Source: Trichinella spiralis
Lineage: Eukaryota
Direction of reading: 5' to 3'
Length of the DNA: 64,000 nt
Assembly: GCF_000181795.1 (NCBI RefSeq)
Contig: NW_003526943.1
Span: 684,487 to 748,486, forward strand
In this document: piece after piece, positions 1-64,000 of the stretch
Numbering within the stretch: position 1 is the first letter of the stretch
Layout of the letters: every line of letters starts with the position of its first letter
Translations under genes and position numbers: made by a program
Notes under the pieces: model-generated
The model's database searches: none
Seen by the model: the letters and a program-made list of their open reading frames with translations, nothing else
What the model was told of the DNA's origin: nothing

Positions 1-1693
1 TAATCATTTCCTGAAGTGTTCCACATGAAATAAAATTCAGTAAATAGATATTATATAAAAAGTTTGAATAAATTACAATATAATATAAAATAATATAATA
101 TAATATAATATAATATAATATAATCATTTAAAACTGCTTTTAAAAATGTCATTGTAAAATTACTTAATGATCATTTGAATAATTTATGCATTTTTAGATA
201 TTGTGAAATTAATATATGAATTTTAATACAGGAACGACTATAAAAATATGATTTTCAGTTTAAATAAATATTTATTACAAAACTGTTGATTTCAAATAAC
301 AAACCATTTTCATTTAAGAAAGATTCACAATAACTTCTTACTAGAAGTTGCAAAATTTTAAAAGCTATTTATAATGGATATGTTAATTTCAAATATCATA
401 ATTTTTTATGTTAATGAGCAATAATATCTAATTAATGCAAGTCTGTGTAAAAAAATTTGCAAATAAATGTGCGTTCTGCACTGTAGTTGATAATGTAGAC
501 ACTTCCATATGTAGATACGCTTCACAATTCAGTTTCTGTTTACTTTAATCCTGAACCTCTCCAGAGATCAAGTCTGTCACAGAAATTGTTTGTAAATACT
601 ATAAGAAGCAGTCTGTTTGTTTAATGTCTTCATGATAACATCTTTTTAATTGTCATTTTATTGCGACACAATTATATTTCCTTATTAATTTTATACCGCT
701 AATTGCATAAACAAATTTAACTAATAAAAAGAGTGAATATATGAGTGAAAAATAGGTTTGTTCATTTGCATATTTTGCGTTATTAATACAACTATTGTTA
801 ATATATTGGTAAGAAACTTCATTTGTTAATGAAGTTTTTCCTAAAAAAAATGTTCATAAATGAAACGAAAAAAATCTTTTGTTTTGAAAATTTGTAATAA
901 TGAATACAGTATTTTCATACGTGGGTTAGCCGAATTATTATCTGTACTCAAAAGAAATGGGCCTGAAAGGAAATACGTTTCATTGTGTAGGTGTATAGAG
1001 AATTTTAAAATTTAACTGGCCAGCAGTTTCACTTTCCGCTTCAATATAAATATTAAGTAAATAATAGTGCTTAAACAAATAGATCTGGGCAAAATAAGTC
1101 AAAAAAGGGTAACATTAATAGTTTCAAATAATGATGTCCAAATTGATCAGCAGAAACTATGCTCATTGATTTGGGTGAAATAATCCGGCGGAGAAGAGTT
1201 ATTAGATGAACGCGTGAACTCTATTGGAAACTACTACTGGTCAGTCAGATGAAACGACTTCTCTACGGATAAGAATCGACTACTTCTTAAATGTAATTGC
1301 TGCTGCGTGATTAATTTAAATCTAAGACCTACAAAAAACTTATTCTTCACTAGCCACATTATCCAAGAAAGCTCACTTCCGTGTAATCGGAGTAAACGAT
1401 TCTGATCGAATCCCTTAACTTCTACAATTACCTGCAACTGGATACTATCACGCACACAAACACTTTAACGTAGGCGTTGTCAGAATTGAAAACGCACAAA
1501 TTGCTAGAAGATCAGTATTAAGCGCAGTATACTTTTGCTTCATCCTTCCTTGTTGTTCGAAAACTTTTCAATTTTACATATCTTCACAACAGTAACAATT
1601 ATTGGCAAGGTAAAGTCTTATGTTAATGACTGATCAAAAAGTTAAGAAACAATACTTTTTGCTTTCTTATTTAGAATCTGGAATTTGGAAAAA

Positions 1694-2236
1694 ATGGACT
1701 TAAAGATAAAAATTCGAATAATTTTTTTTCTAATTGGAATGGCGTTGTTCTCTGAAGCGAAACCAGCTTCGCTGGCTCGATATGGGCGTGCAGCATTGCC
1801 ACGTTATGGAAAAAGAGCTGAACTGATCAGTAAGAATTTTTATGATTATTTATAAAATAATTATATTGTAAAATTTATATATTTATAAAATTGCAAAATT
1901 ACACCACTTATATATTTGTTTTCATTTGTTATATATATTCGATGTTTACTTTCAATGGAAATGTAAATTTAAATCATGAGATTTCTGTTTAATTCATGTT
2001 TATTTCAGATCTGTGAATGAAAAATAGTCATAATTGTTAATTTTATCATAAAAATTCATAATCTTTAAATTATTTGTTTAAACGTTTAAAAGAAAATTTT
2101 TTTAACACATTTGAGTTGAGCTCATGTTGTTTCAGGTGGCTTAGATGCAATGAGGGACGAAGTAACAGAATTCAAAAACAGTCCTTGCGTCTACACTGGC
2201 TATGAAGATTTATATCGATGTTCTTCAATGACATGA
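1694..2236 (+). CDS. lury-1: Luqin/RYamide-type neuropeptide precursor (2 coding exons: 1694-1829, 2136-2236)
   Basis: Spliced translation is MDLKIKIRIIFFLIGMALFSEA-KPASLARY-GR-AALPRY-GKR-AELISGLDAMRDEVTEFKNSPCVYTGYEDLYRCSSMT*. It has a signal peptide, two RY-Gly amidation/cleavage units and a C-terminal C-x10-C. The GT-AG intron is phase 1 and in frame. Confidence 0.92.
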
Positions 2237-5200
2237 ATTCCCTCTATTGTTCTTCATTTCTCTGAATTGTGATTCAATGCTAGCATTATTTGAGTACTAT
2301 ATACTCATTAATTTTCTGGTAACATTGGTACTTCATAAATATTGATGATGATCTATTAAAAATTTAGTAACCGTGGAATATTTAAATTTTTATTTTTATT
2401 TTAAAACTGTAGTTTTAACTTGGAAATATGCATATGCATTTGATGAGCAAAATAAACTGTGATTGACACTTTTGCACAATCCATTATAACTATCAGTATC
2501 ATTAATATATAAATGCATATTGTTGAGAATTACAGTTCATAACTATCTAAAAAAGTTTCTATTAAACAATGTACATGTTATTTTTTAAAATTGTGTGTTT
2601 TACATAAATTAAGATATATATACAATTTACATTTTATATGATTTAACATTTTAAATTATATTTAAACATATTGTTATGAAACAGTTAAATTTATGGAGCT
2701 GTCAGTTAAGTATGCTAAACTGATCATATTTTTATACTTCTTAATATTAACTAATACATTTATTTAATTTATTAATTTTTATTCAGAATGCCTTGTATTT
2801 CTGAATTTATGAAATATAATTTGGCTTGGTGACAATTAATAAGCTTTTGTATTACTACTCTACAACAAGAATATTTTTCAAAATGAATCTTGTGGATTTT
2901 TTGCAAATGAACGTATTTAAGTTCTTAATTTCAGTTCAGTAAGCAGCTGCAAGTAAGTTGAAAATATTAAAAATAAAGAATTTATAAAAATAAATGAAAT
3001 GTCAAGAAAAATTTTTGGAGTCGCAAAGATGAATGTTTAAATAAATGATATAGTGGCAAAACTTTTGAATAGTTTATACCTTCAATGTGGGAACAACGGC
3101 GTTGCTTTATAATCCAAACGTTTGAATAACACTATAAGCCATTAAAAGAGATTTAAAAAATCTAGCCAATATTTTTAAAATGCATCAATTTGAATTCATA
3201 ATTCAGTACGCATTTTCATTTTAAGTAAATTCTTCAATTTAATTCCAAATCAATTTCTCATAATAATATTTTTTTGACTTGCAATTATATTTCTTATAAA
3301 TAATTAGCTGGAATCAGTATAATTCATTTGAAATAACATATTTATATAATTCATTTTTTATGTAAATATTTGCATAGTAAAAGAAATTACATGACATTAT
3401 TGTGTAATTATATGCATGTCCCAATAGACTTTTAGAAGAAAATTTTTAAATATTGAATAATTTTATTTTATTTCTCATATATTCAAATTTAGAAAAATCT
3501 CCAGTATTTTGCTTTTTACTTTAATTATTTATCTGCTTTGGTGGTACTAGTATTATATTTTAAAATGACGTTGCATAATCTTGCTTTTGCTGCAGGTTAA
3601 TGAAGTATATCTTTAATTTAAAATTTCTGCAACAAATATAAAAGCAATAAAAACGCCTTGACAATACAAAAATTTAATAATCCATATCTAATCTTTAATT
3701 CTTAATCTCACAGCAGACATTTTAATATTAAAAAATGCAAAGAATAATATGCCATATAGGCGCTCTGAGTACATACCAATTGCTGCAAGCAAATTATGTA
3801 ACGTAGCACTTATTGTAACCAAGCTAATACTAAATTCTAAAGTAATAAAATATTGAAAAATTAAAAAGTAAAGCGTATGTAAATTTTATTAAAAAATTAA
3901 AATCACCCAATTATCAATCAGAAATTCACAGTTCTTTCAAACTTGGCTACCTAGCTGTCATATCATCAGTACACAAAAATTTACATTAAAAAAATTAATG
4001 AATAACATTTCATGAAAATAATATTATCACAATAAAAAATTTTTTATGGCACTACTTTTGATTCTGTTTATCACATTTGAAATTTTACTATTCCCTAGTT
4101 ATTTAAAATTAGGTTATAAAGTAAATTTTAATCTATGCAAAAGAATGAATGTTCATCTTTTGCATAAAACATCAGCATCAACAAATGAATTACAAAACAC
4201 AGGAACTATATTTGTTGAAGCCGCTTTCGTTGTTAATAAAAAGTGGGAAAATATTTTGATTATTCATGAATAATTATGCAGCTTACTTGAAAATATCAAC
4301 ATTTAAACGCATGCATCATATTGATGTACCACTTTTAGTTATGTACCAAATGAAATATTCAATGTAATTTATTAATTTTGAATTATCATAAAAATTATTT
4401 CATTATTCAGACAAGGAAATCTTAACTTTTCAGTGTATTATTTGTTAATAAATTGTTGATGAAGCGGACATTATTTATTATAAACTACTTAGACACAGCT
4501 ATAAAACAATGCCTTTAAAATTATTATGGAAAGAAGTAATTCTTTGAATTTAATGACTAAGAATAATGCTTAAAATAATGTGTTGCACCAAAGCGCATCA
4601 TGCTTCATTGCTTACTTAGTATAAGCAAATAAAATATTTTACGATACAGCAGATGCTTCTATTAATTGTAATTATTGGCGGCAGCGACACAGGGGTGAAG
4701 AAATCAATTTTATTTTCATGTAATAAAGCATCAATTACTTTATTTGAATAAACAAAGGTGAGATCTCATTGTGAAATTGTGAAAATATTGTTTCTGTTCA
4801 ATTTATATAAAATTCACATCGCCTTACTAAGCTAATTTTACTAATTAATTATAAAACCAAATTTTCATAATTGAAAACTATTCGTCTTGCAAAAATTATC
4901 AAATTGTGACCAGCACTTATTGTTACACCAATGAAAAAAATCAAATAAATATAGAACTTTATGCATCTTCATTGAATATATAATGAAATTTATGCTGTGA
5001 CACAATAATTTTATGAGCTAAATAACTTTTGAAAGTTTATTTTTTATTTAACAACATGAACAGTTTTAGTAATATTAACTGTAAATGATGATACATAGAT
5101 TTCAATGCCTGCAATTAGCATTTTGAGAAGCAATGCTTTCTTTATTCATGCTTCTAAAAGAAATGGCGAAATTTAAGGGTGTATATCACATTTTAAATTT

Positions 5201-6484
5201 AATGTACGAAAATTTGAATTGCATAAGAATTCTTAAAAATTTTTTTTCTACAAAACAAAGAACTTCAGATTGCTTTAAACATGAAAATACTGAAACGCCT
5301 CATTATTATCTGAAATTCATACATGAAAAGAGATGTTTGAGGAGAAAACTTATCTGACGTCTCATTTTTTATGAACAAAAATATATTTTTTCAAAAATCT
5401 TATAGAGCTTGTAAAATTGTAATTTGAAAAAAACTAGAAAAAATAGTTTAACAGCATCTTTTTATAATGCATTGAAAAATTGTCTGTATAATATGAAATG
5501 TAGCAGAAATTGTTTTGCTGGCAGTCTCTACTCAAAAAAGTGCAAAAAAGAGTTTATGCGTCAAGCAGCATTTGAGTTGTTTATACATGGAAAATAAAGT
5601 ATTTTTCCTTTTCTTTCAACATAAATATGCTAATATTTTATGCATTTCTCTGTTCAAATGCAGTATTTGTTCAATTTACAGAATAATTTCGTTTACATTT
5701 TGAGAATGCAAAAAATTTTTGCGAATTTTCAAAATATTTGAATAAGAGAAAATTAAAAAGTCAAAATAAAAAAACTGCCATTAAATTAAATTGAATTTTT
5801 TCTTTTTGTAAGGAAATGTTTGTGTTTAGATTTTTAGAAAGTTTTATTAAATTTTTCTTGAACTTTATAAATTTGAAAAATAATTTATACTCAAAGATAA
5901 TTCATTAATAATTTCAAATAAGATAATTTACGCATTATTGCTGTTAAAAAATATTCATAAATTATATTTTCTGTAATATATTAAAAGTAATAAAAGCTGT
6001 TTTAATATAAAAAATAACAAAGTATTCGTTTAAAAGACAATTTAGTTCAAATACACTGATGTTTTTAAAGTGTTATGCATTAGTGCATAAGATGTTGACA
6101 TTTTTCCACTTTAATGCTTTGATGTCATATTTATTCAAATGAAAAGTTTGATATTTTTAAAGTAAATATACTGATTATAAAGTAGGTTAAGATTCATTAT
6201 TAGAACTATCATTTTTAATTAGATTTAAAAAATTCATTTTTTCTTCGAACTGTAAAACAAATGCATCAGTGGAGTGCCTTACAGTAAAATATTTAGCTAG
6301 TCGTATAATGAGACTAAGCATTTTCTGTAATAATTATTCTTTTCGAAAGTTTTACCAATCATATATTGGATGAAATTTAGATATTAAATAGAAAATTTTA
6401 ATTGTGCATTTTAAATTAATATTTCTTAATTTACTTGAAATGTTTTTGTATATTTAATTTTATGATTATAATGAATTATTGTAG

Positions 6485-6731
6485 AAAACTGTCCTGTTGC
6501 TGTTTGTGAATACTTGTGTAAAACGTTTGAATTTTTTTCAGAAACTGTCCATATTGTGAATGCAGCGGTAAAGAGATAGCATAATAAGAAAGGTTGTTAG
6601 CAAGTTTCACTTTTAGGTTTAAAATTTATTGAGAACCTTATTTTTAAGTATTATAAACTGTAGTTATATACATAGAAAGTATATGTGAAAATTCCATTTG
6701 TTACTACACAGCGTTAGACGCTTTTCGTTAA
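6485..6731 (+). pseudogene. Decayed copy of the antistasin-like Cys-rich gene at 9081-9673
   Basis: NCPVAVCEYLCKTF..NCPYCEC and SICENSICYYTALDAFR* align with 9441-9673 and share the intron position. There is a frameshift in a T7 run, a CGA-to-TGA stop and further indels in exon 2. Confidence 0.7.
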
Positions 6732-9080
6732 TTAGTAAATCTGACCTGTAAAATTAATGAGCTATATTTTTGAAAAAAATTATTTTTTATCTCATGCAAT
6801 TCATTGGTCAAATTTAACATTGTTGTCTTATTTGTAAAAAACATTATGATTTGTGTTCGTAAAATGCTTGATTTTTTTTGAAGAAAATGTTCAGTATTCA
6901 ATTTCTAAAAGAAATACTTGCTTACTCACTGCTAACGACATTTCTATTTGTTACTAATGAACTACAAGGATTAAAGTTGGCGAACATCCAAGCGTTTCAA
7001 GTCTTTATTGAAAAACATTAAAATGCTAAAATGGCCTCTCTAATGTCCTGCTTTTGTGAGCATAATTTTGATGGTGTTCTTTGAGTGGAAAAAATTAAAG
7101 GTTCAATTTCCAATTCTTGTCTTTGTAAATTTCAAATCACTGCAGTTGCCAAATTATTGAACAACTACTGAAGCATTGCTAATAATGCTTTATATGATGA
7201 TTTTGTTAAAATTTTTATTTTGACAGTAATAAATAAAAGAAATAGTTCAAAAAACAAATTTTCATAACATTACACTGATTTTGTTAAAATGAAAACTGCT
7301 ACGTGCTTTTTATTTTGACAAGTTTTTCATTGAAATAACAGTTATCTTTTTTCTTTTATTTTTTGCTTATCATATTCTTCACTATCATCAGAATTGAAAG
7401 TGGCAGAATAAATGCTACTTTGTTATAATTATTGATAACCGAATTTTACAATAAATTTCAATAATATCCTACGTAATAACAACTGGATTACAATTTAAAC
7501 AATAATAATAGCAGAAATGAATTACTGAAATTCAGGAAACTTTTTTATGAAATGGATGTGAATTTTCAAAAAAAACAACTGTATATTTTTTAAGCTATTT
7601 TCCATGTTAATAAAAGCTGTTTATTAAAATTGAGCTAGTTATGGAATAGAAATTAGTGAAATGGAGCGCGTCAACGTTTTCCACACAACAGTTGGTAAAT
7701 CGTCATGTTATGTCGGCACTGGAGACATTTATGACTATCATATACAATTATCCATTTTGCAATGTGAGATTTGTTGATAAATATTATTAACAATTCATGA
7801 AACATTTCAATGTGATTCAGTAATAATTTGCTAACATTGTCTTCTTGAATTATTTGTGGAACAATAGCAAATGGTCATTTTATGCAATTGATATTTGTTA
7901 AAATGGTTTCACTTTTTCCTATAATAAACAAATTGTTAGCCATATGAGAAAAGTATACTTATCAATATGAATTATTCATTTAAAAACAAATCATAAAACA
8001 AATAACACTTTGAAAAAGTTTACATTTTGCTGGTTTCACAGTACGCATTTGTTTTCTATGCTACTGAAGCCAGTTAGCATGCAATATTCATTAAAAGTAA
8101 AAAGCAAAATTATTATTCAATAATTTTTTTAAAAGTAATAAACCGGTCCTGATCATATTATCAATTTTCATAAAATGTTAGTGTAATAATTTTTTCTATT
8201 AAATGACAAATAGTTGTATGAAAATGAATTTGCTAATTTTACTTTTAATAATAAGTAAGTATGATTTTTATTTATTTTTATGCATATTACAGTTTATTTT
8301 TGCTTCAACAGTTCTTACTCACGAAAATGGAAAAACAGTGAAATCAATATTTTTATTGACAATCACTGAGTAAGTAATTATTTACTTGAAAAACATAAAA
8401 TAAAATAAGACTTAAGTGTCTCTTTCTCCTTCTACAATTCATTTTTTCAACATAACTATATATAATTGAAGCATTTCACATATTCAAAAGAAATCAGCAT
8501 GTTTTTTAATTTATGGAATTTTTGCTTTTATTATTTTTGCAAATAGATTAAGTTTATTTTATGAAACAAATAATTAATATCGCAATTTAAGTTGGCATTA
8601 TGGGCTGAGATTAGAAAGTGCCAAATTAAAAGTTAAAACAAAAAACTTGCCATTTAATTAATTTTAAATAAATGTAAAAGAAATTTTTAGATAGTTTTGT
8701 ATTGCGTTTTTAAATTTAAACTCATCGATGTATTCTGTAGATTATTCATTAGTATTTTTAATACACAAGTATGAATAACGCATCTTCAAAGTAACTTTCA
8801 CAAATTATGCTCTCCATAATATATATACTGTTGCCATTGAAAAATTTCTTTTAATTTTTCAACGTATGCTAAAATAATATAATATCTAAATGTTGATATA
8901 AAAGAGAGTTGCGTTCAAACCGGAATGTATTTTTTTAATTAGATGCTTTTATTTTTCCACTTTAATGTTTTAAATTTTTATTTATTCAGATACCACTTGC
9001 AAAGGACAGATTTGTTACTGCTATTGGATGAAGCTTCATTTTAGAAACTAGCATAAAACATTGATGCTTTATTTTTGTAG

Positions 9081-9673
9081 CTTGCACAGTTGTACATGAT
9101 ATCGCTTTTAGATTACAAGTAAGTGGCTCAAGCGAAGAAGCATACATTAATGGGATACGGTACGAAAGGAAGTTCAGTGCAATTTATGTAAAAAGTAAGT
9201 ATTTTTGAAATTGTTGGTGCCCGGCATTCTTTCAGAAACTTTTTATAATTTTACTTTTTGCATAAAATATTAACTATAATTTAACTTTTCTGCATAAAAT
9301 CACTTGCATAAAATACCTACGTATTAACTATGTAAATTCATTACAGTACTTTTGTTTTATTTTATATTATATTTATGATTTTTCAGTTTTTTCATTAATT
9401 AATAAATTTAATTTAATTTTATGACAACAAATTTTTACAGAAAACTGCCCAATTGCTGTTTGTGAAAGGCCATGTGCATCATTTCAAATGTTCAGAAACT
9501 GTCCTTACTGTGATTGCAATGGTAAGAAAATAATGAAATATAAAATCTGATAATGAATTGCATTTGTAGGATTTATTTATCGAGAGCCTTGTATAAGTAT
9601 GGAAGATTGTAGGTTCGGCGGTGTCTGTGAATACTACATTTGTCGCTATACATCAACCAATGCATTGTTTTAA
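9081..9673 (+). CDS. Small Cys-rich protein: antistasin-like module plus 4-Cys module (5' exons uncertain)
   Basis: Exon 9441-9521 reads NCPIAVCERPCASFQMFRNCPYCDCN (C-x4-C-x3-C-x8-C-x2-C-x-C). Exon 9570-9673 reads GFIYREPCISMEDCRFGGVCEYYICRYTSTNALF*. Exon 9081-9194 joins in phase 1. A possible signal-peptide exon MKMNLLILLLII lies at 8218-8254. Confidence 0.6.
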
Positions 9674-10295
9674 CCGGTCAATTTAACAATTATATCAAAT
9701 CATACAATTCTATAGAAATGTAGCGCATATAGTCGTGCATTAATTTCAGGCACTTGACTGATTAAATTTAAATAAAGTAATTGTTCGACAAAGTTCTGTT
9801 TTGATGCCCAAGTAAAGAGCATTCTTTGGCGTTTCGATAAAAACTTGTATGGCTAATGTCGTTTGATTGTAAAACAATAGTTTTTTTGTGTTTTATAGAT
9901 TACTGGTTACAGAATAATGTAACGATTGGTATTTTATTCAAGAAGCACAATTTTATTTGTAATAACAGTATAGCCAATAATGCGTTGTACTTTATTACTG
10001 TACTATATTTTAGCAAAGTTAAATTATAATGCGCCTCTAATAATGGCATTTCATTTGTAAAAATATCATTTGTCACACTACAATAAAAATGAATATAAGT
10101 AATCTTTTCGATGCTTAATTTCTTCTGAAAAAAAAGTTTAAGCGCTCAATTTATAAATATTATTTTTATAACACATTGAGGCACTTTTATTGTGCTTTCA
10201 TTATCAATTTTATTTCAAAAGTATTCAATATATAATTTATTATATTCTGCAAAGTTTATGACATTCTTGTATGTTTCATATAAAATGCTGAAAGA

Positions 10296-13276
10296 TTAAA
10301 ATTTTGAAATAATATCTGTCAGCAACCCTTTTTCACAGTTCATGATTTCCCCGAACCATGAATTTGGTCTGATTGTGTACTCTTCTTCTCCCCCTTCAAA
10401 CAGTAAGCAATCTTTTTCTTGTGTATAATTAAATGCCCTGCAGCTTTGTTCCTTATTAAAAAAGCGACATTTACGGATGCAATCAACAATTGTACTTGAA
10501 TATACTTTCCTCAGCAGTTTCCAACCGCCGACGTTTGAACTTATAAAAAATTCAATGACACAAACTTCTTGGTCTTCTTCTATATAAAATTTTAAAGGCT
10601 CTGGGTTTCCATTTCTTAAATCATATCTGTCTAAAATCAAGAGCAATTCATTTGAGCATCAATTGCAATCGTTTCATATAATACATTAATAATGTGCTTC
10701 AAGGTGAAGATTTTATAAATTTCAAAAATACTAGAAAAATAGTTTTATTTATTTCAGTAATGCATAAAATGAAATTGATCAGCAAATAACATTTGAATAT
10801 CATATTTCTAAGAAGAATTCCATTCCTAAGAAATTATGTGTGCTTTGACAAAGAAATATAATTTCAGTATTAAATTAAACACATTAGAGCAAAGGCATTA
10901 AAATTGAAAGAGATTCTTTAAAATGTTCAAATGCGTATATCAAGTAATTTAACTTTAACATAAACGTTAAACCATAGCATTTAATGAAAAAATTCTAAAA
11001 CCACTAAGAATATCACATACGCTTACCTGAGGTACATTGCCGCAGTTCAATAAGACGCATCTTTAGTCTAGGAAGGCGTCTGGCAGTTCCTTGTGTATTT
11101 AATTCAATTACTGCACATTTGTGAGTAATTCTTGAATACTGAACTGCTCTATAGGGCCACTCAGGTAACATATTGCGACAAAGATGTAAACAGTAATTCA
11201 GTGATCGAACGTTGGTGAAAACATCCTTTACCGCTAACCGCGTGGAGTTGAACGTTTTTAACATTTTAACAATACAAACTTCATAAAAATTATAAAGATT
11301 TACTGCAAATTCTTCCTCGGTGGGTGTAAATGAGATGGGAGGAACTGTTTCATCAATAGAATATTGATCCACATCTTAAAAATTACTTGTCTTATAAGTA
11401 AAAAAGCATAATATTCCATTTTTACTTTATCACAAAATATCTTTAAAAAGTTAAAATTAAAAAAATGTTAAAGCCGTCATATTTAATATGTTACAACATT
11501 ATTAATTAATAAATTAAATCGAATTTCTGCTTAATAAGTCGCAAAATGGTCAGTTAAAAGTGACAACGAAATAACTTTAAGGACAATAAATTTCATTTTA
11601 AATTGCCTTAAATTAACTTTAAAGTGAGCATACCTGCCCTATATTTGCTTTCTTTATTCTAGTTCCCTTATTATTTGGTTAAATCACAGGATTTCTTTAA
11701 ATAAAATCAAAATCTACATATCAACTTCAGTAAAAATTTAATGCAAAACTTTACTCTTTTGCATTTTTTAGATGCTGCATTTTCTTTTAGACGTATTTAA
11801 AAAACTTTTGTGTATATGATATTATTGCTACCTTACGAATATTATAAAACAAAATTTTGATGATGATCAAATTATTAGCAATGGTGAATATTTCATTAAC
11901 TAAAATTATGATTAAAAACATTTTTTCCTGAAATTAGTAATAAAAATTTGAGGTGTATTAACAATCAAAATTAAAATTAAAATCACGTACGTTGAGACTG
12001 TGTCGAAATCACATTTGAAATTCTGAGAAGATATGGAAGGCTCTTATTGCTTGGAATTTCCAAAGTATGTACTTGAATTTCATCTGAAATTTTTTTGCTT
12101 ATTTTCTGTCATACAAAATAATTAGCCATAATTGTTACTAATAATGAGTTGATGAAATTATTTTCATAAGATGAAAATTTGACAACTAAAGTTCGACAAT
12201 TTTAACAATAACTTATTAAAGGAATTGATTTATTAAAATATGCTTAAAATTTTAATGTTGAATTTCAGTTAAAAATAAGTGAATTATAATGTTTCAAATT
12301 TACACTTAATAAATAGCTTAATAACTAAAAATACTTAAGAAATAAATACCTCTAAAACTGAGGTACAAGATGTAAAATGCGGTTCCATTTTCTTCAGCAC
12401 CGGGATAAAGAGTTGGAAATGACGAAAAGGAATAAAAACTACAACTTTTTGTTCCCCTCGTGTAAGTGACAGCATTGCAATTATTAAGCTGACTGGTATG
12501 GTCACAAATGATTACACAACTTTCAGCAGTTGGAGTTGTAAATGTTCGAATAAGCAGAGCATCTGAAAAAACATCTTTCCTTGTTTTTTGGTAAAAATAT
12601 TTTTTCCTATGTCGTTCTGCACTAGAAATATAAACAGTAGAGTCCAGAATACTTTCATCCATATTTGCTGATTCTGCGTTAAGAAGCAAATCAATATTCC
12701 CTACAATTTAATATGAATCTTTGTATTATTTACAATCAAAAGACTAAACTTGAAACAAATTATGATGCAAATATATTAAAGTTATAATTTTCAGGAAATT
12801 TATTTGTTTCAAATTGAAGATCAAACTAATATATACGGATTAGAATTTAATTTTTTTCAAATTACCTCCTTTGCATTCATAGATGAAAACAATGTCCAAA
12901 AACATGTCACCATCTGAATGTAAATCTGACTCTGACACGTTCATTACAAGGCAAGATTGAGTATCAGGAAAATAAAACACTGCATTGCATTCTTTATGAA
13001 AGGAAGCATTTACACATAGTCGAATGCATCTGGCATAGGAAACCCTTGCATGTGCTTCATTAGTACAGTGTTCTATATCACCACGATATCTTGCTGATCC
13101 AAACAGGCATGACAAATTTTCTTCTTCTAAATAGCCACTGAATAGTAGAGCATCGGTTACCTAAAAAAACAAATTATTATTATTAACACTGCAGCATAAA
13201 TAAGCAGTCGCTGAAATACATTTCTTACCAATACTATGGAAAACATCATTAAAAACGTTTCACAGAAGGCTATCAT
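10296..13276 (-). CDS. Secreted protein with four PAN/apple-like domains, paralog A
   Basis: Signal exon MIAFCETFLMMFSIVL (13276-13229) splices to VTDALLFSG. Four exons carry the C..CxxxC..C-x-A-[VF]-x-[YF]..C..C pattern (ORFs 12840, 12318, 11013, 10296), with short linker exons between. Confidence 0.8.
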
Positions 13277-16016
13277 TTTCTAGCAACGCCAAATTTTATT
13301 TTAAACCACTGTGCTTTTTATAGCTTCAATTGGAGAAAAATATTAAAACAGAAATATCAATAAGTTCTCTATGATGACAATACAAATTTATTTTAATTGA
13401 CTGTTGAATAATTGCAAAAGTTTTTATTTTACTTTATATGTTATTTTCAAAAATTGAAAAATCCATGCTGTTTTTAAAGAAGATATGCAGTGCAACAATA
13501 TTGAGCGTTTGGAAGAAATTTGAAAATAAGAAAGATGGGCTTATTGTGAACTTATGAGTGATATTAAATAAACCTTAGTACGCGATAAAAGCAAGTTTTT
13601 TATTGAATATACTCGTATAGTTTGCGTTGGTAAAGAGTGTTTCATGCTGCAACTGTTTTACATGTGCATTTATTGTAGTGGCATTTCACACAAAATTAGC
13701 ACAGAATGCCAGTAATAAACAAATAAGATGGATAAAATAGCAGAGAACATGAGGAAAATTAAGAATCAAAATTATATTTTCTGCTTATTTATTGAAGGCA
13801 ATTTAAGTTGATTAAATAATGCTTATGTAGTTGTTCAGAAATGTGCAAATAAATCACATTATATGTACTTGATTGTATATTTACTTTTGATATTTTGCAA
13901 AAATTTAAAGAAAATTTGCATTAAAATGTAATTCATGTTTAAATTTTAGTTAACGCAAAAAGCAATATTCAAAAGCAGATTTTAATTTTATGATAATTTT
14001 TAAATAGCTACCTAAATATTATTTCATTTTTCAAAAAGTAAATTACCAGACGCAAATAATTAAGAAGAAACTGTTTGTTCAGACAAGTTTATTTAAGACA
14101 GATTTAAAATTTTAATTGTGCTTTACAAATTGACTGATTACCTAGAATACTAAAATTTACTACTATTATTTATTTATTTATTAATATCTTATTAATTATG
14201 AAATGAAATTTTCAATTATACTGCTGCATAAAATCAATATGAATATAAATATTAATGATTATGTAACTGAAATTAATTTATAGCTGAAAAAATGAAAATC
14301 AGGTAGTTAATCATAATTAGAATCAACTATTATTGTAATTTAGGTACATTTTGTTTTAATAACATTATAATTGAGATATTCGTAATGGATAATTTATTTT
14401 GTATTCATTTCGGTAAATGCTAAAAATGAACTTAAAGTTTGAATTTCAAGTAGATATAATGGAAAACAGTCATATGCATGTTAATTTTTAGCCTGTTTAT
14501 ACTTCTGAAATGTTTCACTTTATTTGCGCTTCAGCACTAAAATTCCTAATGAATATCAAAGCTCAGTTACTTAATTCGGTAAATTTTTAACATTTAGATC
14601 CGTATAGTTTTATTGACTTATTCAGAGTTGAAGGTGATAGGCCCCATGATGGATTCTTCGGGTGGAGTTCACCATAGGATGCTTTGTATGTGCTGCACTC
14701 CGTTAATTTTCATTTTTGCGATCTGAAGCTTTGCGAGATTTCCTTTAACACAATATTTCGTGTTTTGAAAAAAAAACTTCTGGTGTTTTAAGAATTTTTA
14801 CTCGGTCTATAGAAGATCGTAAAGTTGAAATGTATATTTTTGAATTCCTGGGGAGGAATCAATCCTAAATCAGAAAAACACGTGCAAAACCTCTGAACGA
14901 TATTGAAGTTTTATGAAATTTGTTTCAGATGGATAGTACTCTGTCAACTGTATGTGTTTCATTCGAAAAATAAGTAATTTTATTAATTTGTAAGCCTTTT
15001 AGTGACCAAAAATTTTTGAGTTTTTTTAGACTAATTTTTGCAATATTTCTCAACAAAAGGATAGTTTTTAGTGCAATACGCTATTATGCATTTTTTTGAA
15101 ATTGCAAATGTGGTTTACAGCTATTTTGTGACAACGTTTTTAAGGTTTCACATGCACATATGGACAACTGTTACAAAAGAAAATTATATTTCACATTGAT
15201 GCACGAATCATAACAATGCGCTTTGGTGCAGTGTGTTGCTCTGCGTGGGTGTGGCTGCATTACATACATGGACCTCTACACGTCCAGATTGAAACATCGG
15301 AAAGTCAGAACGTACCCTAATAGAATGTGGCAAAACTTCTGTAGACAGCATTCTTCTCAGACATCCTGCCAGTCCGCCGCATGCCCTCTCTTATCCAGTA
15401 AGAAAAGACACTGAATTTAGGGGTGCAGCGACGACAATAAAGCGGTCAGGAGCGGAGGCGATCAAAAAAGTATCCAAAAAGGTGTGACTTTTGCGGCAGG
15501 AAGAAAGACCCAAAAGTCGGCACTTGTTGCAGCAAGTGTAAAACTCCGTGTTGCAATGATCACTTTTACATTTTTTGTTAAAATTACTTTGATAAACTTG
15601 GCGTGTCCAAATAAACGTGCATCGACAGTATTTCAAATAATCAATTTTTAATGCAGATAAATATATATGCAATGATTGTAATAATATCTATTAAAATAAA
15701 AAAGTAATGTGAAATATCGATTTTATCTTCAACACATGTCCATAAAAAACTGAAAAAGTAGTCAGCAAAAGATGCGCTGTTGCAAGCCGAAAATATTGCT
15801 GGAAACTCCACTTTTATTTCAAAAAATGCGAAACATCATAGTGCACTGAAAGCTATCATTTATTTCAGAAATATAACAAAAATTACTCTGGCATGTAAAG
15901 AAAACTGACCTTAGCATACTTTTAAGAAAAAAGACTGCAAGCAACTTTTAAAAAATATTGATGAATTCATTTTTAAAGGTTAGAAGATTTTTTATCAGTT
16001 TAAGAGTTAGTAATGA

Positions 16017-18449
16017 TCAGAAACTTTGGATGAGGTCTGTTAAATCGCCCTCTTCACAGTATAACATTTCTCCGAGAAGAGTGTTAGCGGGTTTGATTAA
16101 ATTCATGCCGAACAGATTGGTTTTCCCCAAAACAATGCATTCTTTGTCCATTGTGAAAAGAAAAGCTGAGCAAATTGAACTGTATTGTTCAATGCGACAC
16201 AAAGAAATACACTGATCAATACTTTGCGTATTATTTATCAATTTAATTTTATAGAAATCAGATGTGCAGTTATTCCTGTAAAACTCTACCACACAGATTT
16301 CTTTAGTTTCTTTAACATAAAATTTTAAAAGTTCCGGATTGTGTAATCGTTCTTCAAAGCGATCTGAAATAATAATAATAATGATAATAATAATAATGCA
16401 CTGACTACTGCTTATATTAGTTTTAAAAATTAATTATTCCGTGAAAAAGTTAGTACTTCAATATTCAAAACTTTTACCAAGGTAACAATGGCCGAGTTCA
16501 ATAAAAATCTCATCATTGTTGAAGTTATACTCGTCGATACCAAGTCCAGTAGCAATTACCGTGCACGATTTGTTAGATTTTGAATATAAAACTGCACGAT
16601 AAGGCCAATTGCTTATAGATGCCCGACACAGTTCTAAGCATTTGTTTGCGGATCGCACATTTGCATGCGTTCGCAGAGGAAATATGCCATCAGGAGTGTA
16701 TATGCTGGTGATGCGAATCTCGCAGCTTTCAAAAAATGTTGGAATGTTAACTTCCATTTTCACTTCATCATAAATAAATTGTTGATCAAATGAACTTGCA
16801 TTCAGTTCTTTTTCGCTGATCTTTTTCAAATCACCTATCTCTACTTTGGTTTTGTTTGCTTAAAAATGTACTTTTCACATTACTCAAATCAATTAATTCG
16901 TACATTCCATTTTTTATTGGTTAGCTTTTCTCATTTACAAAACGCTTATGCACAAAACTGAATTAAAATTCATTAAATTATTAAAATTATATCAATAATT
17001 TAGTAAAATGCTGCTTTATTTATATTACTGTGAATTTATGAATTTATTTTGACATAAATTTATGTTTTCATAACTGAACTACAAAATTATTCTTGATAGC
17101 AAAATAGTGCGTGCTGAGACTTAGAAAACTTACGACTTTAAAGTAAAAGAGTTGTAAATTTCAAAAAGTTTTCAAATATGACATTGGTGAAGTTATACTG
17201 ATTTTTAAAAAAATGTTATTTTTAATTCCACTTACTTAAAGGTGAAAATAGGTAAAATTTTTCACGTTTATGGCCGGTGATAGGTATATTTAAACTTTGT
17301 GTTCTTTCAGACGAACTAAAGCGCTTATATTCCAAATTATTTTTTGCCACTTCAATGCTGGATACAAAAAAATTTTCTAAAACAATGCTTCATTGTTAAT
17401 ATTATTACTAACATTATTATTATTATTATTATTGAGCAAACCACAAACATACAATTTGAAGATAAATATGACAATCAATAAAAAATCATAAATAATAAAT
17501 GTAAAAAACTGATTACCATCAAAACAGAAGTGCAAAAATATCAAGGTATCATCATTTTCGTCACGAATTTCAGTTAAATTATTCGTATATTGTAAACTGT
17601 AAAGTGTACAATTTATATTGTACAAAACTGCATTGCAAGTGCCTTTTATTCGACATTTGAAAATACATAATTCCAGTGATAAGTGTGGGATTTTATCAAT
17701 ATACGTTACATTTGACAGATCTAATGGATTTTTTATTTCTATAATGCATGTTTCTTTCCATAATGTTGATCTTATAAAGTCAATTTCAAATTCAGCTGCT
17801 ATGTTGACAAAATTATCAGTATCCAAGCTATAATAATAACCTAAAAATGTCTATACTGAAAATTAAATTTATTAATTTAAATTTTTCATTTACAAGAAGC
17901 ATTTTTAAAATAAAATTACAATACAAAATTACATTTATAAATAAATTTCCAAAAAGTATTGTGTAGCATATGTGCATAGAGTAGAATGCAAAAGTAAAAC
18001 ATATTTATTTCTTTTAAAAACTTTAAGATGTAACTTTCTAAATAATTTATGATGCACTTACCATTTTCACATTTCTGTATAACAAAAGTCCTTTCATCAA
18101 GATTTTTAAGAGCAACATTGTCAGTTGTCGCTTCATCTGAATAGTGCAAAATACAAGCAACAACGTGATTTAATGAAGAAACTTTATTGCATCTATGCTC
18201 TGCCATTAATTCATTGCATAATTTAATGCACTTTCCCAAAGACAATTCTGTCATCACTACAGAATTTGGCTCATCTTCAAAAGGAACCACATTTAGCAAA
18301 CATGTCATATCTACATCTGGGAAATATGCAATGATGCGGTTGCATTCAGTAATCTATAATAAAATATCACACGAGACTGTTTTTTCGAAATTACCTATGT
18401 TTACCGAAGTGTTGAATGCGACAATTAACCAGAATATTACTGCTTTCAT
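16017..18449 (-). CDS. Secreted 4xPAN/apple protein, paralog B
   Basis: Signal exon MKAVIFWLIVAFNTS followed by domain exons at ORFs 17916, 17377, 16458 and 16017. WPYRAV motif in domain 3; ends GDLTDLIQSF*. Confidence 0.8.
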
Positions 18450-19687
18450 TTTATTTCTTAATTGGAAACATCTAAATAAAATTGCAATTAAAACTAAAAT
18501 AAGGTTTTATTCTAATTTCATTTATAAGACTAGCTGAAAATTTAATACACTAATTAGTGTGAAATATCATGAAATTTTCGCGTTAATTCGCAATTAGCTA
18601 ATTTAACTTACTATTAAAAGTTGTTCAGTTATGCAGTAGCATTTTCCAAATAAGTAAATACCATATGAATTGAAATAATAAAGAAAGTTCCTCCTTCAAT
18701 TTATTTTTAGCAAACAGGATTTTTAAAAGTTAAAAGCTATATTTTTCAGAATTATTATAATTATACATCATTGCATATATGTTGAATGCATATATGTTGC
18801 ATGTGCGAATGTTGCATATATATGCTTTCTGTATCCTCATTCAGTAAATAATTGCTGCTACATTAGAAATTTCATAATTAATACCTTTAAATCTTTGCAA
18901 ATAAATCCAGAAAGTATCCAATAAGATATATTAATAATTAGAGTTTGTTAACATTAAGCTTCAAGAAATTATCTGCATGCTTATTATTAATTGATGCTGT
19001 TTCCAACTGAAAAAGCAAATAGCACTTTTACACACAATTCACTAATACATATATGGTAATAATTTTAATTTAATTACATGATTTAAATTCAAAAGTGAAA
19101 GAAAAAGGAACTGTGAAACAATTTGCACTACTTTCATTTCTGTTGCAAAATATCTGCAAAACAGAAGCTTTAATTTTCAAAATTTATATTCAGCGGCGTA
19201 AAAGTCGACCAAAAATTAATCATAATGTATATATTAATGACTCCTTTACTGTATGAATAAAAGCCAATTGTCTATCTGAGTCGTCTCTTGCCACAGGTCC
19301 TTTTACGAGATCACAGAGAAGGGTAGTTTGATTCACATTATTACTCCACATTACATACCTTTACTGTTACTCCATATCTTCTTATTTTTGCTCGTCTATT
19401 CTAAATGAACATTCTATTCCTATCATAAGCATATCATACGTTGAGTGAATGACTTCTTTGAGGACTCAGTGCCACCATATGATAAAACAGCACATAGTCT
19501 TTTTAAAACTGTTGGAAATATAAAATACCAATAACCATTTACTTTCAATAGGAATATATATATATATGCACATGTAAAATATTAATTTTCAACGGACAAT
19601 TATTTATTATTATCAACTTTAATGGAATGGAATTTTCACTGAAAATAGATAAAAATATGAAAATACACAAACATGCATCAGGCACTT

Positions 19688-22535
19688 CTAAAATGGCTGA
19701 AATTCATCTGTTAAGCAGCCTGGTTTGCACACTAGTACTTCACCGAATACAGATTTTCGCAAAGTTCGATAGCTTGCTCGTCTGTAGAATTTTTTCAAAA
19801 GACGACATTTTCCATCTACAGCAAAATTTATCGCTGAACACTGATCTCTATTATCATAATGACGGCACCATGACAAACATTCAATAATATTAGTTGCATT
19901 CATTATATAATTAATTGTTTTCCAATGATTCAGAAAGATTTTTCGATAAAATTCAACAAGGCATACTTCACGTTGACTTTTTATATAAAATACTAATGCG
20001 TCTGGATTGTTAGCACGGTCGTATCTTCGATCTAAAAAGTGATTCTATAATTTTCTGAAATCAAAAGTTAATAAAAATTTAGGGCGGGGTTTGCATTCAA
20101 ATAATTATGATGTTCATTAAAATTTCACAAAAATTCTTGTTTTTAATTATATAATTCTTAAGCAAAACTTTTTCCTATATTATAAAACCAATAAACTGGA
20201 TAACTGTTTGTTTGTTTACCAGTAAAGCATGTTTGAAGTTCGACAAACTGCTCATCTGCCTCCAGTGTGACATTCACAGACGTTTCGTTACTTTTCACAT
20301 AAATATGGCAATATTTTTTCTCTGAAGAATAGTGGACAGCCCGATATGGCCATTCGCTAATAGCATGTCGACACTTGTGCAGGCATGTATTCAATGAATT
20401 TACTCTTAGATGACTTTCATGAAGAATGAGATTTTTTATACTTCTGGGGTCGACTATTTTTATTTTGCATATTTCAAAGAACTCGTAAAGATTAGCTGTA
20501 AGAAAAACACTTCTTGAACCAAAGCTTGCAATATATTTCATCCATTCGGACCCTCTGCTGCCTAAAATGATTCAATATTGATTACTTTTTTGAAATGCAA
20601 ACGTATTCAAATTATCTTAGATTGAAATACAATTTTTGAAGTTTAAACACTATTTCTGCTCTTCAAATAAAATAAGCCAGTGCTAATAAATTTTATAATT
20701 ATTCTTTTTTTAAAATCATTTCTAAATTGCTCATAATCAAAAATATGATGAACTGTATACATATAATTAAAATTAAATCAAATACTGTGCCTATACGTGC
20801 ATTTCTAAAAGATGAACAATATAATTGTCTAAATTTAGAAGTCATAATTAAGATGCAAATAATTTATTCGCATTAAATTTTCATCAACTGTTTCTTATTT
20901 TATTTATTTATCAAGATATATTTTTTATTGTTTGTTTTCTAATATGAAATATGATTGCATTACTGAAAGGTTGTCTTTCAAAATCTTCTGATACAATGCC
21001 GTGTTGTTCAGGAGTAATTTCAGTTGAACATTCAAAGTTGAAATTTGTCCCTTTAATTATTTCAATGGAGATAACTTCTATAGAAACTAAAACAATAGCA
21101 TAAATATAAAAAGCATATCGGCAAATATATTGTTCATTCTAAAATATTTTTGACCAAATTGAATTTATATATTAATTCTCATGAAGTTTCAAGAAAAAAT
21201 AATGATTTTTGATTTTATGGAATAGTGTTGTTTATTGTTATCTATAATAGTAATGCGCACATTATTAATTGTTCGTCATTTTAAGTGAATATTTATATAT
21301 TTTTAAAGTGATGAAACACACAAAATTTCTTACTATCCAAGCATAAGAAGACTGAATAAAATTTTGTTGAAGAAGATTCAACACTACTTCTTTGAAGTCC
21401 TGGAACATAATCATGATACAAAATGCAATCTCCAGTTTTCAAGGAATAGGATACTGCGTTGCAGTGGGCAAAAGAACTCCACTGTTGGCAAAAATAAATA
21501 CATGAGAACAAACTGCTCGAAGTAATGTTTCGAAATGCGATAGCATTTTTCGTTTCTTTTAGTGAACGCTGTTCCAAATAACAAATCTGACTAACATCAT
21601 GCAGTACAACATAACTTTTTAAAGTATCGAAATTATGGCTTTTCCTTTGAATTTTTTCATCATTTAACAAATTCTTTTTCCCTAAAATATTATAAAAAAT
21701 CTCACTGATATTAGTTGTGTAAATTTGTAAAATAATTCCATTTAAAGTTGCATGAACTGAATGATTTTTTTGAAATTATTAAATATAAAAATTGTGAAAT
21801 TTATTTTTATATGATTTTAATTATTAATCTCTAAAGCTTTTATTCAAAAAATATTGATATTTGAATCTCTTGGTAATTAAATTAAGATACTTTAGATATC
21901 ATTAACATGGGTGTTATGCAAAATAAATTTAAATTTTTTCAAGTATTTGTAAAAGTGTTTTTGTTTATTTTAAACACTGCAATGAAATTCTTAATGTTAA
22001 ATATTCATATTAATTATTTCACTCATTAATAAATGGGGTGAATTATTAAAGCTTATTTGAAACTTAAATAATAGATTTTTAAATAAATAAATATTTATAT
22101 ATTGTTATAAAAGTATACCATAAAGCGTATAATTACCAAATGCACATTTATGTATAAAGTAATACAAATAACGGTGTTCTTCATCAGTGTCTTCAAAAGG
22201 GCCTTCTTGTTGTTCAATAAAATAACAAATTAGCTTTGATTTGGAAAAATATATTTCATTACAAAAACCGCTTTGGTTACGCAAATAGCATGCAACAATG
22301 CAGTCAGTGAGGGTGCTGAGAGGAAGCTTTTCTAAAACTGATGTTTCATTTTGCTTCAAATGACGATGTTCTAACAAACATGAGAGATTCTCCTCAGAAA
22401 AATACGTTACAAACCGTGTCTGCTCAGATGTCTTTAAAAATAAGATTTTCAAAAATACATTAAGACTATTACAGTTCAACATACCGTCGAAAAAAGACCA
22501 ATGATCAGAATTACATGCATTTGATATGAAACCAT
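19688..22535 (-). CDS. Secreted 4xPAN/apple protein, paralog C
   Basis: Signal exon MVSYQMHVILIIGLFST followed by domain exons at ORFs 22105, 21293, 20158 and 19688. WPYRAV motif; ends GCLTDEFQPF*. Confidence 0.8.
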
Positions 22536-23202
22536 TTTTTAAACCTATAAAACTGTAACTACAACACCAGAAATACTGTCGCGCTTAAATAGCATTCATT
22601 TGTATTTGCTTTGCATACCAAATAATTTGCCTAGCTCAACAGTTAGCTTAACTATCGTAAAAGTAAAGAATTTATTCATGTTTGCCATTTAATTTCCAAT
22701 TTTTGAAAAGTTTCAAAATTAATTACTTCATAAATAAACAATAACGATAATTAATTAAATTGTTTTCGTACTGCAGTTAAAGAATAATTAATAAGGAAAA
22801 TATGATTTTGAAAGTCTAAATTATCAAATTCTTAATAAAATTTCATACAGCCAGTTTATTGTATTCTATAAGTAAAAATTAGGTAAATTTTACTGATATT
22901 TTATATGTATGAAATTCATAAACAGAATGTGAATTCATCATTTATGTTTGTAATGCTGAAAAGTTTGATATTTGTAAATTAAATTAAAAATTTTTTAAAC
23001 TTTATATATTGGTTGAAATATGAAATATTTCATTAATTTAGTTTTTATTAAAGAACTTATTTTTTTCTCCTGTTTAATATGCAAATTGAATATATTATAG
23101 CAAGTCATAGTCAAACAACATTTTAAAAAATATTTATCATTCACTTTTTAATTAATTTCAATTAATTAAAAATATTCACTTTATAAATAGCAAAAATGTT
23201 TG

Positions 23203-25755
23203 TCAGTATGGGAGCAGTTCATCAGTGAGCATTCCATATTTGCACATCAACAATTCAGCAAAAATGGTATCCTGCTGTAGCTTTATATCATTAGAAAACG
23301 AATCTTTTCTAAAAAGTGAGCATTCACTGTTCGTTCCAAAACCTACAGCCAAGCAATCTTCAGTAAAGCGCTTAAATAAGCATTCTAACATGCATTTCTT
23401 TAAATTTGTAGTATTTGATATTTTTCCAATTAATGACCACATTGATAATTCTCTGCCTTTGTAAAATTCAACAACACAAACTTTCCCGAGTTCTTCAAAA
23501 AATATATTCAGAGGTTCTGGATTGTTAATTCTTTCATATTCTCTATCTAAATAAAATAAATTGGAAATTTTTTCATTAATTTTTGCTTATTTTGAATTTA
23601 TTATACTAAAGAATGCTGAAGCTAAAGGCATAAAACAGTTGGCAAGAAATCAAAAATATTAAATATCACTAAAGTAATATCATTTTGAAATAATTTACTT
23701 TATAAATTTTTTTCCATTAATGAAATTAAGCGTTGAAAGATTTTAAGTAATTACCTTTGAAGCAATTATACAGTTTAATCATTTTCTGTTCTTCATCTGA
23801 TAATATACTACTACCATTTGCATTTTTGGTGTACAGTTCACAAATTTTCTTTTCTTTATGATAAACAACTGCACGAAATACCCAGTTTAATCCTGTACTA
23901 AGACAGTGATGCATGCACATATTTAATGACAATACTGAATGTATTCTTGAATGAAGTTTAAATTCTTTTGCTTCGGAGAAACTCATCTGCATAGCATTGC
24001 ATTGAATATGAAAATGAAATATGTGCACTATTTCTTCATTATTTTCCAGTTCACTTGCATTATAATCATTATAAAAAGGAATAAAATCTAAAAATGCAAA
24101 GTGCGTTTTAAACTGGCATCTTCATCAAAGAATTTCATTATTTATCTGATTTATCATCATTAATTTTTATATAATAATGCATATATGCACAAACTCGGTT
24201 AAAAATTAAAATCCTATTCTACAATATTATTATATTAACTTTCACATTTTATACTAACATTAAATCATTGCATAAAATAATAGCGTTTTCTGTTTTCCCT
24301 TAGCACATCTTAACATACTGCATAAAAAATTGAAATGTTATTCTGTAAAAACAAATATTGGCAACATTGATTTAAATTTATCTACCTTCGTCTGGTGCAC
24401 GAAATGAAAGAGTGTGCCTATTTCCATAACTGTCAGTCAGCAGAATAGTAGTTACACTTACTGCATCTATAAGTTAATACTATAAAGCAAATTTTAAATT
24501 ATATTAAAATATAAAAAAGAAAACAATTATTTTACTTTAAATAAGAGATGACTGAAAAAAATATATAAATATTTGTTTTATGTTAATCGTCATTTCTAAT
24601 TGAATAGTGGTTTTTTTGTTTTTCTAAAAGTTACTTTTAAAGATATGGAATAAAAAGAAACATATCTACCATCTATACAGCCAAGCATTAAGTAAAATTC
24701 ACTGTATTCTTCCTGCGTTGATACGGAAATTCTGTCGTCAATTTCAGAATGGTAAAGTATGCAGGTATTCTCTTCAGCCATAAAAGAAATTGCATTACAT
24801 GAATTTCTGACATGGCAATAATATGCACACAAATCGTTATTCATTGAAAATTCTTGGCCAATAAAAGTTGAATTCATTGCAAGTGATAACGACTGCTGTT
24901 CAAGATAGCAATTTAACTTGAATAGAGGTAGGTGTACTTTATTTACACTGTTCGACGTGGCATTTGTTGAGACAATACCATTTGATGCTTAAAAATGTAC
25001 TTTTTCAATTTCTTAAAAAAATTCACTAAAAATCTATTCTTTTATTTTAATTTTATACAAATCAAAATCAAATATGAACATTAATATTTTAAAATTCTTT
25101 TTTGATTCAAGTCAGAGAAATATAAGTTTTGTTTATACAAAGGAAAATTTTCATTAACTGCATAATGAATAATGAAAGTACATTTTAAAGCATTATTGAT
25201 TTGTTTTCATAAAAATTTATTAAAACAGTCTGTTTATAATATTTATGTTCCTTTGCAATTTATTTTGACTGTAATTTTTAAAATAGAAACTCAAGTTTCT
25301 GTTTATAGCTCAGTTGCTGAATTTCATTTAAACATTCTTACCTAAATCACACTTCTGAATGTAATAAAGAAATTTTCCATTATTTTTTCTTAAATCAGAT
25401 CCTGCTTGTATCTTATATGTTAAGTGATAGCAAACATTTCTTTCATCCATTGCATTATGAACGTAATACACTGAATTGCAAGGATTGTTTGCTTCATTGC
25501 ATTTTGCAATACATTCACCCACTGTAGTTGTGAACATGCTGCTTAAAACTTCAGAATGATTGTCCAGTGGTTTGCTTTCCAATAAGCAAAGCATATTTTC
25601 TTCATAAAAGTTGCTAGTAAATAACATTTGTTTCACATTCTAAATATTTATTATTCAGTCTAAAAGTGATAATACATAAATACATTTAATTGTAATCATT
25701 TATTACTCACTTGAAAAATAGAAATAAAAATTAGCTTCTGAAAAATTTTCATCAT
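23203..25755 (-). CDS. Secreted 4xPAN/apple protein, paralog D
   Basis: Leader exon MMKIFQKLIFISIFQ followed by domain exons at ORFs 25328, 24596, 23726 and 23203. WVFRAV motif; ends GMLTDELLPY*. Confidence 0.8.
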
Positions 25756-26174
25756 TTTACGATGTCAGGTAAGATCCTAAAAACCACGTTGAATTTTTTT
25801 GAATAACAAGTTTTCTAGAAATTAAGCATGTAAGGAATGAAAAGAAAGTATCAAACAGAATTTGAATCAGTATCCTTCGATTTTAACTTTGAATCTTATC
25901 AATTATTAAATTAAAAACAATGATACAATAATCGGCTTGTAAAATAACTTAATATATTTTGCTTTAAATATTCCTTTTTAAGTCATAGCAAAGCATAGCA
26001 TTATCCATTATGACAGCTTAATATTTTATTATTGTATTTGATAATTATATAGCCAGCATAAAATATCAATCAAAAGGAAGTAAAGCAGCCATGTACACTG
26101 CACAGCAGAACAATATGTCACAATAGAATGAATTCTGATATTCACCATGCAGAACTTTAATTTCGAATGATTAA

Positions 26175-27828
26175 CCCTAATCTGGGCACCTGTCTACATA
26201 TGTAGACAAACAATGTTTGGAACAATGCTGTGACATGAAAAAATAATTAGCCTTATTCATTCCACAACTTTTGATAAAATTTTGTGGTCTATCTTCACAG
26301 CTAATTTTTTGGTTCTAAGACGTTTTTAAGCTGTTGTTTCATGTTTACTATTCATATTCCGGGCACTTGTCTACGTATGTAAACACATAACACTTTCTCT
26401 TTTTTTGATGATTATACTGAAATAATCCACATCTTTGACTATTTTTGAATGTGGTTCACGTTCGTGTGCTTTATGGAATCTGGGATAAAGTTTCTGTGGA
26501 TTTTATAGAGTAGATTAGTCAAAAAGGGTGTCAACCCCAAAGATAAATACGGTATGCTTCATGAGTGTCTGTCAGTGCTTTCAGACCTTCTTGATGTTTG
26601 TTGAAGAGCCACTGCTATTAGCTCAATATGCAACAAAAACAGCCAGTTGTTTATGGCAGCTTTAAAAAGTGGATGAGCGATATCCATTATGCAGCTATTC
26701 ATTGCTATAAATAATCGGTTGCGGTGAACTTGTGATTGCCACTTTTGCATTTTACCATACGTATTGACCATTTGACCATTTGACCAGGAAAGTACGGTGT
26801 GAAGATCAACTGGATATGTGACGCGGAGAATGGTTATGCTCTGAAATATTTGTTATATGCTGGCAGAAGTCGTGAAGAACGTCACATTGGTCTTGCAGGC
26901 ACCAATGTTAGGCAATTGGCACAGCCGTTTGTGAACTCTAACAAAAACGTTTTTATGGACCGTTATTTTGCATCATATTCCATTGCGCAACATCTTCTTG
27001 AGCATGATCTTACAGCTATTGGTTTGCTATTGTCGTGATGTTCTAGCATGTTTAAGTAAAGCAGCACGGCGTGACCTTTACTGTACATTAGCTGTTTATG
27101 AGCAAAACAGAAAAGTAATGATGATCAATTACGTGCCAAGGAAAAACAACAATGTTCTTCTGTTGACTTCATGCCACGCAAAGTTCAAAATAGACGACCA
27201 GTGAGGTGTGACAAAAGACCAAACATCATAAATGACTATAATCTGGGCAAAGGATGCGTGGATAGCATGGATGCAAGAATAGAAGATTTTTGCTATAAAA
27301 AAAGACCAACAGATACACCATACTGATGTTGTACTTCATTGTTGAGGTGTGCATCAACAACGCATTCTTACTGATGAAACATCAGCAAAGATAAAAAAGC
27401 GTTTTATGAGAGAGCTTTCAGCTGGTCAAACACATCGAAATGAGGTATCAAAATGAAAAAATCTGTGCACAAACTAAACATGCCTTCATCCGTTACAGAC
27501 TGCTCCAAAATTATAAATGTTACAGATATGAGATATAAAACGATAAAATCCATCAAAATGCTGAATGCCTGGACGTCGAAAATCAGTGTAAAACTGCTGC
27601 CATTCATGTAAAAAAAAATATATACTTAGCAGCCATAAAATCACTAAAATATCGTGTAGCGCTTGCATTGAATAAAATAAATAATCTATTTGTGAAATTA
27701 TAATTGGTTCTTGAAAAAATAATCATTTTAACATCATGTAAAAGGATTAAACATGATGAAACTTCTTCTGTCTACATATGTAGACAGGTGCCCGGATTAA
27801 GGTGTAAAATTTGCCGCCCGGATGAGGG
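26175..27828 (+). mobile_element. Defective piggyBac DNA transposon
   Basis: TTAA|CCCT...AGGG|TTAA ends, with inverted terminal repeats containing the palindrome TGTCTACATATGTAGACA. Frameshifted transposase fragments read PGKYGVKINWICDAENGY, VFMDRYF and YNLGKGCVDSMD. Confidence 0.93.
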
Positions 27829-28122
27829 TTAAAAAATAAACGGGAGTTAAAATGTAAAGTACTTCCGTTTTTCTAATTTCTGCAGCATCTCTTATTTCCG
27901 CTTCTCAAATTTCATGAAATTCATGTAAACTCATCATGTATCTTTGGATTTTATTTTCCATGGTGCCGTTACTCTGACATTTGTTTTTTAAAATAGTATT
28001 TTTCTGTAATAGTGAAATAAATGAAAATAACATTCACCGAAATCTTTCATGTTACTTTCTGATATAATAAAGTTATAATTTATTGCTGATACCTGTTTTT
28101 AAACCTAAAGGCATAAAACAGT

Positions 28123-28169
28123 AGGTGCCAAGATTACGGTGTAAAATTTGCCGCCAGGATGAGGGTTAA
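28123..28169 (+). mobile_element. Second copy of the piggyBac right end
   Basis: AGGTGCCAAGATTACGGTGTAAAATTTGCCGCCAGGATGAGGGTTAA nearly matches 27786-27832. Confidence 0.85.
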
Positions 28170-29329
28170 TGAACTGAAAGTACTATATTTTATATTTCCT
28201 TACAAGTAAGAAAAAAGAGAAGAAGAAGATTATATATATATATATATATATAATTCATTTATTTAAGATAATAATTAAATTCAATAATATAAAAATTTCA
28301 TGACACAAAACTATTTGCTTAAGTGATTGTGAAATGGCACCAACTGAACATCAGAACACGCAAATTCAAAAACGGCGCAAATTACAATTAATAAAAAATT
28401 GTTGTGGATAGTTAATAAAATAAAAAAATATTTTATGAAGTCAGTGTGGGCATATTTAAGTAACTTTCAAATCAGAAAAATCGGACATGCAATGCGCGTG
28501 ATGACTGGCTTCTTACCTTGCTGTCTTTTAGTAATGGTTATCACGTCAGAAATTAATAGTTGACGTTGAAATTAATAGTAATTAATAAAATGAAAATGAA
28601 ATATAACTATTTCTTAATTTTAAAATGTTAACTGTAGTTTACATTTACACTCTTATTAAACATGAAAATTAATTTATGATGCTTGTTGAAAGCAATGGTC
28701 AAATTTTTCCTTTATTTAAATATTTAATTTTATTCACCTTGTTGACTTTTCACATGCAATTAAGGATTTGATACTTTTAGTGTAAAAGTTCTTTATTCCG
28801 TAAGAAAATATAAACTGTGCAGTAAATTAATTAATATAAACAGCGTATTTTCAAAAGCTGCAATTCCTGGAATTGAAGTAAAAATAGTCAACAGTGAAAT
28901 TGCATCATGGTTATCAGAAATTTCATATATAAATGAGCTAGAAAAAAGAGAAAGCAAGTCCTGAAGACAAGTCCTGAAAGGAGTCAGTCTTGAAGAAGAG
29001 TATGCTTTAAAGATTCAAGGACAGCAGAGCAGTATAGAAATACAGCTCGCAGATATCTATGGAAAGACCGTTCTCCTTTGAACATTGTAATTCAGTGAAT
29101 AAATTGTTTCTATCAGTTTGTTTCATAGCCATTGCCACAACAGTCTAATGATGTGCGAAGTTGTCGCTGACTTGTCAACTACAGCTGGAATCAAAGTCCC
29201 AGTAAAAATGCAATTCTTTACAAAGACGAATAAAGCGCGAAGAAGTACAGCTGGTATCAGAACCTGATTGTCAATAATAGTGCAGTATTGTTTTCTGCCT
29301 GTTCTTCCGGTGTATTTTTTTTCCTACGC

Positions 29330-29738
29330 GATAGTTATAGGAGACGAATATAACGAGCCGCTCCCTCGGGCAGGCTCGTTCACTTCCTCCACCGCGCTAT
29401 TGGCGCATTCGTCGCTAAACGGCGACGGTCGGTATTGACCGGCGGGTTCCCTTTCTTTCCGATTCGCGCTTTCCTGGTGGCATTATAACAATCAAACAAC
29501 AGTCACTATAGTATAGTAAGTATAGTTTTATTGGCAACTGCGAGCGAGGACCGCCGACGAGGCGTTACAGAAAGCTTCTTCGACCCACACAACAACAACC
29601 ACACACATGCACCCATACGCACTACCGTACTCTTCCAGTCCAAATCTGCTTACGGTAGCTTTACCTTTCTTTCGCTTCGTTGTCTGGAGAAATAGTGTTG
29701 TTAGCTCGGTCCGCGTCCGCTACGCATTTATTATATCA
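29330..29738 (-). mobile_element. GC-rich LTR-like remnant(s)
   Basis: Abrupt GC-rich non-coding island with TG-type starts on the minus strand (29489, 29738) and AATAAA on the minus strand. No target-site duplication found. Confidence 0.35.
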
Positions 29739-30203
29739 GCAATTTAGAATCATGAATAAGAAATCCTAAATCGATGTCTTACATGAAAAATATAAATGCA
29801 TTATTATTGATTCTTTTAACTATTTTGCAAATAAGTGTTTTCTTTGCAGTTTAGAAAATAACATCGTTGATAAAATGAACAATTTGAAACCTGATAATCA
29901 TTATACTGTATTACTGTGTGAATAAATGTCTATACAGAAATTAAACGTTTGCGCATGTGAAAAATAAATAACAAAACTTCGTACCTTTAATTTGCTTGTG
30001 GTGCTTCTTTGAATCCTCTTTCTGGCTGCTGTTTGTGTGACTTGATCTTACATCTGTTGCCTCGATTTACATGATAATACAGACCGAACTGACCAAAAGC
30101 TCAACACATATTGTACAAAAAGAATAAGCAACTACGAACGAACAAAGTAATTAAACTCTTTAATCCAAAATCAAAACTGAAAGCATTAAAACTGTTATCG
30201 TCG

Positions 30204-31629
30204 TCAACACCAAAGCCTTTCGCACATTGAAACATCTTCCATTTCGTGCAAACGTCTCTTGTTCTCATCTACGCATGCAGTCCAAAGATCGGGTGTATCC
30301 AAAATCTACATGATAAATTAAACACTCAAGCGTTTAGTCAAACAATACAAATTGTACCATTAACTAGCATTTCTATCACAAAAATTAATATGCTTAAAAG
30401 TTTACTTTACGAACAAGTTCTTCAAACGCCATTTGTACTCCTTTACTTGTCTTTGCACTGGTTTCCAAATAAAGCATCGAATTACTCCAAGCAAATTTTG
30501 CAGCTTCTTCTTCAGTAACTTCCCGCTCATTCTGAAAACTTAAAAATGTGAGAGACTGTGATTAATCGGAAAAATTATTTAAATAATCTTCAAACTTACC
30601 AAATCCACTTTATTTCCAATAAGCATTTTTACAAAATTAGTCTTCGTGTTGCACAGCTTTGCATATTCGATCCACTGCTTAAGACTTTGAAAAGATTTCA
30701 GACAGTTTACATCGTAAACTAAATTTAAACAACAAATAATTCGACTGAAATTTCAACTGGCAATTGAATAATTTTTTTCACATCATCTATAAATAGAAAT
30801 AAATAAATTCAAATAGTTAATGAAAGTTTTATCCTAATAATAATAATACTTTTGAACTGCACATTTAATGTATATTACTGTTACAAATGCAAAGTCAACA
30901 AGCTGAACAGTCGACAACGTTAATTAATTAATTTAATGAAACCCAACAATGAATCATCATACCAAAAACGATGCCATGACAATTTCGATAACACACATGC
31001 GTGGTACTTTTAAATCTTTCCAAACCAGCAGTGTCCTGATAAAGTAGCATTTCTCAAAGTTTTAGAAAATCCAATTCGTTTAGTTTTGATCATAAATTGG
31101 CACATACCCAAAGATGAAGTTTCACGTGCTTTCCGTTCACGAACATGGTTTTAAAGAGATAGTCTACGCCTAAATAAAAAAATGCAAATGTGAAATTGAA
31201 AAATTGCTTAATGATAGTTTTACCAATTGTAGGTCGAACTGAGTCAAATCCATTTTCGGTAAATCGTTTTAAAATACTAAAAAATACCAAATATAAACCA
31301 TCTGTTTCTCGATTTCATCTCCACGGATCAAATAAATTAATTCTCACAGAACATATAAAAACATTTAACTTCATTGAATAATAATTCTGACAGCTGTGAT
31401 ACATGATCTTTTCAAAAGTAATAATTTCATAATATATAACAGAAATACTCCGAATTAACTTCAAACAAAGTCAGATCAAAATGCTACTTTACTGCAGTAT
31501 ATTAATTAATATTTTATGATAAAATAAGTAATCAATTAAAAAAATTAACTACCTCGTTTTACCGACAAAAGAGTCACCGGCAAATGATATTTTTAATTCA
31601 GCAAATATCGATGATTCATTCATCCTCAT
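30204..31629 (-). CDS. Divergent Rab18-like small GTPase (7 exons)
   Basis: Spliced motifs read GDSFVGKTS, PTIGVDY, KLHLWDTAGLERF, MLIGNKVD and ETSAKTSKGVQMAFEELVRKILDTPDLW (Rab18-like AFEELVxKI..TPxLW). Ends CERLWC*. All introns are GT-AG and in phase. Confidence 0.88.
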
Positions 31630-33008
31630 GCAACTAAAGTACTGTAATTAAAGTCCGGATCTAGAAAAAGTAACTTTCTTACTTCAAATTCACCTTCTCA
31701 TATAAAAGTGAAATTGAAAATTGACATGTCCATCCTAAAAGAAATGCACATTATTAAATATTCCATGAAATGTACCGATGATGACGATTAACAAAAAAAA
31801 TCCAACTGAACACCAGCAATTCATGTTGGTGGCAGTTACTTTGTTTACAAATTTTCAGCAAAATTACATCATGTGTAGGTCATGAATTCCTTTTTTAAAT
31901 GATGATTTATTATATTTATGGTTATGTGCTGCTTTAAATTTTGTCATTATCATTAAACTTACCAACTGCACATGCATCTGGAGTTTTTAATAACTTGAGC
32001 AAAGTATGAAAGAAAAACTTATATAGACAAGTCAAATTTAGATGTATACATAATTACAGAATCAACAGTACAGTAAGTAAAATAATGATAATAAAGGTTT
32101 ACAATATTATCTTTGGTGTAAATAACAAACTTCTACAAATAAGCTTCCTAAATTAGCTAATTGCATTAAATGAATTCATTTTCTTAATATTCATTTTTAA
32201 TTTTTATTCAACAAAAAAGTCCTGTTAAAGAAATCAAGCATTTGAACATCGCTTCGATGCTGCTGCGCATGTTTAGCATGCTGGTATGCTCATCTTTCTC
32301 TGAGATTTCTTCACGTATTTTGTCGCTTCGATGCTCACTACAAGATTCTCCGTCTGTCATCCTACACCTAATTGTGAATAATGTTAGGCAACTAAGTAAC
32401 TATTTTCCTAATGTGTCTAGGCTAAGCAAGGAACACAATAATTACAATCGCGGGACGTTACAGATAACATCAAATTTGAGAATAAGAATAAGAAATAAAA
32501 AATGACACTAACCATAAATGGATATTTTTATTCAGTTCCTCATTTATCAATCCTCTTTTTCATTGCCATCTCTGGAAAGTGCCGAGCTCTAGCTTTAGTT
32601 CTAGCTGAATCTCAGTATTACCATATGTCGTACAGAATTGCTCCTATGCTTTGAATTACTACATAGAGAAAAGGCAACGAAAGCCTGGATTGCAGATAAA
32701 AAACTAATCCATACTTCATGCTTGCCGACGAGAATAGTTAACAATGATTATATGGCGACAGAGCATGAGCAGGGCTAATACAGAGATGAAGGTGGTTGCG
32801 GATGCAACTGTGATTGTAAAAACATTAACGTAAAACCTTTCGCATAGTTCAGCATTATGTTGTTGGGTAAAATGAATTGAAAATGCAGCAGATCCGCTGA
32901 AGCACAGCAACGTTATTTGATTTCAAATGTTCAGTATTTCCGTACAATGAAATACATGTACTGAAACTTGAACATATTAGTCAACCCTAGAGTCGGTTTA
33001 GTATAGAT

Positions 33009-33540
33009 CAGTGTTTTTTAAACAGGATTCCGCGAAACCCTGGTGTTCAGCGAGCGGTGTCCAGAGGTTCCGCGAAATATTGTCACAGGTGCAAATTGTC
33101 TGAGGATAAGTCCAGACACTTTGCACACTACAAACGATGACCACACGCGATCATAGTATCTGCCTATAATTTTCTCCACTGTAGGAAATTTGGGTGGAAA
33201 CTATTACTTCTCTAATTTACCTGAGTTCTGTCCATTTTTACTGTAGCTTTCAGTTTTTACTCATTTTGTCGTTATCTCTGTTTTTATCTCATTTAATCGA
33301 ATATTAATTATTTATTTTGTTTTCAACATACCGAATGTGGCAGTTTTTGCAAAGGACACGTCCAAGCAGTTCTGACTTGACTAGTGACGAGGAAATGCTG
33401 CCTTCTGATGCCTTACATGGCACCAATAATAAAAAGAACACAAAGAAGGTCCTTTTGTACAATGCAAGTTACTTGTAAGTGGGCTTTACTTGGACTGGTG
33501 ATCCTTGTTGTCCTATTCTTCAAGACAAATCACAGTCAAG
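33009..33540 (+). mobile_element. hAT (Buster/Charlie-type) 5' end remnant
   Basis: CAGTGTTTTTTAAACAGGATTCCGCGAAACCC terminus with repeated TTCCGCGAAA, preceded by an NNNTANNN site. Degenerate BED-finger transposase N-terminus YNASYL*VGFTWTGDPCCP. Confidence 0.7.
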
Positions 33541-34349
33541 TAAACCTATTACAAATTGGTCTCGAAAACAACATCCAGTTGACCCATGTATTTTTTATAT
33601 GACACATTGCTTTGCCTTTTAAACGTTACCAATAAACAATTAATTCTAGTAGCTATTATCTGCTATTCATTATGCATCTTATTGTAGTAGCCATTATTCA
33701 TCGCAGTTCAACCACCTTATTGGAATATATCATGTATGCCTTAAGAGCTCCAAATTATTGAAAAAGAAAAAACCATTTTCATTTAACTGATGTCCTGTTG
33801 CTATACCTCTTCCATGCAGCTAGGACGGTACATGTTTACTAAACGTCACAATTAAACATTCTAAATTAACGACTAAAAACAGTTGCTAATATTGCATTTT
33901 AAACATATATAACATGATAAAATTAATGCATTAAAATAACCGTGATGCACTCATTTTTTATTGAAACAAATTTTTAAGAAGAATAAAAGTTGAACAAATT
34001 AAAAGATCTAACATCAATTCATTAAACAAAATTACTTTTAAAGTTTATTTAGTATTATCAATAGCGTAAAATTTCGCTTATTTGCTTGCATGACGTGAAA
34101 TTATTCCAGCCTAAATGGTGAACTATATTTAATATTAATGTCTAATTTATTAATGACGTCAAATCATGTACAGTTTTAATTTTCTTTTCCATTTTTGTAT
34201 ACAAGGTTACTTATGAAAATTTAAAAATACATCTTTCTTAGTTTGAATTTTTTTCAATGTTATGAGAAATGCCGCTGTACAAATTTTAAAGTTTCAAACG
34301 AACCAAAAAACAAATATTTTTAGATTTTATATAAATAAAAAATCATTTG

Positions 34350-35280
34350 TTACACTACTGTAGAATTTTGTTCCGTTGCATGTTTCTTCTTTTCAGAAGA
34401 CACTTTTCGTAATGTTTCCTGAATTATCGTCATGCTAGGGCAGGAAAATTGATACTGAATTCCAAACTGTTGCAATTTCTTGTTTGCATTTTTAAGATGT
34501 TTCAAGAGACGAAATTGCATATTCTTCACATTGATTGGACTTTTAACACTATTCTGCTTTTGAACTGTTTTTTTGTTTGCGTAATGTCCTGAAGGCTTTC
34601 TAAACCAATTTCGAAATGCTTCATTACGAACTTTCTCGAGTGGAAGAACTTCACCTACCAAGCACAATACAATTAAAGAAAAATACGAATTTAGAAAATA
34701 AATTTACATCTTAAAATATGGTCAAACATGAGGTAATTATCCATGGTACTAGCAGCAATTTTTGCAACGTCACTGTTTGCAAATTCAATCATTGCGTAGC
34801 CTTTGCTTCTTCCAGTCTTAAAAGTATACGAAATGAAAATAATAACAAAAACAAAAAATAATATAAATTTCTGCAAACTAATTATAAACTGTCCTGATAA
34901 AAATATCTATATTTAATTTCAGTCAATTACTAATAAAAAAAGACATACAGATATATTTATATTTATATATTAAAAAATGAGTTTATCCACACATATAATT
35001 TCATAATTTCAGCATATTCGAAATATACTGTAATTGTTGAAATTCGTAAAAGCAAATGCACCCTCTATCCATCAAACGCACTGCATTAGGAAATAAATTA
35101 ATTTCAAAAGATTCTTTACATGTTCTGAAAATAAAATAAAAATTTCAAAGAGAAAAAAGTTACTTTTTTCGAATGAAACAACTTTAGCCTGTTTAACTTT
35201 CCAAACTGCTCAAAATACTGCCAAAGTTCTGCTTCAAAAAATCCATATGGAAGATTTCGAATCAGTACCACACCGCGCAT
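34350..35280 (-). CDS. NIFK: NIFK/MKI67IP (Nop15-like) nucleolar RRM protein
   Basis: [56 protein letters not shown] across 3 exons. The 5' end may extend further. Confidence 0.9.
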
Positions 35281-35699
35281 CACTGGAAGAAATCTAAACC
35301 ATGTCACTTATTATTTAAATATGATAATGCAAGCAAATGAATGCACTTATAACAAATACTTTCAAATATTATGCGTAATAACAATTATTAGATGTAACGC
35401 AACGAATGTAAATTGCAAGAATAAAACTAAAGGATTACACTAAATCGCGTTGATTACTCTATGTCAGTAAAGAAAACTAAATGTGAAAAAAGCTAACTTC
35501 TCAATATATCACTTAAAATATCTCGCATTAAACATCGCATCGTGATAGTATTTTTGTTTGTACAAAACAACTAAAGATTTTCAGGCACAAAAAACTCTTT
35601 TTTTCTTTAAATAAAATGGCTTCTTTTAAAGATAAAATAACTCGTGTTTATTCATATTCAGTCCATTGTTATTTCAAATACAAGTTATCTATATTAATT

Positions 35700-36070
35700 G
35701 GATATAAAAATGTAATGCACGAAATTTTCCTGTTTCTGATGATCAGGTAATGGGGTTCTGTCGATTCCTTACAGTCAAATTCAAACTTTCTATCGTTGTA
35801 ACAAGACAGGCCTTATCCAGTTGTCCTTCAGTGAGTTACTATCAGGTCGAATCATACTAATAACCTCGAAATCTCTATCTTTGACCACAATTGACCATAT
35901 GACCACACTTCATGCAACCATGAGGGAACAATTCAGAACACAGCTACTTTGCATACACAGAAAACATACCGCACTACTTTTTTTTTGGGGGGGGGGGGGA
36001 GGAGGAAACGGCAATAAGTGCACAACTTTTATTAACGTAACGCTGCGCTGACACGGGTTGAGAACCAGTG
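35700..36070 (-). mobile_element. hAT-like terminus and remnant
   Basis: Minus strand begins CACTGGTTCTCAACCCGTG (hAT-type TIR) next to an NNNTANNN site (TTTTAAAG). The inner boundary is uncertain. Confidence 0.45.
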
Positions 36071-36120
36071 TTTTAAAGCAACGGCGCCGTAAATTATACC
36101 GAAAGGCAGTTGCAAATCCT

Positions 36121-36121
<1 letters not shown>

Positions 36122-36162
<41 letters not shown>
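36122..36162. repeat. (TAA)n microsatellite
   Basis: About 13 perfect TAA units. Confidence 0.95.
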
Positions 36163-36163
<1 letters not shown>

Positions 36164-36389
36164 GCTGAATAGTACAAAAAATAATGCGAATTATTTCTAA
36201 CAACAGGTTTTCTTAATTTGGGTATGAAATGATTTGCAAAGCTTTAGTCATTCACTGAACAAACACCAAGTCCCTTATTAGCATTTATTTGTGAACAATT
36301 AGCATACGAAATTACAGATAATTCTAATTTGACAGAAAGATGCAGTCAAATTATTGCATATTTTATCTCAGCAGTATAACTTTGGCGTG

Positions 36390-36453
36390 AAATAATGTGG
36401 TCAAGTTTCAACACTGGGGGGTTTTTGTAGTTAACCAGTGTCATCGGACCACT
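36390..36453 (-). ncRNA. Y RNA-like gene, copy 1 (terminator degenerate; possibly a pseudogene)
   Basis: AGUGGUCCGAUGACACUGGUUAACUACAAAAACCCCCCAGUGUUGAAACUUGACCACAUUAUUU. It has the GGUC(C)GA/UUGACC bulged helix and an 8-bp upper stem GACACUGG/CCAGUGUU. Confidence 0.75.
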
Positions 36454-36475
36454 GATAGTAGCTTTCCAGTCATGC

Positions 36476-36517
36476 TATTAAAACAGTATAAATTAAATAC
36501 GAATGTTTAATTGGGTT
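36476..36517 (-). promoter_or_regulatory. Putative type-3 Pol III promoter (TATA-like plus PSE-like) of Y RNA-like copy 1
   Basis: TTTTAATA at about -30 to -23 and AACCCAATTAAACATTCGTATTTA at about -64 to -41. Both are shared with copy 2. Confidence 0.55.
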
Positions 36518-36627
36518 GGAAAGAAATTAATTTGTAAAATATAATTGCAGAATTAAAATTATTTTAAAACATTACACATAGTAGAATTCTAAAATATATA
36601 CTCTAAAGTGTATTACTAATTATTTAT

Positions 36628-38462
36628 GGGATAGTCTCTCTCGGTATAATTTTTGTGATTGCGTTCCTATTGGTTGGCAAAACGCCTGTTTCTCATTGGA
36701 TAGCTTCTGATTCCATAGCTATTGCGTAATTCCATTGGGCGTGTCACCTAAACTTTTCATTGATTGAAATTTTTCTTCTCTGATAAGCTACAATTCTTTT
36801 TTATTTCATTGGCCCAAATTTTTGATTGCATAACAACATAGCATTTGACCTGGAATTTGACAGTGGAATTTTTTCATTGTTTACAGCTGTTTCTCCTTTT
36901 AAATATTTACTTTTCCACTTTGTGCTTTTTGTGATTAGTATTTGGAATATTATTTAAAGAACATTTCTATGTTTTACTGTTATGCTAGCCATCTGAAGTT
37001 TAATTTTTTGAAGTCAATTTTTCTAAATAAAATTTACTTTTCAATGCTCAACAACAACAATATCAGTAGTAAATAACAGAGAATAACGTGAATAATTAAT
37101 AACAGTGTCAATAAGAAACAATAAAAAATAAAGTGAATAATAAACAACAGCAAATAACAGATAATAACAACAATGATAATAAAATATTATACAAAAATTA
37201 TTATACAAAACCACCACTTGGAAGGCGGCATTAAATCGGCTCTGGAGTGAGGTATATCAAAGCTTCAAGAAACCGCTCGAAGGTACGCCTGCCGCTGGTG
37301 TATTCACCCATATAGATCATAACCCGTCGTTGCTTTTCCGCTTACTTATTGTTTTTTTGTCTAATGGAACCAGCCACAGGATTTCTTGAGAGCAGCTGAT
37401 TAACTAGCGTTTCCATCACGCCTTGTTCTTCTTTAAGAAAATGCTGTTGAGCCGATTATGCCAGCCTCACTCTGCGTCAGCAGAAACGTTTTCCAAGATT
37501 TTGTTCTTGTAAATTCAGGTCCTAGAACAAGATCCTGATGATCTCTGGGAAGTCTGGGGAAACGTTTCGCCCGTTGGTTATACATGGCATTTCTGACTTC
37601 TCTAAAGAACGGAAATTGGGCAGATGTTGATGGTTCAGCAGAGACAGCTGCGGCTTCTTTATCATAGATTTGCGGGATGGTCTTCGCTTCTTCCGCACTC
37701 CGCTTTTTTAAAATGGCCCTTTTTTCCATTCTGTAGGCCGTGTGTTCATCCACTGAACAATCGTCACCATGGGGAGTCCGCTTGATCGCCGCTGTCACAT
37801 CCAGGTTGGTGGTTACTCCACCTTTGCCCCCCTTTTTTATACTGTACCAAAACAGAACGAATTCTTAATAACAAAGTACATATTTAATATTTTCAAAGCA
37901 CATACCTCGGAACATCCCCAATTTTCACCCGTTTTCCAGTATATGCCTGTATAGCAATTTGTATGCCCTGCCTTCATACACAAGGGACGTACCACCACGA
38001 CGATTTGTTGCAAGACGTAACTTAACTCAGCCATCACGAATTAGCCTGCTGTTGGCTGTTCTTTACTGTTGTTGTTGCTGCTGTCGGGTAGTGAAAAATA
38101 AAAATCACTATCTAACTTATTTTTTGTATTGTTTTTTCTGAATTATTACTATCGCATTTGATATAACGTCACTTTGGCACAATAAAATATAGAATAATGA
38201 TAAAAATTATTTTCAGGAATGCTGATCATAAAGAAGTATAAACTTCACCACAAATAATATATTTAAATAAACAAAATTTCAATGAATGACGAAACTTCAA
38301 ACAGACACAATAAAGTTTTGGAATTATATTTCCATTTTTTATGTTACGGATATTTGCTAAATGGGATATTTGAACCAATGAAATGAAAAAATATTACAGC
38401 TAATCACAACGGAAAAATTTCAATTAATGAGCAATTAGACAAGGAAAACCAATACGACGTAA
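36628..38462 (-). mobile_element. Defective Mutator-like (FLYWCH/MULE) element
   Basis: Transposase fragments NRRGGTSLVYEGRAYKL, RMEKRAILKKRSAEE..IPQIYD and AMYNQRAKRFPRLP. Degenerate long inverted repeats pair 36758-36822 with about 38368-38431. Outer boundaries are approximate. Confidence 0.8.
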
Positions 38463-39107
38463 TTTAAATCATGATTTTTTTAAATAACATTCCATGTTAA
38501 ACAATAGCAACGTAGATACAGATTGTAGAATAAAGCTGAGGCTATGTACTAATGATAAGAATGAGAATTGCACCTGAGTTACTTTATATACCGTAATTGT
38601 CATGCTTTGTTTTTTAGTTTCTCCTTTTATACTTTTATTTCTCAAGTTTTTAAACGTTTTATTTTTTAAGTTTAGTAATTCACTTTTATTTTCTAATATA
38701 TACTTTTTTATTTTTCTTCAAGTGAACATTAGAATTTTGTAGAAATTCCAACTGTGAACGTGTTATCGTTATCGTTTTAAAATATGTTTTTTCGAAAGAA
38801 AAGGAAAAATATTTGGGTAGTGGATTTGCCACCTGATAATTGTTTTCTGTATTGTTCTATTAATTTTTATATGTATGATATAATTTGTATGTATATATGC
38901 GCTGTTGTTATAAGTTGAAATACATAAGCAGCTTTTTATCTCTTTTAAAATACGTGTTTTGGTTTTTTTATTTATACGTCAGTTTCCATATTAAATTTGA
39001 GGAGCAGAAATGAGTTACACTATTAAAAGTATTTTAAAGTTTTACAGGATAAATATTATTAATTTATAGGGAAAATATAGAATTATTTTATCGTTTGTGC
39101 TTTCAAA

Positions 39108-53444: not shown

Positions 53445-54542
53445 ATCGTAGAATTTTATCGAATTCTTTTAAGTCATTAATTTATTTTTTGAATTTTTTA
53501 AAGAAAATTTTGTTTTGCTGATAAAGCGCTTTTCAACTGGTGCATTAAATTAGCTACTTACATTTTTTGGAAATTATTTAAGATTTATCTGAAATCTTAC
53601 TTTTTTCAGATCTTGAATAAAGCAATTATATTGTAACGAGTGGCTTCTCTGTTCAAGATTTTTGTATCTTCACGTTCTGTATTATCCAGTTTTATTCTAT
53701 TAATTATTATTGTTATTTAGTATTCAAAAAGAACTAATGTACGTTTCCTGTTAGAAATATACTTTATAAACGATAGATATTTAAATAAAATTTAACAATG
53801 CGAATAAATTCAAAATTTATGCAAAAGTATGCAAACGTTTTGAATGTATAAAAAGTGAATTCTTAGTAATATTTGTGTTGTATCATTCAAAATCTATAAA
53901 ATTCAAATGCATTCATTGCAAAAGTAAATCCACACTCTTTCTTCTCTCTGATTCTGTATTGATATTTCTGTTATATATTTTTCTTCAGCATTTCGTTATT
54001 AATATTATTCTTTAAGTAATCAAATCGGCTTTGTTCTAATCGAATAACACTGCTGCTAGAATCGACATGATTAAAATACTATAAAATAAGGCGTGATTAA
54101 TGTGATGCGTTAAATATACTTGAAAATCTTTAACTTACCATAACAGTGTGAACTGTTTATCAATTTAGTAAATTTTATTCGACGGATTAAATTGTATGTT
54201 TGCAGTAGTTGTATTTTTATGTTAGTATTTATGTGTGGCATAATGTATTGGGCGATGATATTTTTGTTTATAATTTGGTCATCCGATTTGACAATTTCAA
54301 TATCTGAATTTTTTTCCATCTTTTAAAATAGCAGTCAATTTTTCTGTATTTTTAAAGGAATGTAAATTTTGCAATTTTTTAATGTAAATTCATGTGAATT
54401 TCATTATAAAATATGCTAATAGCTGTTACTGGGATTTACATTATTTCTAATTTTAATGCATTTACAGCTCTTACAATATCAAAATTGAACATTACTCAAA
54501 ACTGAATTGTATACTTCTTATTTTAGAAAATTTGTAATCACA

Positions 54543-55658
54543 ATGACCGTATTGTCAAAAATAGTCGCGTTGAATAAGCTGGCCTGCTTGTCTTCTTTGA
54601 AGCTTACATTTTATGGTATTTTTCCTTTATTAGCGCAGTGTTCCTGTTAGCAGTTTGTGTTAATGAATTCACTATTAAATTCCAGTAAAATGTGTTTTTA
54701 TTTTTCTAATATTTATTGATTGAGGGTTTTCATAAAGGTTTGACTGATTTTTTTGATTGATTATGCAAAAGTTCACTTTTCGGTTTTAGATAATAAACGA
54801 AACAGTCATGAGAGAGTGTTTATGCTTCGTCCTGGTAAATTGAGATGGTATCGGTTTAAGGATATAGTGGTAGGTGTTTCTTATAATTTTATTTCGTGCC
54901 ATGGTACTATTTATGCCATTTTAGCATTTCTATTTTTTCATTGGTAGTGTGTTTTTTCTTGGTATTGCAACTTATGTGAATTTAATGTACGGTAAGTTGA
55001 TTTTGGTATTTTTGGTTTCTCCAAAATCATTCATGTCTGGGTGATTAATTTAATTTTTACATTTGTAATTCTCTAACTTTATCAACTGATTTGTTGTTTC
55101 AGGTTCTTGTGAATTTCGTGACATCCCTGAGGGTTACGAGCCACATTTTTGGGAATATGAAAAGGTATTGGTTGTAATGTCTGTTTTAGTTTATTCACTT
55201 AAACAATTTAGCATCCGATTTCTCAGTTTTTCATGAGATATTTTACGGTGAATCCACAGAAAATGTATGAAAAACGACTGGCTAAAATCAGTATAGAGAT
55301 GCAAAAACGACGTTGGATGTATGAAAAATATATATCTTGTTAAAATATTGAATATTATTTGTTAGATTTACCTGTTATTTTAACCTGTTAATTATAATTT
55401 TAATTCTGAAGCTATGTATCTTTTATTTTTAATGTAGCCTTTTAATATATAAGTAAAATAGCCGTTTTTATAACTTTAAACTAACTGGATTTTTATAAAT
55501 TTAGCCTAGAAGAGAAACGCGTGAAACATTTGATGTTTGAACGAGCTGATTACAAAGCCTGGTATTATATACCAATGAAAGCCAAGTGGACAGAACGAAA
55601 TCGATGGCATTTTGATCGATATAGAGATAACATAGAATATTTTCAACATGTTATTTGA
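54543..55658 (+). CDS. NDUFB5: NADH dehydrogenase 1 beta subcomplex subunit 5
   Basis: Not in the ORF track. Spliced translation has a mitochondrial leader, WYRFKD..HFYFFIG plus a TM segment, G..DIPEGYEPHFWEYEK|HPISQF..YEK and ERADYKAWYY. Confidence 0.88.
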
Positions 55659-56670
55659 AATACAAAATTTTCATGTTTAGCTTTATTACGAAAAAGCTGT
55701 CGTGTCTTATAGTTTTTACACAGCATGTAAAAGTATAATATATGTTCTGTGCAAGCAGTAAATTTCCGAAATGAAATTAGCATTGTGACAGAAACAAATC
55801 ATACAAATAATGAAGTAAATAATGAGAAATGAAAAGAGAATTAATGAATCTTAAAAAATTATTAGAACATAATCAAATAACAGTTAATATGGAATATAAA
55901 TTGTTGACATCAAACATCATGTGGCGGCAGATAGATGGCAACTGAGAAAATGTGAAAGTTGAAATTAACATTTTACTGCAGAAAAAAATGAATTACAAAT
56001 AACAGATAAATGAAAAATAGAAACGTGAAAGCAATTCAATAATAAAACAGTTAATCAATGCTAGAATTTTTACAATATAAATGTTTGCGGTGAGTAAAGC
56101 TAAAAAACGAACGTCTTGCTTAGAATTTGAATATGCAGTTGTCGTATACATCTGATATACAGAATATACATGTCAGCTTGGACTGATTGGCACTGTTAAC
56201 GGATGTTGACTTATATAAAGCAATAAAATCAAAATTTCCTTTTTTTCATGAATAGAACGCACTGATTTTTTCAACTGCATATATTTACTGTCACTTTTGA
56301 CAACTTTGTAATTTAGTTGCCATCTGCATTATTCTCATAATCAGCGTTTTCTGCTCAGCCAATAAGGTTTGGATGAAGTGAGAGTAATGTAGCCATAAAA
56401 TTGAAGCTAACTGTAAAATTTCATTTTATTGTTTGTTTTGTTAGCTCCTCATTTATTAAGATGATTACCTGCCATAAAATGTTTATTTAGCAAAATTTTA
56501 CAAGAAACAAAAATGGGGCACAGATTAATAAAAGTCATTTACCCAACACAACCACTAAGCCTATTATTAACATTTATTTCCAAAAAATTAGCAAACAAAA
56601 CTACACATAATTCCAGTTTGACAGCAAAATTACTGAATGATTCATTTTAGCAGTACAACTTTGCGTGTGG

Positions 56671-56736
56671 AAAAAGTGGTCAAGATTCGACACTGGGGGG
56701 ATTTCATGTTAAGTTAACCAGTGCCATCGGACCACC
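56671..56736 (-). ncRNA. Y RNA-like gene, copy 2 (intact)
   Basis: GGUGGUCCGAUGGCACUGGUUAACUUAACAUGAAAUCCCCCCAGUGUCGAAUCUUGACCACUUUUU. The 5' and 3' ends pair with a single bulged C, followed by an internal loop, the upper stem GGCACUGG/CCAGUGUC, a loop with a C-run and a T5 terminator. Confidence 0.85.
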
Positions 56737-56759
56737 GATTGTATGTTTTTCAAAAGTAC

Positions 56760-56802
56760 TATTAAAAGAGTCTTTGATAAATACGAATGTTCAATTGGGT
56801 TT
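56760..56802 (-). promoter_or_regulatory. Putative type-3 Pol III promoter of Y RNA-like copy 2
   Basis: TTTTAATA at -31 to -24 and AAACCCAATTGAACATTCGTATTTA at about -66 to -42. Confidence 0.6.
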
Positions 56803-56974
56803 AAAAGAAATGAATTTATAAAATATAATTGCATAATTAATATTATTTAAAAATATTCAACATAATAAAATTGAAAAATGAATATTTTTAAATATAATAT
56901 TCATTATTTTTATTATAAACTTCTCACAAACAAGATAAAAATTTTCACTAAATCACTGCAACAATGAAATAAAT

Positions 56975-58460
56975 TGTCGTGGATTATAACGATCAGCCAG
57001 AAAAAAGAGAGAAAGAGAGTCGGTGCGCATCATAGGAAAATAGACAACAATAATATTATTAGTTAAAATAAGGATAATGTAGGTGAGGGCACTCAGGTAC
57101 ATTGCGTACTATTGTCCCTATACACTCCCACTCAAAAATCAGGTAATTTTTGAAACGGTAGGTGGAAAATGACACGCTTTCGTTCTGGGCGGCCGGTGTT
57201 GGGTTGACGTGGTTGGATATGATGAACGTCAGCTTCGTTCTGCTGATGGCGACCTGGGAGATGACTCCTTCGTTGTCGATGGTGATCACCTTGTCAGACC
57301 TGTCAAGCACTCTGTACGGACCAGAGTGGAATGGCGCCAAGCTGTTTGTCCTGTTGGTCTCTTGCACAGAAACATGGCTGTACAAATGGGTTCTAGACGC
57401 CATGCCTTTGCCTCGTTGGCCGGAAATGGCGCATCGCCGTTCTGAGTGCCTCTGCGAACGCCGACGGGTCGCTGCAAGAGGTGGTGCGTCGCCCACGAAG
57501 AAATCGGCGGGTAAGCGCAAGACCGAGCCGTACAACACTTCCGTTGTCAAGCAGTTGATGTCTTCTTTTAACGCCGTTCCCAACAATTATCCCCATATTT
57601 CCAACAATACCAGCGGTAGTATCGTCGTCCACTTGACCCCGGCGCTGTGCATGTCAGCAATCAGGGATGCCTTGGGGTGGCGGTGGAACCGCTCTATGAT
57701 GCCATTGGCTTGCGGGTGATAGGAGGAGGCCGAGATGTGTTGGCAGCTCAGCATTTTGCTGAGTGGGGACCATGTATGCGAGCAGAACTGCCGATCTCTG
57801 TATGGAATGTTGAACAGCTTTATCAATCACTACTATTTCTTGTTGATAACTATTATCCATTTCTTGCACCGCCGCATACAGCGCCTTTGATCGCATGTCT
57901 TCTGCCATCTGCGACAAATATCCTCTCATGTCAGAACCTAACGTGATCGGACCATATAAACTATCCAGGCCTACACCACGTGGATGACCAACTTCGAGCT
58001 GGTGGCATCTTAAATTAATTTTTTAAATTTGATAATCACAATTAAAAATTAAATGAGTATTAAAATGAGAGGCTGGCATTATGTTGGACGGATGGCACCA
58101 CACTTAACACGTTGGCCGTCGCTGGTCTTGGGTGGGCCGTTGGGGATAAGAAGCGGCGTCGGTGGTCAGCTGCCGGCTGGTCGTGGCATTGTATGAACTC
58201 ATCGTCGATTCGGCATCACGATCTCCAATTCACATATGGCCAACACGTGTTCCCAGTCAACTGTCAGGTTTTGATGAATAGAAATGAAGCAACTGTAGCG
58301 CTCATTGCTTTATCTTCTGTCTCACGCCCACGAATAAAATGATGCAATCGTAACGCCTTTTGCAACATCTAATTCGCTGAACGCATGGTGGAGCTCTGGC
58401 AAGGTAACTGATTTGGATGATTAGTTGCGCGAGTTTTGAAATGAGATGACAGCTTATGCC
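56975..58460 (-). mobile_element. Degenerate Ty3/gypsy LTR retrotransposon (integrase remnant plus 3' LTR)
   Basis: Integrase motifs SYHPQANGIIERFHR, WTTILPLVLL, LYGSVLRLP and GPYRV. Polypurine tract GAGTGGGAG (57133-57125) is followed by a TGT...ACA LTR (57124-56975). RT/RNaseH appears deleted. The 5' boundary is approximate. Confidence 0.88.
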
Positions 58461-59472
58461 TATGCTATTCCGACACACCCAGGAGTCTAAGAATAGGATG
58501 GAATTTCAAAGAAAATTTTGCTGTAATTTTTATAATTATTACTGTTTCAGTTTTTTTCGTATTATTTTTTAATAACTCTGCTAGTCTGCTTTCTTGGTTG
58601 TGGTGTTCTTGTTTCTTGGTTGTCTCTTTGGTTGTGGGTGTGACAATTCTATTATACAACAGTATTTTTAAAACTTTTAATTGTTATATGAATTAATTTT
58701 ATAGAATTCGTTAAATTCAATGTTTTGTAATATTTCGAATTTCTTTCAAAAATATTTGGAAGTTAATAAAGCACTTTTTACTTTGTGCATTAAATTCACT
58801 ACTTTGATTTCTTAGTTAAATCATTTACGATTTATCTGCCATTTTTCTAAAGATATTGAATAAAGCAATATTATTGCAACGAATGACTTTCTGCTTCTAT
58901 TATTTTCGTCATTTTTCTTTCTTCTTCCTTGACATTCACTACCTAACTTTACTTTTCTACGGTAGTTATTTATTTTCTTCATCATGTTACTTTTTTAATT
59001 ATTGCTATAATTCATTTATTTTAAAGCAACCATATGTTTTATATTAAACCTTTCCTTTTTAAGCAAAAGTTTTTTTAATTAAGCAAGCAAATAATGCAAA
59101 ACGTATTCAAAAATATTGCAAATTCTATGTGCACAAACAATAATTTTAAATAATATTTTAAAATAAATTTATTAAAATATCATTTTATTTTATTTTATTT
59201 TATTTTATTAATAACTATATAATGTTTTAAATTATTTTAAAACTGACTTTTCAATACCCCAAATTAAAACCTGTGCAACATTTAAAATGCTTGAAAATCT
59301 TTAATTGGAGTATACAGTATGGCATCTTTCTGTCAATTTGTCAATATCAGTCAATTTTGGTCATCTTACCATTTTTTTTGTTTTCTTTGCTTTTTCCTAT
59401 AGCGAATTATTTATAATTTTAAATTATTTTTCTGCATATTACAGTTTTTGGCATATTATTATTATCATCCCG

Positions 59473-61914
59473 ATGAACTCCAGAATGCTGCCGGATTTGG
59501 CGTCGTCAAGTAATGATATACTTGACTTGGAAAAGCTGGACTCTGACGGCGATGCATCCATCTGGTATTCAGTCTTTAGAGATAGTCTGTTATGATTTAT
59601 TTCACTAAATAATATTTTATATATTTAATTTGCTTTTTTCTTTATGAATCAGCTGATGTTTTTATTACTTCCATTAAGACCCTTTGCGTTATTATAGGTT
59701 GACATCAAACGGTGTTGATTTGAAAAACACTGAAGACGCCATATGGCGCTCGAAGGAGAACGAAGCGTATGCTAATTCTAAGTTAATGCTGTCAAAGAGA
59801 ATTGATTCATATCTGAAAAGTAATTTTAATCAAATTTATTTGAATTCTGTTCTATGAAGTTGCAATAATGTAGACAAAGCTCATTTTCCTAAAACTCCTA
59901 CGTCTAAAAATGGTGTTTTGCACTCTACATCGGGTATTTTTGTTTTATACCGAGTTGCCATCTTGAAAGTGAAATTATTTTTAATTTACAGATGATTTGA
60001 ATATTTTTAACCCGGTGGGTACCGAGGCAGATGGTTTGTCAATGGAGAACGGATTTAAAATGTTTGCCAAATGTAGAAGAAGTAAGACATTTAAAAAACT
60101 CTTTTTGTGATTTGTTTTTAACTTTTTGATATTTCATTATCTTTTTTAGATTTTGATTAAACATAGTCTAAAATTATTTTTTAATTAGAGTTTAATGATT
60201 TCATTAAAATAGTATTGCTCTCATAAAAATGTAATTTTTGCACTTCAGTAATATAGTGGTTTTGCTTAATATTCTGTAGGAGGTAGTTGCAGGCTTCATT
60301 TTATCGGTGAATGAAATTACATTTTCAGTTTATTTATTTATTTATAATATTTTTAATCCAATCATTTATTTATTTTTACGTTTCTTTTACATTTAATAAG
60401 TTAATATATCTAATTAATGGTAATGGATTTTCTATTCTTATTTACTGGATAATATTTATCTTTATATAAAACGTTTGAAATAGATTACATAATGCTTGTT
60501 TTTCTTAGAGAAAACAGACATTTAAAAAATATTGTAATGCTTTAAAATTTTTATTTAGCTGATGTAGCGTCAGATGGGAAGACCAAAGCAGTTTGCAATG
60601 ACAGTGCAAGTGTTGATTTGAACAAACAGGATTCGAATTTTCCCATTCAGCAGAACTGTGATTCTGGCTTAGGATTAGGATCACCACATGAAGATAATGA
60701 TTCGCAATTACCGAGTCCATCATCTGATAGTTCTTTCAGTGGCAAGATTGGGATATCGACTAATTTAAAAGATGTTCAATTATTGGCAAGCATGCAAGAA
60801 GACGGTATTGTATAATACTTGCATATAGCAATTATTTGCATTTTTTCTAATTAATTTTTAAACATTAAAATTACAGATCCTATTATGCATAATTGTAATG
60901 TCTTGTACTTTTTTTCAATTTTTTCTCAACGATTGAGTTACTTCGTATGCATGTATAACATTTTTGTGATTTTCCAACTCCATTATTTATCGATATTGTT
61001 ATTTTAAATGTTATTTCTATACTTGTATAATTGTATCATTTAAAATTAATCCGTAAAAATGATTCTCATGAAGCTATATATTTTATACAATTTAAACTTT
61101 TATTTTAGACTTGCGACAATGCTTTGAAAATTTGAAACTTCCACATCATCGTAACGTCTTGACAGATCAGCCGCGTGCTCCGGCTGCTTCGGTTGGCCGA
61201 TATCAACAAGCGAAAGATAGAAAAGGTTATGCTTGTCCAAAATATAGTACTCTTGGTTTTGAACGAAGACTGCCAGCTTTGCCCCGTGATATACCTTCAA
61301 AGATGACATCCGGTAAAGTTGCCCGTGGTATTTCTACTACTTCCCGAGCAGTGCCGTTGAAATGTACTAATAGGATGCGTTCAAGTCCGAAATGTAACTA
61401 GCATCAAACTACATGTGCTGCTCTTTTTTTTCATGTTTATGCAAATTATTTTTATTTTATATAGTTACGGGATTGCAGAAGAGCATGCCTGACTTGAGCG
61501 CTGGCTGCTCTGAACAAATGATCAATCCGTCTGTTCCAGAACTCGCAATTTCGGTGAAGGATGTTGGAATTCCAAAACTTTGCTTGCCAGTAAGTGCAGA
61601 AAAATTTTTTTAATAAACGGCATTTTACTTTTCGACAGATAATATTTTGTATTTAATCAATTAGCAACGAGCTGCCAGCACTCCGCTTTCCAAACTACCT
61701 CGGTTACACCGTACACCGGTGCGTACCGGTGCTATTCCTGTATTGCAGCTTCAACCGTCTCCATTATTGATTAATAAAAAGTTCAATTTTATGCTTATTA
61801 TTTTATCATTGAATTTTATTTATTTAGTTAGTTGTTTATTTTAGGAAAATGTCTGCAGAATCTAGTAATGAACGGCCTGACTGCAAAAGCAGCTGGAAAG
61901 ATGGTTGCTTTTGA
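59473..61914 (+). CDS. SLAIN: SLAIN-like microtubule plus-end tracking protein
   Basis: DILDLEKL..DASIW|L, NLKDVQLLASMQED..LRQ (like SLAIN DVQIMARLQEESLRQ), an S/P/basic low-complexity region with SKLP, and C-terminal SWKDGCF* (like SLAIN WKDGCY). Confidence 0.75.
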
Positions 61915-62350
61915 AGAAGTTGCTTTCTTTTTTTCATGCATTATCATTATTATTACTTAATTAGGCTTTGGAATCTCAAAACTGATCTGCTTTTACGTTC
62001 ATAAAGTATTGTCTAATTTGCTTTTTGTTCTGGCTCAAGGCTTTATTTATTTTCCGAGTTTTGCTTATTTATTATTATTCGTCTTCCATTAATATATATT
62101 AATATTATCCAACTGCAGAATCAATCATCCGGTTTTATATATCATTCGTATATATATATAATAGATGAATGTTTCTAAGTTTTTCTTGCACAAACTTTCA
62201 TTAACTTAGGACTGACGCTCAAAAATCACTTTGTTGTTGCTGTTGTTGTTGTTACTTGAATTCATTTAATGAACTAAGCATTATTATTAATAACGAACGT
62301 TTGAGATTTATTTGAAAAAAATTAATAAAATATAAATAACAAAAAATAAC

Positions 62351-64000
62351 TTAAATTTGCATGTCATCATCCATAGAATCAGAAGAAAGCAAGCCTTGCT
62401 GCAGTGTTGGTTCGCAAGTGTGGCTGGTATTGTTTTGATCAACGCTTCGAATTAATGACAAAATTTTCGACTGAATACTTGCACTTGGTGATCGTTTTTT
62501 CCTCGGCTTAAATTCTTCCAATCCTCGATGCACCTCAATTGAACCGTAATGGGCAGAACGTAGTCGACCGATGTGATTAGCAAAATCTGCCGTTGTTAAA
62601 CTTTCCACAGTCGGCTTGTTGTAAAGCTTCAACATCAACGATGAAGTAACGACACTAACTGAAGACAACGCCATCGCCGCTGCTGCCATCCAAGGTTGCA
62701 AACCAAATCCAATTGTACGAAATGCGCCTTCAAATTCAAATACAAATTCATACATACATACATTCTTACACGAACATACATACAGAAATGTAAAGTTTAT
62801 TATTAAACTAAAAAAATTACTTATATTAATCATATTTTACAGTTTCTCCAATAAAAACTAATCCAAGAAGAACAATTAATTAATTACCAGCAGCAACAGG
62901 AATACTCAACAAATTGTAGATAGATGCAAATAAAAAATTGATCCATATTCGTCGGGTAGTTTTCTGTGATAAATCAATTGCTGCAACTACATCTAACAGA
63001 TTGTTCTTAAAATAAATTTTTTTTTCATTTTATTATTATTCAACTTTGGCACATCAGTAAAAAAGTAATAAAATGAAAATACCTTAATTAAAACAATGCT
63101 CGCAGATTCTATAGCAACATCCGCACCGGCAGCTATTGCAATGCCAACATCTGCTGCAGCCAGTGCTGGACTATCATTGATTCCATCACCAACCATGGCC
63201 ACCTGATAAATGTAAAATTAGAAAAAAAGTAATAACCTCAAGATTCAAAAAAATCTACCTATTAAAAAACATTCCAAATAAGTGCAAACAAATTTACCGA
63301 GCTGAATTCTACTTATTAATTTAACAATAGCAAAATTATTTTATTTTATTCAAAATAGCTACAATTCAACTAGGTGTAAAATATTATATACAAATAGAAA
63401 CTTACCACTTCATTGCGCCTTTGCAACTGCTCTACTTTAATTTTCTTGTGATTTGGAAGAACCTCTGCAAAAACCACTGATATCCCTATCTAAATGAACC
63501 ATAATGAATCTCACACTGATTCTTCAATTTAACAATACTGTTTTAATAGGGAACATGTCTAAATACTTCATCACACATAAAACACAAATTACCAACTGCT
63601 TCAAAGCATTTCATTTCAAATTATCACAGAACATTTTTTAAAAAAATATTAAAATTGCATGAAATACCTGCTTTGCCGTTGCAGCGGCTGTTCTACAGTT
63701 GTCACCAGTTAACAAAATAGTTTTCAATCCCATCTTCTGTAAACTGTAAACCGCTAAAGCGGATTCCGCTTTAACGCAATCGGCAACGGAGAATACACTG
63801 ACAACTTTTCCTAGAAATACATACATATATAACATATTACATTGCATCGAATAAAAGATTTGACAAACCGTTTATTGCTACCAAGACAGCTATTCGACCC
63901 ATTTGTTCCTCTGAAGACATCACCCCGTCTACTTCATTTGTAATCTGTATACCGTGTTTGTCAAGCCATTTTCGATTACCAATTAAAACTTCCCATTCTC
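62351..64000 (-). CDS. ATP7: Copper-transporting P1B-ATPase, 3' part (continues beyond window)
   Basis: [51 protein letters not shown] and [18 protein letters not shown], with a C-terminal dileucine. Confidence 0.95.

Follow-up and report, generated by a model that had tools for sequence, protein, structure and literature searches.

The stretch of Trichinella spiralis DNA analysed here, 64,000 nt long and hereafter called the window, carries on its minus strand a 66-nt sequence (copy A) that we read as a Trichinella gene, likely functional, for a Y RNA of the stem-bulge family, accompanied by a decayed paralog (copy B); the probability of this reading is put at roughly 0.83. Judged by its sequence, copy A ranks with the ordinary short RNAs of the Y/stem-bulge RNA (sbRNA) family and is not a vertebrate-like oddity, and it is apparently the first member of this family from clade I nematodes. 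The RNA family is a known one, and no new kind of system is involved. The 66 nt are identical to those quoted in the initial annotation of this DNA, to which copy B and the upstream blocks shared by the two copies are additions (Table 1).

Table 1. Positions of copy A, copy B and their associated elements within the window
Feature	Position	Strand	Basis or remark
Copy A, predicted Y/sbRNA-family RNA, 66 nt	56671..56736	-	Fold, Rfam, relatives, RNA reads of run X10
Copy A, lower (Ro-type) helix	56730-56736 with 56675-56681	-	Fold
Copy A, unpaired C (C8)	56729	-	Fold
Copy A, upper stem	56718-56725 with 56689-56696	-	Fold
Copy A, loop motif UUAAC	56713-56717	-	Sequence
Copy A, T5 run, predicted Pol III terminator and U tail	56671..56675	-	First run of at least four T past the predicted start
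Copy A, TATA-like block TTTTAATAG, -31 to -23	56759..56767	-	Identical in copies A and B; putative function, from position
Copy A, PSE-like block, -63 to -48	56784..56799	-	15/16 identical to copy B; putative function, from position
Copy B, paralog with both stems kept, likely pseudogene or read-through gene	36392..36453	-	Helix pattern; Rfam, 18.4 bits
Copy B, upstream blocks (TATA-like 36475-36483, PSE-like 36500-36515)	36475..36515	-	Shared with copy A
Unit of about 380 bp around copy A, duplicated at 36246-36625	56533..56909		76% identity; gene, upstream blocks and downstream flank

Copy A has a minimum free energy (MFE) of -21.3 kcal/mol (z -3.1), and equally good folds were obtained in 2 of 200 shuffles. 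Its terminal helix contains the 7 bp expected of a Y RNA or sbRNA (positions 1-7 with 56-62 of the RNA, pair probabilities 0.75-1.0). The upper stem has eight firm pairs, one of them G-U (probabilities 0.97-1.0), and a ninth, U-G, appears in the consensus of the two copies; both ends of this stem are G-C and its centre consists of U17-A43 and G18-C42, which is the arrangement of the family (about 9 bp, GC clamps and a UG-CA core), although CUG-CAG stands in place of the strict A/GUG-CAC/U triplet. A T5 run, corresponding to the oligo-U end of these RNAs, lies directly 3' of the helix in copy A and in two of the other organisms described below (A and C), and is absent in copy B. The loop opens with UUAAC, one base off UUA(U/C)C; this motif does not vary between the two copies, nor in those organisms that have a contig across it. 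The initial annotation had described this fold correctly as to the terminal helix, the unpaired C, the 8-bp upper stem with one G-U and the U5 tail; its register with a single bulged C (G9-U55, A10-U54) is not that of the MFE structure, as it reaches only -17.2 kcal/mol in copy A (pair probability 0.03) and -16.0 against -17.8 kcal/mol in copy B (0.18). C8 is unpaired in every fold, the MFE structure of copy A places it in a 1x2 loop, and for the region above it the registers differ between the two Rfam models. Copy A overlaps no ORF of at least 80 codons, and no tRNA was found by ARAGORN.

The best Rfam match of copy A is Y_RNA (RF00019), at 25.4 bits and with E-values of 0.018 in 1.4 kb and 0.002 in 171 bp (local searches), followed by the nematode sbRNA model (RF01656) at 13.6 bits; copy B likewise matches Y_RNA best, at 18.4 bits. 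The gathering score is 38 for both families, and a search of the whole 64-kb window at the gathering threshold gave no match. Because both cut-offs are missed, copy A is not filed under either entry and is a member of neither RF00019 nor RF01656 as curated; with a score below the cut-off, the locus is therefore overlooked by automated annotation. The Rfam comparison proposed in the initial annotation placed Y_RNA before sbRNA, with both below 38 bits. The assignment to the Y RNAs is upheld by the Y_RNA model being the best match of both copies and by the motifs of the family, which follow one another in the proper order: GGUCCGA, an upper stem with UG-CA, UUAxC, a C-run, CUUGACC and a U tail. 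The pattern GGTCCGA-N30-60-TTGACC occurs twice in the window and in none of 100 shuffles, the two matches being paralogs that count as one event. A looser family descriptor, composed with the sequence already known, matches both copies and nothing else in the window, and finds a match in 2 of 300 shuffled windows. A single match of the 8-bp-stem pattern in a metagenome (L002:300-374, in GC-rich DNA) was discarded as a chance hit; its upper stem is unpaired and it has no Rfam match.

Nematode sbRNAs were compared through a 240-row alignment (Boria 2010 set, as in SMORE supplement S1). In the available portion of this alignment, the row prefixes stand for Caenorhabditis species, Pp, Hc, Ac, Mh and Mi, with none from clade I and none for Trichinella or Trichuris. 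The statement of the initial annotation that these RNAs are described mainly from clade V holds for clade V and leaves out clade IV, which is also represented (PMC4450293, accessible text). The aligned sbRNAs of that portion share with copy A the GGUCCG lower helix with an unpaired C, the CUUGACC 3' strand and the U tail, as well as the upper stem with UG-CA and GC clamps, the UUAxC that opens the loop and the C-run before the 3' strand of the upper stem. Among these rows, the short sbRNAs CeN77, Cb5 and Cn15 are closest, together with the Meloidogyne RNAs Mh2, Mi6 and Mi8; CeN77 and Cb5 are about 70 nt long by hand count. The CUG/CAG variant of copy A is found in the Meloidogyne sbRNAs Mh2, Mi6 and Mi8, its UUAAC in Pp2, and GGUCCGAUG in Mi1, Cr28 and Cn26, while Hc4 has the same 3' end, CUUGACCAC followed by U's. 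Local duplicates are a further feature in common. Copy A differs in its clade I host, in having eight rather than nine firm upper-stem pairs, in its GGUCCGA where GGUCCGG is the commoner form, and in that only two copies were seen, in contrast to sbRNA arrays.

With vertebrate Y RNAs, copy A shares the GGUCCGA strand, the 7-bp helix with an unpaired C and possibly an opposite bulge, the U tail and a putative promoter layout of the upstream type. However, human Y RNAs are 84-112 nt long, and copy A has CUG/CAG instead of GUG/CAC, UUGACC instead of UUGACU, and an unstructured loop. Since its size and loop resemble those of short nematode sbRNAs, the terms 'vertebrate-like' and 'unusually compact' that had been applied to it are overstated: GGUCCGAUG, the UUAAC of Pp2 and the 3' end of Hc4 are nematode features, and CeN77 and Cb5 are of nearly the same length. 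The upper stem had also been described as a reversed motif (CAC/GUG). Aligned on the loop motif, CUG/CAG sits at the GUG/CAC position and the central UG-CA is kept, and the reversal is therefore a mis-register. This UG-CA core is the part of the upper stem that was mutated by Kowalski 2015 (PMC4450293, accessible text).

The C. elegans CeY RNA, partner of ROP-1, also resembles copy A in its GGUCCGA + UUGACC helix and its U tail. CeY is without the conserved upper-stem features and gave no replication support in vitro; copy A is much shorter and has UG-CA and a UUAxC-like motif. The GGUCCGA strand is contacted by Xenopus Ro60 (in the accessible part of PMC4201824). According to the accessible part of PMC4726728, CeY was present in C. 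elegans ROP-1 immunoprecipitates and sbRNAs were mostly not found there despite their helix, so that the helix is no guarantee of Ro60 binding. That copy A has the GGUCCGA of CeY counts in favour of such binding.

Copy B belongs to a duplicated unit that has no terminal inverted repeats and whose possible target-site repeats are AT-rich 7-8-mers only. Six of the seven pairs of the terminal helix are kept in copy B, and the two differences between the upper stems of A and B are both one-sided and pair-keeping, with no two-sided compensatory change. Identity between the copies amounts to 44/48 in the arms and 62/70 in the interval from -110 to -41, whereas the remaining flank bins reach 166/227, counted over ungapped columns; Fisher P is 0.005 for the arms and 0.009 for the interval, the bins having been set after viewing. 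In the loop, 8 of 13 columns are identical. The downstream flank of the unit is duplicated too, at about 75% identity, and part of the similarity between the paralogs is therefore plain shared ancestry. No T4 run follows in copy B until +273, and this copy is probably decayed. It probably arose by DNA duplication of the gene together with its promoter, and its terminator has likely decayed.

The initial annotation had taken the sequence for a Y RNA, a class transcribed by Pol III. In both copies, the predicted start is a purine preceded by C, and the two upstream blocks are spaced as would be expected for Pol III promoters of type 3. Human Y genes have type 3 promoters. In the model that we propose, SNAPc and TBP would recognise the blocks at -63 and -31, and Pol III would start at the purine after C at 56736 and stop in the T5 run to yield a 66-nt RNA, the U tail of which would be bound by La. 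By contacting the GGUCCGA strand, Ro60 would be gated or tethered by the RNA during RNA quality control. We infer from these features that the blocks act as a promoter, that Pol III transcribes the gene and that its RNA binds Ro60; provided that the gene is real, the step of Ro60 contact and gating appears reasonably probable. A role in the initiation of replication, as for sbRNAs, is possible because the upper stem retains the UG-CA core and GC clamps, and is considered less likely.

The partner proteins of this model are present in the organism. Tsp_11511 is assigned to KEGG K11089, which we take to be Ro60. The available portion of an acetylome table for T. spiralis (PMC5768625) gives it as E5SPR6/Tsp_11511, a protein that contains TROVE and vWA domains and for which six acetylated peptides were detected by mass spectrometry; La is found in the same portion of the table as Tsp_01639. 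Compared by eye with human and Xenopus Ro60, four of the six Tsp_11511 peptides resemble stretches that follow one another in the same order. An expressed Ro60 ortholog, which the strict definition of a Y RNA calls for, is present in T. spiralis, in line with the Ro60 particle that had been predicted for this lineage. Other searches for Ro proteins gave nothing from animals: a phage Ro protein query returned bacterial, phage or unnamed proteins only, among the 120 matches listed; an Atlas search with a Ro query returned no animal cluster among the matches listed; and the supplements of a Trichuris suis paper contained 0 matches for Ro terms.

Conservation was followed in sequencing runs. Twenty runs were listed, nine of which contain part or all of the stretch, none of these nine being recorded as RNA; eight of the 20 were examined. 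Runs X15 and X18, which comprise 9 and 3 contig records, respectively, gave no match, and this weighs neither for nor against the gene. Contigs from three further organisms (A, B and C) cover the locus. In organism A (56478-56824), 16 listed substitutions (17 in the piece table) and 4 indels were counted, none of them inside the 66 nt, the nearest changes lying at 56669 and 56741. The TATA-like block of this organism carries no listed substitution, with differences at 56753, 56756, 56769 and 56776, and its PSE-like block differs at 2 of 16 positions. Organism C (56440-56729) has 10 substitutions, one of them within the unit at the first base of the tail; as 56670 has changed too, T5 persists, displaced by one base. 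The single difference in organism B (56573-56718) lies outside the unit. Uncorrected P values are 0.031 for organism A (0.013 including indels) and 0.12-0.36 for organism C. As the runs were chosen by exact 31-mers, which in simulation raises the P of organism A to 0.094, the conservation of copy A is suggestive and not proven. The contigs of X2 and X3 start within the predicted RNA, 18 and 7 nt from its 5' end, respectively, and extend downstream. Read-through is a possible source, but X1 extends 88 nt upstream of that end, and neither contig was counted as evidence. In a 3-million-letter run (X7), also not counted, a contig at 56365-56988 is centred on the gene and is the only long one within 3 kb; X7-X9, which come from one sample, all contain the stretch and may reflect enrichment of active promoters, the runs having been selected by the stretch itself.

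RNA reads were sought in a raw RNA-seq run (X10), in which 4 of 11,002,848 records (about 18% of the run) match the 600 bp around copy A. All four, at least 99% alike, start or end at 56673, extend no farther than about 56725-56729 and leave the flanks empty; they form two pairs, perhaps from one molecule. The first mates are on the plus strand, which fits a minus-strand RNA in most stranded libraries, the strandedness of this one not being on record. Each read ends at 56673, inside the U tract, where it is joined to about 94 unrelated letters, and part of this loose end had no match in the window beyond chance. The junction may have originated as a library chimera or as an RNA ligation product. 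It is read as a chimera that formed at the RNA 3' end and not as a third genomic copy, because in a DNA run (X4) the unit is spanned by a single unbroken contig. In that run, the summed depth over 56551-56750 equals the depth of this single contig among the pieces listed, so no near-identical copies were found there. The contig of copy B was matched in X4 by its upstream part alone and its core was missed; diverged paralogs can therefore escape detection.

It could be supposed that neither copy is more than a dead or barely active duplicate, the working Y/sbRNA gene lying elsewhere in the genome. The lack of a terminator in copy B, the position of copy A amid scrambled remnants of a duplicated transporter gene and beside a GC-rich insert, and the match of just four RNA reads all favour this possibility, and diverged paralogs can hide, given that the DNA-run comparison missed even the core of copy B. 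However, the start context, T5 and the two upstream blocks are all retained in copy A; no change falls within the 66 nt in organism A, whose flanks do differ, and T5 persists through two changes in organism C. A 151-nt paired library would in any case be expected to yield few reads from an RNA of only 66 nt. A pair of dead duplicates is therefore regarded as improbable. The unit might instead be a Helitron end or another non-autonomous repeat (MITE or SINE), or a GC-rich hairpin that arose by chance in a small segmental duplication. This would agree with the occurrence of two 380-bp units inside 20 kb and with an Rfam score under the threshold, and it is nonetheless highly unlikely. Terminal inverted repeats are lacking, the target-site candidates are confined to the AT-rich 7-8-mers, and the depth in X4 is that of one contig with no near-identical copies; identity is highest in the stems and the upstream block rather than at the ends of the unit, and the motif set is rare in shuffles. 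The initial annotation had itself named four findings that would count against a Y RNA, namely no discrete transcript, no conservation of the helix relative to its flanks, no Ro60 ortholog, and copies in hundreds as in a MITE or SINE. None of the four was encountered, the transcript and conservation tests being weak ones; as to the last, neither near-identical extra copies nor a convincing target-site duplication was seen.

Pre-miRNAs typically lack a stem interrupted in this manner and a 21-nt loop. The stem of copy A is broken by an asymmetric loop and capped by 21 nt, and this makes a microRNA precursor, or any other small RNA with an snRNA-type promoter that became Y-like by convergence, a very doubtful alternative, even though a hairpin of about 66 nt would suit it and the upstream blocks would suit any SNAPc-driven gene. 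Convergence would also have to deliver five separate Y/sbRNA motifs in the correct order. For an SL-like RNA in particular, no Sm-type site is found 3' of the hairpin and the X10 reads are unspliced across the unit, and the SL-RNA reading was dropped on these grounds. Least probable of all is the acquisition of the gene from a Y RNA of the vertebrate host. The worm makes its home in host muscle cells and the vertebrate-type model scores higher than the nematode one (25.4 versus 13.6 bits), but short RNAs are penalised by the nematode model, which has 130 positions; moreover, in its 3' strand and loop copy A agrees with nematode sbRNAs and not with the RF00019 consensus, GGUCCGAUG is present in nematode sbRNAs, and the locus is common to four organisms.

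Y RNAs outside vertebrates are hard to find. In T. spiralis, the family was reported as not described, BLAST of small-RNA libraries with human and C. elegans queries did not detect a Y RNA, and in the absence of a sequence a Y RNA could not be excluded from the secreted RNA (Taylor 2020, PMC7445429). The accessible text of three other publications (White 2020, on T. muris vesicles; Britton 2019; Buck 2014) gives Y RNA sequences only for H. polygyrus. Our search of the openly accessible literature found no description of a clade I Y RNA, and six motifs used as exact strings gave no literature match.

A functional Y RNA gene at copy A would supply the T. spiralis sequence that was missing in the study of Taylor 2020, and would carry the range of the Y/sbRNA family beyond clades IV-V into clade I, hence to the nematode root. 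It could serve as a probe for existing secreted-RNA data and as a seed for the search of Y RNAs in Trichuris and other invertebrates, and its upstream blocks are candidate promoter elements for small-RNA genes of clade I. It is also a natural minimal RNA with which to examine the features needed for Ro60 binding and for replication activity. More tentatively, and rather against our expectation, copy A could be a single working minimal and undivided Y RNA, in which Ro60 binding and a replication-type upper stem are combined in one 66-nt molecule, and which represents the ancestral nematode state. If so, this undivided state would predate the separation of CeY, which binds Ro, from the many redundant sbRNAs, and the debated role of Y RNAs in replication would become directly testable with one non-redundant gene. 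Since larvae release unprotected small RNAs within host muscle cells, the RNA of copy A might even reach the Ro60 of the host, which we consider very improbable.

The neighbourhood of the two copies agrees with the clade I-like host that had been suggested for this DNA. A 1175-codon ORF at 40294-43821 encodes RPC1, the largest subunit of Pol III, and is 100% identical to a T. spiralis record and 57% to Trichuris muris; the window is therefore clade I nematode DNA. The RPC1 stretch (40276-43821) is uninterrupted and has 41-46% GC, against 24-35% in most of the window; a few kb upstream, and in head-to-head orientation to it, is copy B. Upstream of copy B, a cluster of CCAAT-type words occupies 36640-36830, and 36757-36819 matches 38368-38430 in inverted orientation (79%), possibly as promoter elements or a small repeat. 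Copy A is situated about 1 kb past the end of the NDUFB5 gene, which is on the opposite strand, amid the remnants of a duplicated nucleotide-sugar transporter gene. The originals of this transporter gene are at 52380-53651 and its scrambled duplicates at 56179-56303, 58003-58095 and 58508-58893. At 57059-58400 lies a GC-rich insert whose ORF fragments look retroelement-like by eye, Pfam giving 0 matches in three of its ORFs.

Farther away, four similar blocks of exon-sized ORFs at 9900-25650 (minus strand) seem to be tandem PAN/apple-domain genes; of two ORFs scanned, the one at 12321-12707 matches PAN_1 and the one at 21296-21775 has no match. A DDE transposase fragment (PF13843) was found at 26784-27204, with an inverted pair of repeats (26174-26208/27769-27803) and a direct pair (27786-27832/28123-28169) nearby.
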